From assembly GCA_031362805.1 (NCBI GenBank), contig JANLTG010000142.1, positions 31,328 to 95,327 on the forward strand: DNA of 64,000 nt. Direction: 5' to 3'. How positions within the stretch are numbered: the stretch's first letter is position 1; each line of letters begins with the position of its first letter. Positions 1 to 64,000 of the stretch are shown here, in pieces. The translations under genes were made by a program, and so were the position numbers. Source of the stretch: a bacterium. GTDB taxonomy: Bacteria > Verrucomicrobiota > Verrucomicrobiia > Limisphaerales > RI-55. A model generated the notes under the pieces. The model had not been told where the DNA came from. It saw nothing but the letters and a program-made list of their open reading frames with translations, and searched no databases.

Positions 1-292
1 ACTGATCGCTGAGCCAGAGTTCGCTTGTCGATTGTTCTCCAAACTGGTCGAGGAAGGCGCGGCTGGCGACGCCGCTGCCGCAGCCCCAGTCAAGGACGGT
101 TCCGCCGGGAGGCTGCCAACCCAGTTGCTGCAAGTCTGCGAGGACAAAATCCCACTTCCAGCCGATTCGTTGTGCAAACGTCGCGTCGTATTGCGCGAGA
201 TCAGAAAGGGATTGCCAGTAGTCACGCTTCCCCGCAGTGCCCGCCAGGAAACCAGCACGCAGCCGGCGAAGTGTTTTCCAGTCGGCGTCCAT
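1..292 (-). CDS. class I SAM-dependent methyltransferase (Rsm22-like layout), N-terminal part; the gene runs off the left edge of the window
   Basis: My own minus-strand translation from the ATG at 292 reads MDADWKTLRRLRAGFLAGTAGKRDYWQSLSDLAQYDATFAQRIGWKWDFVLADLQQLGWQPPGGTVLDWGCGSGVASRAFLDQFGEQ... and stays open to nt 1. LDWGCGSG is a SAM motif I. The start overlaps the stop of the upstream gene as ATGA. It is absent from the ORF track because it is truncated. Confidence 0.55.
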   Translation of the reverse strand, partial: MDADWKTLRRLRAGFLAGTAGKRDYWQSLSDLAQYDATFAQRIGWKWDFVLADLQQLGWQPPGGTVLDWGCGSGVASRAFLDQFGEQSTSELWLSDQ

Positions 293-1470
293 CACGGCGC
301 AGCTATTTCGTCCGACGCCAGGTGATCGAGTTGAAAGAATTCTTTCAGCGTGCGGATCTGATCATCCAATTTCGCGGCGTCCCCAGGTTGGTTCCGGCGA
401 ATGCCGGCGATCAACAGATTGCGCGGGGTGTGCTCGGAGGCAACGAACTCGATGACCTTCGTGGCATAGCCGGCTTGCTCCAGGCGCAGCGCCCGCAGGC
501 CGTCGGTGAGCCACTCACTGAGGCGTTCGGCAAGTATCCCCTGGGCGAGCAGCGGCGCGAGCGGACTTGGGCGCCCGAGTTGCGGCCGCAGCTCTTGATG
601 ACAGCACGGGGAAACAACAATCAGTTTCGCGCCCGCCTGCACGCCACGTTTGATCGCCTGATCGGTGGCGGTGTTGCAGGCGTGGAGGGCAATCAAGCCA
701 TCCAGTTTATCAAAACGGACCGAAGCGATATCGCCGGCCACGAAGCGCAGAGCATCCGCCTTGATGGCGCGGGCAAGGGACTCTGCTTTGTTCACCAGTT
801 CGCCGCGCGCTTCCACGCCGATTACTTCCGCCTGCAATCCCAATTGCTGAGTCAGCAGATGCCAGACACCAAAAGTCAGGTAGCCCTTCCCACAGCCCAT
901 GTCGGCAAGCGTGATAGGCAACCCGGGTTCCCAGGCGCAGTCCCGGGCGAGGTGGCTGAGAATCTCAAGGTAGCGTTCGAGTTGGCGATACTTGTCCGCC
1001 ATTGAGGTTTTGACGCCTCCGGATTCATCGCACAAGCCAAGCGCCTGCAACCACGGCTGGGCCGATTCATCCAGCACACCCGCCTTCTTGCGATCGTGGC
1101 CTCGCTGTGGAGCGTTGGCGGCTGGCCGGCGATGTGACACCAGTCGGGGTTTATTTCGGGAATTGATCGTGAACTGCCACTGCGATTCCGTCGTATCGAG
1201 CACGGCGCTGCGGAAGCGGCCAGCGAGTTGTTGTGTCAGCCAGCGTGAAGCGCCTTCGATCGGCAAGTTCTCGGTGATGTCGCGACGGGGTTCGCGAAGC
1301 GTGATCGAGAGAAACGGCTGCTCTTTGATTGCCACCAGTCGTCCTTCGATCCGCTCGATGGCCTGCGTGCGATCCGCAGGGGCCGAAACCAACAACCGCA
1401 CCAAGTTTCCGGCGCGCAAGGCCGCCGTTGTGTGGTTGATGAACGCTTCGACTGGCGACGGTTTGTTCAA
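292..1470 (-). CDS. SAM-dependent methyltransferase (Methyltransf_32-like, with an N-terminal domain of unknown function)
   Basis: 392-aa ORF with a glycine-rich SAM motif (LADMGCGKGYLTF), an acidic residue after beta-2 (VIGVEARGELV) and ALHACNTATD. It is tightly linked to the flanking genes on the same strand. Confidence 0.75.
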   Translation of the reverse strand: MNKPSPVEAFINHTTAALRAGNLVRLLVSAPADRTQAIERIEGRLVAIKEQPFLSITLREPRRDITENLPIEGASRWLTQQLAGRFRSAVLDTTESQWQFTINSRNKPRLVSHRRPAANAPQRGHDRKKAGVLDESAQPWLQALGLCDESGGVKTSMADKYRQLERYLEILSHLARDCAWEPGLPITLADMGCGKGYLTFGVWHLLTQQLGLQAEVIGVEARGELVNKAESLARAIKADALRFVAGDIASVRFDKLDGLIALHACNTATDQAIKRGVQAGAKLIVVSPCCHQELRPQLGRPSPLAPLLAQGILAERLSEWLTDGLRALRLEQAGYATKVIEFVASEHTPRNLLIAGIRRNQPGDAAKLDDQIRTLKEFFQLDHLASDEIAAP

Positions 1471-1479
1471 CGGGAGCGC

Positions 1480-1659
1480 CTACCAAACCGCCACGGAATC
1501 CGCGGCAAAGATTTTTTCGAGCACCGCACCATAGTCGGGTTCACTTCCGCGAAGATCCACCACTTCGATGCGAAGCTCGCTCTGGACGCGCAGAGCCGCG
1601 ATGACGGCTTCGGCCCGCGCATTGGCGGTGGCGGACATTATGTGGAGGATGGATCGCAT
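1480..1659 (-). CDS. small protein, possibly a shortened DsrH/TusB-like sulfur-relay subunit
   Basis: 59 codons, just under the ORF-track cutoff: MRSILHIMSATANARAEAVIAALRVQSELRIEVVDLRGSEPDYGAVLEKIFAADSVAVW*. The ATG lies 1 nt after the DsrF-like stop, and the stop lies 9 nt before the methyltransferase start. The position after DsrE/DsrF-like genes and the ..DY....W C-terminus resemble DsrH/TusB. That resemblance is from memory and is weak. Confidence 0.4.
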   Translation of the reverse strand: MRSILHIMSATANARAEAVIAALRVQSELRIEVVDLRGSEPDYGAVLEKIFAADSVAVW

Positions 1660-1660
1660 G

Positions 1661-2032
1661 TCAGAAGTTCATGACATAGTCGTGACTGGCGGCCAGCTTC
1701 GCCAGCCCGCCGTGATCAAGTTCTGGAAACGGCACCGCCGCGCGATGGGCCACCAGCCAGGGATGGCCGGACTCGACGTAAAGCTCTTGTTGATGCTCCG
1801 CCAAAGTCGGCAGGAACTCGATGATGTTATCCTCATCAACGAACCGGCCTTCGCCGGGCAACAGCCCGGTGATCGCGGCGCCGCCCACGAAAAGGGTCAC
1901 CGCCACTTTCTCCCAGGCGCCGATCCCGGCGGCGAGGCGGATGGCTTCGGCGAGGCGACCGCTTTGGACGGGGTCAGCGGTGACGATAATCAAGAGGCGC
2001 GTGCGAGATTGGGCGGCCGTGCTCATGGTCAA
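1661..2032 (-). CDS. DsrE/DsrF (TusC)-like sulfur relay family protein
   Basis: 123 aa. RLLIIVTADPVQSGRLAEAIRLAAGIGAWEKVAVTLFVGGAAI is the typical DsrE/F-fold N-terminus. It overlaps the upstream DsrE-like gene by 4 nt. Confidence 0.65.
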   Translation of the reverse strand: MTMSTAAQSRTRLLIIVTADPVQSGRLAEAIRLAAGIGAWEKVAVTLFVGGAAITGLLPGEGRFVDEDNIIEFLPTLAEHQQELYVESGHPWLVAHRAAVPFPELDHGGLAKLAASHDYVMNF

Positions 2033-2352
2033 TTGAAGCTCACGAAACGATCGGTCGCGGCGATCAAGTCGCTGGCGGTCGCGAGCCCCACCCAGGTGGC
2101 GCGGTCGTCGGTGACGAGGTTGCGTTTCTTGGCGCCCAAGGCGCAGGCGAACAAATGAAGGCCTCGTCGGCGAAGCGCCTGCAGCCGGACGTCTTCAATG
2201 CCGGGAACCGCCTCGTCGATCAGGTAAAAGTAGACACCGCATCCGCGGGTGAGGGCGGCCTCGGCGAGCTGCAGGCCGTGCGCAAAGTTCGGCTGAGTGG
2301 GTGCGCTGGAGATCAGCACGCCGAGTTTTTTGGCTGGAGCAACGGCGGGCAT
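2029..2352 (-). CDS. DsrE/TusD-like sulfur relay protein
   Basis: 107 aa. KKLGVLISSAPTQPNFAHGLQLAEAALTRGCGVYFYLIDEAV is followed by a conserved-position Cys (LFACALGAKKRNL), as in TusD/DsrE. Confidence 0.65.
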   Translation of the reverse strand: MPAVAPAKKLGVLISSAPTQPNFAHGLQLAEAALTRGCGVYFYLIDEAVPGIEDVRLQALRRRGLHLFACALGAKKRNLVTDDRATWVGLATASDLIAATDRFVSFN

Positions 2353-2392
2353 CCTGGGGTTCCAGTGGTTGGATCCGGCGGCAGCCGCCGGG

Positions 2393-2848
2393 TTAGCTCA
2401 CATTCAACACTTCGCGAATGGCTTCGACAAATTCCTGAGCCAGGTACGGTTTGCGGAGGAACCGATCGACCTTGACCGGTGAGCGATGCACGACTTCCTC
2501 CTGCACCGTGCCACTGACCAAGATGGATTTAAGATCCGGCTTGGCGCGCTTGCATTCGCCGACCAGCTGGAGGCCGTCCATGCCGAGCATCACATAGTCG
2601 GTGATGACCAGGTCGGGCCGGGGGTCGGCCGCCTGAAATGCGGCCAGCGCTTTCCGTGGCTCCTCGAATTTCTGGAAGCGATAGCCTTCCATCTCCAGAA
2701 TATATTCCGCCAGTTCCAGCAGGGTGGGTTCGTCGTCCACGACGTAAATCAGGACGGAGTCTTTGCTGCGGGGGGAGCTGACCGGCTGGTTCGAAGTGTC
2801 TGCCACGGTGGCGCGATTAACTCCGGAACCAATGGGTGAAGCAAGCAC
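2393..2848 (-). CDS. single-domain response regulator (CheY-like receiver)
   Basis: VLIYVVDDEPTLLEL... DLVITDYVMLGMDG ... ILVSG ... FLRKPY gives the canonical receiver acidic pocket, phospho-Asp and Lys. It is the first gene of the minus-strand cluster 2848-1. Confidence 0.85.
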   Translation of the reverse strand: MLASPIGSGVNRATVADTSNQPVSSPRSKDSVLIYVVDDEPTLLELAEYILEMEGYRFQKFEEPRKALAAFQAADPRPDLVITDYVMLGMDGLQLVGECKRAKPDLKSILVSGTVQEEVVHRSPVKVDRFLRKPYLAQEFVEAIREVLNVS

Positions 2849-3027
2849 ATTTGCGGCGCGGGCCTGCTTGTAATCACCGCTCGCACCGGCGGGCGATCAA
2901 CGGCAGATCGCTAATCAGAATGGAATCGGGCTCAACGAGCGGGGGTCGCGAATAGCGCGACGGAGCTCGTCATCGAACTGGAGTGTCGCGATGAGATCAG
3001 GCAAGCTTCCCGCGCAACCCAAGCATC

Positions 3028-4092
3028 ATGACGCCCGCTGAATTCCGCCTTTGCCATCCGGACGTGTTCTATTTGGAGCCGGGGGAACCCGGCCCGCTCG
3101 ACGCCTTCTTGCGTAAAGGTGGTGTGCTGGATGAGTCGGAAAAAATCCAGACGGCCGCGCGCGCTGGCGATGGCAACATGAACTGCACGGTTCGCGTCAC
3201 GACGGGCCGGCGCACACTCATTGTGAAGCAAGCGCGCCCGTGGGTGGAGAAGTATCCCCAGTTCGCCGCACCGTGGGACCGTGCCTGTCGCGAGGCGGAG
3301 TTTTATCAACTGACCGCCGGGCAGGCTCGGGTGGCGGACATGATGCCGCGCCTGATTTATTTCGATGCCGACGCCCGTGTGCTGGTGCTGGAAGATCTTG
3401 GTCACGCGAAGGATTATACCGGCGTCTACCGAGGCGAGGCGTTCACGAGCGAGGAACTTCGTTCACTGGGCGGCTATCTCTCGGCGCTGCATGGAGCGTT
3501 TGGTGAAGGCGCCGCTGATCGCCTGCTCACGAACCGCGAAATGCGCGCGCTGAATCACGCGCATATCTTTGTGATCCCGCTGGCCGAAAACAACGGGCTG
3601 GATCTCGACCAGATCACCCCGGGGCTCGCGGCGGTTGCCGGGCCGCTCAAGGCGGATGCTGCGTTTTGCGAAACGGTAAGCCGACTGGGTCGTGATGTGT
3701 ATCTCGCTGACGGACCGTGTCTGCTGCACGGCGATTTTTTCCCGGGAAGCTTCATTCGCACCGCTGCTGGTCCGCGCGTTATCGATCCCGAGTTTGGTTT
3801 CTTTGGCCGGCCGGAGCTTGATGTGGCCGTTTTCCTCGCGCACCTCTTGCTGGCCCATCAACCGCCCCACTTGCAGCGAGCCTTTCGACAGGATTACTTG
3901 CTGCCGGCTGGTTTCGAGGAAGAACTCATGCTGAAGTTGGTGGGTGTCGAGATCATGCGCCGATTGATTGGATACGCCCAGTTGCCCATCGGTTACGGTC
4001 TTGATCGCAAACGAGAGCTGCTGGAGCTTTCGCGAGACATGGTTCTCAATCCGCATCCGCAGTTGCTCCAGCTTTCAGCCCATTCATCATGA
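3028..4092 (+). CDS. APH-fold phosphotransferase, methylthioribose-kinase (MtnK)-like
   Basis: 354 aa with AGDGNMNCTVRV (MtnK-type GDGNxN loop) and the catalytic LLHGDFFPGSF motif. Confidence 0.7.
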   Translation: MTPAEFRLCHPDVFYLEPGEPGPLDAFLRKGGVLDESEKIQTAARAGDGNMNCTVRVTTGRRTLIVKQARPWVEKYPQFAAPWDRACREAEFYQLTAGQARVADMMPRLIYFDADARVLVLEDLGHAKDYTGVYRGEAFTSEELRSLGGYLSALHGAFGEGAADRLLTNREMRALNHAHIFVIPLAENNGLDLDQITPGLAAVAGPLKADAAFCETVSRLGRDVYLADGPCLLHGDFFPGSFIRTAAGPRVIDPEFGFFGRPELDVAVFLAHLLLAHQPPHLQRAFRQDYLLPAGFEEELMLKLVGVEIMRRLIGYAQLPIGYGLDRKRELLELSRDMVLNPHPQLLQLSAHSS

Positions 4093-5375
4093 ACCTACCG
4101 AGCCGACGACGATTCCTAGAAACTAGCGCCACGGTCCTGGCCCTCGCGCCGACGCTGGCGCGAGCGGCGACGTCGCCGCAGGTAGTCGATGCAAACGACC
4201 GCTCGTTGGGTCTGATCCTGGGTGGGGCGCTGGGCGATGCGCTGGGTGGCCCCATCGAGTTTCAGGCTCGTGAAGACGTGCAGCGGCTGACTGATCCGCC
4301 AAAGATCTGGCGCGACGGCGAGCTCCTCGACGCGACTGCGCGCGCCGCCACGGCCGGCCGCTTGCGACTTCGCTCTTACCGCGATCTCCGACCCGTGCCT
4401 GAATCCTACGGCAATTGGAATCCCAGCTCCGAGCCTGGCACCATCACCGACGACACCCGGCACAAGCTCGTTCTGCTGCACGGGTTGCACGAAGTCGAAC
4501 GCTCGAACCGCTGGCCGATGAGCGTGAAGGATCTCGCCCAATCCTACCTCGACTGGCCCAAGACGAAGGCGGTGGTCGACCGTGCCGGCTATCCCGAGCT
4601 CGCGGCGGACTGGCTCGAAGAATGGCAATTCGCCGCCCGCTGGGTGCTCGGTGGGCGCGACCATTCCCAGGCGCTGCCGCCCGAGCGCATGTGGCAAAGC
4701 CTGCCTACGTGCTGCGGGCAGATGACGCTCCTGCCCGTGGCCGCGATTTACGCTGGTGATCCCGACGCTGCGTATCGTGCCGCTTACAACCTCGCCTTCT
4801 TCGACAACGGCTTCGGCAAGGACCTGAACGCTGCGCTGGTGGCCGGGCTCGCGTCGGCGCTCACGACGCCGGTGGAGGTGAAGAATCCGCGCGCGGCCTG
4901 GGAATCGATTTTGAGCGCGATGCGGACGACTGACCCGCTGCGCTTCGGCAAGATTCGCTGGTCCGAGCGTCAGGTGGATCGCTGGCTGAACCTTGCGTTG
5001 AAGTTCGCCCGCGATGCGCAAGGTCAGCCCGCCCGGCTCTTCGCCGCCCTGGAGAAAGAGTTTGAACACACCACCAAGTGGGAAGCGCAGGTGCCGTTTG
5101 TCGTCGCTTTCGCGTGTCTTGAGATTGCCGACTACGATCCGTTGGCCGCGTTGCAGCTCAGCATGGAGTGGGGCCACGACACCGACTCGTACGCGCAACT
5201 CGTCGGCGCATTTGTCGGGGCGTTGTATGGGCCAAAGCTGTTTCCCGAGCCCTGGCGCGAAAAGGTTGTCAGCCGGCTGAAAGCGGATCACGGAGTTGAC
5301 CTCGGGGAGGAGAGCCGGTTCCTTGCGCTGTTGCACCGCCGAGCCACCAAACAAAAGTTGATCGCTGATCCGTGA
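4089..5375 (+). CDS. ADP-ribosylglycohydrolase family protein with a Tat signal peptide
   Basis: Twin-arginine N-terminus (SRRRFLETSATVLALAPTLARA), then the family signature LILGGALGDALGGPIEF and a C-terminal GHDTDSYAQLVGAFVGALYG. ATGA overlap with the upstream kinase gene. Confidence 0.8.
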   Translation: MNLPSRRRFLETSATVLALAPTLARAATSPQVVDANDRSLGLILGGALGDALGGPIEFQAREDVQRLTDPPKIWRDGELLDATARAATAGRLRLRSYRDLRPVPESYGNWNPSSEPGTITDDTRHKLVLLHGLHEVERSNRWPMSVKDLAQSYLDWPKTKAVVDRAGYPELAADWLEEWQFAARWVLGGRDHSQALPPERMWQSLPTCCGQMTLLPVAAIYAGDPDAAYRAAYNLAFFDNGFGKDLNAALVAGLASALTTPVEVKNPRAAWESILSAMRTTDPLRFGKIRWSERQVDRWLNLALKFARDAQGQPARLFAALEKEFEHTTKWEAQVPFVVAFACLEIADYDPLAALQLSMEWGHDTDSYAQLVGAFVGALYGPKLFPEPWREKVVSRLKADHGVDLGEESRFLALLHRRATKQKLIADP

Positions 5376-5555
5376 TTCGCGGAACCAGAGCGGAGTCCTC
5401 CCGAAGCCAACGAAGCGAGCCGTTGCTGATTCGGCGATGCCGGTTGTAGCTAAGGCCCATGGAGCTGACGAGCGGCGATCCAGCCTGAGCCTGGTGCTTG
5501 CCTCTGTGTTCCGTTCGTCGGCTTCCGCGAAATCCGACCGTCCTTCCTCGGAAAT

Positions 5556-6350
5556 TCAACTCCACTTCTGGTGCGGTGCCGTCAGCGCCCGGTCCAAGTG
5601 CGTATAGCCGCCATCCACAAAAATGATCTGTCCGGTTGTGTGCGAGGAGACCGGCGAGGCGAGGAAGACTACCATCGCCGCGAGTTCTTCCGGGGTGGTG
5701 AGCCGGTGACCCAGCGGCACGAGATTCTCGATCGCGGTGCGCGTGGCCACGGGATTGGGCAGCGAAGCGAACCAGCGCTGGTATTGATCCGTGTTGCACT
5801 CGGCGGGCAGCACCGCGTTGACGCGCACGCCGTCCATTGCGAGCGCCGCCGCCCATTCACGGGTCAAGGCGTTGATGCCTCCTTTCGCCGCTGCGTAACC
5901 CGAGGTCGAGCCCTGGCCGGTGATCGACACTTTCGAACCCAGATTAACGATTGAGCCTTTCGACTTCTTCAGGTGACCCAGCGCGAAGTGCGTCAGCGAA
6001 TACGCGGGAACGAGGTTGCGCTGAAGCGACGCGAGAAACTTTGCCGGCGGTTGATCGAGGGCCACAGCGTCGTTCACACCGGCGTTGTTCACCAGGACGT
6101 CGAGTCGGCCGAAGCATTCCACGGTTTCGTTCACCGCCTCGCGACAGATGGATTCGTCGGCCAGATCCCCTTGAAAGAACATCACCCGCCCGGCGGGGGC
6201 AGCGGCAACGAGGGCATCACCGGCCGCCTGGTCCAGATCGGCGATCGCCACGGCAGCGCCTTCTTCGAGGAAGAGTTTCGCACACGCCGCGCCGATGCCT
6301 TTCGCGCCGCCGCTGATAAGCACAACTTTGCCTTCGAGTCCCAGTTTCAT
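5556..6350 (-). CDS. SDR family oxidoreductase
   Basis: KVVLISGGAKGIGAA (TGxxxGIG), NNAG and YAAAK (YxxxK), 264 aa. Confidence 0.9.
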   Translation of the reverse strand: MKLGLEGKVVLISGGAKGIGAACAKLFLEEGAAVAIADLDQAAGDALVAAAPAGRVMFFQGDLADESICREAVNETVECFGRLDVLVNNAGVNDAVALDQPPAKFLASLQRNLVPAYSLTHFALGHLKKSKGSIVNLGSKVSITGQGSTSGYAAAKGGINALTREWAAALAMDGVRVNAVLPAECNTDQYQRWFASLPNPVATRTAIENLVPLGHRLTTPEELAAMVVFLASPVSSHTTGQIIFVDGGYTHLDRALTAPHQKWS

Positions 6351-6519
6351 GGTGGCCCGAAACTAATGGCGCCGCTCGCGAAGTGCGAGCGAAAGGAAAG
6401 GACAACAAGGTGCGGGGCGGTGTTGACGGCGCGCGGATCCGGGACGAGCCAGGGGGGGGGCAGCGCGAGCTTCGGGACTTCACCTTGACCATTTGGCCGG
6501 CGGCGCCTTCAATCTCGCC

Positions 6520-7875
6520 ATGCCCAAGACATTCCAGATTTCCCGTCGGTCCTTTATCAAACAAGCCAGTCTCACCGCCGCCGCCAGCGGATTGCCCCTC
6601 TGGTTTGTGGAGCACGACCTCGCGCGGGCGGCCGATCAGATAGTCGCCGCATCGACCTCGCCCAACAGCCGGCCCGGTCTGGCGCTGATTGGTTGCGGCG
6701 GTCAGGGAAGCGGTGATCTCGCTGGCGCCGCCAAGTTCGGCAATGTCATTGCCCTGAGTGATGCGAAGGAGAACGCGATGAAAAGCGTGGCCACCCGCTA
6801 CACGCAGGCTGGCAAGTCGCCCGCGCTGTTCAGCGACTTCCGAAAGATACTGGAGCGTAAGGACGTCGATATCATCGTCAACGGCACGCCTGACCATTGG
6901 CATTCCCTTATCAACATCGGAGCCGCGCGCGCGAAGAAGGATGTCTACGGCGAAAAGCCGCTCACGCTTACGATTGACGAGGGCAAGCATCTGATCAAGG
7001 CCGTGCGCGAACACAAGATCGTGTTCCAGACCGGCACGCAGCAGCGCAGCGACCGGCGTTTCCGACTGGCCTGCGAACTTGTCCGCAACGGGCGGATCGG
7101 AAAACTTCAGACCGTGGAAGTGTTTGTGCCGGCCGGCCTGCGTGAAGGCCCGTTCGCCACCGAGCAGGCGGTGCCCGAGGGCTTGAACTGGGACCTCTGG
7201 CTTGGCCAGGCACCGAAGGTCGGCTACCTGAAGGAGCGCGCGAACAACACGTTCCGATGGTGGTGGGATTACGCCGGCGGGCCGGTCACGGACTGGGGCG
7301 CCCATCACAACGACATCGCCCGCTGGGCCATCGGTCAGGACGGCCCCATCAGCGTCGAGTCCAAGGCGACCGTCGGTCCCATCGAGGGCGGCTTCACGAC
7401 CTGCAAAGAGTTTGAGGCGACCCTGGAATACGCCGGCGGCATCCGGCAAATCGTCCAGACGACGACGGCGGATAGCCCGTTCGGTGGCATCATCGATCCC
7501 AAAGGCCAGCGCAACGGTATCCGGTTCACCGGCACAGATGGCTGGCTCTGGGTGAACCGCGGCGATCTGAGCGCGCACAAGGAGGAAGTTTATATGACTC
7601 CGTTGCCCGCGGACGCCCTCAAACTCGAGGAGAGCAACAACCACATGGCCAATTTCTTTGACTGCGCGCAATCGCGCAAAGACCCGATAGCTCATGTCGA
7701 GAACGGCCATCGCTCCGCCGTCGTCGGCCATCTCATCATCATCGCCATGCACCTGGGCCGCAAACTTCAGTGGGACCCGGCCAAGGAAGTCTTCACGGGC
7801 GACGGCGCGAAGGAAGCCAACACCCATCTCGCTCGCGAAATGCGGAAGCCGTACGATTACAGCTACGTGGGCTGA
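6520..7875 (+). CDS. Gfo/Idh/MocA family oxidoreductase with a Tat signal
   Basis: Start chosen at MPKTFQISRRSFIKQASLTAAASGLP (twin-arginine signal) inside ORF 6493..7875. Rossmann GLALIGCGGQGSGD and the family EKP motif (YGEKPL) are present. Confidence 0.85.
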   Translation: MPKTFQISRRSFIKQASLTAAASGLPLWFVEHDLARAADQIVAASTSPNSRPGLALIGCGGQGSGDLAGAAKFGNVIALSDAKENAMKSVATRYTQAGKSPALFSDFRKILERKDVDIIVNGTPDHWHSLINIGAARAKKDVYGEKPLTLTIDEGKHLIKAVREHKIVFQTGTQQRSDRRFRLACELVRNGRIGKLQTVEVFVPAGLREGPFATEQAVPEGLNWDLWLGQAPKVGYLKERANNTFRWWWDYAGGPVTDWGAHHNDIARWAIGQDGPISVESKATVGPIEGGFTTCKEFEATLEYAGGIRQIVQTTTADSPFGGIIDPKGQRNGIRFTGTDGWLWVNRGDLSAHKEEVYMTPLPADALKLEESNNHMANFFDCAQSRKDPIAHVENGHRSAVVGHLIIIAMHLGRKLQWDPAKEVFTGDGAKEANTHLAREMRKPYDYSYVG

Positions 7876-7900
7876 GCAGAATCCTTTCGATTGAGAGTTC

Positions 7901-8353
7901 ATGAAACCCATCCACATTCCCTCCGAGAGCGGCCAGCAGTTGAACATCCTCGGCATCCCGATGCTCATCCGCCTCCACGGCCGCGATACGGGAGGCATAG
8001 TCAGCGTGGTCGAGTCACACGATGAGCCGGGTGGCGGCCCGCCGGCACACATCCATCACCGCGAGGACGAGACATTCCAGATCCTTGAGGGCGAATACGA
8101 GTGGACCGTTGGGGACAAGAATTTTGTTGCTCAGAAGGGCGCGACGGTTTTTGCGCCGCGCGGTATTCCGCATACCTACCGCTATCTCGGCCAGACGCCC
8201 GGCCGGCTCATGTGCATCATCACCCCGTCAGGCTTCGAGGGCTTCTTCGAGGAAATCGGCGCGCTGACTCCGCAGCAACAGCAGGACATCCCGCGCGTGA
8301 TGGAGATTGCGAAGAAATATGGGCTCGAGATCCTGCCGCCGCCGGGAGCGTGA
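7901..8353 (+). CDS. cupin domain protein
   Basis: 150 aa with the cupin metal motifs GGGPPAHIHHREDETF and GATVFAPRGIPHTY. Confidence 0.85.
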   Translation: MKPIHIPSESGQQLNILGIPMLIRLHGRDTGGIVSVVESHDEPGGGPPAHIHHREDETFQILEGEYEWTVGDKNFVAQKGATVFAPRGIPHTYRYLGQTPGRLMCIITPSGFEGFFEEIGALTPQQQQDIPRVMEIAKKYGLEILPPPGA

Positions 8354-8410
8354 ACGCAAACTGGCGTGAGGCCGGGGCTTGGATCCGACCCATGTCAGAT
8401 GCCACGAGGG

Positions 8411-8554
8411 GAAAAGTTTTTCCACCTTCGCCTTCACTGCTGCATCCATCTTGATCAACGGTGGCCAGGGGCGTTTGAAACCTTCGCCCGGGATTTTCTT
8501 CGTCGCGTCGAAGCCGAGTTTGTTGCCGCTGGCGATTTCGCTGTGCGGGGCATG
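8411..8554 (-). pseudogene. displaced 3'-end fragment (copy 3, most diverged) of the UbiD-family decarboxylase gene
   Basis: One frame of ORF 8228..8836 reads HAPHSEIASGNKLGFDATKKIPGEGFKRPWPPLIKMDAAVKAKVEKLF. This is homologous to the C-terminus of the intact gene at 10681..12252 (HATSEIAMGSKQGFDATKKLAGEGFKRPWPPLIKM). It has no start and no proper stop. At DNA level it resembles copy 2, especially over 8420-8543. Confidence 0.6.
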
Positions 8555-8561
8555 GCTGACT

Positions 8562-8993
8562 TCAACGCGCAATGGGGTTCTTCCATTTGAGTCCACGGAA
8601 GCGCGAGAAGTCGGCGTCGCTCGAGTGCAACACGCAGTTGTGCTCCACGGCGAGCGCGGCCAGGTGCGCGTCGGAGACCAGGTTGCCCACCGCATTCCCG
8701 CTGCGCAGCATTTGTTGAAAGATGCTCCAGTGCTGGTCCGTCGGTTGAAGGACGCGCACGCAGGATTGGTTGAACCAGCTCTGCACGCGCTCGGTGGCTT
8801 CCTTGAGCGTGAGCGGGCGCTGGTGGAGTCGCGCATTGGTGCCGATGCGGATGAAAGCGTTCAGCACCGGCCAGCACAAACCGACCGGCTCGGAACCACT
8901 CAGTTGGGCATCCCACCAGGTGCGAGACGCTTCGTGATGTTCAGACAAACTGTCCTCAGCGTAGAGCAGGAGATTCGCATCGACGAGGATCAT
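8562..8993 (-). CDS. vapC: type II toxin VapC (PIN-domain ribonuclease)
   Basis: MILVDANLLLYAED, SDAHLAALAVEH and SSDADFSRF give the PIN acidic residues. 143 aa, with a 4-nt overlap with the upstream antitoxin gene. Confidence 0.9.
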   Translation of the reverse strand: MILVDANLLLYAEDSLSEHHEASRTWWDAQLSGSEPVGLCWPVLNAFIRIGTNARLHQRPLTLKEATERVQSWFNQSCVRVLQPTDQHWSIFQQMLRSGNAVGNLVSDAHLAALAVEHNCVLHSSDADFSRFRGLKWKNPIAR

Positions 8994-9235
8994 GAGTGGT
9001 CTTCCCCCTCGGCGGCGGCGATGAGTTCCGAGATGTTGTCGTAGCTGAAGCCCCGGCGCAGACCAAGCGGACGCGGCTTCGTGCGGTACGGCTTGGCGGC
9101 GGGCGGCGCGAGGATTTCGTCCAGGCCCACGCGCAAGGCGGCGTTGATCACTTCCTTGAAAGGCTTGTGCAACTTGGCCGCGCCCTTCTTGGCTTTGGCG
9201 GCAATGTCAGGGTCAAGCGTCAACGTGGTTCTCAT
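8990..9235 (-). CDS. vapB: type II antitoxin (VapB-type)
   Basis: 81 aa starting MRTTLTLDPDIAAKAKK, immediately upstream of and overlapping vapC. Confidence 0.75.
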   Translation of the reverse strand: MRTTLTLDPDIAAKAKKGAAKLHKPFKEVINAALRVGLDEILAPPAAKPYRTKPRPLGLRRGFSYDNISELIAAAEGEDHS

Positions 9236-9265
9236 GCAGGCATCATGATGCTTTTACTTGGTGTG

Positions 9266-9463
9266 TCAACGCGCGCCACTCATCAACTTGTCCACTTTCG
9301 CCTTCACTGCGGCATCCATCTTGATGAGCGGCGGCCAGGGGCGTTTGAAACCTTCGCCCGCCAGTTTCTTCGTCGCGTCGAAGCCTTGTTTGCTACCCAT
9401 CGCGATTTCGCTGGTGGCGTGATCGAGCACGTCGGACGGGCCTTTGGTGAAGATGCTGTCGCG
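9266..9463 (-). pseudogene. displaced 3'-end fragment (copy 2) of the UbiD-family decarboxylase gene
   Basis: ORF 9266..9496 contains RDSIFTKGPSDVLDHATSEIAMGSKQGFDATKKLAGEGFKRPWPPLIKM, identical to the intact protein. Nt 9321-9463 match 10736-10878, 143 nt with about 7 mismatches by eye. Homology stops abruptly at 9463/9464. The fragment carries its own divergent tail, DAAVKAKVDKLMSGAR*. Confidence 0.8.
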
Positions 9464-9486
9464 TCCCATCCGGCAAGGGTCGCGGT

Positions 9487-10668
9487 TTATGACCACAAAA
9501 CGGATCGGTCAATGGACTTGATGGTGGCTCGGCCCGTCAACGCCATGGCCATCTGAAACTCGTTGCGCAGGATGTTGACGACCTTGGCCACTCCTTCGTC
9601 GCCATTTACGGCGAGGCCATAAACATAGGGACGACCAATCAGCACCGCAGTGGCGCCGAGCGCGATGGCCTTGAGCACATCGGTTCCGCGACGGATTCCT
9701 CCGTCCACCAGCACCGGCACCCGGCCCGCCACTTTCTTCACGACCGGCTCCAGCGCGTTGATGGAAGCGGGCAGCGTGTCGAGACAGCGGCCACCATGGT
9801 TCGAGACGACGATCCCGGCGGCGCCTGTTCGGACAGCGATGGCCGCATCATCTGGATTCATGATGCCTTTGAGCAAAACCGGCAACCGCGTAAGAGAAAG
9901 CAGCCATTCGATGGCTTCCCACGTGAAACTGCCCAGGATGGGCAAACCCGAAGCTGGTTGTTGATTGAGCTTTTGGTAGTAGGGCGTCTCGAAGTCCGCG
10001 GGGACTTGGAAACCCAGGCGTTGAATACGGTTTCGCGCGCCAGCAAAGGGCGCGTCGACCGTCACGACAAACGCGCGACACCCGAACTTCTCCGCTTCCT
10101 GCACCACGCCACGGACAAACTCACGACGTTCCTTGCGCAGGTCGTAAAGTTGAAACCACAGTGGAGCCTTCGCAACGGGCTCGATGTCTTGAAGTCGCCG
10201 GGTCGAAAGACTGCTCACGACGAAGGTGGCCCCGGCCGCCCCTGCTCCGCGCGCGGTGGCAACCTCCCCCTCGGGATGCGAAAGGCGATGCCACGCGGTA
10301 GGCGCGAGCAGGATTGGATGCGGCATCTCCCGCCCGAACAACGTGACGCGCGTGTCGATCTTTTCCACATCCACAAGCACCTTCGGACGCAAACGAATTT
10401 GATCGAATGCCTCCCGGTTCCAACGAATAGTCAACTCGTCCGCTGCGCCGCTGGCGATGTATTCGTAGGCAAAATGAGAGAGGCGCTCTTTTGCCAGAGG
10501 TTCGAAATCAGACAAGCAAACGGGAGAAGCATTCGCGTCGCTGGACTTTGGGGACGCGGGCCGGCTCGGTTCTGGCGCGTCTTTGTCTGCCGCTTGGACT
10601 CTGCCAAGCGCTGCACTGCTCACCGCAACGCCAACCGTCGTCAACATTTGTCGTCGGGTCAGTTTCAT
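9487..10668 (-). CDS. FMN-dependent alpha-hydroxy-acid oxidase/dehydrogenase (LldD/glycolate oxidase family) with a Tat-type signal peptide
   Basis: MKLTRRQMLTTVGVAVSSAALGRVQA is followed by family hallmarks (ASGAADELT, LWFQLY, VVTVDAP, GIVVSNHGGR, VLVDGGIRRGTDVLKAIALGA). Confidence 0.85.
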   Translation of the reverse strand: MKLTRRQMLTTVGVAVSSAALGRVQAADKDAPEPSRPASPKSSDANASPVCLSDFEPLAKERLSHFAYEYIASGAADELTIRWNREAFDQIRLRPKVLVDVEKIDTRVTLFGREMPHPILLAPTAWHRLSHPEGEVATARGAGAAGATFVVSSLSTRRLQDIEPVAKAPLWFQLYDLRKERREFVRGVVQEAEKFGCRAFVVTVDAPFAGARNRIQRLGFQVPADFETPYYQKLNQQPASGLPILGSFTWEAIEWLLSLTRLPVLLKGIMNPDDAAIAVRTGAAGIVVSNHGGRCLDTLPASINALEPVVKKVAGRVPVLVDGGIRRGTDVLKAIALGATAVLIGRPYVYGLAVNGDEGVAKVVNILRNEFQMAMALTGRATIKSIDRSVLWS

Positions 10669-10680
10669 AGCGTTTAAGTT

Positions 10681-12252
10681 TCAGCGGTTACCGCCGAAAA
10701 TGGAATCAATTTTCCGGCGCACATCGTCGTTCATTTTGATCAGCGGCGGCCAGGGGCGTTTGAAACCTTCGCCCGCCAGTTTCTTTGTCGCGTCGAAGCC
10801 TTGTTTGCTGCCCATGGCGATCTCGCTGGTCGCGTGGTCGAGCACGTCGGACGGGCCTTTGGTGAAGATGCTGTCGCGCTGCGGGTCGGTGTTGGCGAAG
10901 AGATGGAAGAGGACTTCGCTGGTGTTGTGGACGTTCACGTCGGCGTCCACCACCACGATGTATTTGGTGAACATCATCTGCCCCATGCCCCAGAGGCCGT
11001 GCATGATTTTGTAGGCCTGCATGGGGTAGGTTTTCTTGATGCTGACGAAGACAAGGTTGTGGAACGTGCCTTCCGCTGGCAGCGCGATGTCCACGATCTC
11101 CGGAAAGTTCATCTTGAAGATGGGCAGGAAGAGCTTCACGGACGCGCCGCCAATGTAGAAGTCTTCCATGGGCGGGATGCCGACGATGGTAGCGGGATAG
11201 ACGGCGTCTTTGCGGTGCGTGATGGCGGTGATGTGAAAGACGGGATACGGCTCGGGCAAGGTGTAGTAGCCGGTGTGGTCGCCGAACGGGCCTTCGTCGC
11301 GGAGCGGCTCGGTGGGATCGATGTAGCCTTCGATGACGAAGTCGGAGTTGGCGGGGACTTCGAGGTCGTTGGTCTCGCACTTCACGAGCTCGACGGATTT
11401 CTTGCGAAGGTAACCGGCCAACAAAAATTCATCCAGTCCGTCCGGCATGGGCGCGGTGGCGGCGAAGGGGAACATAGGATCGCCGCCGAGGAAGATGGCG
11501 ACAGGCATGCGCTCGCCCTTCTCGTAATAGCGGCGTCCGTGGCGTGCGGCGACTTTCTGCAACTGCCAGTGCATCCCCGTCGTTTTGTCGTCGTAGATCT
11601 GGATGCGATACATGCCGACGTTGCGTTCGCCGGTGTCCGGGTCGCGCGTGACGACGCAGGGGAGCGTGATGAAGCGGCCGCCGTCGAGCGGCCAGCATTT
11701 CAGGATCGGCAGGTTGAGGAGGGTCGGAGGCGTTGTGGTGGTTGGGGGTAACTGGATTGGACCGGCTGGGAGAGGGGCAGAGGGGAAAGGGGGAAGAGGG
11801 GGTTTCTCCTCTGCGCCTTTTCCCCATTTCTCCTTCTCCTCAAAGCGATGGATCACTTCCTTGCACGGACCGCTCTTCACGGTCTTCGGCTTCGCGTGGC
11901 GCAGATCGATGGCCAGCCCGAGCAGCTTCATCGCCTCGCGCATCGATGTCGGCGGCTTGGCCTTCATCAACGCGCCGAGTTCGTTCGCGACGTCGTCCAC
12001 GGAATTCGCGCCCATGCTCATGGCCATGCGCTTGTGCGAGCCGAGCGTGTTGATGGCGACGGGGAAGGGCGAGACGACGCCGTTGACGGTGGGCTTCTCG
12101 AAGAGCAACGCCTTGCCGCCACCGGGCTGCTTCATCTCGCGATCAGCGATCTCGGTGATCTCAAGTTCGGTGGCGACGGGTTGGGTGATGCGGATGAGTT
12201 CGCCAGCGCGGTCGAGGGCGGAGACAAAATCCCGGAAGGAATCGAATGCCAT
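10681..12252 (-). CDS. UbiD family decarboxylase (menaquinone/ubiquinone-type prenyl-FMN decarboxylase family)
   Basis: 523 aa with ITQPVATELEITEIADR, PILKCWPLDGGRFITLP, MYRIQIYD and GPFGDHTGYY. It contains an atypical Pro-rich insert, described in the findings. Confidence 0.9.
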   Translation of the reverse strand: MAFDSFRDFVSALDRAGELIRITQPVATELEITEIADREMKQPGGGKALLFEKPTVNGVVSPFPVAINTLGSHKRMAMSMGANSVDDVANELGALMKAKPPTSMREAMKLLGLAIDLRHAKPKTVKSGPCKEVIHRFEEKEKWGKGAEEKPPLPPFPSAPLPAGPIQLPPTTTTPPTLLNLPILKCWPLDGGRFITLPCVVTRDPDTGERNVGMYRIQIYDDKTTGMHWQLQKVAARHGRRYYEKGERMPVAIFLGGDPMFPFAATAPMPDGLDEFLLAGYLRKKSVELVKCETNDLEVPANSDFVIEGYIDPTEPLRDEGPFGDHTGYYTLPEPYPVFHITAITHRKDAVYPATIVGIPPMEDFYIGGASVKLFLPIFKMNFPEIVDIALPAEGTFHNLVFVSIKKTYPMQAYKIMHGLWGMGQMMFTKYIVVVDADVNVHNTSEVLFHLFANTDPQRDSIFTKGPSDVLDHATSEIAMGSKQGFDATKKLAGEGFKRPWPPLIKMNDDVRRKIDSIFGGNR

Positions 12253-12358
12253 GCGCCGAGGCTAGGGTAGCTTCGGGAATTCGGCAATGCGGACGCCGCG
12301 CTCCGTTCGCGTGGACCTTTTCATTGATTCCGGGCGGGAACGCCTTCAGCGCGCACAG

Positions 12359-14095
12359 TCAATGCGCCGCCTCTTTCAGCATCAATCGCCGGACCACGGG
12401 AATCGGCGGCGCACCGTGTGATAGGAGCTCATCATGAAACCGCTGGAGGCTGAATGCGGTGCCCTCCTGTTTCTGCCAGTCATCGCGCAGGTTGAGAATC
12501 TGCAGCTTGCCGAGCGCGTAGAATAGATAACCCGGGTCGTAGGTGCCACGCATGGCTTCCTGTCGCGACGGTTCCTCCGCGTAATGGCAGTGTTCCATGA
12601 AGAATCGCGTGGCCTCTTCCACGGTCATGCCCTGGGTGTGCAACCGGACCGAGCAGATCAACCGGCAATAGCGGAGCAGTGCCTCGCCTGATTGAGCGAG
12701 TTGATACCTGGCATTGCGAGCGGGATCGCTGGCGCCGCCCAATCCCGCACCGGGAAAACCGGCCTCAATCAAAAGTTGCTCGGTGTAGTGTGCCCAACCC
12801 TCCGCGAAGGCATAGCTGGTGAACACTTTGGCCACCGCGCTGGCGCCGGATGCATTCAACGCCAGATACTGAACGTAGTGCCCGGGATACGCTTCGTGGA
12901 TGCTCACAATATCGGTCGTGTAATAGTTGAAAGCGGTCAGCCATTCCTCCTTCCGTTCGGGCGACCAATCCGGCTCGGTCGGCGTCACGTAATAGTACGC
13001 CTCGGTGGCCTTGGTCTCGAAGGGTCCGGGTGTGCTCATCGAAGCAAAGCCCGTTGCGCGCTGCGGTGGCGGAGTCTCTTCGACTCGAGCGCGCACCGCC
13101 GACGGAATCGTGACCAGTTTCTGGTCGACCACGAACTGCCGGATGGCTTCGAGGTTCTTGCGCGTGTCGGGAATCAGGCTCTGCTCGGTCGGGTGATCAC
13201 GTTGGATGTCCCGGTAAACCGCGGCCGGGCTCCGGTGCGGATCAATAATGCGGGCGGCCGCGGTGAATCGTGCCTGCTCGCTCGTCAGCGCCTCCATGCC
13301 CTGCCGGAGAATTGCCTCCGGCGACTGGGTCACTTGCTCCACCGCAAGCATTTTGCGATAGGCGCGGTCACCGATGGCGAACCTGTTGTTGGCCTGCGGA
13401 AGCCGTTCGGTCCGCAACCATTCCGCAGAGCGTTTCATTTCGGCGGCGGCCAGCGCGGACACCTCTTCAAACTCGCGAACCGCCGCCGCATCGGTTGCCT
13501 TGCGGACTTCGGCCAGCGCCTCTTTTTCGAGAAATGCCGCGCTGCCCTCAGCGATCAGGATCGCGGTCTCCACCAGCGGCCGCGCCAGCACTGGCTCCAG
13601 ATTCGCACGCCCGTCGTTCAAGAATTCCGGTGCGTGACGGAGGACGGCGGTGGCATGGCGAACACGTTCATGAAGCGGGGCGAAGTCCCGCGTCAGATAA
13701 ATGAGAATATCCGGACTGCCGGCATAGAACATCGGATTCTTAAGGTAGTAGCCAATGTCAAAGTGCCAGCGCTCGCTGGCGATGGCTGCCAACAGAGTCT
13801 CCCGGTCCAGCTGATTTGCGGACGACAACCCGGTCGAAGCGAAGTCGGTGAAAGCGGCCTCGTAGCGCCGCAGGTGTGATTCCTCCGCGGTGAGCGCCGC
13901 GGCATTCCAGCGCGGGAACTTTCCGTCGTACTGATGCCACCCCAGCGAGACACCCTGAATGGGCCGCTGGGCAAAATGGGTACCCAGGAACTCCCACGTC
14001 AGAGCCTCGAACTCCGCATCACGAGAGCGAGAATCCGACGGGGTTGCGCAACCAGCGATCAGCAACGCTGCCGTGAGGAGGTTTAGGATCTTCAT
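12359..14095 (-). CDS. DUF885 family lipoprotein (metallopeptidase-like HExxH-variant fold)
   Basis: Lipobox LLIAGC at the N-terminus and the DUF885 signature IHEAYPGHYVQ. 578 aa. Confidence 0.8.
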   Translation of the reverse strand: MKILNLLTAALLIAGCATPSDSRSRDAEFEALTWEFLGTHFAQRPIQGVSLGWHQYDGKFPRWNAAALTAEESHLRRYEAAFTDFASTGLSSANQLDRETLLAAIASERWHFDIGYYLKNPMFYAGSPDILIYLTRDFAPLHERVRHATAVLRHAPEFLNDGRANLEPVLARPLVETAILIAEGSAAFLEKEALAEVRKATDAAAVREFEEVSALAAAEMKRSAEWLRTERLPQANNRFAIGDRAYRKMLAVEQVTQSPEAILRQGMEALTSEQARFTAAARIIDPHRSPAAVYRDIQRDHPTEQSLIPDTRKNLEAIRQFVVDQKLVTIPSAVRARVEETPPPQRATGFASMSTPGPFETKATEAYYYVTPTEPDWSPERKEEWLTAFNYYTTDIVSIHEAYPGHYVQYLALNASGASAVAKVFTSYAFAEGWAHYTEQLLIEAGFPGAGLGGASDPARNARYQLAQSGEALLRYCRLICSVRLHTQGMTVEEATRFFMEHCHYAEEPSRQEAMRGTYDPGYLFYALGKLQILNLRDDWQKQEGTAFSLQRFHDELLSHGAPPIPVVRRLMLKEAAH

Positions 14096-14122
14096 AGGCT
14101 ATTGCTGGTGACGCTAGTGAAG

Positions 14123-15145
14123 TCAGGGCAGAACGGCAAGCGGGCTTCGACGGGTGATCCCAAAGACAAACGACCGCCCGGACCGGAAAGGCTCGCGCAG
14201 TTCGAAGTTTTCGAAGGCGATGCCGCCGGGGATCGGTTGTTTGCCCATCCAGTAGGTGAACCGCGCGTTCACGGCGCATTGAAGACCCGGCACGATCTCC
14301 GCCGCCGGTTTACGCCAGTACTGCGTGACCTTCGCCCCCTGGTAATCCCAGAAGTGGGGTCGGCCAAAGGGCTGCACGGAGGATGGATCATCTTCGTCAT
14401 TGGCGATGGCCACCAGAACGTCGCCATTCGCGGCGCGCGGCAGCCGGTCGAGGTTGAAGATGCTGTGCTTGGCGAAGTGAATATCCCGGTAATCCGGGTA
14501 GACTTGCAGGCTGGAGACGGTGCCGTCCTTCAGAAACAAGAGCCGCGTGCGCGCCTTGTTGCCCATCGTCGCAGTGAGGATGCACGTCTCGATGGGCGCA
14601 CTGTCCGGCTCGGCATCGACGGTCAACTGAAGTTCGTTTGGGGCGTCGCTGCGTTGCGCCAGTTTCAAGCGGACGTGCGCGCCGTGATTGAACTTTTCGA
14701 CAAAGACAGTCAGCGACAACGTCACGATGCCGGCGGCATTCGTGGTGAAAGTGCCGGCATCGAGGTGCGGTGACTCAATTGCCGGCTTGGACGCATCGCC
14801 GGTCCAGAACAGTTTGCCGTTCTTCTGATCGAACGAGCTTTTCTCCAGTTCGCTGAAGCTTTTCTTCCCGCCGACGATTGGCTCGACGGCGATGAAGTTG
14901 ATCAAGTCGTAGCCGCCATCGGTCAACGTCGGGCAACCGAGCCGGATCAGCCCACGTGGCCCGCCGTCGCCGGCTGTGAACCCGCCCGGATGCAACGCGA
15001 ACGTCAGCCCGCCCTTGATTCCCCACACCGGCGAGTTCGTGGTCTGCGCGGCGCGCACCCATTCCGCACCACTGGCGGAGTAGCTACCGCCTGCGCCAAG
15101 TAGGACTACTGCCAGCCATCCGATTGCCCGTTTGATCATCGGCAC
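14123..15145 (-). CDS. secreted hypothetical protein
   Basis: 340-aa ORF with a signal peptide (IKRAIGWLAVVLLGAGGSYSASGA). It sits between same-strand genes with 4-27 nt gaps. I recognise no family. Confidence 0.6.
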   Translation of the reverse strand: MPMIKRAIGWLAVVLLGAGGSYSASGAEWVRAAQTTNSPVWGIKGGLTFALHPGGFTAGDGGPRGLIRLGCPTLTDGGYDLINFIAVEPIVGGKKSFSELEKSSFDQKNGKLFWTGDASKPAIESPHLDAGTFTTNAAGIVTLSLTVFVEKFNHGAHVRLKLAQRSDAPNELQLTVDAEPDSAPIETCILTATMGNKARTRLLFLKDGTVSSLQVYPDYRDIHFAKHSIFNLDRLPRAANGDVLVAIANDEDDPSSVQPFGRPHFWDYQGAKVTQYWRKPAAEIVPGLQCAVNARFTYWMGKQPIPGGIAFENFELREPFRSGRSFVFGITRRSPLAVLP

Positions 15146-15149
15146 CTTC

Positions 15150-16310
15150 TCATCGGTGAAACGACTGCGTGAAGTCGTCGTTCTTGATTTCCACCACCTG
15201 CTTCTCGAAGCGCGAGCTGGCGATCAGCGCCTGCAATTTGGCCTCGAAGGCGGCGCCATCCATCGGCAGCTGAATCGTCTGTTCGAGCAACGATGAATAG
15301 AGCAGCACATTGGCGAGCTCGACCGAGCCGAGTCCTTCGGCGCCGGGCGCGATCAGCGGCGCACCATCGAGGATCGCGTCCGCGAAGTTCGTCATCAACG
15401 TCGCGTGCGGCGCGGCGGCATCCGTGAACGGCAAGTTGACCAGCGTTGTTTCGGGTTTGAGGAAACCGACCTTCGAAGTGCGGCAGTGCTCGATCATGTC
15501 TGCTGCGTTGCGGGTGAACGTAAGCTGATTGTTCTCGAGCACGACCTTGCCCTTGGTGCCGGCGAGCTCGAAGCGATTGGTGCCCGGTGCTTCACCCGAG
15601 GACGTGATGAACACGCCCGTCGCGCCGTTGGGCCATTCGAGGTAGGCGGTCACGTTGTCCTCGACCTCGATGCTGTGGTAGCGCCCCAGTTGCGCGTGGC
15701 TGCGGACCCTCGTGGGCATGCCGCAAAGCCACTGGAGCACGTCGAGGTTGTGGAGACATTGATTGAGCAGGACGCCGCCGCCTTCGCCCCGCCAGGTCGC
15801 CCGCCAACCGCCGCTCTGATAGTAGGCTTCGGTGCGATACCAGTCGGTGATGATCCAGCTCACCCGGACGATGTCGCCCAGCTCGCCGTCCTTGATCAGC
15901 TGTTGGATCCGCTGATAGCGCGGCTCCGTGCGCAATTGGAACATGCCGGCAAAAACTTGTCGGGGATGTTTCCGCGCGGCGGCAATCAAACGCTCGGCGT
16001 CGGCCTTGTGCGCGGAGATGGGTTTCTCAACCATCACATGCTTGCCTGCTTCGAAGGCCGCGATCCCGAGCGACGTGTGTTGAAAGTGCGGCGTTGCGAT
16101 GATCACCGCGTCGACGTCCGGCGAGCGCAACAGCTCGCTCGCGTCACCGAAAACCTGCAGCCCCTTCTGGCGATACACCTCGAGCTTGCCCGGGCTGGTG
16201 CTGGCGACGGCGACGAGCTGGCAGCGGGCGGCCTTGCCGTCGAGGAGGTAACCGGCATGGTGCTTGCCGATGTTGCCCATGCCGATGATGCCGAGGCGAA
16301 TCTGGTCCAT
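15150..16310 (-). CDS. Gfo/Idh/MocA family oxidoreductase
   Basis: MDQIRLGIIGMGNIGKHH Rossmann N-terminus and the VEKP motif. 386 aa. Confidence 0.9.
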   Translation of the reverse strand: MDQIRLGIIGMGNIGKHHAGYLLDGKAARCQLVAVASTSPGKLEVYRQKGLQVFGDASELLRSPDVDAVIIATPHFQHTSLGIAAFEAGKHVMVEKPISAHKADAERLIAAARKHPRQVFAGMFQLRTEPRYQRIQQLIKDGELGDIVRVSWIITDWYRTEAYYQSGGWRATWRGEGGGVLLNQCLHNLDVLQWLCGMPTRVRSHAQLGRYHSIEVEDNVTAYLEWPNGATGVFITSSGEAPGTNRFELAGTKGKVVLENNQLTFTRNAADMIEHCRTSKVGFLKPETTLVNLPFTDAAAPHATLMTNFADAILDGAPLIAPGAEGLGSVELANVLLYSSLLEQTIQLPMDGAAFEAKLQALIASSRFEKQVVEIKNDDFTQSFHR

Positions 16311-16565
16311 AGTCGGGTCCGGTGGCGGATTGGGCCGTGATCATCGTGTCCGGTGAATTGGCGTCGCAAGCAGAATGTGCCGGGGGCGGGCGGTGATATT
16401 CCTTTGAACGAAACCCGGCGTTGACGGTTCCAACGACCATCAGCCGCCGCAATGTTTCCCCTCGGTCGCCGTTCCGAAGGGCAGCGTTTTGCCCCGGCCC
16501 GGTGGTTCCGAGTTTGAGGTTGCGTGGCTGGTGAAATTCAGACAGAAACCCGGCCTCGACCAATT

Positions 16566-17621
16566 ATGAAAGTAGTAACCTCGCTGTTCCTCAGTCTCTT
16601 TGTGACCACCACGCTCTCCGCGGCGGATGCGCGCTTTGCTACCGATGACCCGTTTGTCGGCGTCTATCAAGGCACGTATCAAACCCGCTTTGCCAAGGGC
16701 CCGGCCGAAGCCCAGGTCCGGTCTTTGGGGAATGGAAGCTACGACGGATTCATCGCCCTCAAGTCCGTGAAAGACGGCGTCGAAAAGATCACGAGTGTGA
16801 GCGTCATCACCGAGTTTCAACCGGGCGCCGAGCAGAAGATTGGCATCGCCGCCATCCACCCGAACAACCTCGATAAGAATCGCGACAAGCCGAATGAGAA
16901 GCTAACTTTTCCGCCGATGAATCTCACGGGTGAAATCACGCCCGGCAAGATCGCCGGAACTATTTCCGGACCGTGGATTCGCGAGGGGGACGCGACCTTT
17001 TCCATGGCCCGCGTCAAGACGCCACAGTCCGCCACGCTCGGGGCCGAGCCCCCCAAGGGAGCCGTCGTTATTTTCGATGGCAAGGACCGCAACCAGTGGA
17101 AGGAAGCCAAATGGAAGGTCAACGCCGGTGCGCTCGAAGTGGGTGACGGCAATGTCACCACCAAACAGGCCATGACCAACTTTCTACTCCATCTCGAGTT
17201 TCGCACGCCGGTCATGGTTGAAGCCCGCGGCCAGGCGCGTGGCAACAGTGGTGTCTATCTCCGCTCCGTTTTTGAGGTTCAGGTGCTCGACAGTTTCGGG
17301 CTCTTTCCGCTCGCGGACAATGATTGTGGCGGCATTTACAAAGTCACATCGCCAGACCTGAACATGGTCAATGCCTGCTTGCCACCCGGTGAATGGCAGA
17401 CCTACGACATCACATACCGTGAGGGCGACGAGAAGGCCTTGCGCCTTCCGGAGATAACCGTCGTTCACAACGGCAAGACGGTGGTGGATCGGGTCAAAAT
17501 CCCTGGCGAACTCGTGGTCAACGGCACCGGCGGCGGCGAAGTGGATGGCGGCTACCTGCTGCTCCAGAATCACGGCAACCCGGTTCAGTACCGCAACATC
17601 TGGGTCCAGCCGATCGAGTAG
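16566..17621 (+). CDS. DUF1080 (3-keto-disaccharide hydrolase-like) domain protein, secreted
   Basis: Start chosen at MKVVTSLFLSLFVTTTLSAADA (signal peptide). The C-terminal half carries DUF1080 hallmarks (NSGVYLRSVFEVQVLDS, CGGIY, LLLQNHGNPVQYRNIWVQP). Confidence 0.8.
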   Translation: MKVVTSLFLSLFVTTTLSAADARFATDDPFVGVYQGTYQTRFAKGPAEAQVRSLGNGSYDGFIALKSVKDGVEKITSVSVITEFQPGAEQKIGIAAIHPNNLDKNRDKPNEKLTFPPMNLTGEITPGKIAGTISGPWIREGDATFSMARVKTPQSATLGAEPPKGAVVIFDGKDRNQWKEAKWKVNAGALEVGDGNVTTKQAMTNFLLHLEFRTPVMVEARGQARGNSGVYLRSVFEVQVLDSFGLFPLADNDCGGIYKVTSPDLNMVNACLPPGEWQTYDITYREGDEKALRLPEITVVHNGKTVVDRVKIPGELVVNGTGGGEVDGGYLLLQNHGNPVQYRNIWVQPIE

Positions 17622-17626
17622 TTTGA

Positions 17627-17694
17627 CTGGAGTGGTGGAGCATTGGAGTTATGGGCCACCTGTGCTCCAATACTCCCTTGCTCCGACACTCCGT
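17627..17694. terminator. long imperfect inverted repeat between convergent genes (candidate bidirectional terminator/hairpin)
   Basis: GGAGCATTGGAG (17637-17648) pairs with CTCCAATACTCC (17665-17676) with 1 mismatch. Flanking GGAGTG / CACTCC blocks extend the pairing. There is no clear U-tract. Confidence 0.35.
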
Positions 17695-17706
17695 TAGTTC
17701 TCCGCC

Positions 17707-19245
17707 TTACTGCTTCGCCGCTGGCTGGGTGTTCATCGGCTTCAAGGTCAGCGGATCGCGCAATGGCAACTCGACAAGCGGCCCGTTGCTTAAGTCGGTC
17801 AGCTTCGCCGGATGATCCGGGTGTCCTTTCTGGATTTCCGCCTGCTGCCCGACGACGAGGATCACCGCATTCTCCTTGGTCAAATACTTCTTCGCCACGC
17901 GCTGCACTTCGGCCGCGTCAATCGCCTCCACCCGCGCGCGGAATTTCTTCCAGTAATCCGGCTCCTTGGCGTAGCGCCCGGTGAATTCATCGTTGCCAAA
18001 CAAGCCCGCGACTACGGCCTTGTTCGCAAAATTTTCGGGAAACGAATCGATGAAGGAGCGCTTCGCCGTGTTCAGTTCGGTTGCGCTCACCGGCTCTGAT
18101 TTCATGCGCTCCAGCTCGGTGGCGATGATCGAGGCCGCGTAGGACACGGTGCGCGACTTGGATTGAAACACCGCGATGAACGGTCCCGGCGCGTAGATGC
18201 CCGCCTGAAACACCGAACCGGCGCTGTAGGCCAGCCCTTCGTCCGAGCGAATGCGGTTGAGCAGCCGTGACGTGAATCCACCGCCACCCAGCACGTCGTT
18301 CATCACCAGGCACGACAGGTAGTCTGGATCGTCGCGGCGGATGCCGGGCAGCATCAGGGAGACGCGGCCCTGATTTACGTCCTTGTCCACCGTGTAGATG
18401 CCGGGCTTGGCCATCTGTGGATTGGCGGGCGGCGGGGGTGTGCGTTCGCCGGTGAACGGCCAGTCGGCGATGAGCGTGTTCAAGCGACGCGTCATGTCAG
18501 TCACGTCAAAATCACCGGCAACCGCGAAGATGAAATTCTGCGAGTGAACCCGCTGGCGATGAAAGGCCAGCAAGTCATCGCGCGTTATCGCGTTGATGGA
18601 ATCTTTCGTTTCAAGCCGGTTGCTCCAGAACTGCTCGCCGAAGGCCAGGAACCGTCGTTCGCGCTGCTCAATGTCCGCTGCATCGTCGTTGCGCTGCTTC
18701 AGCGCGGCGATGATCTGCTCCTTCTGCAGCGCGAGTTTGTCTTCCTGAAAACGCGGCTCGGCTAGCACTTCCCGGAGGATCACGAAGCCTTCATCGAGGT
18801 CCTTCGTCAGCAGGTTCAAGTGGACGTTGCCTTGAAAGCCCTCGATGCCCGAGCCGAGTTGTGCCGCGAGAAAAGCGGTCCGCTCGTCGAGCTCGGCCGC
18901 AGTCTTCGATTTGATGCCGCCGCGCGTGAGCAGATAACCCATCAGGCCGGCCAGACCTTCCTTGCCCTGCGGATCGAGGTAATCCCCGGCGCGCAGCATG
19001 ATGTCGATATCAACGAGCGGCAGCGCGCGATCGGGCACGAGGTAGGCAATCACGCCCTGGTCTAGCACATGCCGGTGAGTGGCCGGATCGGGCGGTTCAA
19101 AGGTCAACGGCGGGTGGGTGAGTTTTTCGGGCCGGTCGGGGATGTCGGCGGCGATGGCGGCAACTGCGAGAAACAATGCGATGAGACAGCTTGCCCACGA
19201 GCCGACTGAGCGCCGTGGGCGGATGGTAGTCTCCTTCCCCCTCAC
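17707..19245 (-). CDS. M16 family peptidase, non-catalytic partner (no HxxEH motif), secreted
   Basis: M16 fold features are present, but GLAGLMGYLLTRGG replaces the zinc motif. I place the start at the GTG at 19245, giving (M)RGKETTIRPRRSVGSWASCLIALFLAVAAIAAD, a signal peptide. The ORF-track start at 19536 would read through a repeat element. The start remains uncertain. Confidence 0.75.
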   Translation of the reverse strand: MRGKETTIRPRRSVGSWASCLIALFLAVAAIAADIPDRPEKLTHPPLTFEPPDPATHRHVLDQGVIAYLVPDRALPLVDIDIMLRAGDYLDPQGKEGLAGLMGYLLTRGGIKSKTAAELDERTAFLAAQLGSGIEGFQGNVHLNLLTKDLDEGFVILREVLAEPRFQEDKLALQKEQIIAALKQRNDDAADIEQRERRFLAFGEQFWSNRLETKDSINAITRDDLLAFHRQRVHSQNFIFAVAGDFDVTDMTRRLNTLIADWPFTGERTPPPPANPQMAKPGIYTVDKDVNQGRVSLMLPGIRRDDPDYLSCLVMNDVLGGGGFTSRLLNRIRSDEGLAYSAGSVFQAGIYAPGPFIAVFQSKSRTVSYAASIIATELERMKSEPVSATELNTAKRSFIDSFPENFANKAVVAGLFGNDEFTGRYAKEPDYWKKFRARVEAIDAAEVQRVAKKYLTKENAVILVVGQQAEIQKGHPDHPAKLTDLSNGPLVELPLRDPLTLKPMNTQPAAKQ

Positions 19246-19436
19246 CCCGGCCCTCTCCCTTGGGGAGAGGGAGCCAACTGCGGTGCTGATTGGTGATTTG
19301 AGCACGCACCGCCCATTCGCTGGCGTCAGATCCCGAAATCCAAACGGCGCGGCAACGCTCCCGAGCTTCGGCAGCTCAAGACGGCAGCGACTCCTTCTCC
19401 CTCTCCCCGAGGGAGAGGGTTGGGGTGAGGGGGAAG
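19234..19436. mobile_element. MITE-like element with 40-bp terminal inverted repeats
   Basis: 19234-19273 CTTCCCCCTCACCCCGGCCCTCTCCCTTGGGGAGAGGGAG matches the reverse complement of 19397-19436, CTTCCCCCTCACCCCAACCCTCTCCCTCGGGGAGAGGGAG, at 37 of 40 positions. The spacer is 123 bp. Each arm contains its own small hairpin (CCCTCTCCC..GGGAGAGGG). Confidence 0.7.
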
Positions 19437-19532
19437 CGAGACCGCGGTTCTCAGAAAGTGGTGAAGTCTTCATGGTCCAATCTTTGGCGATGGTGTTCAA
19501 CCCGCTGACCGTTACGTTCGGCTGACACGCTT

Positions 19533-21290
19533 TCACTTTCCAGCCTCCAGCTCCGCGATGCGGCTTTGCATCTTCTTCAGGTAAACCTGGAAGAACGCCT
19601 TCTGTTCCTCGGGCACCTGCGCGGCGCGGCCCTGCATTTGTTCCAGCGCCGGTTTGAGCTTGGTGACATCTTTCTGCTGCTTGAGCTGGCTGACAAGTTG
19701 TTGGATGGCGCCCTTCTGTTCGTCGGTCAGGCCCGCGAGATCGGCGTCCACTTCCGCACCGGTGCCCGGCTTGCGGGTGAAGATGCCGACCGCCCGGTTT
19801 TCTTTTGTGAAATACTTCTTTGCCACGCGCTGGACGTCCTCCGCCGTGATCGCCTGAATCTTCGCCCCGACGGCGTTCAGCTCGCGCCAGTCACCGAGGC
19901 CATCGAGAAAGATGAGTTGATGGAGAATGCTCACGCTCGAATTGAGTTTGCGATACTCAAGCGCGGCGTATTGATTCTTCACCTTCTGCAACTCCACCGC
20001 CGGCACGGGTTCGTTCTTCAACCGATCCAGCTCGGCGTAAATGCCTTGCTCGACTTCTTCCGGCGTCTTGCCGTCCCGCGCCTCGCCGCCCGCGTTGAAC
20101 AGGCCGGCCCACTTCTTCGAAGTCTGCGCGCCAAACGCCTGTGTCGCCACTTCGCGGCCGAGCACCAGCCCTTGATACAGCCGGCCGGTCCGGCCCATGA
20201 GCAATTGCGCCAGCACGGACAGCGCGTAGCTGTCCGGGTGTTTGAACGGCACGGTGTGCCAGTAGATGTCCACCTGCGGGTTGGCCTCGACCTCGGCGAA
20301 CATCCGTTTCTCGACCTCTTGCGGCATTTCCAACGTGACCACGTCGGGCGGATCAACCTTGCCGCGCGGGATGCGCTCGAAGTAACGGCGAACGAGCGGC
20401 TCGGCCTCCGCCGACGAGAAATCGCCGACGAGGATCAACGTGATGTTCTGCGGCGAGTAGTAGATCGAATAGAACTCGTCCGCCTGCGCTTTGCTGATCG
20501 CCGGGATGTCCGACGGCCAGCCGATGACCGGCCAGCCGTACGGGTGCGACTGCCAGAACATCGCGAGATGCGCCTCGGCAGCCTTGCCCAGCGGATCGGT
20601 CTCCGTGCGTTCACGCCGCTCCTCGAAGACCACGTCGCGCTCGGCGTAGAACTCCCGGAACACCGGCCGCAACAGGCGCTCGCTTTCCATCCACATCCAT
20701 AGCTCGAGCTTGTTCGCCGGGACGTTGATGAAGTAACCGGTCAAGTCCTCGGTCGTGAACGCGTTCATCCCCGACGCGCCGGCGGTCGTGTAGATGCGAT
20801 CGAATTCATTTGGCACCAGCAGTTCGCGCTGCGCCTCGACCAGTTTCTTGAACTCAGCGGACAACTCCTGGTAGCGCGCCGTGAACGTGTCCGGGTTCTG
20901 CAAGTCCGCGATCTCGCCGCGGCGCCACAGCGTCCGCATGTGCGCCTCCTCCGCGCGCATCAAATCGCGCACGCGTTCCTGTTCGGCGATGACCTGCTGA
21001 TCCTTGGCGTAATCCTTGGTGCCCAGCGTCGGTGTGCCTTTGAACATCATGTGCTCGAAGAGGTGCGCGATGCCCGTGATGCCGGGCCGCTCGTTGGAGC
21101 TTCCGACGTGCGCGACCCATCCGCCGGCGATTGTAGGGTTGTCGTGGCGCTCGACCAGCAAGAGGTGCATACCGTTCGCGAGTTGCACTTCCTTGACGGG
21201 CAACTGTTGGGCGGAAGCCGACACCATTGAGGCGGCAAGCAGGAGCGCTGCGATCCGACTGAGGAGGTACAGTTGAGGCAATGGTTTCAT
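19533..21290 (-). CDS. M16 family zinc peptidase (pitrilysin/insulinase-like), catalytic subunit, secreted
   Basis: Start chosen at MKPLPQLYLLSRIAALLLAASMVSASAQQ (signal peptide) within ORF 19533..21821. Zinc motif GIAHLFEHMMFKGT (HxxEH). Confidence 0.85.
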   Translation of the reverse strand: MKPLPQLYLLSRIAALLLAASMVSASAQQLPVKEVQLANGMHLLLVERHDNPTIAGGWVAHVGSSNERPGITGIAHLFEHMMFKGTPTLGTKDYAKDQQVIAEQERVRDLMRAEEAHMRTLWRRGEIADLQNPDTFTARYQELSAEFKKLVEAQRELLVPNEFDRIYTTAGASGMNAFTTEDLTGYFINVPANKLELWMWMESERLLRPVFREFYAERDVVFEERRERTETDPLGKAAEAHLAMFWQSHPYGWPVIGWPSDIPAISKAQADEFYSIYYSPQNITLILVGDFSSAEAEPLVRRYFERIPRGKVDPPDVVTLEMPQEVEKRMFAEVEANPQVDIYWHTVPFKHPDSYALSVLAQLLMGRTGRLYQGLVLGREVATQAFGAQTSKKWAGLFNAGGEARDGKTPEEVEQGIYAELDRLKNEPVPAVELQKVKNQYAALEYRKLNSSVSILHQLIFLDGLGDWRELNAVGAKIQAITAEDVQRVAKKYFTKENRAVGIFTRKPGTGAEVDADLAGLTDEQKGAIQQLVSQLKQQKDVTKLKPALEQMQGRAAQVPEEQKAFFQVYLKKMQSRIAELEAGK

Positions 21291-21427
21291 TGGAATGGTG
21301 CCGGCAAGCTTGCCCGAGAGCGTTTCACGGTCAATCGACATTCTGCGCGGGGAGCGCTGGAACAAGGGCGACCAGTCGGGGTCGGGCAATGGCGGTGGGC
21401 GGCGCTCGCCGGGTGAGGCGGGTGGCG

Positions 21428-23560
21428 CTACCTTTGGCCTGGCTTCATCCCCAGATTCTTCACGAGGAAGGCCCACATGTCCGCGCGTTCCTCGATCTGC
21501 TTCGAAGTCGGTTTGCCCGCGCCGTGGCCGGCCTTGGTCTCGATGCGGATGAGTACCGGGTTCGGGCACGACTGCACTTCCTGCAAGCGGGCCGCGTATT
21601 TGAAGCTGTGCGCCGGCACCACGCGATCGTCGTGATCCGCGGTGGTGATCAATGTCGGCGGGTAGCAGACGCCGGGCTTCAGATTGTGATAGGGCGAGTA
21701 GGCAAGCAGCGCCTTGAATTCCTCCGCGTTGTCCGCGCTGCCGTAGTCGCTGGTCCAGGCCCAGCCGATGGTGAACTTGTGGAAGCGCAGCATGTCCATC
21801 ACGCCCACCGCCGGCAGGCACGCGCCGAACAGGTCAGGCCGCTGGTTCATGCACGCGCCGACGAGCAGGCCCCCATTCGAGCCGCCAAAAATCGCGAGCT
21901 TCGGCGGCGAGGTATACTTCTCGGCGATCAGGTACTCGGCGGCCGCGATGAAGTCGTCGAAGACGTTCTGCTTTTGCAGCTTGGTGCCGGCCGCGTGCCA
22001 TTGCTCGCCGTACTCCCCGCCGCCGCGCAGGTTGGCCACGCAATAGACTCCGCCGAGATCGAGCCAGCCGGCGATGGCCGGCGAGTAGCCCGGAGTCATG
22101 CTGATGTTGAAACCGCCGTAGGCGTACAGCAGCGTGGGATTCGCGCCGCCGAGCTTCAGTCCCTTGCGATGTGTGATGAACATCGGAATCTTCGTGCCGT
22201 CCTTGCTCGGATAGAAAACCTGGCGTGTCTCGTAAGCAGCCGAATCGAACGCTGTCTCGGGCTTGCGCCACACGGTGCTCGCGTAGTTGTTCAAATCGAG
22301 CCGATAGCTCGTGGCCGGCGTGGTGTAGCTGGTGAACGAGAAGAACGTTTCGGTATCCGTTTGGTCGCCATCGAATCCGCCCACTGTTCCGATGCCCGGC
22401 AGTTCCAGTTCGCGAATCAACGCGCCCGACGTGGCAAACACCTTCACCTGGCTGCGCGCGTCGCGCAGGTAATGCGCGATGAAACGGCCGCCCACATGGC
22501 TCACCCCGGTCAACGTGGCGTCGCTCTCGGGAATGACCTCGCGCCAGCGATCACGGGCCGGTTCACGCACGTCGATGGCGATCAGGCGATACCGCGCTGC
22601 GCTTAGGTCGGTGCGAAAATAAAACACCGGCCCGTCGTTGCCGACGAAGTCATAGGCCGCGTCGAAGTCCATCAATAGCTCCACGACTTTCGCGTTGGGC
22701 TCGGTGAGATCGCGATACAGAATCCGTTTCTTCGGCGAGGTGCCCTGCGAGCTGGTGATTACCAGGTAGCGCCCGTCGTCCGTCACTTCGCCCCCGAAAT
22801 TCCAATCCTTGTGATCGGGCCGCTCGTAAACGAGTTCGTCCTTCGCCTGATCGGTCCAGAGCCGGTGGTGGTAAAGCTTGTGAAAGTAATTCGCCTTGCT
22901 GAGCTTCTCTGTCTCGACCGGTTCGTCGTAGCGACTGTAGAAAAATCCTTTGCCGTCCTTGGTCCATGCCGCGCTGGAGAACTTCACCCACTTGATGATC
23001 TCGGGCAATTCGTCACCCGATTTGACTTCGCGAATGCGGATCTCCTCCCAGTCCGAGCCCGCAACGGAAGTTTCATAGGCGAGCCAGTTGCCGTCCTGGG
23101 TCGGGTGCGCGCCGGTCATCGCGATGGTGCCGTCGGTGGAGAGCTGGTTCGGATCGAGCAAGACGCGAGGCTCGGCGCTCAGCGAATCGAGGACGTAGAG
23201 CACGCTCTGATTCTGGAGCCCATCGTTGCGCGTGACGAAGTAACGGCTGCCGGCTTTCTCGGGCAAGCCCCAGCGCTCGTAGTTCCACAGTTTCGTCAGG
23301 CGGCGCTTGATCGTTTCACGCTCGGGAATCTGTTCGAGGTAGCCGAGCGTTACCGCGTTCTGTGCCGCGACCCACGCCTTGGTTTCCGGCGCGTTGTCGT
23401 CTTCGAGCCAGCGATAAGGATCGGCCACGACGGTGCCGTGGTAGTTGTCGGATTGCTCGGCGTGGCGAGTCTGGGGATAGGCAAAAGGCTTCATGGAGGC
23501 GCAACCGGCCACGAACAGCATGCCGCCGGTCAACAGCGCAAACGTAGCAAAGTGTTTCAT
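21428..23560 (-). CDS. prolyl oligopeptidase (S9A) lipoprotein
   Basis: Start chosen at MKHFATFALLTGGMLFVAGC (lipobox). DPYRWLED N-terminal signature, catalytic GGSNGGLLVG, and C-terminal ADHDDRV...GHG. Confidence 0.9.
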   Translation of the reverse strand: MKHFATFALLTGGMLFVAGCASMKPFAYPQTRHAEQSDNYHGTVVADPYRWLEDDNAPETKAWVAAQNAVTLGYLEQIPERETIKRRLTKLWNYERWGLPEKAGSRYFVTRNDGLQNQSVLYVLDSLSAEPRVLLDPNQLSTDGTIAMTGAHPTQDGNWLAYETSVAGSDWEEIRIREVKSGDELPEIIKWVKFSSAAWTKDGKGFFYSRYDEPVETEKLSKANYFHKLYHHRLWTDQAKDELVYERPDHKDWNFGGEVTDDGRYLVITSSQGTSPKKRILYRDLTEPNAKVVELLMDFDAAYDFVGNDGPVFYFRTDLSAARYRLIAIDVREPARDRWREVIPESDATLTGVSHVGGRFIAHYLRDARSQVKVFATSGALIRELELPGIGTVGGFDGDQTDTETFFSFTSYTTPATSYRLDLNNYASTVWRKPETAFDSAAYETRQVFYPSKDGTKIPMFITHRKGLKLGGANPTLLYAYGGFNISMTPGYSPAIAGWLDLGGVYCVANLRGGGEYGEQWHAAGTKLQKQNVFDDFIAAAEYLIAEKYTSPPKLAIFGGSNGGLLVGACMNQRPDLFGACLPAVGVMDMLRFHKFTIGWAWTSDYGSADNAEEFKALLAYSPYHNLKPGVCYPPTLITTADHDDRVVPAHSFKYAARLQEVQSCPNPVLIRIETKAGHGAGKPTSKQIEERADMWAFLVKNLGMKPGQR

Positions 23561-23684
23561 GGCCGGATACGATTCCGGAACTTCTGGCAAAGACAAGCCT
23601 CGAGCCGGAGCGGTTCCGGAGAAGCGCTCCACCTTGGCTGGAATTTGAATTCACAGATTGCGACGGGACCAGCACTCTCCCGTC

Positions 23685-25052
23685 ATGTCGGCCGTGAAAC
23701 CTCCCGCCCCGCCGGGAATGCCCCTGCACACGCGCATTCTGCTGGGCCTCGCCGTCGGGGTCGCTGCCGGGCTCACTGTCAATTTCGTCTGGGGCGGGCA
23801 ACACAGCTCAGTGGATTGGCTCGTGGCCAACATCACCGAGCCCATCGGCCAGCTCTTCCTGCGGTTGCTGCTGCTCACGGTGATTCCCCTCGTGTTCAGC
23901 TCGCTGGTCGTGGGTATTGCTGGAATTGGCGATGTGCGAAAGCTCGGGCGCGTGGGCCTCAAGTCCTTCGGCTATTGCCTCGTCATCTCCGCCATCTCCG
24001 TCGCCATCGGCATTGGGCTCGTCAACACGCTGCAACCCGGCAAACGCGTCGACCCAGTGACGGCCGCCGCCTTGAAGGATCGCTACGGTGCCGAGGCCGA
24101 GAAGCGGGTGGCCGACGAAAAGAGCAAAGCGGCGGCGGTTGACGCCCCGCTCATGCAGGCGGTCAAGATGATCGTCCCGAAGAATCCTTTCTTCGCAGTC
24201 GGCAGCAAGGAAGACCCCGACATGCTGCACCTGCTTTCGTTCGCGCTCGTGTTCGGGATCGCGTTGACCCTGGTGCCGCGCGAGCGCGCCGCGCCGGTGC
24301 TCGCTTTGCTGGATGGTCTGTACGCGGTCGCGGGCAAGATCATCGACCTGATCATGAAGCTCGCGCCTTTTGCCGTCGCGTGCCTGCTGTTCAACAACAC
24401 GGCGCGCTTCGGGCTCGACCTGTTGCTCGCGCTCGGCTGGTTCGTGGGCACCGTGCTGCTGGGTCTGGCGTTGCACATGTTCGGGGTGTACTCGGTGTCT
24501 GTCCGGTTCCTGTCGCGCATCTCCCCCTTCGAGTTCTTCCGGCGCATCAAGACGGTGCTGCTCACCGCATTCTCCACGTCCTCGTCCGCGGCCACGTTGC
24601 CAACTACGCTGCGGGTGACCGAGGAAAACCTCCGGGTGCCGCGCGAGATCAACAGCTTCGTGCTCACCGTTGGAGCGACCGCGAATCAAAACGGCACCGC
24701 ATTGTACGAGGGCGTCACGGTCTTGTTCCTCGCGCAACTCGCCGGCGTGGACCTGACGCTCGGCCAGCAGATCATGGTGGCGTGGCTGGCGATCCTCGGC
24801 GGCATCGGCACGGCCGGCGTGCCGTCGGGATCGCTGCCGTTCATCATCGTCGTGCTCGCGACCATCAACGTGAACCCGGCGCTTATCGCCATCATTCTTG
24901 GCGTGGACCGCATTCTCGACATGTGCCGCACGACCCTCAACGTCGCGGGCGACATAACGGCCGCCACCTTCGTCGCGCGCTCGGAAGGCTACGCGTTACT
25001 GGATGAACCGGGTGCCGGTACGCAGGTGAAGCAGGCGGTGGCTGAAACTTGA
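23685..25052 (+). CDS. dicarboxylate/amino acid:cation symporter (DAACS family)
   Basis: Multi-pass membrane protein with family motifs (AFSTSSSAATLP, VGATANQNGTALYEG, GIGTAGVPSGSL, DRILDMCRTTLNVAGD). I prefer the ATG at 23685 over the TTG at 23658. Confidence 0.85.
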   Translation: MSAVKPPAPPGMPLHTRILLGLAVGVAAGLTVNFVWGGQHSSVDWLVANITEPIGQLFLRLLLLTVIPLVFSSLVVGIAGIGDVRKLGRVGLKSFGYCLVISAISVAIGIGLVNTLQPGKRVDPVTAAALKDRYGAEAEKRVADEKSKAAAVDAPLMQAVKMIVPKNPFFAVGSKEDPDMLHLLSFALVFGIALTLVPRERAAPVLALLDGLYAVAGKIIDLIMKLAPFAVACLLFNNTARFGLDLLLALGWFVGTVLLGLALHMFGVYSVSVRFLSRISPFEFFRRIKTVLLTAFSTSSSAATLPTTLRVTEENLRVPREINSFVLTVGATANQNGTALYEGVTVLFLAQLAGVDLTLGQQIMVAWLAILGGIGTAGVPSGSLPFIIVVLATINVNPALIAIILGVDRILDMCRTTLNVAGDITAATFVARSEGYALLDEPGAGTQVKQAVAET

Positions 25053-25160
25053 TTTGAACAAGCTGCCCGCCCGCCCCGGGCCGATCGGGAGATCGGCGTT
25101 CCTTGCCGAATTGCTCCGGGCTAGACAAAACGATTTGGCGGCTGCGTCCTCCAATAGAAC

Positions 25161-25679
25161 ATGCCGGATAATCTGGAACGCCTTTACGACGCGCACGCGC
25201 CGTCGCTGTACGCGTTCCTGTTGAACCTCACGCGAGACGACGCGACGACCCGCGATCTGTTGCAGGAGGTGTTCATCAGGCTCGCGCGCCAGCCGGAGCT
25301 TCTGCGTGCCGCCCGTGACGAACGCGCCTTTCTGCTGCGGCTCGCTCACAACGCGGCCATCGACACCTTTCGCCGGCAGTCCACGCGCGAGCGGAACTTC
25401 GAGGCGTTCGGCGCGGAGCAGGTCGGGTTATTTGCGGCGTCCGCCGATCCCGATGAGGCCGAGTTCCGCCGGCAACTGGCTGCCGCGCTCGGCGAGTTGC
25501 CGCCCGACCAGCGTGCCGTCGTGCATCTCAAACTGTGGGAAGGACTCACCTTCGACGCCCTCGCCGAATTGCTCGGCATCCCACTGAACACTGCGGCCAG
25601 CCGGTATCGGTACGGGCTAGACAAACTCCGCGAGCGGTTGCGTCCCCTTTATGACGAGATCAAACATGGACGACTTTGA
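25161..25679 (+). CDS. ECF-type RNA polymerase sigma factor
   Basis: Region 2 (LLQEVFIRLAR...AFLLRLAHNAAIDTFRR) and region 4 (LPPDQRAVVHLKLWEGLTFDALAELLGIPLNTAASRYRYGLDKLRE). 172 aa. Confidence 0.9.
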   Translation: MPDNLERLYDAHAPSLYAFLLNLTRDDATTRDLLQEVFIRLARQPELLRAARDERAFLLRLAHNAAIDTFRRQSTRERNFEAFGAEQVGLFAASADPDEAEFRRQLAAALGELPPDQRAVVHLKLWEGLTFDALAELLGIPLNTAASRYRYGLDKLRERLRPLYDEIKHGRL

Positions 25680-26091
25680 ACAACAGTTGCGCCGCCAGGC
25701 ACTGGCAACACCGCCCGCGAACTGGCGCGCCGAGATTCTGGAAGCCGCACGATTGGCTTCCCCATCGGGCAGCCGGGAGACGGGGCCAACCTTGATCGCC
25801 ACACTTCGCGAATGGCTTTGGCCGCACCCGGCGGCGTGGGCTTCGCTGGCGGCTATCTGGCTGGTGCTGTTCAGCGTGCATCACCAGACGGAGTCCGCGA
25901 TTCAAGCCGGGCTGATCGCGAGCCGGGTGGATCCCCGCGAAGTGCTTGAAGCCTTCGCGCAGCGACAGCACGCAACGGAAAGACTTTTGGCGGGGCTCGA
26001 TTTCGAAACACCGATCATCGATGCGGATCGCTTGCGGCCGGTTCACCGGCTGCCTCCGAATGGACCGCCGCTGATGCTGCTTACCACCTGA
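25666..26091 (+). CDS. putative anti-sigma factor (single-pass membrane protein)
   Basis: It overlaps the sigma gene end by 14 nt. MDDFEQQLRRQALATPP is followed by a TM segment (AAWASLAAIWLVLFSV). The call rests on position and architecture only. Confidence 0.5.
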   Translation: MDDFEQQLRRQALATPPANWRAEILEAARLASPSGSRETGPTLIATLREWLWPHPAAWASLAAIWLVLFSVHHQTESAIQAGLIASRVDPREVLEAFAQRQHATERLLAGLDFETPIIDADRLRPVHRLPPNGPPLMLLTT

Positions 26092-26100
26092 ACAATTTTT

Positions 26101-27609
26101 ATGAACGACAAGAAACCTTCCCGCCTGGTTCGCTGGCTGAACTGCATCGCGTTCACGCTGGCAGTGTTGATCACCCTCGTCGCGGTGGTCGTGATCTTCG
26201 AGAACTGGCGGGGCAATCGTGCCTGGCGGAACTACCTCGCCGAGCAGGAGGCCAAGGGCGAAGTGCTCGACTGGCGCAAGCTGGTGCCGCCGCCGGTGCC
26301 CGACGACCAGAACTTCGCCAAGACGCCGTTGCTCGCGAAGCTGACTGATTACACTTACGATCCACAGACGGGTAAGGCGACGTTTGCTGACCCTGAAGCG
26401 AAGGCCCGCCTGGAGGGAATGTTTGCGTGGCAGACTCCGCTCAAAGGCGAGGGTGCCTGGCGCAAGACGCTCCGCACGGATTGGACGAACATGCAGTCCA
26501 GTGTGCGTGCGCTGACCAACTCGGAGTTGCCCGCCATCAAGGCGTTGCTGGCACGACCCGTTGGCAAACCGACTGATGATCTCCTATTTCTTCTCGCCCA
26601 GAACAAAGCTGAATTGGATGAGATCACCGCCGCCGCCCAGCGACCTTACTCAAACTTTGGTGTTCATTTTGGGGAGGGAATGATGGCGTTGCTGCCGCAG
26701 TTGATGGTGATCAGGAAGTTCGCCTCTGCCCTCCGATTGCGCGCCCTGACGGAACTTGAAGCGAGTCGGCCGGATGCCGCGCTGACGGACCTGCAAACCA
26801 TCCTCGCCCTCAGTGACGCGTCAAAGGGGGATCCCATTCTGATCAACCTGCTGGTCCGGCTTGCCGTGATGGAGACCGGCCTTCAAGCAGTCTGGGAGGG
26901 CCTCGCACAGCACAAGTGGACCGACGCCCAGCTTCATGTGATCGAGGGCCGGTTGGCTGGAATCGATCCCGTGGCCGACGCGCTCATTGTCCTGCGCGGC
27001 GAACGTGCCTTTGGCATGCTGGCGCTCGATCAAATGTACCGACCGGACTCGGCGGGCTTCCCGAAGCGCGGCGATGGCGAGTTCCCTGAATTCAAGTTCC
27101 TGCCTTCCGGTTGGGTCAGCCAGAACAAGCTGAGCATCGCCCGGATGTATGAGCGCTTCACGTTCGGAGCGTTTGACTCAGCCAAGCAACGCGTCGACAT
27201 CAAACTGGCCCGTCAGTACGAGCGCGAAGTCGAAGCGACTCTTGGCAAATTCGGCCCCTATACGCTCATGGCCAGGATGTTATTCCCCGCCATCAGCAAG
27301 GCGGGAATCAAGGTGGCCAGCACGCAAACCGCGTTGCATCTCGCGCGCGTCGCCTGCGCCCTCGAACGGCATCGCCTCGCCGACGGCAAGTACCCCGCCG
27401 ACCTTTCCGCGCTCGCACCGCGTTTCCTGCCGAAGCTGCCCGCCGATCTCGACGAGCAACCACTCCGCTACCGGCTCGAAGCTAATGGGCAATTCATCCT
27501 CTACTCCATCGGCAGCGACCTCGTGGATGACAACGGCCGCATCGGCAAATCCTCCCCCCGGGTCACCGTCGACGAAGGTGACTGGGTCTGGAAGTATCCG
27601 ACGCCGTGA
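26101..27609 (+). CDS. membrane-anchored hypothetical protein (N-terminal TM, large extracytoplasmic domain)
   Basis: 502-aa ORF with an N-terminal TM (LNCIAFTLAVLITLVAVVVIF), 9 nt after the anti-sigma candidate. I recognise no family. Confidence 0.6.
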   Translation: MNDKKPSRLVRWLNCIAFTLAVLITLVAVVVIFENWRGNRAWRNYLAEQEAKGEVLDWRKLVPPPVPDDQNFAKTPLLAKLTDYTYDPQTGKATFADPEAKARLEGMFAWQTPLKGEGAWRKTLRTDWTNMQSSVRALTNSELPAIKALLARPVGKPTDDLLFLLAQNKAELDEITAAAQRPYSNFGVHFGEGMMALLPQLMVIRKFASALRLRALTELEASRPDAALTDLQTILALSDASKGDPILINLLVRLAVMETGLQAVWEGLAQHKWTDAQLHVIEGRLAGIDPVADALIVLRGERAFGMLALDQMYRPDSAGFPKRGDGEFPEFKFLPSGWVSQNKLSIARMYERFTFGAFDSAKQRVDIKLARQYEREVEATLGKFGPYTLMARMLFPAISKAGIKVASTQTALHLARVACALERHRLADGKYPADLSALAPRFLPKLPADLDEQPLRYRLEANGQFILYSIGSDLVDDNGRIGKSSPRVTVDEGDWVWKYPTP

Positions 27610-27737
27610 CCGCCAGTTGCGAGGGGGCATCCGCTGTTCCCCGGAGCGCCGGTCTCCGACCCGGCGTGTCTTTCCCGCGGCGAAATCTACTCAAGACTTT
27701 CCATTCCCACGTTCGCCGTCATAGCTTCCGGAATTCT

Positions 27738-29615
27738 ATGCGAATCTTCCGCGCCATCACTTTCTGCCTGCTCGGTGTCGTTGCGTTCAGGCCCAGCCAG
27801 CTCGCAGCCGCCAGCACTCAGAAGCCGCCGCTCCACGCACGCCATTGGATGGCGATCACCGGCAAGCCGCTCGGTGCGACCGCAGGCGCCAAAATGTTCG
27901 AGCGAGGCGGCAACGCCGTCGACTCCGCGTGCGCGATGCTCGCCGTTGTCTGCACCATGCACGACGCCCTGGGCTGGGGCGGCGAGACGCAGGCGCTGAT
28001 CTACAATCCGGAAACGAAAAAGGTGATCGGCGTGAACGGCCTCGGCATCGCCCCGACGGGCGCGACGGCGGAGTTCTTCAAGGCGAAGGGGATGAAGCAT
28101 CCACCCGAGGAAGGACCGCTGGCCGCGGTGACGCCCGGCAATCCCGGCGCGTTAATCGTGATGCTGGCCGAGTTCGGCCGGCTCTCGCTCAAAGACGTGC
28201 TCGCACCGGCGATGCAGTTGGCGGATGGCTATCCGATCGAGGCGCAGCTCGCCCGACAGATTCAATCGGATCGCAAGAAGCTGGAGCAATGGCCTTATTC
28301 AAAGGCGTTGTTTTTTCCACATTCGGATCGGAAGGACGCCGCTCCGCAAGCCGGCGAAATCTTCCGGCAGGCTGACTTGTTGGCGACGTTACAGAAACTC
28401 GTCGACGCCGAGCAGGCCGCGTTGCAGGCGGGCAAGGATCGCAAGGGGGCGATCATGGCGGCCTACGATCGTTTCTACCGGGGCGACTTGGGCGCGGAGT
28501 ACGCCCGGGCCTGCCAGGAGCAGGGCGGCTTGATCACCGTCGGCGATCTCGCCAAGTGGTCGGTGAAACTCGAGGAACCGGTCAGCACGACTTACAAGGG
28601 CATCGAAGTGTTCAAGCTGACCTGCTGGACCCAGGGGCCGGCGCTGCTGCAGACGTTGAACATTCTCGAAGACCTCGAACTGGCTCCGATGGGCTACAAC
28701 AGCGCGCGCTACATTCACACGCTTTACCAGGCGATGAATCTGGCCTACGCGGATCGCGATTTCTGGTACGGCGATCCGGACTTCGCGCCGGAGGAACCGC
28801 TGCGCGGATTGCTCGACAAGGATTACGCGAAGGAGCGCCGCCAGTTGATCGATGAGCTGAAGAACGATCCGGACGTGCAACCCGGCGATCCTTATCGCCA
28901 TCAGCGCGGGCGGAATCCATTTCGCGACCTGCTTGAGAAATGGTCCAAGGGTGGGACGAACGTGGCGGCAGCCAGCGCTGACTCGGGCGCGCGGGCTTTT
29001 GCGGCGGGCGATTCTGATTTGCAACCGTTCTTCCGTGGCACCACTTCCATTCAAGCGGCGGACAAGGACGGCTGGCTGATCTCGGTGACCCCGAGCGGCG
29101 GCTGGTTGCCGGTGTGTATTGCGGGCAAGACCGGCATGGGGATGAGCCAGCGCATGCAGAGCTTCGTGCTCGATCCGGCGGAAGGACCGTTCAACGTCGT
29201 CGAACCTGGCAAGCGGCCGCGCGTCACGCTCACGCCGACGCTGGCCTTCAAGGATCGGAAGCCGTGGTTGGCGTTCAGTGTGCAAGGCGGCGACACGCAG
29301 GATCAGAACCTCCTGCAGTTCTTCCTCAACGTCGTCGAGTTCGACATGTCAGTGCAGGAAGCAGTCGAAGCGGCGAACTTTACGAGCTACCAGATGCGGA
29401 GTTCGTTCGGTGATCACAAGATTGAACCCGGCCGCCTGACGCTCACCGACGAGGTGCCTTCCTGGGTGCGCCAGGATCTCATCAAGCGGGGCTACCGGCT
29501 GGACTTCGTGGAGCGCAACTCGGGTCCGATCACCGCGATCATGGTGGATCAACAGCACGGCACGCTGTGGGGCGGCGCGAGCAACCACGGCGAGGATTAC
29601 GGCATCGGCTGGTGA
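27738..29615 (+). CDS. ggt: gamma-glutamyltransferase family protein, secreted
   Basis: Start chosen at MRIFRAITFCLLGVVAFRPSQLAAA (signal peptide). GGNAVDSACA near the N-terminus, the autoprocessing/nucleophile region FFRGTTSIQAADKDG, and C-terminal GGASNHGEDYGIGW. Confidence 0.85.
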   Translation: MRIFRAITFCLLGVVAFRPSQLAAASTQKPPLHARHWMAITGKPLGATAGAKMFERGGNAVDSACAMLAVVCTMHDALGWGGETQALIYNPETKKVIGVNGLGIAPTGATAEFFKAKGMKHPPEEGPLAAVTPGNPGALIVMLAEFGRLSLKDVLAPAMQLADGYPIEAQLARQIQSDRKKLEQWPYSKALFFPHSDRKDAAPQAGEIFRQADLLATLQKLVDAEQAALQAGKDRKGAIMAAYDRFYRGDLGAEYARACQEQGGLITVGDLAKWSVKLEEPVSTTYKGIEVFKLTCWTQGPALLQTLNILEDLELAPMGYNSARYIHTLYQAMNLAYADRDFWYGDPDFAPEEPLRGLLDKDYAKERRQLIDELKNDPDVQPGDPYRHQRGRNPFRDLLEKWSKGGTNVAAASADSGARAFAAGDSDLQPFFRGTTSIQAADKDGWLISVTPSGGWLPVCIAGKTGMGMSQRMQSFVLDPAEGPFNVVEPGKRPRVTLTPTLAFKDRKPWLAFSVQGGDTQDQNLLQFFLNVVEFDMSVQEAVEAANFTSYQMRSSFGDHKIEPGRLTLTDEVPSWVRQDLIKRGYRLDFVERNSGPITAIMVDQQHGTLWGGASNHGEDYGIGW

Positions 29616-29710
29616 GGCAGGCCAGTCTTCGCGTTTTCATGTCCACCTGTTTTCTTCATTCACACCGCCTCGACCGTTGAATCCAACTGCCGTTGCGCTA
29701 GGCTCCGCCT

Positions 29711-30622
29711 GTGGATTCCCGGAAACGCAAACGTCTGCTGCTTGTCCTTGCCGTCGTGACCGGCCTGCTTGTCGTTTCGTTCTTGTTCCTCGCTCCCAAT
29801 TCAGAACCCACCTACAACGGCCGCCCGCTCAGTGAATGGATTGGTGACTACTATGGGCCGTTCATAAGTCCACGACTCAGGGCGCAAGCCGCTGAAGCGA
29901 TTCGCGCCATCGGCGCGAATGGGTTGCCCCTCCTCCTCCACTGGATCAACTATGAGCCAAGCCCATGGCGCTACCGAATCGGCAGTCTTGCTGAGCGGCT
30001 TCCCGATTCCATCACCGGCGGCTCGCCCTTGCTTCAACTGACAGCCCAGTCCGCCGGCGTAAAGCGGGCGAGACATGCCGCAACCGCGTTCCAGGCACTT
30101 GGCCCCATGGCTGCACCGGCAATCCCTGAACTCGCGCGGTTGCTCGCTATTACGAATTCCCCTAGCTCGAACCAACGGGCTCTCTTCGCGCTTTCCTGCC
30201 TCGGACCTGCAGCGGTTCCCGCCATCGCTAACTTTCTGTCGAGTCCCCGTTATGCTGGCGATCCGTGGGCCATGCACTGCATTCAGAACATGGGAACCAA
30301 TGCCCGCGTGATAACGCCGATAATCGTAGGTAACCTGACCCACACCAATGACCTGATCGCCGCGACGACCGCCTACTCGTTCATCATGGTTGGTCCCACC
30401 AATCACTTTGACGCCGATCTGTTGGTGCCGGCGTTGATTCAATGCCTGCAGGATCCCCGGCCCTTCGTGCGCCAGCGGGCTTCCTTCCCGCTTCAAACAT
30501 TCGGCGCCGCCGCCGCGCCCGCTTTGCCTGCATTGACCAATGCCCTCAGTGACCCCGATCCGCAGGTGCGCACCAATGCCGCCGCAGCCATCAAATATAT
30601 CAACAAGCGCCTCCAGAATTAA
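29711..30622 (+). CDS. HEAT-repeat protein with an N-terminal membrane anchor
   Basis: GTG start, TM LLLVLAVVTGLLVVSFLFL, YNGRPLSEWI, and repeated AxPALxxxLxDPDPxVRxxAAxAI-type HEAT units. Confidence 0.7.
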   Translation: MDSRKRKRLLLVLAVVTGLLVVSFLFLAPNSEPTYNGRPLSEWIGDYYGPFISPRLRAQAAEAIRAIGANGLPLLLHWINYEPSPWRYRIGSLAERLPDSITGGSPLLQLTAQSAGVKRARHAATAFQALGPMAAPAIPELARLLAITNSPSSNQRALFALSCLGPAAVPAIANFLSSPRYAGDPWAMHCIQNMGTNARVITPIIVGNLTHTNDLIAATTAYSFIMVGPTNHFDADLLVPALIQCLQDPRPFVRQRASFPLQTFGAAAAPALPALTNALSDPDPQVRTNAAAAIKYINKRLQN

Positions 30623-30632
30623 CGCGTATAGA

Positions 30633-30747
30633 AATTCGCGCTCCTTCGCGTAATTCGCGTAAAACTTCCCCTCATCCGTGGTTCATCCGTGGCCAAAATG
30701 TTGGGAGGCCGAACTCCGGCTCCGTGTCCTTCGTGTCTCCGTGGTAA
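30633..30747. repeat. cluster of short tandem/dispersed repeats between convergent genes
   Basis: AATTCGCG occurs at 30633 and 30652, with TTCGCG at 30645. TCATCCGTGG occurs twice, at 30672 and 30683. TCCGTG/TTCGTG/TCCGTGG occur at 30721, 30730 and 30738. The last block recurs in reverse orientation at 37869-37897 and 38193-38216. Confidence 0.7.
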
Positions 30748-30935
30748 ATGAAAAGCAGCCCGCTCGTCGCAAGCCAGGGCAGGCCACTCAGTGTTTCGAC
30801 CCGGCTGAAGTCGCGTAGATCAAGGTGTGGCCTGACCAGAAGCCGTGACTCGCCGGTGTCATCGCGGGAACCCCACGACTCCTAGCGCATCAGTCCGCGA
30901 CACGTCGAGAGGCATCGAAGCCTGTGCTTCGCAGG

Positions 30936-32270
30936 CTACTTTGATTTGAGCCCCACCGTGTTGACCGCGACCACGTGATACCGATGCCGCTTTCCGGTTT
31001 CCGCCGTGGTGTCGGTGTAGTGCATCGGAACCAAGGGCTGGGTCGGCGTGTCGCTGTACTGGAGTTTCTGGAAGATCGGACGTCCGAACGGGTTCTTGCC
31101 TGGGTCGGGAACCGTGGCGAGGAAGCGGCCATCGCGCTCGATGATAAAATGGGCTAGCCCGCTCTCGACATCCGCGGCCGCTTCCCACGTCAATTCGTCA
31201 CCTTGAACCCGAAGGTTCTTCGGCGCTGGCGGCGGCGTCACATCGGCCACGGCGGTGTCCGTGACGTATTGCAACCACGCCTTGGCGATGGCTTTGGAGG
31301 GCAGCCACACGGATTCTTCCTTCGCTCCGGCGAACTCCCTGGCAGGAACCGGAGCAACGAAATCCTTTCCGTTCGTATTAAGCGGAGCCAGCCACGCCGC
31401 CGAAGCCGGTATGGATTTCAGTGGGGATCCCCGCCTTGCCGGCAAACGGGCGGCGAGGCAGGCATCAAGCCACGGTATCGCGAAGTAGCGTTGGTTGCCG
31501 CACTCATGGCTTGTCAACGGATCAATCGCGACGCCAACGAGCCCGCCTTTGGCCCGCATTGTTTTGAAGAAGAATTCGTTCGCGGGCCAGACACCGGAGA
31601 AACCGTTGGTCTTGTCGGTGACTCCTTCCTTGGTGCCGAGATTGCACATGATTGGCACCCGCAACGCGGCGTCGGGCAGGGCGTGAGCTCTGACTGAGGA
31701 ACGTTCCGAATTCGCCTTCAGCAGCGGCACGCCGGAACGCAACCACGCCGCGGCCACGCGTTCCGGATGCAACATAACCATGCCGCCGGCCCAATGTCCG
31801 CCGCCGCTGTGCCCCCACAACGCCCACGGCACCGTGGCCAGTTCCGGATGCTCGCTCATAGTGCCCAAGTCGCCCAGCGCCCTTTGGAACGCCGCATCGG
31901 ATCCGTTGCGGGGATCGCACCAGAGCTGGCAGTCGGCCTTCTCCGGCTGTTCATAGGCAGGCGACAGCAAGGCGCAGTCGTGCTTCCTGGCCAGCGCCTG
32001 CCAGTGCAGATCGAATGCACCCGTCAGCCCGGATTTGCACGATCCCTCGCCGCAGCCATGCTGGTGAACAATGACGCCCCGCAGAGTTTTCACACCCGGC
32101 GGAATCCAGATCGTATAGTTCACAGGGAAGACTAGTTCCCCGGCCTTGGGCGACGCCTCATAGCGCACTCGAAAGTAGGGCGGCTCCGCCGGAGGAAAGA
32201 CATCATAGGGCGGTTGTTGGCCAAACAGCGGACTGGCGAGGGCAAGAACCAGAATTGCTATGCGGCACAT
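30936..32270 (-). CDS. secreted alpha/beta-hydrolase (esterase-like) with a C-terminal fibronectin-III-like domain
   Basis: Start chosen at [19 protein letters not shown] (signal peptide). Nucleophile elbow WGHSGGGHW. The C-terminal segment [36 protein letters not shown] resembles FN3. Confidence 0.65.
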
Positions 32271-32435
32271 GATGCCGCCAAGTTTGTTGACGACGCCGGG
32301 AAGTTGCAAGCCAGCGCGCCACCAGCCGGGGCCCGCTCGCCGCAGCTAACACAGCGGCATCGCACTCGCGGAGGTAACGAACCTCCTGTGTGACTTGGAC
32401 TACGACGGCTTTCCGGCCTGGCCGCCCGACGCCAG

Positions 32436-32822
32436 TCAGACGCGGTGCAGCTGCGGTGCAGCCTCACGCACTTTTTTCACCCAGCGATGAAAGATCTCCC
32501 GCCCCAGTTCATGACACTCCTCGCGAGCCACCGACTCGGTCACCGTCTCGTCCTCCGGTAACCAGGCGGCGCGAAAATGCCGCTCCTTCGTCAGCAGATC
32601 GGCCGGTCGGAGGAAGGCCTGCAGCTTGACCGCCATCCGGTTCGCCGCCTCGTCGAAGGTGGCCACGGCCGAAGCGCGCACCTCGCACCGCCCTTCCGGG
32701 GTATCCACCGTCCCCAGCACTTCGCTTGTGTCGACCACACTCTTCATCTCAAGCAAGCAGCTACCCCCGGCTTGGCTCACTGGCTCGCCGGCGGTTGGGA
32801 AGGACTGGACGAATGTTGCCAT
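32436..32822 (-). CDS. hypothetical protein (start uncertain)
   Basis: Coding-like GC3 from about MATFVQ/MKSVVD onward. The ORF-track start at 32936 lies inside the 3' arm of a strong terminator hairpin, so I reject the first 38 codons. Confidence 0.4.
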   Translation of the reverse strand: MATFVQSFPTAGEPVSQAGGSCLLEMKSVVDTSEVLGTVDTPEGRCEVRASAVATFDEAANRMAVKLQAFLRPADLLTKERHFRAAWLPEDETVTESVAREECHELGREIFHRWVKKVREAAPQLHRV

Positions 32823-32917
32823 TGTAACCGCATCCCCTCGGCAGACTGCTGCAGCGCGCTCCTTCACCAGGCTGGTTGGATCCCCACGTGGCTCACCAAC
32901 AAATTGCCGGTAGCTAC

Positions 32918-32960
32918 AAAAAAATCCGGCGGTCATGCCTATGAGCTCATGACCGCCGGA
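32918..32960 (-). terminator. rho-independent terminator (minus strand)
   Basis: The minus strand reads TCCGGCGGTCATG-AGCTCATAGG-CATGACCGCCGGA-TTTTTTT: a perfect 13-bp GC-rich stem, a 10-nt loop and a U7 tract. Confidence 0.75.
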
Positions 32961-33026
32961 CGACTTCGTACTCCAGAATCGGTTACCAGCCGATTCCCTT
33001 CAACCCAAACAACCAAACTTCCGACA
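32918..33026 (-). ncRNA. candidate small RNA ending at the 32918-32960 terminator (5' end not defined)
   Basis: No ORF longer than about 25 codons precedes the terminator in the 480-nt gap. A second hairpin (GGAATCGG-CTGGTAA-CCGATTCT, 32975-32997) lies just upstream, giving a two-hairpin plus U-tail architecture. A weak promoter-like TTGAAC-15 nt-TAGTCT lies at 33059-33033. Confidence 0.3.
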
Positions 33027-33441
33027 CCGATCAGACTATTCGCCCGGCATACCGTTCAAATTATTTTCAGCGGAGCGCCGGGCTCCGACCCGGCAGCCAT
33101 GGCGACGCCTCCGCGGCCTTCAGGTCTGATGAATGGTTTCCTTGATAGCTCCCGCCAGATTGGTGAGCAGCTCTGATTATTGACAGCCCTCGATCTTACA
33201 ACTCGCTGCCTTCAGCTGAATGGTGCGCTGGAATTGTTACTCGGCTGAGGAGGCCCCTTTCGCCGCTTTAAACCGGGTCCAGGGCCGACGGGGCCGTTTG
33301 CGATTCGCTTGCCTCGCCTTCCTGTGTTCCCGCTTTCCACATTCAACTTTGGCATTTGGATGGTGGGTGTCCCTTCGGCGCACCTCGCTTTTCGTAGTTC
33401 TTGAGCGGAGCTGCCGCTTGCCACACGGTGCTCCCGCAACG

Positions 33442-34536
33442 ATGCCGACCGCAGTTCATAATCCAATCCACCTGCTTGACCTCGACTTCGACGAACTTAA
33501 CCGGCGTCTTGTGGCTGACGGCTTGCGTGCGGCGCACACGCGGTCCCTTTGGCAGGCGTTGCACCGGAGCGCCGCGCTGGATCCCCGCGAAACGACCGGC
33601 TTGCCGCCGGCGATGCAACGCTGGTTGGCGGCGCATTATGAGGTCGATGCGTTCGTCGACTTCCCCGCAGTGGTTTCAGACATCCGCAGCCGCGACGGGC
33701 GCGCCCGTAAACTCCTGTTGCGGCTCGCCGATGGCCGCGAAGTGGAAACGGTGATTATGGGCTACCCGGGGCGCTTCACGGCTTGCCTGAGCTCGCAGGT
33801 TGGTTGTGCGATGGGTTGCGTTTTCTGTGCGACTGGGCAGATGGGATTCGTGCGTCATTTGCGCCCGGGCGAAATCGTTGCCCAGGCGCTCGTAGCGCAA
33901 AGACTGCTGCGTTCCGAGGGTTCAGCCGGCCTGCGCAATCTGGTTTTGATGGGCATGGGGGAGCCCCTTCACAATTACGATGGGGTGATCCGGGCTCTGA
34001 AAATCCTCAGTGATCGTCGCGGCATGGGCATCGCTGAATCGCGCCTGACCGTCTGCACGGTGGGGATTGTCCCGGAAATTCTTCGGTTCGCACGCGAGCA
34101 TCAGCCGTACAATCTGGCGGTGAGTTTGCACGCGGCGACCGATGCCGAGCGGACCGCGCTGGTGCCGCTGAACGCGCGCTGGCCAATCGCGGAGTTGCTG
34201 GATGCCTGCCGAACTTATTCGGACACAACCGGGCGAAAAGTTTTCTTCGCATGGACGCTGATCGCCGGCCAGAACGACACCGCGGGGCACGCCCGCCAGG
34301 TAGCCGGGTTACTGCAGGGTATGCGGGCGCACCTGAATCTGATTCCCCTCAATCCCACGTCGGGATATTCCGGCCAGGGTAGTGACGAGCGTTCCGCCGG
34401 GGAATTTTCCGCCCTCGTGCAGCAGGCCGGAATTCCCTGCACGATTCGCCAGGGTCGGGGCATCGACCTGGCCGCCGGTTGCGGGCAGCTGCGCTCAGTA
34501 CCGGCCGAACTGCGGAGCGCGAGCACCGGTCGGTGA
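33442..34536 (+). CDS. rlmN: 23S rRNA/tRNA (adenine-C2)-methyltransferase RlmN (radical SAM)
   Basis: Start chosen at MPTAVHNPIHLLDLDFDEL. Radical-SAM CAMGCVFCATGQ, downstream GMGEPLHNY, and the C-terminal catalytic Cys region (AAGCGQL). Confidence 0.9.
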   Translation: MPTAVHNPIHLLDLDFDELNRRLVADGLRAAHTRSLWQALHRSAALDPRETTGLPPAMQRWLAAHYEVDAFVDFPAVVSDIRSRDGRARKLLLRLADGREVETVIMGYPGRFTACLSSQVGCAMGCVFCATGQMGFVRHLRPGEIVAQALVAQRLLRSEGSAGLRNLVLMGMGEPLHNYDGVIRALKILSDRRGMGIAESRLTVCTVGIVPEILRFAREHQPYNLAVSLHAATDAERTALVPLNARWPIAELLDACRTYSDTTGRKVFFAWTLIAGQNDTAGHARQVAGLLQGMRAHLNLIPLNPTSGYSGQGSDERSAGEFSALVQQAGIPCTIRQGRGIDLAAGCGQLRSVPAELRSASTGR

Positions 34537-34782
34537 TGAGGCCCTCATTGCGTGAAACCTCCGACGCTTGAGCGGATGGTTAGCGGTTGGAAGGCGCGTT
34601 TCCAAAGCCCGCCGTCGCGATCATGCCGCGGCGCGGCGAAGTCGTGGACTGCGAACCGCGTTCGAAGAGCGACTGACTGGAGTGCGGTGCCAATAGCATC
34701 GATGCGTTATCGCCAGGCACCGCAGCTTATTGATCCGTAGTCGGAGCGGGGGCCCTGTTCGAGCTGGCGGGGTCTAGCTTGC

Positions 34783-37329
34783 TCACCTCAAGCTCTTCTC
34801 TTTTTCCAGAATCGCCACGGTGGTCTTCATCACGGTGTCCGGATTGAGCGAGATGCTGTCGATGCCTTGCTCGACGAGGAACTGGGCGAACTCGGGGTAA
34901 TCGCTCGGGGCCTGGCCGCAGATGCCGATCTTGCGCTTCTTCGCACGGCAGACGGCGATGACCTGGGCGATCATTTTCTTAACGGCGGGGTTTCGCTCGT
35001 CGAAAATGGGCGCGACGATTTCCGAGTCGCGGTCCACGCCAAGGATGAGTTGCGTTAGATCGTTCGAGCCAATGCTGAAGCCGTCGAAGATCTCACAGAA
35101 CTTTTCGGCCAGGATGACATTGCTGGGAATCTCGCACATGACGTAAAGCTCCAGCCCTTTCACGCCGCGCTTGAGGCCGTGCTTTTCCATCTCGGCCTGC
35201 ACGCGACGGCCTTCCTCCACGGTGCGGCAGAACGGAATCATCAGCTTGAGATTCGTGAGGCCCATCTCCTCGCGGACTTTCTTCATGGCACGACATTCGA
35301 GAGCAAAGCCCGCCTGATAGCGCGGATTGTAGTACCGGCTCGCGCCGCGGAAACCAATCATCGGGTTCTCCTCGATCGGTTCATAAGGTTTGCCGCCGAT
35401 CAGGTTCGCATATTCGTTCGTCTTGAAATCGCTCAGGCGGAGGATGACGTCCTTGGGATAAAACGCGGCGGCGATCATCGCCACGCCTTGCGCAAGTTTA
35501 TCGACGAAGAACTGCGGCTTGTCGGTGTAGGCAGCAGTGAGCGCGTCGATTTGAGCGCGCGTGGCGGCGTCAAGAGAGGGGAGCGCCGAGCATTGCTCGG
35601 CTTTGGCGCGAACATTATCTGCTGCCGAGCAACGCTCGGCGCTCCGGTCGTAATCGATCAACGCCAGCGGATGAATCTTGATGTAGGTCGAGATGATGAA
35701 TTCCTCGCGGGCGAGTCCTACGCCGTCATTCGGAATGAAGCTGAGCGAGAATGCCTCCTCCGGATTGCCGACGTTCATCATCACCTTGGTGCGCGGCCGG
35801 GTGAGGCTTTTCAGATTCGTGTGTTGCACGTCGAACTGAAGCCGGCCGTCATAGACGAATCCCGTGTCGCCCTCGGCACAACTCACCGTCACCATCTGAC
35901 CATTCTTCAACAACTCCGTGCCGTGCTCGGTGCCGACAATCGCCGGCACACCCAGTTCGCGACTGACAATGGCCGCGTGGCAGGTGCGCCCGCCACGATT
36001 GGTTACGATGGCGGCGGCCTTCTTCATGATGGGTTCCCAATCCGGATCCGTCTTGTCGGTCACGAGCACTTCGCCTTCCTTGAACTGCCCGATGTGTTCC
36101 GCGCTCTGGATGACGTGCACCGGGCCGCTGGCAATCTTTTCGCCAACACTTCGCCCCGTCACGAGCACGGCGCCGCGCTGCTTCAACTTGTAGGTCTCCA
36201 CGGCCTCGACGGCTTTGCGTGACTGCACCGTCTCGGGCCGCGCCTGGACGATGAACATCTCGCCCGTGTGACCATCCTTGGCCCACTCAATGTCCATCGG
36301 CACCGACTGGCCGCGCCGCGCGGAGTAATGGTCTTCGATCAGGCAGGCCCAGCGCGCGAGTTCGAGAATTTCGTCGTCGCAGATGGCAAACTTTACGCGG
36401 TCGCCCGGCGACACGGGCACGTTCTTCACCATCTTCCCGCCGCCGATTTCGTAGTTGAGTTTGAATTCCTTGGTGCCGACAATTTTCTGGAGGATGGGCC
36501 GGTGACCGGTCTTCAGCGTGGGCTTGAAGACGTAGTATTCGTCCGGGTTCACGCTGCCTTGCACCACGTTTTCGCCCAAGCCGTAGGCGGCGTTGATGAG
36601 CACGGCGTCGCGAAAACCCGTTTCGGTGTCGAGGGTGAACATGACGCCGCTGGCGGCGAGATCGGAACGAACCATGCGTTGCACGCCAATGCTGAGCGCG
36701 ACTTTAAAGTGATCAAAATTCTTGTCGGTGCGATACGAAATCGCGCGGTCCGTGAACAGGGAGGCGAAGCTGCGCTTGCAGCAGTCCAGCAGCGCCAGAT
36801 GCCCGCAGACGTTGAGGTAGGTCTCCTGCTGCCCGGCGAAACTCGCATCCGGCAGATCTTCAGCCGTCGCGCTGCTGCGCACGGCCACATCGACAGGATG
36901 AAGAGCATGGCCCCTGAACGTGTCGTAGGCGGCGATGATTTCCTGTTCGAGATCGCGTGGCAGTTCTGCGGCCAGAATGGCCTGGCGGATTTGCGCGCCG
37001 CGCTGACGGAGATTTTCCATGTCCCGCGTGTCGAGATCCTGAAGGATGTCTCGAATCGTTGCGTCCAGCCCAGCTTCGCGCAGGAAGTAACGATACGCCT
37101 CGGCGGTGACCGCGAAACCATTGGGCACCTTCACGCCCTGCGACGTCAGTTCGCGATACATCTCGCCCAGCGACGCGTTCTTGCCACCGACCAGCGGCAC
37201 GTCGTCGATCGTGATGTCAGCAAACCACTTGATGAAGAACTGCGGGCGGCTTGCGGGCGCTTTAGGTTGCGTGGCGCGCGTGGTCTGGCGTGGCGCTCTG
37301 GCTTTCGAAAGGTTGGTGGAATTGAACAT
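34783..37329 (-). CDS. ppsA: phosphoenolpyruvate synthase
   Basis: Start chosen at MFNSTNLSK. VPLVGGKNASLGEM, the phospho-His region TNRGGRTCHAAIVSRELGVPAIVG, and the C-terminal PEP-utiliser TIM domain (GFSIGSNDLTQL). Confidence 0.9.
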   Translation of the reverse strand: MFNSTNLSKARAPRQTTRATQPKAPASRPQFFIKWFADITIDDVPLVGGKNASLGEMYRELTSQGVKVPNGFAVTAEAYRYFLREAGLDATIRDILQDLDTRDMENLRQRGAQIRQAILAAELPRDLEQEIIAAYDTFRGHALHPVDVAVRSSATAEDLPDASFAGQQETYLNVCGHLALLDCCKRSFASLFTDRAISYRTDKNFDHFKVALSIGVQRMVRSDLAASGVMFTLDTETGFRDAVLINAAYGLGENVVQGSVNPDEYYVFKPTLKTGHRPILQKIVGTKEFKLNYEIGGGKMVKNVPVSPGDRVKFAICDDEILELARWACLIEDHYSARRGQSVPMDIEWAKDGHTGEMFIVQARPETVQSRKAVEAVETYKLKQRGAVLVTGRSVGEKIASGPVHVIQSAEHIGQFKEGEVLVTDKTDPDWEPIMKKAAAIVTNRGGRTCHAAIVSRELGVPAIVGTEHGTELLKNGQMVTVSCAEGDTGFVYDGRLQFDVQHTNLKSLTRPRTKVMMNVGNPEEAFSLSFIPNDGVGLAREEFIISTYIKIHPLALIDYDRSAERCSAADNVRAKAEQCSALPSLDAATRAQIDALTAAYTDKPQFFVDKLAQGVAMIAAAFYPKDVILRLSDFKTNEYANLIGGKPYEPIEENPMIGFRGASRYYNPRYQAGFALECRAMKKVREEMGLTNLKLMIPFCRTVEEGRRVQAEMEKHGLKRGVKGLELYVMCEIPSNVILAEKFCEIFDGFSIGSNDLTQLILGVDRDSEIVAPIFDERNPAVKKMIAQVIAVCRAKKRKIGICGQAPSDYPEFAQFLVEQGIDSISLNPDTVMKTTVAILEKEKSLR
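35580..35645. repeat. 66-nt compound palindrome lying in-frame inside ppsA
   Basis: GGAGCGCCGAGCATTGCTCGGC (35580-35601) is the reverse complement of GCCGAGCAACGCTCGGCGCTCC (35624-35645) with 1 mismatch, across a 22-nt spacer. Each arm is itself a hairpin (GCCGAGC-N3-GCTCGGC). It encodes RSAERCSAADNVRAKAEQCSAL. Confidence 0.8.
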
Positions 37330-37709
37330 AATACGTACCTTACTTTTGAACAAAGTCGTGCTCACAGACGTGCTGCGCCCCTCCTGCGTTGGTGAAGTCC
37401 GGCCGTTTTTTGGAGACCTCTGGAATGAATGCGAGGGCCTCCTCCGCCCCACACAAACGCATGCCTCCGCTCGCGCACCGCGAGTGCCGAACGAGGGTGC
37501 CATCCGCACGTCCCGCTCCGCCGTGCTGCCGGATGAGCCCCGGCTCACGGGTCCAGGGGCTTCACCAGCGCGGCTTCCCAATCGAGCCTGCCACACTGGC
37601 GCAAGGGGAGCGGATGAGGCGGAGACGGGAGGACGCGGAGACGCTGCGCCAGCGACGGCGATTGCGAAGGGAGAAGGAAAAGAAAGTGGCTGGCGTGGGC
37701 GTTTCTAGC

Positions 37710-37784
37710 AACTGACGACCATCACTGACCCAACTGTCACTGACTGACTTGCTGCCTATCACTGACTCTCAGACCACTGACTCT
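37710..37784. repeat. five closely spaced (C)ACTGAC heptamer repeats (iteron-like)
   Basis: AACTGAC at 37710. CACTGAC at 37723, 37738, 37760 and 37775, with spacings of 15, 22 and 15 nt. The last two share CACTGACTCT. Confidence 0.7.
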
Positions 37785-38301
37785 ATCAACCGACAATCAC
37801 GCCCACGTCAGCCATGCGTAGAGTAGGCTTCGATTCGCAGTCGTCAAGGGATCAACAGGAGCTTTCTTTTACCACGGAGAAACAAAAAGCACGAAGGTGA
37901 AGCGAATGAAGAAAACAGGAAGGAAGGAAAACGCGAAGACGAGTTGAGCTAAGGTGCGTTTACGCGCGTACCGGAGGTGGGCCCGTCGGCCGTTGCTGGG
38001 CTGGGGCTCCGGTGAAGCAAAGCGAAGTGGAGGGCTGCCGCGCGCGGCGAGACGGGTGACCCATTCAGAGCCGATCGCCGTGGCGCAATTCGACGAACCC
38101 GGAGTGCCATCTCGCGAACGAAGGGTGAACTGGAGTGCGTGTTAGCGAGGTGATCTGGGTCGAAGTGCGGCATCCCAAAGTGTTGACTCATCGCGAAGGC
38201 ACGAAGGGCACGGAGGGGCCCTCAGGTTAGGCAAAGACAAGAAGCGCGTAGATAGGACAGTCGGTTTGGTGAACGCTCGGCGCAACTCTGATATATCCCT
38301 T

Positions 38302-38652
38302 ATGAAAACCATCCTCTCCACAATTCTCATGGCCCTGCTCTTGTGCGGCGGGAATGCGCTTGCTTCCGACATGGCATGTCCCGATCCCATGGAGCCGACG
38401 ATCGAGTCCCTGCACCACTGCGTGATGCATGCCGCCCAAGAAGGACATATCGACAATGCCGGGATTGCCCGCAGTTTGGAGGTGAGACTCCTGGTCGCCA
38501 TGGCTGCGGAAGAGCGCGGAAAAATCAAGGTGTCCGCGATGCTATTGAGGGCCTTCATCCATGAAGTCCGTGCCCAGGCTGGAAAACATGTGAACGCGGA
38601 ACATGCCGAGCACATGATTCATCACGCCGAAATTGTTTTGGAAGCGCTATAA
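38302..38652 (+). CDS. small secreted protein with a FIMAH-like helical hairpin
   Basis: Start chosen at MKTILSTILMALLLCGGNALA (signal peptide). GIARSLEVRLLVAMAAEERGKIKVSAMLLRAFIHEVRAQAGKHVNAEHAEHMIHHAEIVLEAL matches my memory of the FIMAH pattern (..L.AF...V.AQSGK.I....A..L). This was not checked by any search. Confidence 0.5.
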   Translation: MKTILSTILMALLLCGGNALASDMACPDPMEPTIESLHHCVMHAAQEGHIDNAGIARSLEVRLLVAMAAEERGKIKVSAMLLRAFIHEVRAQAGKHVNAEHAEHMIHHAEIVLEAL

Positions 38653-38805
38653 AGACCGCTCGCGGCGTCAGCGGTTTGATTTCATGGCGGCCCCCCGCCG
38701 TCGATCGAACCCACGGGGCAATGTCGCAACCATGGGGCAGGAGCTTCCTTGCTTTGTCGGCTCCTGGGTGAGGGGGGAAAGCTTGCTGTTGCCCCTCACA
38801 GAAGA

Positions 38806-39148
38806 CGCCAGCGTGGGGGTGATTCGATTCGAAACCGGCTATCGGGTCCTTGATGGCGACCTCCCAGCGCCGCCGAGTTTCATCCGTCTTCTGGGCCACG
38901 ATCCCTTCCATGACCTCCTGCCAGGTCCGGGTCAGCAGCTTGGGATCGGCACCGTTCATGTACACGCGGGCCAGTCCGAGGTTCATTGCGGGTTGTGATT
39001 CGCTTTCGTTTTTAGCCGCGAGGAGACGAGTCGCTTCGTGTTTGTCGGAAGTCTTGAGGCTCGTTTGGGCGCCGGAGAGTTTGTCCTTGAGATAGAAGAC
39101 GGCTTCCACGGGCGCCGGATCAGACCGTGGCGTTGCTGAATCGCACAT
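38806..39148 (-). pseudogene. N-terminal fragment of a tyrosine-recombinase (phage-type integrase) gene
   Basis: VFYLKDKLSGAQTSLKTSDKHEATRLLAAKNESESQPAMNLGLARVYMNGADPKLLTRTWQEVMEGIVAQKTDETRRRWEVAIKD resembles the N-terminal arm/SAM-like region of PVC-type integrases, from memory. The catalytic domain is absent, and the ORF tail runs into the converging gene at 38302..38652. Confidence 0.45.
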
Positions 39149-39405
39149 GTTGCGAATATTAAAGCAGATGCCCTTTCGCGGTTAGCGAGCAGTGGGCTGC
39201 TGGTATTCGAGCAACGGCAGAGCATTGAAGGGTCAATACATGCGCCGGAGCATTCCCGCACCAGTAGGGGCGCGCGACTTCTTGTGGAAGTTGGTCGGCT
39301 TCGTTGGGCACGCCTCCGCCCCATTGCAAACCGGGTGCGGCGGCGGGTCTGGCGGCAGCTTTTTACGGCGAAACGAAAGCGGTCGCCGGCGGAGTGGCCG
39401 CGCAA

Positions 39406-41958
39406 CTACTTGAACAACCTGTTCTTCGGATCGCCGCGGGACATCAGGTAAGCCACCATGTCCAGCACGTCCTCACGACTGAGTGTGCTGAGCAGACCTT
39501 CCGGCATGGGCGAGACGGTGGAGGGTTCGATCCTCTCGATGTCGCCGCGCTTCACGTTGGTGAAATCCCCCGGCGCGAGCATGTTTTCGGCGATGTTCAG
39601 CGTGTCGCCGTTGAGGTTGGCCACGCGACCGGATATCACGTCGCCACCCTTCTTGGTGACGACAATCATGCCGTACTGGTCGCTGATCACCTTGCTGGGT
39701 TCGAGCACCGATTCCAGGAGATCGCGTGGGCTGAAACGTCCCGCCACACCGGACAAATCTGGGCCGACCGCGCCTCCGTCGCCGTTGAAGCGGTGACAAC
39801 TGGAGCAGGCCACCGCGCCATACAACTGGCGACCGCGATCAAAGTTGCGGCCCCGAAGATCCCGCTCCGAGACGGTTGCCCAGTCAGCCAGCTTCCAATC
39901 TTTCACGAACGTGCGTGCGGCGAGCAACTCCATCGGATTCTTGATGTCCGGCTTGGCATCAAGAATTGGCTGGAGCGCCAGCTTCTCGTCATTGGTGAGG
40001 GTTTCGACCGCGTCCTTTTTGATGTCGCGGAGGAATCCACCGAGGCTGGCTCCACCTTTGAAGGCCGCCGCTTTCACAAACCACTTGAAGTATTCCTCGC
40101 GCAGCGCGGGCGTCCAACCGGTGCGCAGCACCCGCAGGGTGCGGGCGTAGTTCAACTGTTCCTCATTCGAGCCGGCAGTCCGGAGCCGGGCCATGAGCTT
40201 GTTTGCCGCCGACGGGGCCTCGAAGTAAGCAAGGAATTGCGCGAGTTCGTAAGCCTGCTCGGGTGTCTCGCCGGGGAACAGACCCTCAAACTTCGCGGTC
40301 AATGCCTGGCTGCGAGCGGCGTCCGGCCGGCCCTGGCGCGTGAGGGCGAGCGAGTGAGCGCGCAACAGGTCGATGCGCTGGCGATCGTCGAGCTTCGACC
40401 AGTCGAGGCGGTCGAGCGTGTCGAACATCTTTGCCTGGAGCGCGGCATCGGGCTTCGGGCTCGTCTCGTTGCGATGCGGCACATCCCGGCCGGTTACCCG
40501 GGCCAGCGCAATGATGGCTTCAATGGCGCGGTCCGGGTTCTTCTCCGCCAGCGCCCGCTCCTGCCATTCGGTGACCGGTTGCCATTCGAGGGCGACCCGC
40601 GCGGCAAAACGAAGCGCCCGGTCGGCGCTGTCCAATTGCTTCCAGGCCGCGTTGACGGCCTCGGCATCCTGCCGGCCGTGGAAGGACTCCAGTGCGATGC
40701 GTGCCCGGCGCTCACGTTCGCCTCCCTGAATGCCGCGTGAGGCGCGGGTGGATTCCTTGCCTGTGTAAGTGACGCGATAGAGGGCCGATTGGGTTTTGCG
40801 TCCGCCCACGGCGAAATACAATGCGCCATCCGCGGGGTTGACCTCGATGTCCGTCAACGCCAGTGGCTGGCCGGAAACGAATTCCTCAGCCTCGCCCACG
40901 TAGCTGGCGCCGGACGGCTTCAGGTGAACCGCGTAAAGTTTGCCGTAGCTCCAATCGCAAATGTAGAGCGCCTCCTGATACTTGGCGGGAAACTTCGTGC
41001 CATAGCCAAACGTGACTCCGGTGGGCGAACCGGGGCCGATATCCACGACCGCGCCCAGACTGTCAGGATAATACGCCGGCCACTTGCCCGCACCCGAACG
41101 CCAGCCGAACTCCGCCCCGCTGACGACATGATTGACGCGCGTGGGCCGATACCAAGGGGTGTTCATGTCCCACTCCATGTCGGCGTCGAAGGCGAAGAGC
41201 TCACCATCGCGGTTGTAGGCGGCGTCGTATTCATTGCGGAACCCGACGGCCTGAAGCTCCCAATCCTTGCCTTCGGGATCGGTGCGATAGATGGAACCGC
41301 CCGGTCCGAGCACGCCGCGCATGAAGCCGTTGCCATCCCAGAGCCGTGGCAGCAAATGATCCTCGCCCCAGATCTGGGGCACCCGACTGCCGGCCAGGGA
41401 GGTCAGCTTGGTCTGGTTGCCGATGACGATCGTCAACGACTTGCCATCCGGACTTTTTAGAATGGCGTGTGGACCGTGCTCGCCGCCGCCGATCAACTCA
41501 CGGAGCAAAGTCACTTCATCAAACTGATCGTCGCCGTTGGTGTCGCGCACCCGGTAGAGGCCCCGCTTGTAGGGTTGGTCGTCGGCCACCATCACGTAGA
41601 GGCTGTCGAACGCATAGAGCAAGCCCTGCGCGTGGCCCATCTTGACGGTGAGCGGCTCGACCTTGATGCTGTCGGCGGCGGCGCCGAGTGCTGGGGGGGT
41701 GACGCGAAACATCCCGCCGTATTGATCGGAAACAATCAAGCGACCCTTGGGATCGATCGTCATCGCCACCCAGGAGCCTTGGGTGTCTTGGGGAACGGTG
41801 TAGAGCAACTCCGCCTTGAACCCCGCTTTGGTGGCGAGGTTGCCGACCGTCAGTTGTGCGGCCGATAATTCGGCGGCGCCCACGCCGATCAGGAGAGCGA
41901 TGGCCGATATGGCGCCCAGCAAACGGTTTGCGACGCGGGAGAATGGGTGCGTAGTCAT
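39406..41958 (-). CDS. PVC-type large secreted protein: beta-propeller (dehydrogenase-like) + HEAT repeats + C-terminal c-type cytochrome domain
   Basis: Start chosen at MTTHPFSRVANRLLGAISAIALLIGVGAA (signal peptide). N-terminal GFKAELLYTVP...WVAMTIDPKGRLIVSDQ. C-terminal haem motif ACSSCHRFNGDGGAVGPDLSGV. Confidence 0.8.
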   Translation of the reverse strand: MTTHPFSRVANRLLGAISAIALLIGVGAAELSAAQLTVGNLATKAGFKAELLYTVPQDTQGSWVAMTIDPKGRLIVSDQYGGMFRVTPPALGAAADSIKVEPLTVKMGHAQGLLYAFDSLYVMVADDQPYKRGLYRVRDTNGDDQFDEVTLLRELIGGGEHGPHAILKSPDGKSLTIVIGNQTKLTSLAGSRVPQIWGEDHLLPRLWDGNGFMRGVLGPGGSIYRTDPEGKDWELQAVGFRNEYDAAYNRDGELFAFDADMEWDMNTPWYRPTRVNHVVSGAEFGWRSGAGKWPAYYPDSLGAVVDIGPGSPTGVTFGYGTKFPAKYQEALYICDWSYGKLYAVHLKPSGASYVGEAEEFVSGQPLALTDIEVNPADGALYFAVGGRKTQSALYRVTYTGKESTRASRGIQGGERERRARIALESFHGRQDAEAVNAAWKQLDSADRALRFAARVALEWQPVTEWQERALAEKNPDRAIEAIIALARVTGRDVPHRNETSPKPDAALQAKMFDTLDRLDWSKLDDRQRIDLLRAHSLALTRQGRPDAARSQALTAKFEGLFPGETPEQAYELAQFLAYFEAPSAANKLMARLRTAGSNEEQLNYARTLRVLRTGWTPALREEYFKWFVKAAAFKGGASLGGFLRDIKKDAVETLTNDEKLALQPILDAKPDIKNPMELLAARTFVKDWKLADWATVSERDLRGRNFDRGRQLYGAVACSSCHRFNGDGGAVGPDLSGVAGRFSPRDLLESVLEPSKVISDQYGMIVVTKKGGDVISGRVANLNGDTLNIAENMLAPGDFTNVKRGDIERIEPSTVSPMPEGLLSTLSREDVLDMVAYLMSRGDPKNRLFK

Positions 41959-42122
41959 GAATAAACGGATTTGGATGGGCCAACCTTGCCCGGTATTCAG
42001 TTGCAAGGCAATCGTGGTTTCAGCGGAGTTGAAACCTGCCAAAAGTCGCCCGGCCTCAAAAACGCTTTGCACTCCCGCCGGTATTTGCCACGCTCCCGCG
42101 ATCGTTTGGGGATGGAAAGCAG

Positions 42123-42575
42123 ATGGAACGCAAACACATACTCTACGCGGACGACAATCCGGCCGACACGGAACTGACGCTCAGCGCGCTTGCAGACATG
42201 GGGTTGCGGGAGAACGTGGCGGTCGTCAGCGACGGGATCGAGGCGCTGGACTATCTCTGCCACCGGGGCAACTACGCCGGCGCCAAGCCCGGCCTGCCGC
42301 AGCTCGTCCTGCTAGACTTGCGGATGCCCCGGATGGACGGCATTGCCACGTTGTCAGCCATCCGGGACCATCCTTGTCTCAAGACAGTGCCGGTGGTCAT
42401 GTTGACCGCTTCCAGTGCGGAGGCGGACTTGGCGCGCTGCTATGCGCTCGGGGCCAACGCGTATGTCGTCAAGCCCGTCACGAGTGAACGATTCGCCGCG
42501 GCCATCGAAGCCGTGGGCGCATTCTGGCTGGGTATCAACGAGCCGCCACCCCAGGTTCTGGCGGCGGCTCCGTAG
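42123..42575 (+). CDS. single-domain response regulator
   Basis: ILYADDNPADTEL, LVLLDLRMPRMDG, VVMLTAS and YVVKP form a canonical receiver. Confidence 0.9.
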   Translation: MERKHILYADDNPADTELTLSALADMGLRENVAVVSDGIEALDYLCHRGNYAGAKPGLPQLVLLDLRMPRMDGIATLSAIRDHPCLKTVPVVMLTASSAEADLARCYALGANAYVVKPVTSERFAAAIEAVGAFWLGINEPPPQVLAAAP

Positions 42576-42605
42576 ATTCAACCCCAGCCCAGCTGAAATC
42601 ATCGT

Positions 42606-44570
42606 TTGAAGAATAGCCTCACCATCCTTCATCTGGAAGACGAGCCGCTGGCCGCAGAACTGATCCACGAGGCGGTTCGTCGCGAAGGGCTCGCCGCCGA
42701 GTTTCATGTCGCGGTTGATGCCGGTTCATTTCGTCGGCTGCTCGAGTCCGTGAACCCAGACCTGGTACTTTCCGATTTCCGGGTGCCCGGTTTTAGCGGA
42801 CAGGAAGCCCTCGAAATGGTGCGCGCAACCGGCCTCCTCATTCCCTTCATCTTCGTATCTGGCTCGATGGGCGAGGAGGCCGCGATCGAAACCCTCCGGA
42901 GTGGCGCCACGGACTACGTACTCAAAGAACGCTTGACCCGGCTGGTGCCGGCGGTGCTGCGAGCAGTCGACGAGTCGCGCCGCCGAAGGGACGCTGATAA
43001 TGCAACCCGCGCCTTGCGGGAAAGCGAGGCAAGGCTCAAGCATGCATTGGACGCAACCCGTGACGGTTTGTGGGACTGGAACATCCCTTCCGGGGACGTG
43101 TATTTCAGTCCGCAGTGGGCCCGGTTGCTGGGCTATACACCCGATGAAGTGCCTCATCGGGTCGAGTTCTTTTTTCAAGCCCTGCATCCTGCGGATGTGG
43201 ACCAGGTCAAACAGGTGCTGGAAGACCACCTAAGCGGTCGGACGCTGGTGAAACAAGATGAGGTCCGCCTGAGAATGAAATCCCGCGACTACCGCTGGTT
43301 CTTCGATCGTGGCAAGGTGGTGACCTGGGACCCCAGGGGCGTGCCCCTGCGCATGGTCGGCACCATCACCGACATCACCGAGCGCAAGGAAGCGGAGCGC
43401 ACCAATGCCCTGCTCGAGGCGCAGCTGCAACAAGCGCACAAGATGGAGTCGCTCGGCACACTGGCTGGCGGCATCGCCCACGATTTTAACAACATCCTCG
43501 GCGCCATCCTCGGCTTCTCGGAACTTGTCCGCAGCGATCTGCCGAAGGGTTCGTCGTCCCATGCCGACTTGGGTGAAGTGCTCAAGGCGGCGAATCGGGC
43601 GAAGCAACTCGTCGAACAAATTCTCACCTTCAGCCGGCAACAGCCGCTGGAGATGCGGGCGATCCTCCTTCCCGATATCGTGCAAGAGGCGCTGCAATTC
43701 CTGCGGGCCACCACCCCGAGCTCGATCGAGCTGCGCTTGAACCTCGCCCCCGGGACACCCGTCATTCTCGGCGACCCGACCCAGATTCAACAGATCATCA
43801 TCAACCTCGCTTCCAATGCGGTTCACGCGATCCCCGACGCCGGCGGTTGCATAGAAATTTCTTCCGGCCCCCTGGAAGTCACCGAGGCCATGGCGGCCGG
43901 CAATCCAGAGTTACACGCGGGGCCTCACGCCATTCTAACCGTCGCCGACAACGGCCACGGCATGGATGATTCCGTGCAGTCCAAAATCTTCGAACCCTTC
44001 TTCACCACCAAAGCGCCGGGCCACGGAACCGGACTTGGCCTGGCTGTCGTACATGGAATCGTCCGCAAGCATCAGGGCGCGATTCGCGTCACGAGCGCCC
44101 CCGGGCAAGGCGCACGTTTTGAAATCATTTTCCCAGCCTCCCCGGCAGCGGCAAGCCCCGCAACTCCGACGTCTGGAGAAGTCGTGGCCGGCGCGGGGCG
44201 GCGCGTCATGCTGGTGGACGATGAACCGGCGCTGGTTCGGGTGGGGAAGTTGATGCTCGAGCGGCTCGGCTTTGCCGTGGAAGTCTTCACGGACAGCGGC
44301 CGCGCCTGGGAGGCGTTCGCGGCGAATCCCGACAGCTACGACTTGGTCATCAGCGATCAAACCATGCCGCGCCTCACCGGCCTTGAGCTTGCCACCCGCA
44401 TGCTGCGCTCGCGCCCGAACCTGCCGATTATCCTGGCGACGGGCTATCACACCAGCACCAGCCCCGAGCGGGTGCGGGAGGCCGGGGTGGCGGAGTTGCT
44501 GATGAAACCGTTTACGCTCGAATCGCTGACCAACGCGATCCGCACAGTTCTCGGGCCGACCGCCGCGTGA
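42606..44570 (+). CDS. hybrid sensor histidine kinase/response regulator (REC-PAS-HisKA-HATPase-REC)
   Basis: TTG start. N-terminal receiver (ILHLEDEP...[10 protein letters not shown]), PAS region (RDGLWDWNI), H-box [13 protein letters not shown] boxes ([21 protein letters not shown]), and a C-terminal receiver (VMLVDDEP...LVISDQTMP). Confidence 0.9.
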
Positions 44571-44595
44571 CCGTTCCTCCGGGTCCGGGCATATC

Positions 44596-45696
44596 TCAGG
44601 CCGCCAGGCAGTTCTTCAAAGCCTCCAGACAGCGCTGGTTCTCCGCCGGGGTGCCGATTGAAATCCGGATGTACTCGGGCAGTTGGTAGCCCGCCATCGG
44701 CCGGGTGATCACTCCCCGCTTCTGCATATCCGCGAAGACGCGCTGGCCGTCCCCCACTTTGACGAGCATGAAATTCGCGTGCGTCGGCACGTACGAAAGG
44801 CTCATCTTTCCCAACTCCACCTCGAAAAACTTCCGGCCCTGCCGGTTGTTTTCGCGCGTGCGAGCCACGTGCTCTTCGTCGGCCAGCGCGGCCAGCGCCC
44901 CGGCTTGCGCAATGGAATTGATGTTGAATGGCTGCCGCACCTTTTCCAACGCGGCGATCAATTCGGGATGGCCCAGACCGTACCCCAGCCGCAGACCGGC
45001 GAGGCCGTAGATTTTGGAGAAGGTCCGCATCAACAGCAGATTCGGATGCTGGCCGGCGCGGATCGCGGGCAGGAAATCCAACGGCTGATCAAGAAACTCA
45101 AAGTAGGCTTCATCCATCACGATCAGCACGTGCGGCGGCACTTCGCGGACGAACTTCAGCACGGATTCGCTCGCTGCCAGCGTGCCCGTGGGATTGTTTG
45201 GATTCGCCACAAACACCACCCGGGTCCGCGGTGTGATCGCCTGCAACATGGCCGGCAAGTCGTGACCAAAATCCCGCGCGGGCACCGTTACCAGCTTGCC
45301 GCTGAACAAATGCGTGACGATCGGATAGACGGCGAAGCAGTACTGCGAGACGACCACCTCGGCGCCCGGATGCACGAAGGCGTGGCCGACAAACTCGATG
45401 ATCTCGTTGGAGCCGTTGCCGAGAATCAAGTGCTGCGGCTTGAGCGCGAGCTTCTCCGCCAGCCGGGTCTTCAGGTAAAACGCGTTGCCATCGGGATAGA
45501 GGTGCAGTTGCTCAATCGCCTGGCGCATCGCCGTGATCGCTTTCGGCGACGGCCCGAGCGGGTTTTCGTTCGACGCGAGCTTGATGATGTCCCCGGCCCG
45601 CAGGCCGAGTTCACGCGCCACTTCTTCGATGGGTCGGCCGGGCTGATAGACCGGGAGTTGCGCGAGCGCCGGGTTGGGTTCAAAGGGGAGGGCCAT
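44596..45696 (-). CDS. hisC: histidinol-phosphate aminotransferase
   Basis: KLASNENPLGPSP, the PLP-lysine region RTFSKIYGLAGLRLGY, 366 aa. Confidence 0.9.
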   Translation of the reverse strand: MALPFEPNPALAQLPVYQPGRPIEEVARELGLRAGDIIKLASNENPLGPSPKAITAMRQAIEQLHLYPDGNAFYLKTRLAEKLALKPQHLILGNGSNEIIEFVGHAFVHPGAEVVVSQYCFAVYPIVTHLFSGKLVTVPARDFGHDLPAMLQAITPRTRVVFVANPNNPTGTLAASESVLKFVREVPPHVLIVMDEAYFEFLDQPLDFLPAIRAGQHPNLLLMRTFSKIYGLAGLRLGYGLGHPELIAALEKVRQPFNINSIAQAGALAALADEEHVARTRENNRQGRKFFEVELGKMSLSYVPTHANFMLVKVGDGQRVFADMQKRGVITRPMAGYQLPEYIRISIGTPAENQRCLEALKNCLAA

Positions 45697-45704
45697 GAAA
45701 TTGA

Positions 45705-46802
45705 TTACTTGATCGCTTTCACCAGCGCATCGACATCGACGTGCCGCGCGATGAGGTCGCGGATGACCATGATCTTCTCCAGGTCATCGGGCCGGGTTTT
45801 GACGGTGAGATCATGCACCTCGGACGCGACTTGATAGCTGTCCTTGCTGGCGAGCAACACGGGATAAGGAAGTTCCTTGATGACTTTGAGCACGGTGTCA
45901 TTCGGGCGTAAACCACCGGTCAGGACGATGCCCGCCAGCGACTTGCCGGTCTCTCTCAGCATCGCAGTCGCGGCGGCGAGAATCAGATCCTCGCGGTCGC
46001 CGGGGGTGATCAGCAGGACGCCGTGCTTGAAATATGGCAATGCGTTGTGAACCGCCATGGCGCCCACCACGACGTCGTCCACGAGGTTGTTGAGACGCTG
46101 TGGCTTGTTGAGCAACTCGGCCTTCAATTCCTCGCGCACCGCTTCCACGTTAGGCCGCGCCAGCATCGGGTGATTGGGCAGCACGCCGAGCAGACGCAGC
46201 CCGCGCCGCTCGAGCCCGCGCCGCGCAAAGTCGGCAATGAAATCAAGCTTCTCCGGCAACACCTTGTTGATGATGACGCCAATGATCTCGACCCCTTCCT
46301 TCTCGAACAACGCCTGGTTCAGCGCGACTTCGTCGATCGGTTTGCCGATGCCGCCGCGCGTCACAATGACCACCTTGGCGCCGAGAATCTTGGCTGCCCG
46401 CGCATTCGAAATGTCGAACACCGAACCCACGCCCGCATGGCCGGAACCTTCGCACAGCACGAAGTCCTTCTCCCAGGAAACGCGGTCAAAGGCCTGCCGC
46501 AACCGGCGGGCGAGCCCTTCATAGTCCGCCGATTCCAAATAGCGGCGCGTGAAATCCGGCTCGATGGCGATCGGGCTCATGTCCACGAGCGGACAGTTCA
46601 GCTTGTAAACGCTGTCCATCAGCACCGTGTCTTCGTCGATCTTTTGCTCGGCGATTTCGACATAGCGCTGCCCTACCGGCTTGATGTAGCCGACGCGGGG
46701 ATAGAACCGTTTCAAGGCCGCCAGCAAGCCGAGCGACGTGGTGGTCTTGCCGTCGTTCTGCCGGGTGGCAGCAATGAAGACGCGAGGAGTAAGTGAGTTC
46801 AT
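45705..46802 (-). CDS. BioD-like P-loop + DRTGG domain protein (equivalent to the N-terminal half of long Pta proteins)
   Basis: VFIAATRQNDGKTTTSLGLLAAL (P-loop-like), then a DRTGG-type region (LLITPGDREDLILAA) in the C-terminal part. It lies downstream of the pta catalytic-domain gene on the same strand. Confidence 0.75.
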   Translation of the reverse strand: MNSLTPRVFIAATRQNDGKTTTSLGLLAALKRFYPRVGYIKPVGQRYVEIAEQKIDEDTVLMDSVYKLNCPLVDMSPIAIEPDFTRRYLESADYEGLARRLRQAFDRVSWEKDFVLCEGSGHAGVGSVFDISNARAAKILGAKVVIVTRGGIGKPIDEVALNQALFEKEGVEIIGVIINKVLPEKLDFIADFARRGLERRGLRLLGVLPNHPMLARPNVEAVREELKAELLNKPQRLNNLVDDVVVGAMAVHNALPYFKHGVLLITPGDREDLILAAATAMLRETGKSLAGIVLTGGLRPNDTVLKVIKELPYPVLLASKDSYQVASEVHDLTVKTRPDDLEKIMVIRDLIARHVDVDALVKAIK

Positions 46803-46921
46803 CGAGCGGTGGTGCGTGCAAGCGGCGGGCGATCAACCCGGCTGACCTGGAAACATGAATGGCGCATTGGCGGCGAACACGTTCACAACAATCAAATTGA
46901 GAAAGGCAGATCCCAGCGGGT

Positions 46922-47979
46922 TCAAAGCTCCTCGCCGGGCAAGCAATTACCCGCGTCCGGATAGAGTTTGCTGTAGGCGATTGACTGGACGCCCACAATC
47001 GCAGCCACGCCAAGGATGTCGTGAGCCGATGAACCGCGGGAGACATCGGCCGCCGGTCGATCCAGGCCCAGCAGGATCTGTCCATAAGCGTTGGCTCGGG
47101 CGAAATGCTGCACCAGCTTGCTGCCGATGTTGCCGGAGTTGAGGTCGGGAAACACCAGCACGTTGGCGCGTCCCCCCACCGGGCTGTCGGGCAGCTTGCG
47201 TTGCGCGATCTCCGGAATCACCGCCGCGTCGAGCTGCAGCTCGCCGTCAAAATCCGCTTCCAACGATTTATCGCGCGCCTTCTTCTGGGCCAGCGCCGCC
47301 GCCGCCTGCACCTTGCCGACGCTGGGATGCGTGGCGCTGCCCCGGGTGGAAAAGGACAGCAACGCCACCCGCGGGCGGATACCAACCAACTGCCGGGCCA
47401 GTTCGGCCGTCGCGACGGCAATGTCGGAAAGTTGATCCACGTCCGGATCGGGAATGACGCCGCAGTCCGCCATGAACACCACGCCTTCATTGCCGAACCG
47501 CGTGTCTTCCACCTCCATGATCATGCAACTCGAGGCCGTGGTGCGCCGCGGGGCGACCTTGATGATTTGAAACAGCGGCCGGAGCACGCTGCCTGAAATC
47601 TCGCTCGTGCCGGAGACCAGGCCATCGGCCTGATGCATGGCCACCATCATCGCCCGTAGAAATTCACTTTCTGCATCGCATCACGGGCTTCCTCGGCCTT
47701 GATCCCCTTCGAGCGGCGCAAGCGCTCGAAACGCACCGCAAAGTTGTCCAGATCTTCGCTCTCCGCCGGATTGATGATGCGGATGCCCTCGAGCGATACA
47801 TTCAAGCGGGCCGCCGCATCCTTGATCGCGGCCCGGTCGCCCAGCAGAATGGGCACCCCCAGCCGCAGCGAAAAATACTGCCGCGCCGCCTGCAACACCC
47901 GCGGCTCGGTGCCCTCGGGGAACACGATGCGCTTGGGGTGCCGCTGAAGCTTATCGATGACGCTGCCAATGAATCGCAT
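46922..47979 (-). pseudogene. pta: phosphate acetyltransferase catalytic domain, interrupted by a 1-nt frameshift (two ORFs, 47647..47979 and 46922..47650)
   Basis: The upstream ORF ends ...KVNFYGR*. The downstream ORF starts MMVAMHQADGLVSG. Together they recreate the conserved Pta block N(Y/F)(F/Y)G.MMV..G.ADG.VSG. The junction reads TACGGGCGATGATGGTGG, with an ATGA overlap. Confidence 0.75.
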
Positions 47980-48093
47980 GGGCGGAGTAGTAACGGAGCC
48001 CTGCTGAAACTGCAACCGGTAAGGGCAGAGCGACGCGTTGCCGAACCGGGCGGATGCTGGCAGGCTGACCGCACCTCAACCCGCACCCGCACC

Positions 48094-48630
48094 ATGAACA
48101 TCCAGCAACCCGGCGGACACCTCGATCAAATGCTGCGCCAGACGCGGCAGCACCACGTCCAGCTCAGCTCCATGGCTGACCTTAAAGCCAACCTGCTGAT
48201 CACCATGTCCTCGCTCGTGATGACGCTCTCCGCGCACCTCCTCGAACAGCACCGATTGCAAATCCCCGTGTTGATCCTGATGGTCGGTTGCGGCGTCACC
48301 ATCCTGCTGGGTGCCTACTCGGTGATGCCCAAGCTGCCGCTTCGACGTGGTGATGGACCGCCGCCCGACCCCGCCAGCCCGACGTTTAATCTCCTGTTCT
48401 TCGGTGACTTCACCCGCCTCAGCTACGAGGAGTATGCCGCCGAGATGGAGAAGGTGCTCAACGATCCCAGCCGGACGTATGAGACCATGTTGCGCGAAGT
48501 TTACGCCCTGGGCGTTTTTCTGGCCCACCGCAAATACCGCTGGCTCCGGCTCGCCTACCTCGCGTTCATGACTGGTGTGGCCGCCAGCATTGTGACCGGC
48601 TTGCTGACCCTGCTGCCCGGCCTTTCCTGA
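48094..48630 (+). CDS. Pycsar-effector family (DUF5706-type) membrane protein
   Basis: Start chosen at MNIQQPGG. LSSMADLKANLLITMSSLVMTL, a second TM, then NLLFFGDFTRLSYEEYAAEMEKVLNDPSRTYETMLREVYALGVFLAHRKYRWLRLAYLAFMTGV. This matches my memory of the DUF5706/PycTM pattern (DxKAN...NLLFFGNF..M...E........D....Y......D.Y.LG.VL..KY..LR..Y). Confidence 0.7.
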   Translation: MNIQQPGGHLDQMLRQTRQHHVQLSSMADLKANLLITMSSLVMTLSAHLLEQHRLQIPVLILMVGCGVTILLGAYSVMPKLPLRRGDGPPPDPASPTFNLLFFGDFTRLSYEEYAAEMEKVLNDPSRTYETMLREVYALGVFLAHRKYRWLRLAYLAFMTGVAASIVTGLLTLLPGLS

Positions 48631-48989
48631 GTTCCGACGGCAATGAACCGGAGTCCGCGAAGCCCGGGGAGGCCCGGCGGACAGGGGTGTGGCTCGGCCA
48701 GATCTCGCCGGCTGCATCCTGCGTCGGGCCAGGCTGACGCCCGCAACCGCTCGGCGCGCCCCCTGTGCCGAGGGGGGTAAAATGTCCGAAAAATCTAGTT
48801 GCCGGACCCTTCCGCTTTGGTAAGTTCGCGCCTCTTTTCGCCGGGGCAATGGGCTACGGCGGGGGAGACAACGGCCTGTAAAGCGTTTCGCCCGGATGGG
48901 TGGAGCTGGCCACAACAACATCCAATGCAATCCCGTTTTCCGCGGGATGGTCCGTCAAAAGGACGGATCTGCAACCAAAGGAAAAAGAC

Positions 48990-49775
48990 ATGTCAGAAGC
49001 CACGATTGGTATCAAGGAACTGCTGGACTCCGGCGTTCATTTCGGTCACCAGACCCGCCGGTGGAACCCGAAAATGAAGAAGTTCATTTTCGACGCCCGC
49101 AACGGCATCCACATCATCGACCTCAGCAAATCGCTGCCGCTCCTCGAGAAGGCGTGCGATTTCCTCCGCGAGAAAGTCGCCGGCGGCGGTCGCGTGCTGT
49201 TCATCGCCACCAAGAAGCAGGCCCAGGAGACGGTGCGGGATTCCGCGAAGGCCTGCGGCCAGTTCTTCAGCACCGAGCGCTGGCTCGGCGGCACGCTCAC
49301 TAATTTCAAGACCATCAAGAACTCGATCAAACGGATGAAAGAGATCGAGAAGATGGAAGCCGATGGCTCGATCAGCGCCTACGTGAAGCAGGAACAGTCC
49401 ATGATCCGGCGCGAACACGCCCGGTTGTTCAAGTACCTCGACGGCATCCGCGATCTGGAGCAGTTCCCCGACGCCGTGTTTATCGTGGACGTGAAGCGCG
49501 AACACAACGCCGTCGCCGAGGCACGCAAGTTGAAAATCCCCGTCGTGGCCATCGTGGACACGAACTGCGACCCCGACAAGGTGGACTATCCGATTCCCGC
49601 GAATGACGACGCGATCCGCTCAGTCAAGATTATCCTGGCCACCGTGACGGCGGCCGTCAGCAAAGGCCGCGCGGAATACGACGCCAAGTTCGCCCGCAGT
49701 AAGAAATCCGAAGAAAAGCCGGCCGACGCTGGTGCCCCGGCGCTCGTGGCCGAACCCGCTGCCGCCCAGGCCTGA
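48990..49775 (+). CDS. rpsB: 30S ribosomal protein S2
   Basis: Start at MSEATIGIKELLDSGVHFGHQTRRWNPKMKKFIF, the canonical S2 N-terminus. Confidence 0.95.
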   Translation: MSEATIGIKELLDSGVHFGHQTRRWNPKMKKFIFDARNGIHIIDLSKSLPLLEKACDFLREKVAGGGRVLFIATKKQAQETVRDSAKACGQFFSTERWLGGTLTNFKTIKNSIKRMKEIEKMEADGSISAYVKQEQSMIRREHARLFKYLDGIRDLEQFPDAVFIVDVKREHNAVAEARKLKIPVVAIVDTNCDPDKVDYPIPANDDAIRSVKIILATVTAAVSKGRAEYDAKFARSKKSEEKPADAGAPALVAEPAAAQA

Positions 49776-49800
49776 CTCAGGGAATTTCCCACGTGCTCGG

Positions 49801-49826
49801 CCAGCCTGCGGCTCACTCCGCAGGCT
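49801..49826 (+). other. 10-bp perfect stem-loop in the rpsB-tsf intergenic spacer
   Basis: CAGCCTGCGG-CTCACT-CCGCAGGCTG. No U-tract follows, so it may be an attenuator or processing hairpin. Confidence 0.5.
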
Positions 49827-49866
49827 GCGCCATTTGGAACAAACGCAAATCGAAGAACTATCATTT

Positions 49867-50706
49867 ATGGCTGAAATCACTGCTGCCGCTGTTGGCAAAC
49901 TCCGCGAGATGACGGGCGCCGGTCTCATGGACTGCAAGAAGGCGCTCATCGAAGCGCACGGGAACATGGACCTTGCCGTGGACATTCTTCGCAAAAAAGG
50001 CGCCGCCTCCGCCGCCAAGAAAGCCGGTCGCGACGCCAATGAAGGGCTGATCGTCCAACACATTTTGCCCGGTGCCAAAGCAGGCGTCCTGGTCGAGGTC
50101 AATTGCGAGACGGACTTCGTCGCCCGCAATGAAGGTTTTGGGGCGTTCTGCGCCGACATCGCAAAAAAGATCGCCGGGAATCCGGCGGCGGATTTCGAAG
50201 GCGACCGCGTGGCCGCCGTCGCCAAGATCGGTGAGAACATCAAGATCGCCCGCCATCAACGCCTCGAAGTCAGCGGGCACGGGATCGTCGCCGCCTACAT
50301 TCATACCGGCGCGAAGGTCGGCGTGCTGGTCGAAATTGGAACCGGCAAGGCCGAAACGGTGAGCCAGGAAAACTTTAAGCAGCTCGTCCACGACATCACA
50401 CTGCAGATCGCCGCGGCACAGCCGCACTGTGTGTCCCGTGCCGAGGTGCCCGGTGAAATGCTCGCCAAGGAGAAGGAAATTGCCGCCGAGCAGTTCAAGG
50501 ACAAACCGCCGCAGGCGATTGCCAAGATCGTCGAAGGCAAGCTGGAGAAATTCTATCAGACCTATTGCCTGGTCGATCAGGGCTTCGTCAAGAATGGCGA
50601 GATCCACGTCAAAGACCACATTGAGCAGGTCGGCAAAAAGCTGGACGACACGGTGACCGTGCGCCGCTTCCTCCGCTTCCAGATCGGCGAAGCGCTGCCC
50701 GCCTGA
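49867..50706 (+). CDS. tsf: translation elongation factor Ts
   Basis: MAEITAAAVGKLREMTGAGLMDCKKALIEAHGNMDLAVDILRKKG is the canonical EF-Ts UBA-like N-terminus. The gene lies directly after rpsB. Confidence 0.95.
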   Translation: MAEITAAAVGKLREMTGAGLMDCKKALIEAHGNMDLAVDILRKKGAASAAKKAGRDANEGLIVQHILPGAKAGVLVEVNCETDFVARNEGFGAFCADIAKKIAGNPAADFEGDRVAAVAKIGENIKIARHQRLEVSGHGIVAAYIHTGAKVGVLVEIGTGKAETVSQENFKQLVHDITLQIAAAQPHCVSRAEVPGEMLAKEKEIAAEQFKDKPPQAIAKIVEGKLEKFYQTYCLVDQGFVKNGEIHVKDHIEQVGKKLDDTVTVRRFLRFQIGEALPA

Positions 50707-50731
50707 TCGCGGCTTCGGCTGAAATTAGAAG

Positions 50732-50767
50732 CCCCGGATGGCAAACGCCGTCTGGGGTTTTCATTTT
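50732..50767 (+). terminator. rho-independent terminator of rpsB-tsf
   Basis: CCCCGGATGGC-AAAC-GCCGTCTGGGG gives an 11-bp stem (9 Watson-Crick pairs plus 2 G-U), followed by TTTTCATTTT. It starts 26 nt after the tsf stop. Confidence 0.65.
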
Positions 50768-50780
50768 GAAGCCTGCGCGC

Positions 50781-51212
50781 CTACTTTGTTTCGCCCGCGC
50801 GGGACTTGAGGAACCGCTCCAGCACCTTTGGATTGCCTTCAAAGAACGCGGCGAGATCGGCGAGCGTCGCGAGCGTCTCGGGGCTGAGATGATGTTCAAT
50901 GCCCTCGATGTCCTTGCGCTGGGTGTCTTCGTTCAAACCAAACAAGCTGAAGAACCGGGCCAACGTTTCGTGCCGGCGCTTGATACGCCGCGCGACCTCG
51001 CGGCCCGGCTCGGTGAGGATCAACCCGCGATACTTCTCGTACTTCAGGAAGCCTAGGTCACCCAGTTTCTGCACCATGCTGGTGACGGATGCCTGGCGCA
51101 CCTTGAGCGAGGATGCGATGTCCACGACGCGGGCATAGCCTTTCTCTTCGATCAACTCATGGATGCGTTCGAGATAGTCCTCGGCACTTTGGCTGGGCGT
51201 GGCGACCGGCAT
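50781..51212 (-). CDS. DtxR/MntR family metal-dependent transcriptional regulator
   Basis: Start chosen at MPVATPSQSAEDYLERIHELIEEKGYARVVDIASSLKVRQASVTSMVQKL, a winged HTH typical of DtxR/MntR. 143 aa. The rest of ORF 50781..51911 is an upstream read-through. Confidence 0.85.
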   Translation of the reverse strand: MPVATPSQSAEDYLERIHELIEEKGYARVVDIASSLKVRQASVTSMVQKLGDLGFLKYEKYRGLILTEPGREVARRIKRRHETLARFFSLFGLNEDTQRKDIEGIEHHLSPETLATLADLAAFFEGNPKVLERFLKSRAGETK

Positions 51213-51323
51213 GGCAGGCGGATTGAACCACCGGCCGAGCGCGATTGGCAAGTCTGCCGCGCAAGCGCGGGCGCTTGAACTGGTTCTTGCGCCGACCGCG
51301 ATTTCGGGGAAAGTTCGCCGCCG

Positions 51324-52274
51324 ATGAACGCACGTCACCTGTTTCCCACACTGCTCGCAGCCCTGGCCTTGGTTCTCTCCGGCTGCGGAGAGCCTCCATC
51401 TACGGTGTCCAAACCGGCCGCGCAGGCCATCAGCAATGCTGCGCCGGCGACGCGTACGTTCGAGGTGAAGGGCGTGGTCAAGGAACTGCATCCGGAGAAA
51501 CTCAGCGCCAAGATCAAGCACGAGGAGGTTCCTGATTACATGCCCGCGATGACAATGAATCTGGCCACGCGCGATGCCCAGGAACTGGCGGGCCTCGCGC
51601 CTGACGACCAAATCGTATTCCGTCTGAATGTCACCGGAGAGGAACACTGGATTGATCAGGTGCGCAAAGTGGTCCCCGCCGAAGTCGGCACGCCGTTGAC
51701 CGCGCCGGAGAACTGGCGCCGGGTCCGCGACGTCGAACCGCTCCAGATCGGCGAGCCAATGCCGAACTATGATTTCACAAATGAGGTGGGCCAGGCGCTG
51801 AGCTTGAAGGATCTCCAAGGTCAGGCCTATGCGTTCACCTTCATCTTCACGCGCTGCCCCCTGCCGGACTTTTGTCCACGGATGTCCTCTCACTTTCAAG
51901 CGGTCCAACAAGCTCTCCTCGCCCGCCCGGACGCTCCAAAGAACTGGCGGCTTTACAGCATCACGATGGATCCGGAGTTCGACTCGCCGTCGGTGCTAGA
52001 AGCCTACGCCGCGCGCTACCAATACGACCCGACCACGTGGAGTCACTTGACCGCGCCGCTGATCGACATCACCGCGATTGGCGAACAGTTCGGCCTGGAG
52101 TTTTACAAACCCGACGGGACGATCGAGCACAACCTGCGCACGGTGGTCGTCGATGCTGCCGGCAAGGTGCAGAACATCATCATTGGAAACACGTGGAAGC
52201 CGGAAGAGCTGGTGAACTATCTGGTGGCCGCCGCAGTGGCCAAACCTTCCAGCGACGCACCACCGAAGAATTAA
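51324..52274 (+). CDS. lipoprotein fusing a CusF-like copper-binding domain to an SCO1/SenC thioredoxin-fold domain
   Basis: Lipobox LVLSGC. FEVKGVVKELHPEKLSAKIKHEEVPDYMPAMTMNL resembles the CusF-type H..MxM site. FIFTRCPLPDFCP is the SCO CxxxC motif, followed by ...HNLRTVVVD. Confidence 0.8.
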   Translation: MNARHLFPTLLAALALVLSGCGEPPSTVSKPAAQAISNAAPATRTFEVKGVVKELHPEKLSAKIKHEEVPDYMPAMTMNLATRDAQELAGLAPDDQIVFRLNVTGEEHWIDQVRKVVPAEVGTPLTAPENWRRVRDVEPLQIGEPMPNYDFTNEVGQALSLKDLQGQAYAFTFIFTRCPLPDFCPRMSSHFQAVQQALLARPDAPKNWRLYSITMDPEFDSPSVLEAYAARYQYDPTTWSHLTAPLIDITAIGEQFGLEFYKPDGTIEHNLRTVVVDAAGKVQNIIIGNTWKPEELVNYLVAAAVAKPSSDAPPKN

Positions 52275-52963
52275 GCAGGCGGCCCGTGGCCTTCGCCGTC
52301 CTGGTTTGACGCCGCGTTGGAAGCTTGCGGATCAAGCATCGCCTGCAAGCGCGTTCGATTGGCTGTCTGGCAGAGGAACAGTGCGAAGCTGATTCCCGCA
52401 CCGAAGCCGGCGCCGTAAGTCACGCCCCAGAGCAACATGCCGAATCGATTGTGCAACGGTTCCAATGCGAACAACCAGGAGCCGACAAAGTAGCCCGCCG
52501 TGTGGCCCACTACCAAACCCGCAACGCAACGCCACCGCTGACCAGGCGCTCCAAACGACCAGGCAAACATCAGGCCCATGGCGGCCGGGCCGAGAACCGT
52601 GGCCAGCCATTCGCCATAGTTCGGTACCTTGAACCAGCAGAGCGTCCACACTGCGGCGTACACAAAAAACGAACCGACGAAGAGCCCGTAGAATCTCCCG
52701 AGGTTCTCCCCGATCAAGATGGGTTTGAATACCCCGCCGCCGCCGGCCATGAAGCCGACCGCCAGCACCGAATAGAACAGCAAATCACCAAGTTCCTGCT
52801 GCAACCAGCGCCCGCCGACCGCCCAGACCCCAAACATCAGGACACTCACGATCGTGAAGCCCAGGGTGCCGACGGTCAGGGATTGCTTGAGGTTGGGCAG
52901 CAGCACCGGCTGGCCGGATTCCTTGATCCGCGCCAGCACACTGTCTGGGTCGAGGCCGACCAT
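52271..52963 (-). CDS. polytopic membrane protein, unknown function
   Basis: 230 aa with about 6 hydrophobic segments. Its start overlaps the stop of the upstream beta-propeller gene. Confidence 0.6.
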   Translation of the reverse strand: MVGLDPDSVLARIKESGQPVLLPNLKQSLTVGTLGFTIVSVLMFGVWAVGGRWLQQELGDLLFYSVLAVGFMAGGGGVFKPILIGENLGRFYGLFVGSFFVYAAVWTLCWFKVPNYGEWLATVLGPAAMGLMFAWSFGAPGQRWRCVAGLVVGHTAGYFVGSWLFALEPLHNRFGMLLWGVTYGAGFGAGISFALFLCQTANRTRLQAMLDPQASNAASNQDGEGHGPPA

Positions 52964-54204
52964 CAGTTGACGGTTCCCGGTTTCGCGCCGCCCAGGCTGA
53001 TCAAATGCTCCCAGGTGCGGAAATAGATTTTCCCATTGGCGACCGCCGGCGTGGACCGCGTCAATTCGCCGAGATCGTTTTTCGCCAGCAACTTAAAGTT
53101 GTCGCCCGCGGCAAGGACGACAACTTCACCGGTGTCCGTCGTGCCATACAGGCGGCCGTTGACGCAAACAGGCGAGCTGAAGTAGTTGCCTCCCGCGCGT
53201 TCCTGCCACTTCTGATCGCCGGTCGCGGGATCAATGCACGTCACGATCCCGCCATCGCTCCAGAGATAAACCCGTCCGTCGTACGCGACCGGCGTCGGTA
53301 CGTACGGCGCCGACTTGCGGACATCAAACTTGACGGTCGCCACCCCGGAGCCGTTCACGGGGGGTTGGATGGCGATGACGTAATTGCCACCGGCGCCGCT
53401 GCCGCACGAGGCGAATGTCAGGCCACCGGCGACGATCGGCGAACTGACACTCCGCATTTTAAGCACCGCCACCGCCGTCGACCACACCTGTTTTCCGTTT
53501 GCCGGATCGACCGCGCTGATGCCGTCCTCCTTGGTGTTAAAGATCAGCACCGCCGACTTGCCCGGTTGCTCCAACAGACACGGCACCGAATAATCCGCCA
53601 TCCCGGCTGCGCGCGGCACCGACCACACCTGCTTTCCTGTCCTGCGCTCGACCGCAATGATCGCGCTGGCGAGATCCTGATCGTTGGCGATAATCACAAG
53701 ATCGCCGTGGACGATTGGCGAATGCCCGCTGCCGTGCTGCGATGCGAAGTCCCCCAGCGGCAGCTCCCAAGCTGGCTCACCCGTCTGTTGCAACGCGCAA
53801 AGAAAGATGTGCCCACCGTTCTGCCGCGTGAAATAGACCCGCTCGTCATCCGCTGCACAGGTGGCAGACGCGAATGAGCTGAACTTGTGGAGCTCGTATT
53901 CGCCGTGCGGGTAATCCTTCTTCCAGCGAAGCCTGCCGTCCTTTTCGTCGAGGCACAGCACAGAGAAATTCACCGCATCAGCGGATGAGAGAAAAACGCG
54001 ATCACCCCAAAGCACCGGCGAGGAGTGGCCACCGCCCGGCAGCTTGATCCGCCAATTGTAATCCGCGGCGGTCCATTGAACCGGAACGGTCCGGGCATCG
54101 CTCAGGCCCGTGCCATTGGCGCCGCGGAAGCGCGTCCATTCCTGAGCAGACGCCGTTGTTGTGGTCAAGGCCGTGATCAGCCCAAACAGAAAAAAACATC
54201 TCAT
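52963..54204 (-). CDS. PQQ-like (BamB-family) beta-propeller repeat protein, secreted
   Basis: Start chosen at MRCFFLFGLITALTTTTASAQEW. WTRFRGANGTG and repeated SSPV..GD.VF/ G.L.A.D..TGK..W blades. Confidence 0.8.
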   Translation of the reverse strand: MRCFFLFGLITALTTTTASAQEWTRFRGANGTGLSDARTVPVQWTAADYNWRIKLPGGGHSSPVLWGDRVFLSSADAVNFSVLCLDEKDGRLRWKKDYPHGEYELHKFSSFASATCAADDERVYFTRQNGGHIFLCALQQTGEPAWELPLGDFASQHGSGHSPIVHGDLVIIANDQDLASAIIAVERRTGKQVWSVPRAAGMADYSVPCLLEQPGKSAVLIFNTKEDGISAVDPANGKQVWSTAVAVLKMRSVSSPIVAGGLTFASCGSGAGGNYVIAIQPPVNGSGVATVKFDVRKSAPYVPTPVAYDGRVYLWSDGGIVTCIDPATGDQKWQERAGGNYFSSPVCVNGRLYGTTDTGEVVVLAAGDNFKLLAKNDLGELTRSTPAVANGKIYFRTWEHLISLGGAKPGTVN

Positions 54205-54310
54205 GCAGGAAAGCAGGCTGAGTGTAATCAGGCGATGCGGCGGCCGTTCCATCCCGGGCTGGACGCTTCGGCAACCGCAAGGTTACGGCACGACTCCCAG
54301 GGGGAACCGC

Positions 54311-54535
54311 TCACGCCTTCTCGAAAAGCACGACCAGCATCACATCCGAGGGCGGGTGGTTGGTGCGCGAGAGCGTGTTCTTCACGGCGTCAGTTGCCAG
54401 CGCCTGGGGGGCGACGTTGCCGATGATCTGAACGACCTTGACCTTGCTCTCGCTCAGCCACTGGTTGACGTCGTGCTCGATGGTCGAGGTGTCATCCTCG
54501 CGTCCTTTGAAGATTTTGATTTGGTGCAAGGCCAT
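54311..54535 (-). CDS. small hypothetical protein (Cse60-like pattern)
   Basis: 74 aa: MALHQIKIFKGREDDTSTIEHDVNQWLSESKVKVVQIIGNV...VMLVVLFEKA. The resemblance to the Cse60 family is from memory only. Confidence 0.4.
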   Translation of the reverse strand: MALHQIKIFKGREDDTSTIEHDVNQWLSESKVKVVQIIGNVAPQALATDAVKNTLSRTNHPPSDVMLVVLFEKA

Positions 54536-54707
54536 ACTCCGGTTCCAAGGTTGATCGGGTTATTGGTCGCAGGTTGCCTTTGCCCGCGAGTGACTGCGAG
54601 CAATTTTTTCCAAGCGCCACCCGAGTTGCCCGGTTCTCGCTGGTCAACGGTAGGGACCTCTGCTAGACCCCCGCCCGTGCCGGCGTCCTCGGGACGGCGG
54701 CACAACC

Positions 54708-56594
54708 ATGAATGAGTCATCCGGTGCGGGCTCGCCCCGCCAGACGGCCCTGTTAATCGGCGCCTTGGGCGTCGTATTCGGCGACATCGGCACCAGCCCC
54801 CTCTACGCGCTCCGCGAGTGCTTTGGAGAGCACAGCGGGCTCGATCCCCGGAACCCTGGCAATGTGCTGGGCGTACTCTCGCTGATTTTTTGGACGCTGA
54901 TCCTCATCGTGACGGTGAAGTACCTCGTGCTGGTGATGCGGCTGAACAGCCGCGGTGAAGGCGGCATTCTAACGCTGATGTCCCTGGCGCTGAGGGGTCG
55001 GGAGGGGCAGCCGCGAACTTCGCGATTTCTCGTGCTCATTGGCCTGGCGGGCGCCGCCTTTCTCTATGGCGATGGCATGTTGACGCCGGCCGTCACCGTG
55101 CTGAGCGCCGTTGAAGGCTTACACGAGCTGACGAACGTTTTCGATAAATACGTGGTGCCCCTTACGGTTGTGATTCTGATAGGTCTCTTTGCCTTTCAAA
55201 GGCACGGATCGGGCCGGATGGGCAAGGTGTTTGGACCGATCATGCTGCTTTGGTTCGCGGTGATTGCCTGGCTGGGGCTGGCGCAGATCATCCGCAACCC
55301 CAGCGTGTTGGCGGCGGTGAATCCTATATACGCCCTGGACCTGATCTACGCGGAGAGCTGGCAATCCCTGCGTTTTCTCGGCGCAGTTTTCCTGGTCGTG
55401 ACCGGCGGCGAAGCGCTCTACGCGGACATGGGTCATTTCGGTCTGCCGCCCATTCGCCGTGGCTGGTTTTTGATCGTGCTGCCGGCTTTGCTCCTTAATT
55501 ATCTTGGGCAAGGTGCCCTGCTGATCGACTTTCCCGATCTCGCCCGCCAGCCCTTTTTCAACTTGGCACCCCAATGGGCGTTGATCCCGCTGGTGCTGCT
55601 GGCGACGGCCGCTGCGGTGATCGCCTCGCAAGCGCTGATCTCCGGAGTCTATTCGATCACACTCCAAGCCATTCAACTGGGTTACCTCCCGCGTTTCGAG
55701 ACGCGTCACACTTCATCGTCCGAACGTGGGCAAATATACATGCCGGCGATCAATTACCTCCTGCTGCTGTGCTGCCTCGCGCTGGTAATTGGCTTCGGCT
55801 CGTCTACCAAGTTGGCCGGGGCGTACGGTATTTCGGTGATCTTGACGATGTTGATCACCACGGTGCTGTTCTGGTTCGCGGCACCTGCGCGTTTGAAATG
55901 GCCGGTTTGGGTGGCGGTGGTGGCTACCCTGCCGTTCTTCGGGCTGGAGCTGGCCTTCGGCGCCGCCAATTCGCTCAAGATCGCCGGCAGTGGCTGGGTG
56001 CCCCTCGCCGTGGCGGCGGTCTGCTTCCTAGGATTGACCACCTGGCACCTCGGCCGCCGGTTGCTGCGAGCCCGGCTCGCCAAATCGTACCTGCCCCTCG
56101 ATCTGTTCCTGGAGGACGGCGGCCTCGACAAATTGCCGCGGGTGCCGGGTTGCGCGGTGTTTCTTTCCGGCAGCCCGGACGTGGCGCCCATCGCGCTGCT
56201 GCACAATCTCAAACATAACCGCGTGCTGCATGCGCAAACGGTTTTGTTGACCTTGCAGACCGTGGAGCGCGCGCATGTGCGACCGGAGGAACGACTGACG
56301 GTGCGCACGCTGACCCACGGGTTCCATCAGATCGTCGCCCGCAACGGGTTCATGGAAACACCTGATGTGCGGGCCGCGATCCGCGAGGCGCGCAATTTCG
56401 GACTGGTGATCAACTTCGACGCCGCCTCGTATTTCCTCAGTTTGGAAACGGTCGTGCCGCGGCGGGGCGGAGCCATGGCCTACTGGCGAAAGTGGCTCTT
56501 CGCGCGCATGGCGCGCAATGCCCAGCGGGCGACCGACTTCTTCCAACTGCCGCCGAATCGCGTCGTCGAATTGGGCATGCAGGTCGAGCTGTAA
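54708..56594 (+). CDS. kup: potassium transporter Kup
   Basis: GALGVVFGDIGTSPLYALRECF signature, multi-pass membrane domain, 628 aa. Confidence 0.95.
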   Translation: MNESSGAGSPRQTALLIGALGVVFGDIGTSPLYALRECFGEHSGLDPRNPGNVLGVLSLIFWTLILIVTVKYLVLVMRLNSRGEGGILTLMSLALRGREGQPRTSRFLVLIGLAGAAFLYGDGMLTPAVTVLSAVEGLHELTNVFDKYVVPLTVVILIGLFAFQRHGSGRMGKVFGPIMLLWFAVIAWLGLAQIIRNPSVLAAVNPIYALDLIYAESWQSLRFLGAVFLVVTGGEALYADMGHFGLPPIRRGWFLIVLPALLLNYLGQGALLIDFPDLARQPFFNLAPQWALIPLVLLATAAAVIASQALISGVYSITLQAIQLGYLPRFETRHTSSSERGQIYMPAINYLLLLCCLALVIGFGSSTKLAGAYGISVILTMLITTVLFWFAAPARLKWPVWVAVVATLPFFGLELAFGAANSLKIAGSGWVPLAVAAVCFLGLTTWHLGRRLLRARLAKSYLPLDLFLEDGGLDKLPRVPGCAVFLSGSPDVAPIALLHNLKHNRVLHAQTVLLTLQTVERAHVRPEERLTVRTLTHGFHQIVARNGFMETPDVRAAIREARNFGLVINFDAASYFLSLETVVPRRGGAMAYWRKWLFARMARNAQRATDFFQLPPNRVVELGMQVEL

Positions 56595-56609
56595 GCCGCG
56601 TGGCCGGCT

Positions 56610-57398
56610 TCAAGTCTTGTCGGCGAACGCCTGCAACGCCGTGCGGGTTGCGATCTTGAGTGCCGCCACCCGCACACTGAGCGCAAAGTCCGAAGGCGCC
56701 TCCAGCGTGTAGCTGAGCTGGGTGTGGTGTTGGAAAAGGTAGAATGCTTCCGGCCATTCAGGGCGGTTGGCGGGATTGATCTCAGGTCGGATGATTCCGC
56801 GCTCCGCTCGCCGTCCTTCAATATCCTCCGAGAGATCGATGGGGCAAGCGTCTGCCACCGCTTTGATGATGGCCTCCGCCCGCGAATCGCCGCCCGTGGC
56901 GTTCAATTCGTAGAGGTAAAATCCTTTGGCCTCCCAGTCTTCGTGCAGGCAGAGGGCGGCGTCAAAGGTGGGCAACCGCTCCAGAAACAAGGTGTGCGCC
57001 TGCACTTCAGCGGACGTGGGCTGACGGTAGTCGCGGTTTAAGTCGCAGCCGCTCGCATTGGCGCGGGTGTTGATCGGAAACCCGGAAGGGTTGAGACAGG
57101 GAAACAGCCAGAACTCGATGTTTGCAGGCCAGCAATTCTCTTCAAGCAACTCCAGGACTGCCAGCGGACCCGCGGGTTCATCGCCGTGGATTCCCGTGGA
57201 GAGATAGACACGGTGGTCGGCAGGTTTGCCGGGGCGGTGAAGCGCCGATAAATTTACTCCCGGTTGATTGAGAAATGTCGTCGCCGTCCAGCCCTGCTTT
57301 TCTGCGGCAGCCTGAACTCGGGCGAGGACGCGGCGTATATCGATCGTCTCGCCGAGGTAGCGATCTTGATTGCGGCGGAGCGACTGCGGTAGATTCAT
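56610..57398 (-). CDS. M14-family metallopeptidase (succinylglutamate desuccinylase/aspartoacylase-like)
   Basis: Start chosen at MNLPQSLRRN. Zinc motif YLSTGIHGDEPAGPLA (HxxE), downstream LHED. Confidence 0.7.
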   Translation of the reverse strand: MNLPQSLRRNQDRYLGETIDIRRVLARVQAAAEKQGWTATTFLNQPGVNLSALHRPGKPADHRVYLSTGIHGDEPAGPLAVLELLEENCWPANIEFWLFPCLNPSGFPINTRANASGCDLNRDYRQPTSAEVQAHTLFLERLPTFDAALCLHEDWEAKGFYLYELNATGGDSRAEAIIKAVADACPIDLSEDIEGRRAERGIIRPEINPANRPEWPEAFYLFQHHTQLSYTLEAPSDFALSVRVAALKIATRTALQAFADKT

Positions 57399-57493
57399 CG
57401 GGCCAGAGGGTGCAAACGGCTTTGGTTCGATGCCACGAGAAATTGCTCCGTCAAGAACTTGTCCCGTCCGGCGGGACAAGCGCGCAAGACGGC

Positions 57494-58600
57494 TTACTTT
57501 GCCAGTGCTGGCTCCAGTGCTGGCTCCGGGTTGGTGCCATCACAACCGCTGCCACAGGCGGTTCCCTGGCTCGCAAACCCGTCGTCCTCCCAATCGGGAT
57601 CAAGCCCCAGATCGCGTAACATCTGGAGATCCTTTTCGATCGGTTGATTCAGCGTGGTCAGGTAGTTGCCGACCATGAGCGCGCTGGCCCCGGCCGTGAA
57701 TACCATGCTCTGGAGGTCGCGCAAGTTCACCGTGCGCCCGCCCGCAATCATGATTTCCTGTCGCGGCAGGATGAACCGGAAACACGCGATCGTCTTCAGG
57801 ATTTCCAGCGGCGCCAGCGGCGGGTTCTTCTCATAAGGCGTGCCCGGAATGGGGTTGAGAATGTTGATCGGCACCACATTCGCGCCGATCGCTTTCAGCT
57901 CGAACGCCAGATCGCACCGGTCCTCACGCGTCTCACCCATACCGATAATGCCGCCGGAACAGATTTTGAGCCCGGCCTTTTTCAAGTAGCCAATTGTTTC
58001 CAGCCGGTCCTCAAACGTGTGCGTCGAACAGGTTTGAGGGAAAAAGCGGCGCGAGCTTTCAAGATTGTGTCCGTAGCACTCAAGCCCGGCCTCCTTCAGT
58101 CGGTCCGCCACGCGCTGGCTCTTGATGATTCCGAGCGAAGCGTCGGGCCGGGTCTTGCCGCCTTGTTTCATCTGTTGGATGCGATCGCAGACTTCATCCA
58201 GCATCGGCCCTTCGTTGAGCCCCTTCCACGCGGCCACCAACCCAACTGCGGTGACGCCGTGTTGAAGGGCCTCGTCGGCCGCCTGATCAACTGGCTCCGG
58301 ATCGATGAATCCATACTTCGGCGAACCGGTCTGGTGAAACGACGACTGCGCGCAGAAGCTACAGTTTTCGGAGCACCCGCCCGCCTTGGCATTCACGATC
58401 GAGCACAAGTGAACCTTGTTGCCCTTGAATTGTTCCCGGATCCTGTTGGCCCAGGCGAGCAGGTCATGAATGTCCGCGGACGATTCGAGGTTGAAAAGAA
58501 AACGCGCCTCGTCGCGGGACAAGGATTCGCCGCCCACCACCCGTCGGCCCAAAGCTGCGATTCGCTCGGCAGTGCTCACGTCAACAGTTGCGCTCGTCAT
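57494..58600 (-). CDS. bioB: biotin synthase
   Basis: Start chosen at MTSATVDV. Radical-SAM CSENCSFCAQS, YGHNLESS and GGIIGMGET. It carries an unusual C-terminal extension of about 35 aa (DPDWEDDGFASQGTACGSGCDGTNPEPALEPALAK). Confidence 0.9.
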   Translation of the reverse strand: MTSATVDVSTAERIAALGRRVVGGESLSRDEARFLFNLESSADIHDLLAWANRIREQFKGNKVHLCSIVNAKAGGCSENCSFCAQSSFHQTGSPKYGFIDPEPVDQAADEALQHGVTAVGLVAAWKGLNEGPMLDEVCDRIQQMKQGGKTRPDASLGIIKSQRVADRLKEAGLECYGHNLESSRRFFPQTCSTHTFEDRLETIGYLKKAGLKICSGGIIGMGETREDRCDLAFELKAIGANVVPINILNPIPGTPYEKNPPLAPLEILKTIACFRFILPRQEIMIAGGRTVNLRDLQSMVFTAGASALMVGNYLTTLNQPIEKDLQMLRDLGLDPDWEDDGFASQGTACGSGCDGTNPEPALEPALAK

Positions 58601-58833
58601 GGTTGACAGGTTGTGAAAAGCGGTCGCGTTGGGCAAGCGTTGGTTTGGATAAAACCGTTTGGAGCTGATTCTATCGCGGATCGGCGAACTGAATGCAAAG
58701 TTCAGCTCATGCATTGCAGTTGATTGGAATCATCGGTATAAAATTTCTCCAGATGATGCAAACTGTTGATCGGTAGCGGTGCGAAAGTGACGGTGACCCT
58801 TGGCACAATGTTTGATCCTTACCCCGCTATTGC

Positions 58834-59367
58834 ATGGCGACACGATGTATTGAAGCCCCAGACATTCATTTTCTGAACTCCGCAATTGGATGGCTCGAGC
58901 TGGGAAACCAGGAAGAGGCGAAAGCGGAATTGGAGAAGGTCAGCTTTCTAACCCGTTATCACCCGGAGGTTCTCTTGGTGCGTTGGAAGGTCTTCGCCCG
59001 GATGAAGAACTGGCAGCGCAGTCTCGACATCGCCCGGGCGCTCGTTCGGATTTCGCCCGAGAAGCCGACGGGCTGGATCTGCCTCGCCTATAGCCTTTAC
59101 AACACACAGCAGACGGCCGACGCGTGGGTTCACCTGCTCAATGCTGAGCAGCGCTTCCCCACGGTCTCCGCGATTCCGTATTTTCTCGCGTGTCTGGCCT
59201 GTCAAACGGGCAAGCAGGCCGAGGCGACCAAATGGTTGACCCGCTGGAACAGCATCGTTCGCGAGTCCGGCCTAAAAGAAACCGCCCGCAGGGATCCGCG
59301 ATTGCAGTCGATCTGGCAGGAGTTCGACGAGGCGATTCTGGCAGAAGGTGAACCTCGCTCAGCTTAG
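58834..59367 (+). CDS. TPR-like repeat protein
   Basis: 177 aa of helical repeats (LELGNQEEAKAELEKV..., NWQRSLDIARALVRISP..., GKQAEATKWL). Confidence 0.6.
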   Translation: MATRCIEAPDIHFLNSAIGWLELGNQEEAKAELEKVSFLTRYHPEVLLVRWKVFARMKNWQRSLDIARALVRISPEKPTGWICLAYSLYNTQQTADAWVHLLNAEQRFPTVSAIPYFLACLACQTGKQAEATKWLTRWNSIVRESGLKETARRDPRLQSIWQEFDEAILAEGEPRSA

Positions 59368-59807
59368 CCGGGCGACATCGTTGGCCGGTCCGTGGGTGGC
59401 TCCAAACGCGGCGACGGTCGGATCGGGAGCGGGTTGATTTGGTAGCTTCCGCCCACGATCGCTTCGCGCCAATCCGCGATCAATCCCAGCAGCCCGGTGA
59501 GCTCAATCCCTTCATGGCGGGCTGGATATTTCCCGAGGTTCGATTTGGCCAGATCGAAGAGGGCCACCGCCGGTTTCAAACGATTCTTTTGCAGGTGAAC
59601 GAAGGCGCCTGCCAGTTGGATAAGACCTTTGTAAAACGAGTAGTTGGGTCCGGTGCGGTCGGCCAGCCAGAGTTCTTCCAAGACGTCGTGAGCTTCAAAG
59701 TAGAGACCGCGATTGAAGCATTCAAAGTAGCCAAGAAAGTGCGGATCCCAACCGTGGCCGGTGCAGTTTTGGATCAGGTCGGCGATCTTCCCGCTCTTGT
59801 TGCTCAC
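59364..59807 (-). CDS. DUF309 domain protein
   Basis: FNRGLYFEAHDVLEELW....FYKGLIQLAGAFVHLQKN is the DUF309 signature. Confidence 0.75.
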   Translation of the reverse strand: MSNKSGKIADLIQNCTGHGWDPHFLGYFECFNRGLYFEAHDVLEELWLADRTGPNYSFYKGLIQLAGAFVHLQKNRLKPAVALFDLAKSNLGKYPARHEGIELTGLLGLIADWREAIVGGSYQINPLPIRPSPRLEPPTDRPTMSPG

Positions 59808-59904
59808 GGCATCAGGATAGGGCGATCGCGACGGCTGTCGAGCGCGCGGCAGTTACCTGATAAGCACTCGACAATCAAAGGTCGCTTCGCAACACTCCGC
59901 GCCC

Positions 59905-60819
59905 GTGGCAAAACAGGCGTTAGGACGTGGTTTGGGAGCTCTGCTCGGTGGCAGCGCCGCGCCCGTCATTGCGCCCGCCGCGCCCGTGCCGGCCACCCCG
60001 GCGAGCACCGGGCAAAACGGGGTGCAGATGGTTGAGTTGAGCCGCATTCAGCCCTGTTCGTTCCAGCCACGGAAAGACTTCTCGCAGGAATCGCTTCAGG
60101 AACTGGCCGACAGCATTCGTGAGCAGGGCATTGTTCAACCGCTGATCGTCCGACCCGCGGGTGATCGCTTTGAACTGATCGCTGGCGAACGCCGCTGGCG
60201 GGCCGCGCAGTTGGCTGGCCTCGCCAAGGCGCCGGTCGTCGTTCGCGAAGCCGATGACCGCACGGTGCTCGAGCTGGCGCTCGTCGAAAACCTGCAGCGT
60301 GAGAACCTGAATCCGATGGAGGAAGCCCAGGGCTATTCGCAGTTGATCGAGCATTTTCAACTTACCCAGGAACTGGCTGCCGTAAAGGTCGGCAAGAGCC
60401 GCGCGCTCGTGGCCAACGCGCTGCGCCTGCTGCGGCTGCCCGCCGAAATTCAGGCCTACCTGCGGCACGGTCAGTTGTCCGTCGGGCAGGCCAAGGTGAT
60501 TTTGGGGGTCTCGAACGGCGACGATCAGAACTACATCGCGCAACGGTCGATCAAAGAAGGCTGGAGCGTGCGGCAGGTCGAAAGCTACGTCGCGCAATAT
60601 CAGGGCAATGAAGGCAAACGCGCTGGCGGACCGCGCGCCACTTCACCAGCAGCCGTGCGGGACGCCAACGTGGAAAACATGGAAACCCGCCTGCGCGAAC
60701 GGCTGGGTACCAAGGTCACGCTGCGTTACCGGAAGGGCAAAGGAAGTTTGGACATCCGCTTTTTTTCCGATGAAGAATTGGAGCGCGTGCTGGCAATCCT
60801 CGGCGTGCAGGCCGACTGA
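59905..60819 (+). CDS. parB: chromosome partitioning protein ParB/Spo0J
   Basis: GTG start. AKQALGRGLGALL, ParB box QPRKDF...LQELADSIREQGIVQPLIVR, GERRWRAA, and an HTH region. Confidence 0.9.
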   Translation: MAKQALGRGLGALLGGSAAPVIAPAAPVPATPASTGQNGVQMVELSRIQPCSFQPRKDFSQESLQELADSIREQGIVQPLIVRPAGDRFELIAGERRWRAAQLAGLAKAPVVVREADDRTVLELALVENLQRENLNPMEEAQGYSQLIEHFQLTQELAAVKVGKSRALVANALRLLRLPAEIQAYLRHGQLSVGQAKVILGVSNGDDQNYIAQRSIKEGWSVRQVESYVAQYQGNEGKRAGGPRATSPAAVRDANVENMETRLRERLGTKVTLRYRKGKGSLDIRFFSDEELERVLAILGVQAD

Positions 60820-60858
60820 ACCGTTCGCTCTGCAAGGTGTCGGGCCCATCAACTTTCT

Positions 60859-61980
60859 ATGATCAATTCCGCTGAACTCCGCCAAAACCTCGCCGGTCAA
60901 TTGACCCAGTTGGCGCCTTTGGTTCCCGCCCTGCGCGCGTTTGTCGGACTCGATGGCTTCGTTGACGAGATCTTTCACGTCGTCAACACCCGTCAGAATG
61001 CCGAACGCTGGGAGCGCTTGCCCACCATCGCCGCTTTCTCCGAACGACTGGCCGCCGCCGCCGGCAAGAGCACGAACATCGAGCTCGTGCCACAGCTCAC
61101 CAAGCTGGGCGGCAACGGGCCGATCATGGCCAACGCCCTCGCCAGCTTCGGCCTTCAGGTAACTTATCTTGGCGCGCTCGGTTATCCGCGGATCCGTCAG
61201 GTCTTCGACGGCTTTACGAAGGTCGCCGACGTTCATTCCGTCGCGGATGCCGGCAAGACGAATGCCCTCGAGTTTGACGACGGCAAGCTGATGCTTTCGA
61301 GCACCGTGCAGCTCAATGATGTCACTTGGAAGAATATCGAGGAACGCTTCGGCCGCGAAAAATTCACGCAACACTTTCAAGGCTCGGATCTCGTGGCGTT
61401 CGTGAATTGGACGATGGTGCCGTACATGAGCGACATCTGGGAGACCTGCTTGAAGGAGCTCCTGCCTGCCGCCGCTTCGCCTCGCCGTACGATCTTCTTC
61501 GACCTGGCTGATCCGCAAAAGCGCACCGACGACGACATCAAGCGGGCCTTGAAGCTGATCACCCGGTTCAACGAACGATTCAGCGTCATCCTCGGATTGA
61601 ATGAGAAGGAAGCCTACGAGGTCGCCGAGGCCGTTGGGCTGCCCCAACGCGAACAGTCGCCCGAGAATCTTGCGCAACTCGCGCTCGAGCTGAACAAGCG
61701 GATCGCCGTGGACACCATCGTTGTCCATCCCGTCGCATATGCGTTGGCGGCCAGCGGGGGCGAAGTAACCACCGTGACGGGGCCATTCATTCCCAAGCCC
61801 AAGATTACGACCGGTGCCGGGGATCATTTCAACTCCGGCTTTTGCCTGGGCAAGCTGCTGGGCTTGACCAACACGGAAGCGGTGCTCACCGGCGTCAGCA
61901 CCAGTGGGTTCTACGTCAAGAACGCCCAGAGCCCGAGCGTCACCGACCTCGCGGGCTTTCTGAAGGACTGGCCGGCTTAA
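60859..61980 (+). CDS. ribokinase-superfamily carbohydrate kinase (PfkB/ADP-dependent-kinase-like)
   Basis: LGGNGPIMANALASFG and C-terminal ITTGAGDHFNSGF (catalytic GAGD). 373 aa. Confidence 0.65.
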   Translation: MINSAELRQNLAGQLTQLAPLVPALRAFVGLDGFVDEIFHVVNTRQNAERWERLPTIAAFSERLAAAAGKSTNIELVPQLTKLGGNGPIMANALASFGLQVTYLGALGYPRIRQVFDGFTKVADVHSVADAGKTNALEFDDGKLMLSSTVQLNDVTWKNIEERFGREKFTQHFQGSDLVAFVNWTMVPYMSDIWETCLKELLPAAASPRRTIFFDLADPQKRTDDDIKRALKLITRFNERFSVILGLNEKEAYEVAEAVGLPQREQSPENLAQLALELNKRIAVDTIVVHPVAYALAASGGEVTTVTGPFIPKPKITTGAGDHFNSGFCLGKLLGLTNTEAVLTGVSTSGFYVKNAQSPSVTDLAGFLKDWPA

Positions 61981-61993
61981 GCCCGCTCGCGCC

Positions 61994-62563
61994 ATGGTCC
62001 TGCCCATTGTCAAGTACGGTCATCCGGTGCTGCGGCAGAAAGGCGAACGCCTCAAGCGTGTCACGCCGGAGCTCACGAAATTCATCGCCGACATGCTGGC
62101 CACGATGCGCGACGCCCACGGGGTCGGCCTCGCCGCGCAGCAGGTCGGCAAAGCAATCCAGCTCACCGTCATCGATGTCACCGGCATCGAGGATCGACCT
62201 TCGACGCTGGAAATTGATGGTCAGCCGGTTGTGCCGGAGTCGATCATGCCGCTGGTGCTGATCAATCCGGAGGTCAAGCCGCTGGCCGAACCCATCGCCG
62301 GCCCGGAAGGCTGTCTGAGTTTTCCCGAGATCTATTTTGATGTCGCCCGCTCGGAACGGGTCGCCGTCACGGCGATGAACGAGCTGAGCGAAACCATTTC
62401 CTTCACGTGCGGCGGCCTGCTTGCGCGCGCGGTCCAGCACGAGACCGATCATCTCAACGGGATTCTGTTCATCGACCACCTGTCGAAGACCGCCAAGTCC
62501 AAGCTCAAGTCCGAGCTGGATGAGTTGGTTTACATGACCCAGCGCGAAATGGGTCAGCGGTAG
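61994..62563 (+). CDS. def: peptide deformylase
   Basis: GVGLAAQQVG, EGCLSFP and HETDHLNG, the three PDF motifs. Confidence 0.95.
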   Translation: MVLPIVKYGHPVLRQKGERLKRVTPELTKFIADMLATMRDAHGVGLAAQQVGKAIQLTVIDVTGIEDRPSTLEIDGQPVVPESIMPLVLINPEVKPLAEPIAGPEGCLSFPEIYFDVARSERVAVTAMNELSETISFTCGGLLARAVQHETDHLNGILFIDHLSKTAKSKLKSELDELVYMTQREMGQR

Positions 62564-62649
62564 CCAAAGGCCGTTGGCATACGGGATCGGGCACAGTTGC
62601 GGGTCGTCGCGTGAGAGCCACGCTTGGTTCGGAGGCGTGATGCTTGAAG

Positions 62650-64000
62650 TCACTCGCGTATCGCCGGCAGGTTGATGACGAACTGCGCCCCCTTCCCCGG
62701 CTCGCTGGTCACGGTTGCCGTCCCGCCGTGAGCTTCGACCACCGCCTTCACCAGGCTCAGGCCCAGCCCGAGTCCCTTCTGTGAACGACTCTTGTCGCCG
62801 CGATACAACCGGTCCCAGATCTTCGGCTGTTCTTCCGGGGAGATTCCCATCCCAGTATCTTTCAAGCGGATGAGCGCCCGACGTTCATCGCGCTCGACGG
62901 TCACCGTGATCTCGCCGCCGGCTTCGGTGTACTTGATGGCGTTGTCCACGAGATTGCCGATGACCTGGCGCAGGCGGATCGCGTCAACTTTGGCCAGGCA
63001 AGGCTCGTCGAGTTGCCCAGTCAGTTTCACGTGCTTCTCTTCGGCCACATATTCGTAGAGCTCGATCACCTCGCGCGTGAGCTGCGAAAGATCCGTCGGC
63101 TGACGATCCAGTTTCATCGCGCCGGCCTCGGCCTCGGCGACGTCCATCAACGTCCGGAGCATGGCCAGCACGCGATCGGACTCTTCAACGCAATCGGCCA
63201 GCGCCTCGTTCTTTGCTGCGGGTTCGGTGGGGTTCTGCAACGCAAGCTCGGCCGTGCCGCGCAGTCGCGTCAACGGCGTGCGCAAGTCGTGCGCGACGTT
63301 GTCGAGCGACTCTTTCATGCCGCGGATGAGCGCCTGGTTCCGCTCGAGCATATGGTTGAACAGGCGTCCCAACTCGGCGAACTCATCGTCATCACCATTG
63401 CCCGGTACCCGCGCGCCCAGGTCGCCCGTGCGGACGATCGACTGCACGGTGCTCACCATCTGGCGAATCGGCCGCAAGGCGCGGTGGGAAAGAAATGCGC
63501 CCACGCCAAAGCCGAGCAGCACCACCGGCAGCACGATGCCGACGAACGATTGCTTCATGGCCCGCCGCAGGAGTTCCCCGCTCTCGGAGCTGGCGCCGAC
63601 CTGGAGCATGGTGCCGTCGTTGAACGAGACGGACGCTATTTTCAGGCTGGCTTGAAGTCGTTTCGCTTCGGCCGGCGGGATATTCAGCCAGCGCACCCCT
63701 TGCAGGTTGCCGAAAAAATCGCGGCCCACGACCTCAACCTCGATCCACTCGGGCGGCACGTCGGCGAACAAAACATTGTTGCCGCGGCCGACCAAGCGGA
63801 CGAAGAAGCGGCCGTCCTTCGCACCGCGTTGATTAACCGTCTGCTCGATGGCGCGCGCGCCGCCCGCGCGATACAGCGTCGTGAATTCATTCAGCCGCGC
63901 CTCGATGACTTCCCGGTCCTTCGCCTCCAGCAGCCGATCCGTGATCCAGTAGAAACCGGCGAACATGAACAGCGCCGTCAACGTGAACAACGCCGTGTAC
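62650..64000 (-). CDS. sensor histidine kinase (TM-sensor-HAMP-HisKA-HATPase); the N-terminus runs off the right edge
   Basis: H-box [12 protein letters not shown] box [11 protein letters not shown] boxes DTGMGI and GLGLGLSLV. The reading frame stays open to nt 64000, beyond the ORF-track Met at 63990. Confidence 0.85.

Follow-up and report, generated by a model that had tools for sequence, protein, structure and literature searches.

How does a housekeeping gene come to be followed by two further copies of its own 3′ end, each separated from the one before it by unrelated genes? This question is raised by a 64,000-nt stretch of verrucomicrobial DNA (hereafter the window), in which a UbiD-family gene heads a stack of short cargo units. 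The host is a soil or freshwater Verrucomicrobium, in which ubiD is an essential housekeeping gene of menaquinone synthesis.

The ubiD gene and the stack behind it

The features of the stack and its flank, from the gene downstream, are as follows:

10681–12252, minus: intact UbiD-family gene, 523 aa, menaquinone-biosynthesis decarboxylase type, recipient of the stack (Pfam UbiD_N/UbiD/UbiD_C; NCBIfam TIGR03701 mena_SCO4490)
10732–10878, minus: copy 1, inside the working gene, the conserved last 49 codons (RDSIF...PLIKM, residues 459–507)
10681–10731, minus: tail 1, NDDVRRKIDSIFGGNR plus stop, 51 nt, end of the working ubiD
9487–10668, minus: cargo 1, FMN-dependent alpha-hydroxy-acid oxidase/dehydrogenase with twin-arginine signal (Pfam FMN_dh, E = 1e-122)
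9317–9463, minus: copy 2, displaced rel 1–147, former working end of ubiD
9266–9316, minus: tail 2, DAAVKAKVDKLMSGAR plus stop, the ubiD tail before the FMN-oxidase unit arrived
8562–9235, minus: cargo 2, vapB-like antitoxin gene (8990–9235) and VapC PIN toxin gene (8562–8993), overlapping by 4 nt
8411–8543, minus: copy 3, oldest displaced end, 5′-truncated, spanning rel 51 through the tail DAAVKAKVEKLF and lacking an in-frame stop
7901–8353, plus: cupin gene (Pfam Cupin_2), convergent with ubiD, native right flank of the hot spot, outside the stack

Here and below, rel 1–147 denotes the copy 1 stretch 10732–10878 (147 nt, 49 codons). The gene scores 588 bits against the mena_SCO4490 profile, for which the cut-off is 496. 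The initial annotation had reported three copies of its 3′ end with three differing tails; all three are present where it placed them, on the minus strand, and the tails read as it quoted them. Homology to the ubiD 3′ end was confirmed for copies 2 and 3 by tblastn (E = 1e-39 and 9e-21) and nhmmer (E = 1e-51 and 2e-33), and a repeat search found this family to be the sole long direct-repeat family in the window, other repeats being at most 42 nt. Copies 1 and 2 are identical at 139 of 147 nt; all eight differences are synonymous and none is non-synonymous. The identical 49-residue peptide noted earlier therefore stands, while the match length of 143 nt and the count of about seven mismatches given with it become 147 nt and eight. 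Tail 2 agrees with tail 1 at merely 24 of 51 nt, although the preceding 147 nt are 95% identical. Copy 3 represents only the equivalent of codons 18–49 and shares 84 of 97 nt with copies 1 and 2; there may be further, weaker and gapped similarity as far as about 8558, where it would directly adjoin the vapC stop.

As described initially, exactly one oxidase gene lies between copies 1 and 2 and one vapBC pair between copies 2 and 3. The spacings of 12 nt from the ubiD stop to the FMN_dh ATG and of 23 nt from the FMN_dh stop to copy 2 hold, whereas the interval of less than 10 nt claimed between the vapC stop and copy 3 applies only with the weak extension included and is 18 nt to the clear start of the copy. 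The N-terminus of the oxidase carries the twin-arginine motif TRRQML. VapC was identified by TIGR00028 (137 bits) and Pfam PIN; its VapB-like partner, of 81 aa, begins with MRTTLTLD as VapB antitoxins do and gave no family match in profile searches. A 12-nt palindrome, GCATCATGATGC, is found just upstream of vapBC at 9240–9251.

Displaced ends and cargo among relatives

The locus was compared with 161 related loci from Limisphaerales/Pedosphaera-like MAGs and metagenome contigs. About a quarter of them (41–48) carry two to five tail copies on the ubiD strand, and these come from as many independent assemblies, including contigs of 0.4–0.9 Mb (L008, L009, L020, L056 and L087). The simplest explanation for same-strand direct repeats would be tandem duplication, that is, an old local duplication of the gene end that became fixed and was inherited, with genes inserted later; an assembly artefact might also be invoked, the window being probably derived from a metagenome assembly. 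Both are very improbable. The number of independent assemblies argues against an artefact, and a fixed duplication is at odds with the variation in unit number and content among relatives. In L027 the site is empty, a convergent cupin gene directly following ubiD; L117 holds one unit, and L053, L004 and L030 hold more. Cupin homologues flank the array in the latter four, so that the right flank is common to empty, one-unit and longer sites. Together with the other cargo in L020 and L081, these sites show that relatives share no single fixed arrangement.

The copies are, furthermore, different alleles, as is indicated by their synonymous-only differences and by tails that are unrelated in DNA. 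Synonymous and non-synonymous differences between fragment and gene number 8 to 0 in the window, 6 to 0 in L024, 8 to 0 in L064 and 5 to 1 in L047, with pS values of 0.2–0.45. Displaced ends that differ from the working end almost solely at synonymous sites must be older functional alleles rather than decayed local duplicates.

The origin of the two units in the window can be followed in two relatives. In L020, the vapBC unit and both fragments flanking it are collinear with the window (1061 nt, 81%), behind a different 8-kb head unit; this homology begins at rel 14 of copy 2. The VapB-like protein is 96% identical to its L020 homologue, which likewise lies between two fragments, and a similar tail, DAAVKEKVNEFLKRAR, precedes the same vapBC. 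Copy 3 is orthologous to the last L020 fragment, with which it shares the unusual ASGNKLG, and it resembles the intact tails found in other species (91 of 97 nt in L056) more closely than the window's own gene (84 of 97). In L081, the FMN-oxidase unit has the tail and the fragment boundary that it has in the window and stands ahead of different downstream units; its homology to the window (88%, 2.4 kb) stops at about rel 170 of copy 2. Tail 1 and the tail before the same cargo in L081 are identical at 49 of 51 nt, and this linkage of a tail to the cargo behind it implies donor-derived ends. The oxidase itself has a 91% homologue in L081, also behind ubiD, and homologues of 73–84% in unrelated contexts (L082–L086). 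Copy 2 is the hinge that joins an L081-like and an L020-like segment.

Incoming DNA thus recombines within the conserved coding segment; the donor supplies the working end, and the resident end moves downstream with everything behind it. The window records at least two such displacements, one that brought in the vapBC unit and a later one in which the FMN-oxidase unit, from an L081-like donor, joined inside copy 2. The serial acquisition of replacement ubiD ends with cargo, as proposed in the initial annotation, is supported, all tests run being in agreement. Each unit comprises a substitute C-terminal tail that includes the stop codon, a single gene or a few genes oriented like ubiD, and a 5′-truncated copy of the conserved ubiD 3′ coding region.

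Tail 1 types precede other or deleted cargo in L023, L057, L054 and L033. Stacking from the head is further supported by cargo that differs in position between arrays: a 256-aa gene that forms the first unit in L047 forms the second in L031, and a nucleotidyltransferase pair is first in L049 but second in L023. Besides the common toxin–antitoxin (TA) pairs, cargo includes defence-like genes, metabolic genes and transporters. The ubiD 3′ end is a recombination hot spot across the whole Limisphaerales/Pedosphaera-like clade of Verrucomicrobiota.

Displaced fragments are eroded at the 5′ side through deletions ending at the stop codon of the preceding cargo. Indeed, the same vapBC family abuts a fragment at rel 25 (L004, L057), 56 (L031) and 65 (L097), and L033 has an intact 607-aa gene of which just the first codons remain in the 'empty' units of L023, L057 and L054.

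The process that moves the units

The initial annotation had left the mobilisation mechanism unexplained, which is still true in part. We give a probability of about one half to C-terminal displacement driven by anchor homology at the housekeeping gene, in which homology-facilitated illegitimate recombination (HFIR) founds units and homologous recombination spreads them with no dedicated recombinase. Founding would be a rare one-sided event: a ubiD-homology anchor would pair at one end, while the other end would join illegitimately near the anchor, and the product would be the same as that of a circle integrating by single crossover. A unit so founded would be flanked by ubiD to the left and by a ubiD fragment to the right, and with these portable homology arms it could be transferred to other genomes or array positions, or deleted, by ordinary homologous recombination. 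Such arms would make the locus self-reinforcing.

That no dedicated recombinase takes part is suggested by the searches for mobility machinery, which agree with the initial report of no integrase, tRNA or att repeats. No integrase family was matched among about 40 cargo ORFs in profile searches, no recombinase family and no transposase recurred in 128 further ORFs up to 6 kb downstream of ubiD, and neither tRNA genes nor att-like repeats were found. Homology-driven events also predict variable fragment ends and a mirror-image duplication at the other end of the gene. Fragment 5′ limits do range from rel −493 to about +124, the switch points between gene and fragment are scattered (rel about 6, about 32, 147 and beyond 176), and L008, L068 and L047 carry an upstream duplicate of the ubiD 5′ end and promoter, with cargo between.

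Alternatively, the units may be non-autonomous cassettes that rely for their movement on a site-specific recombinase whose gene lies elsewhere in the genome, with an attachment site inside the ubiD 3′ coding segment; the system could be integron-like, an Xer-dependent module or a cis-mobilisable element (CIME) using a helper's integrase. We consider this less probable, though several observations speak for it. Orientation is nearly strict, 54 fragments at E<1e-6 lying on the ubiD strand and none on the opposite one, with exceptions that are weaker (L157, E = 5e-3) or internal (a piece in L147). The hot spot is specific to a single gene: among dispersed repeats on the same strand in 1.28 Mb of flanks, 72 pairs lie at ubiD ends and 17 elsewhere, which counts against generic homologous recombination or HFIR unless the argument from self-reinforcement is right. 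Most units are small (0.7–1.4 kb, one or two genes) and promoter-poor, and they are trimmed to ORF boundaries on both sides like integron cassettes, a further point against HFIR; the frequency of TA pairs likewise recalls chromosomal integrons. Most fragments keep rel 106–147 or thereabouts. In both the window and L081 the fragment boundary falls exactly at rel 1 although the 23-nt spacer ahead of it is only about 30% identical, which would suit a defined site better than an accident common to both.

The allele switches in the working gene, which support donor-derived ends, bear on this alternative as well. In L058, L080, L076 and L008 the working gene gives way abruptly, near rel 6, to a deeply diverged allele, and the displaced consensus-type fragment begins at rel −24/−27 in L058 and L080 and at about −23 in L076; the fragment in L008 is eroded and begins near rel +78. 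In L071 the switch lies near rel 32 and the fragment begins at rel 24. L058 and L071 share the same foreign tail and four-hairpin spacer with the same end nucleotide, joined to different ubiD positions, and in both the switch adjoins the fragment start, as it does in L080. The pattern in L058 and L071 is what a conservative, site-directed insertion would give, and it speaks against HFIR, as does the rarity of HFIR where it has been measured (PMC5361080).

Other features are nevertheless difficult to reconcile with a recombinase acting in trans. No integrase adjoins any of the 161 loci. Synonymous sites in rel 1–147 show no nucleotide conservation beyond that of the rest of the gene, hence none beyond coding needs, and the single-strand fold of the repeat is not significant (z −1.0 to +1.1), with no attC-like hairpin or inverted-repeat structure. 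The scatter of 5′ limits and switches does not converge on one core, displaced pieces of 450–640 nt (in L128, one of 447 nt at 96% identity) far exceed the usual att identity blocks, and the mirror-image pattern at the ubiD 5′ end would not be expected.

The arrays could also be what is left of integrase-carrying islands or prophages that targeted the ubiD 3′ end and underwent tandem accretion and then deletion, as tycheposons or ICESt1-type elements at fda do, but this is unlikely. The inward-pushing stacking with partial target copies does match tycheposons (bioRxiv 10.1101/2020.12.28.424599), some units are 4–8 kb long, and deletional erosion is demonstrable at ubiD arrays. Yet none of the 54 units in 41 arrays keeps an integrase, excisionase or recombinase fragment detectable by Pfam, no viral contig was found to carry the ubiD tail, and young units with pristine displaced ends (the window, L024 and L064) are already devoid of a mobility gene.

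Comparison with known systems

Chromosomal integrons consist of small, mostly single-gene cassettes on one strand, trimmed to their ORFs and stacked behind a fixed entry, with TA pairs frequent among them. The ubiD arrays share the cassette size, strand and trimming, the stacking from one end and the frequent TA pairs, but they contain no intI, and their repeat is a coding fragment without an attC-like hairpin. Moreover, the ubiD repeat follows the cargo, yet the variable tail that travels with the cargo precedes it.

Integrase-dependent elements that target gene 3′ ends include e14 and phage 21 in icd and ICESt1 with its CIMEs at fda. As in the ubiD units, a substitute 3′ end keeps the target gene intact and a displaced partial copy lies at the far border; older elements are pushed inward by newcomers, and remnants accumulate. 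At tRNA genes, integrase-mediated tycheposons stack by tandem accretion (bioRxiv 10.1101/2020.12.28.424599). The ubiD loci differ from such islands in the absence of an integrase from all 161, in their many fragment 5′ limits, reaching up to about 640 nt instead of one core, and in the size of most units.

The closest published logic, as the initial annotation had suggested, is that of the orphan arrays of rhs, cdiA and T6SS effector genes. There too, a conserved 5′ part receives a replaceable 3′ end from a module that also brings the following gene or genes, the old 3′ end, still bearing a short piece of the conserved region, is moved downstream together with its companion genes, and the array grows from its head. 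No integrase is involved; an anchor with an illegitimate join (HFIR), followed by homologous recombination, has been proposed for T6SS effector displacement (Kirchberger et al. 2017, PMC5361080), and C-terminal displacement in rhs was described by Jackson et al. (2009), as cited in PMC5361080. In those systems, however, the recipient is a polymorphic toxin, and the orphan toxin ends are accompanied by immunity genes, whereas here it is the gene of a housekeeping enzyme, the cargo is unrelated to it and the 5′ end behaves likewise in a few genomes. The part that is swapped in ubiD is a tail of 16–20 residues with no known specificity function; selection presumably acts, therefore, on the cargo and not on the tail.

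The ubiD gene of the window and its displaced ends

The UbiD-family gene of the window matched TIGR03701 (mena_SCO4490) over its full length with 588 bits, the curated cut-off being 495.9, and on this family match it is predicted to encode a menaquinone-biosynthesis decarboxylase of the SCO4490 type. The gene upstream of it encodes a DUF885 protein, and mdh occupies this place in two of the related loci compared here under L numbers (L008 and L068). Positions in the repeat that ends the gene are numbered rel 1-147, which corresponds to the conserved last 49 codons of the window ubiD.

Features of the ubiD array in the window
10681-12252, minus strand: UbiD-family gene, 523 residues, with all three Pfam UbiD domains and a match to TIGR03701
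10732-10878, minus strand: copy 1, rel 1-147, the last 49 conserved codons (RDSIF...PLIKM, residues 459-507)
9487-10668, between copies 1 and 2: FMN-dependent alpha-hydroxy-acid oxidase with a twin-arginine signal
9317-9463, minus strand: copy 2, identical to copy 1 at 139 of 147 nt, with an identical peptide
8562-9235, between copies 2 and 3: vapBC pair
8411-8543, minus strand: copy 3, without the first 50 nt, identical at 84 of 97 nt

Both displaced copies are homologous to the ubiD 3′ end, with E-values far beyond chance (1e-39 and 9e-21 by tblastn, 1e-51 and 2e-33 by nhmmer), and the copies form the sole long direct-repeat family found in a repeat scan of the whole 64-kb window. The initial annotation had described the repeat as 143 nt with about 7 mismatches; the repeat is real, the correct figures being 147 nt and 8 mismatches. 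Each copy has its own short tail, as quoted there, and the reported spacings of 12 nt from ubiD to the oxidase gene and 23 nt from the latter to copy 2 both hold. The proposed gap of less than 10 nt between the vapC stop and copy 3 is obtained only with a weak gapped extension, the clear start of the copy lying at 18 nt. Family matches bear out one FMN oxidase and then one vapBC pair as the genes between the copies. VapC scored 136.6 bits against TIGR00028 (cut-off 73.6) and is a PIN-domain toxin; the candidate antitoxin is an 81-aa ORF upstream of vapC, overlapping it by 4 nt and without a family match. The pair thus has the type II VapBC arrangement, a PIN toxin gene after a small overlapping antitoxin gene. 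A perfect 12-nt palindrome (GCATCATGATGC, 9240-9251) shortly precedes the vapB start (9235) and is a plausible operator for toxin-antitoxin autoregulation.

Copy 2 lies in an intact 76-aa ORF (9266-9496, minus strand), for which the start candidates are a GTG overlapping the end of the FMN_dh gene and an ATG two codons before RDSIF. The equivalent displaced-end ORF of L081 (7158-7403) has an ATG that overlaps the FMN_dh stop as ATGA. To judge from these reading frames, the displaced ends may give rise to peptides, and their translation might be coupled to that of the next cargo gene. Within the intact ubiD, a proline-rich, low-complexity in-frame insert (EKEKWGKGAEEKPPLPPFPSAPLPAGPIQLPPTTTTPP, around 11740-11850, minus strand) lies in the linker between UbiD_N and UbiD, and the length of the insert varies among relatives. 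It contains CCCTCTCCC, which elsewhere in the window is found only within an inverted repeat at 19.2-19.4 kb (19234-19273 and 19397-19436; 40 nt, arms 93% complementary). Possibly, the insert is a REP/MITE-like element that the coding linker tolerates.

All 8 differences between copies 1 and 2 are synonymous (pS 0.25). Comparable synonymous to non-synonymous counts were obtained for fragment versus gene in other loci (6 to 0 in L024, 8 to 0 in L064, 5 to 1 in L047), the overall pN/pS being 0-0.36; the table rows for L055 fragment 5, for L058 and for L080 are one base out of register and are to be disregarded. Neutral decay after in-place duplication predicts a ratio near 0.5 and, for three pairs, dozens of non-synonymous changes. 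This codon pattern points to displaced ends that are old working alleles rather than decayed duplicates. Copy 3 is identical at 91 of 97 nt to the intact tail of L056, as against 84 of 97 for the gene of the window itself.

Beyond rel 147 the tail changes abruptly, tails 1 and 2 of the window being identical at 24 of 51 nt. Tail 1 is nearly the same in the window and L081 (49 of 51 nt), the next tail being different; therefore, the tail travels with the cargo behind it. The 3′ end falls into two deep allele classes carried on similar gene bodies. The working gene of L058, L080, L076 and L008 stays at about 90% in its body, but near rel 6 passes into a deeply diverged allele with about 71% nucleotide identity to the consensus. 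The displaced end of L058 and L080 is of the consensus type and starts at rel -24/-27, that of L076 is similar, and the L008 fragment is eroded, with a start near rel +78; in L071, a switch near rel 32 goes with a fragment start at rel 24. Tail type was rejected as a marker of insertion (VRRKID for occupied, VKAKVEKL for empty sites), both types being present at single-copy loci. In L052 (about 10520-10900), the ubiD frame runs past IKMDAA into some 120 unrelated residues without a normal tail, as if an insertion at the tail boundary had left the end unrestored.

Arrays in related genomes

A scan of one genome per species yielded 80 loci with a close ubiD relative, nearly all from Verrucomicrobiota MAGs labelled Limisphaerales, Pedosphaera or 'subdivision 3'. 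Several loci with ubiD ends 90-94% identical carry odd labels (Akkermansia muciniphila, Bifidobacterium, Sulfotelmatobacter and Methylomirabilota MAGs; L001, L002, L010, L012 and L017 are among them), apparently through wrong binning or naming of Verrucomicrobiota contigs. A nucleotide profile of the tail region detected two to five copies in 27 of 81 loci, window counted, and multiple copies in 21 of 80 independent metagenome contigs, the single-copy contigs of this set having a median of only 2.5 kb of sequence downstream of ubiD. With E < 1e-6, arrays were present in 41 of 161 loci and comprised 54 units, each a replacement tail, cargo and a 5′-truncated ubiD fragment, with inter-copy gaps of 54 to 8639 nt (median 735 nt). 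The location of several arrays within contigs of 0.4-0.9 Mb (L008, L009, L020, L056 and L087) rules out assembly artefacts. In 1.28 Mb of flanking DNA, 72 pairs of same-strand dispersed repeats were located at ubiD ends and 17 elsewhere.

Extra copies lie downstream of ubiD and on its strand, the only exceptions being L157, a weak one (E = 5e-3), and L147. The piece in L147 (13175-13381), downstream of the gene, corresponds to an internal part of ubiD (rel -361 to -155, 92% identity); it is on the opposite strand and is the only clear inverted ubiD fragment seen. Almost every species has a different gene next to the ubiD 3′ end; as a rule this gene shares the ubiD strand and begins 2-70 nt beyond the stop. 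Every tested cargo ORF with a family match is on the ubiD strand, and a crude ORF count gave 53 plus and 23 minus. Cargo families include FMN oxidases, vapBC, nucleotidyltransferase pairs, transporters, a methylase, an OLD-like ATPase and others, to which the Pfam survey of about 40 cargo ORFs adds toxin-antitoxin, SNF2, KAP and enzyme families.

In the window, a cupin gene (7901-8353) forms the fixed right border of the array. L027 is an empty site in which ubiD is followed directly by the cupin gene; ahead of it there is one unit in L117, two in the window, and more intervening DNA in L053, L004 and L030. The segment comprising copy 2 from rel 14, tail 2, vapBC and copy 3 is collinear between the window and L020 (1061 nt, 81%), where a different 8-kb head unit precedes it, encoding a P-type ATPase/Usp, a CitMHS transporter, a Na+/H+ antiporter and a 2-hydroxyacid dehydrogenase. 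The window and L081 are collinear (2.4 kb, 88%) over the 3′ part of ubiD, tail 1, the FMN oxidase gene and copy 2 as far as rel ~170; from there on, a different tail, a 182-aa gene and a further fragment follow in L081. Because of these two collinearities, copy 2 is the hinge that joins an L081-like and an L020-like module. The empty, single-unit and other-cargo sites that the initial annotation proposed to look for thus exist, and its scheme of serial acquisition pushing old ends downstream is borne out by the collinear segments and the variable number of units. Neither a fixed local duplication nor an assembly artefact is compatible with the L020 and L081 segments, the synonymous-only differences and the empty site.

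Cargo genes also move between array positions: a 256-aa gene is in unit 1 of L047 and unit 2 of L031, a nucleotidyltransferase pair recurs at different positions in L049 and L023, and the DUF2204 family, a 209-aa family and RAYT-like genes likewise recur at different positions of different arrays. Homologues of the FMN oxidase (73-84% identity) were found in unrelated chromosomal contexts; this cargo was therefore recruited from an ordinary gene.

A one-step crossover between the window and L081 was considered and rejected, as the four copies cannot be reconciled with any one crossover point unless gene conversion followed later. The lower identity to L081 in the 5′ third had suggested that a recombination tract begins within ubiD; this idea was likewise discarded because the same drop is seen against L020. 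An exact 50-nt lineage-specific probe recovered no same-species contig, with or without the FMN-oxidase unit, from the metagenome collection, and the closest relative of the window ubiD body, at 92.5% nucleotide identity, is too distant to tell which of copies 1 and 2 is native. The closest relative of the UbiD C-terminal segment (98% amino acid identity over 167 matched residues) lies at the end of the L060 contig (10503), a contig of 101 kb that ends inside the tail repeat (...KRPW); an assembler break at the repeated tail would give this.

Fragment boundaries and the search for a mobilizing enzyme

The 5′ limits of the fragments range from rel -493 to about +124, with recurrent classes near -472, -345, -300, -233, -25, +25/30, +56 and +78. 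The stretch from rel ~106 to 147 is present in most fragments. Some fragments are long, that of L128 for example (447 nt, 96% identity). The vapBC family abuts its fragment at rel 25 in L004 and L057, at rel 56 in L031 and at rel 65 in L097, and the fragment deletion is often flush with the stop codon of the cargo. Erosion also affects cargo: in the 'empty' units of L023, L057 and L054, only the first codons of a 607-aa gene, intact in L033, are left, and L087 and L091 have the same layout. The points at which gene and fragment switch are scattered (rel ~6, ~32, 147 and beyond 176), and no core stands out by additional nucleotide conservation.

In three loci, a second copy of the ubiD promoter and first ~16 codons lies upstream of the gene, with cargo in between.

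Duplications of the ubiD 5′ end
L008, 8198-8298 versus 8935-9035: cargo is a PIN-type toxin-antitoxin pair
L068, 1553-1647 versus 3864-3960: cargo is a 670-aa secreted-looking protein
L047, 3081-3169 versus 8963-9049: 5.9-kb insert

The duplications of L008 and L068 directly follow mdh. In layout, these duplications mirror the 3′ arrays. Weaker duplications of the ubiD 5′ end were seen in L162, L108 and L154.

The foreign-type tail is followed by a spacer of about 120 nt in which four GC-rich hairpins succeed one another, among them GGTTTCGACGccctCGTCGAAACC and GGTCAGCGagggCGCTGACC.

Four-hairpin spacers
L058, 2364-2483: four-hairpin spacer
L080, 1443-1559: four-hairpin spacer
L071, 10565-10684: four-hairpin spacer
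L076, 5813-5933: four-hairpin spacer

The spacer ends at the identical nucleotide in L058 and L071 and is joined to ubiD at rel -24 or +24. Such boundaries are what speaks for a hidden site-specific enzyme that moves the units: one foreign tail-hairpin segment with the same end nucleotide is found at two ubiD positions, both joins have the gene switch next to the fragment start, and the window and L081 share the rel 1 boundary despite an unrelated 23-nt spacer ahead of it. A hot spot specific to one gene, an essentially strict orientation and the trimming of units to ORF ends likewise favour such an enzyme, which we nevertheless hold to be rather unlikely.

No site-specific recombinase was found in the 54 units, nor within 6 kb downstream in about 75 loci, among the 25 commonest families listed. 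Pfam searches detected no integrase in about 40 cargo ORFs and no recombinase family with at least two members in 128 further ORFs up to 6 kb downstream, again among the 25 commonest Pfam families, and no IntI tyrosine recombinase was encoded by the cargo or ubiD neighbours examined. Folded as single-stranded DNA on both strands, the three copies gave no attC/att-like structure (z -1.0 to +1.1 against shuffles), and across 81 intact genes synonymous-site entropy was no lower in the repeat than elsewhere, so that no hidden nucleotide-level site was detected. The absence of an integrase or att repeats from the window units, noticed at the outset, was confirmed by the Pfam and folding tests. Decay of integrase-bearing islands, as in the picture drawn for tycheposons (bioRxiv 10.1101/2020.12.28.424599), could yield stacks of this kind, but would require integrase loss in all 54 units, including those with pristine displaced ends, and is considered decidedly improbable. 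A phage or satellite origin was rejected: IMG/VR was scanned both with the peptide and with degenerate DNA, and neither scan found a carrier of the tail; nor was a recombinase found in IMG/VR contigs.

RAYT-like genes and REP-like hairpins occur in the L024 and L055 arrays, and neither in that of the window. The genes (L024 10600-11178 and L055 5400-6014) match NF047646 below its curated cut-off (E = 2e-13 and 2e-11), and their proteins contain a CLMPDHI motif. The hairpins are present in both orientations (AGCGGACgtgaGTCCGCT / AGCCGACtcacGTCGGCT) in the arrays of L024, L055 and L046 (L046 10565-10662, L055 4394-4500). RAYT/REP was dismissed as the mobilizing agent, the window array being devoid of such hairpins and most arrays of RAYT genes. 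An IS200-like gene lies beyond the L058 array, and a 369-aa minus-strand ORF between the copies of L128 is transposase-like by eye; neither has a counterpart in the window array.

Origin of the arrays and comparison with known systems

New units, made up of tail, cargo and a 5′-truncated fragment, are added next to the working gene; a donor allele supplies the new ubiD end, and the former end comes to lie further downstream. Recombination between arrays takes place inside the repeat, and units are worn down by deletions. The chimeric copy 2, the variable fragment limits and the absence of a recombinase lead us to infer that movement would proceed by homologous recombination or homology-facilitated illegitimate recombination (HFIR). 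Host recombination, with C-terminal displacement founded by HFIR, is the reading that we favour for how arrays arise, with a probability of roughly one half. The enzyme would then be the host's own recombination system. In a rare founding event, incoming DNA would pair with ubiD at one end and be joined illegitimately nearby at the other; a circular fragment and a single crossover would give the same product. Survival would be limited to events that leave the gene complete; this would account for end fragments, from either end of the gene, being the only ones seen. The founded unit would be flanked by ubiD on the left and a ubiD fragment on the right, and homologous recombination could then move it into any relative and any array position, or delete it.

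It is also conceivable, if unlikely, that the ubiD 3′ end is the docking site of an undescribed Verrucomicrobiota cassette platform, integron-like without IntI or attC, in which ORF-trimmed units of tail, gene and site would be captured, stacked and exchanged. The agent would be either a dedicated enzyme encoded elsewhere or a defined single-strand/hairpin-directed mechanism.

If host recombination is indeed responsible, C-terminal displacement would extend beyond the polymorphic toxin genes where it was first described, and would represent a general route for building stacks behind a conserved housekeeping gene without obvious mobile-element machinery. The genes stacked here are toxin-antitoxin pairs, defence-like genes and small metabolic additions. 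The locus is concrete and repeatable, with empty, one-unit and multi-unit states and arrays in about a quarter of 161 related genomes or contigs; it lets the frequency of homology-anchored capture be measured in uncultured soil and freshwater Verrucomicrobiota and allows testing for a hidden recombinase. For annotation, short ubiD-like ORFs downstream of ubiD are to be read as displaced ends, not genes, and they mark acquired DNA. A limited literature search returned no description of a housekeeping enzyme gene anchoring stacks of unrelated mini-cassettes in a quarter of the genomes of a clade.

Founding by HFIR followed by spread through homologous recombination is also the proposed model for T6SS effector-immunity arrays and for rhs 'C-terminal displacement' (Kirchberger et al. 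2017, PMC5361080). As in rhs, cdiA and T6SS-effector arrays, a conserved 5′ region is combined with a variable 3′ end, replacement of that end also exchanges the gene or genes behind it, and orphan ends keep a conserved stub, downstream and on the same strand. The likeness to rhs/cdiA drawn in the initial annotation is therefore apt as regards displacement logic; however, the recipient is here a UbiD-family decarboxylase, not a polymorphic-toxin locus, and the cargo does not consist of immunity genes. With integrons, the arrays share short, mostly promoterless same-strand cassettes stacked from one end. Unlike in integrons, the entry site has no adjoining IntI gene (DUF885 or mdh lies upstream) and the repeat lacks the attC palindrome fold; having neither IntI nor attC, the ubiD arrays are not integrons. 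They are not filed as integrase-mediated islands either, since no recombinase was found and the scattered junctions show no clear single core. Nevertheless, as with integrase islands at gene 3′ ends, direct repeats of the target 3′ end flank the elements and an element-borne end restores the gene; in outcome, the ubiD arrays match integrase-driven stacking at gene 3′ ends.
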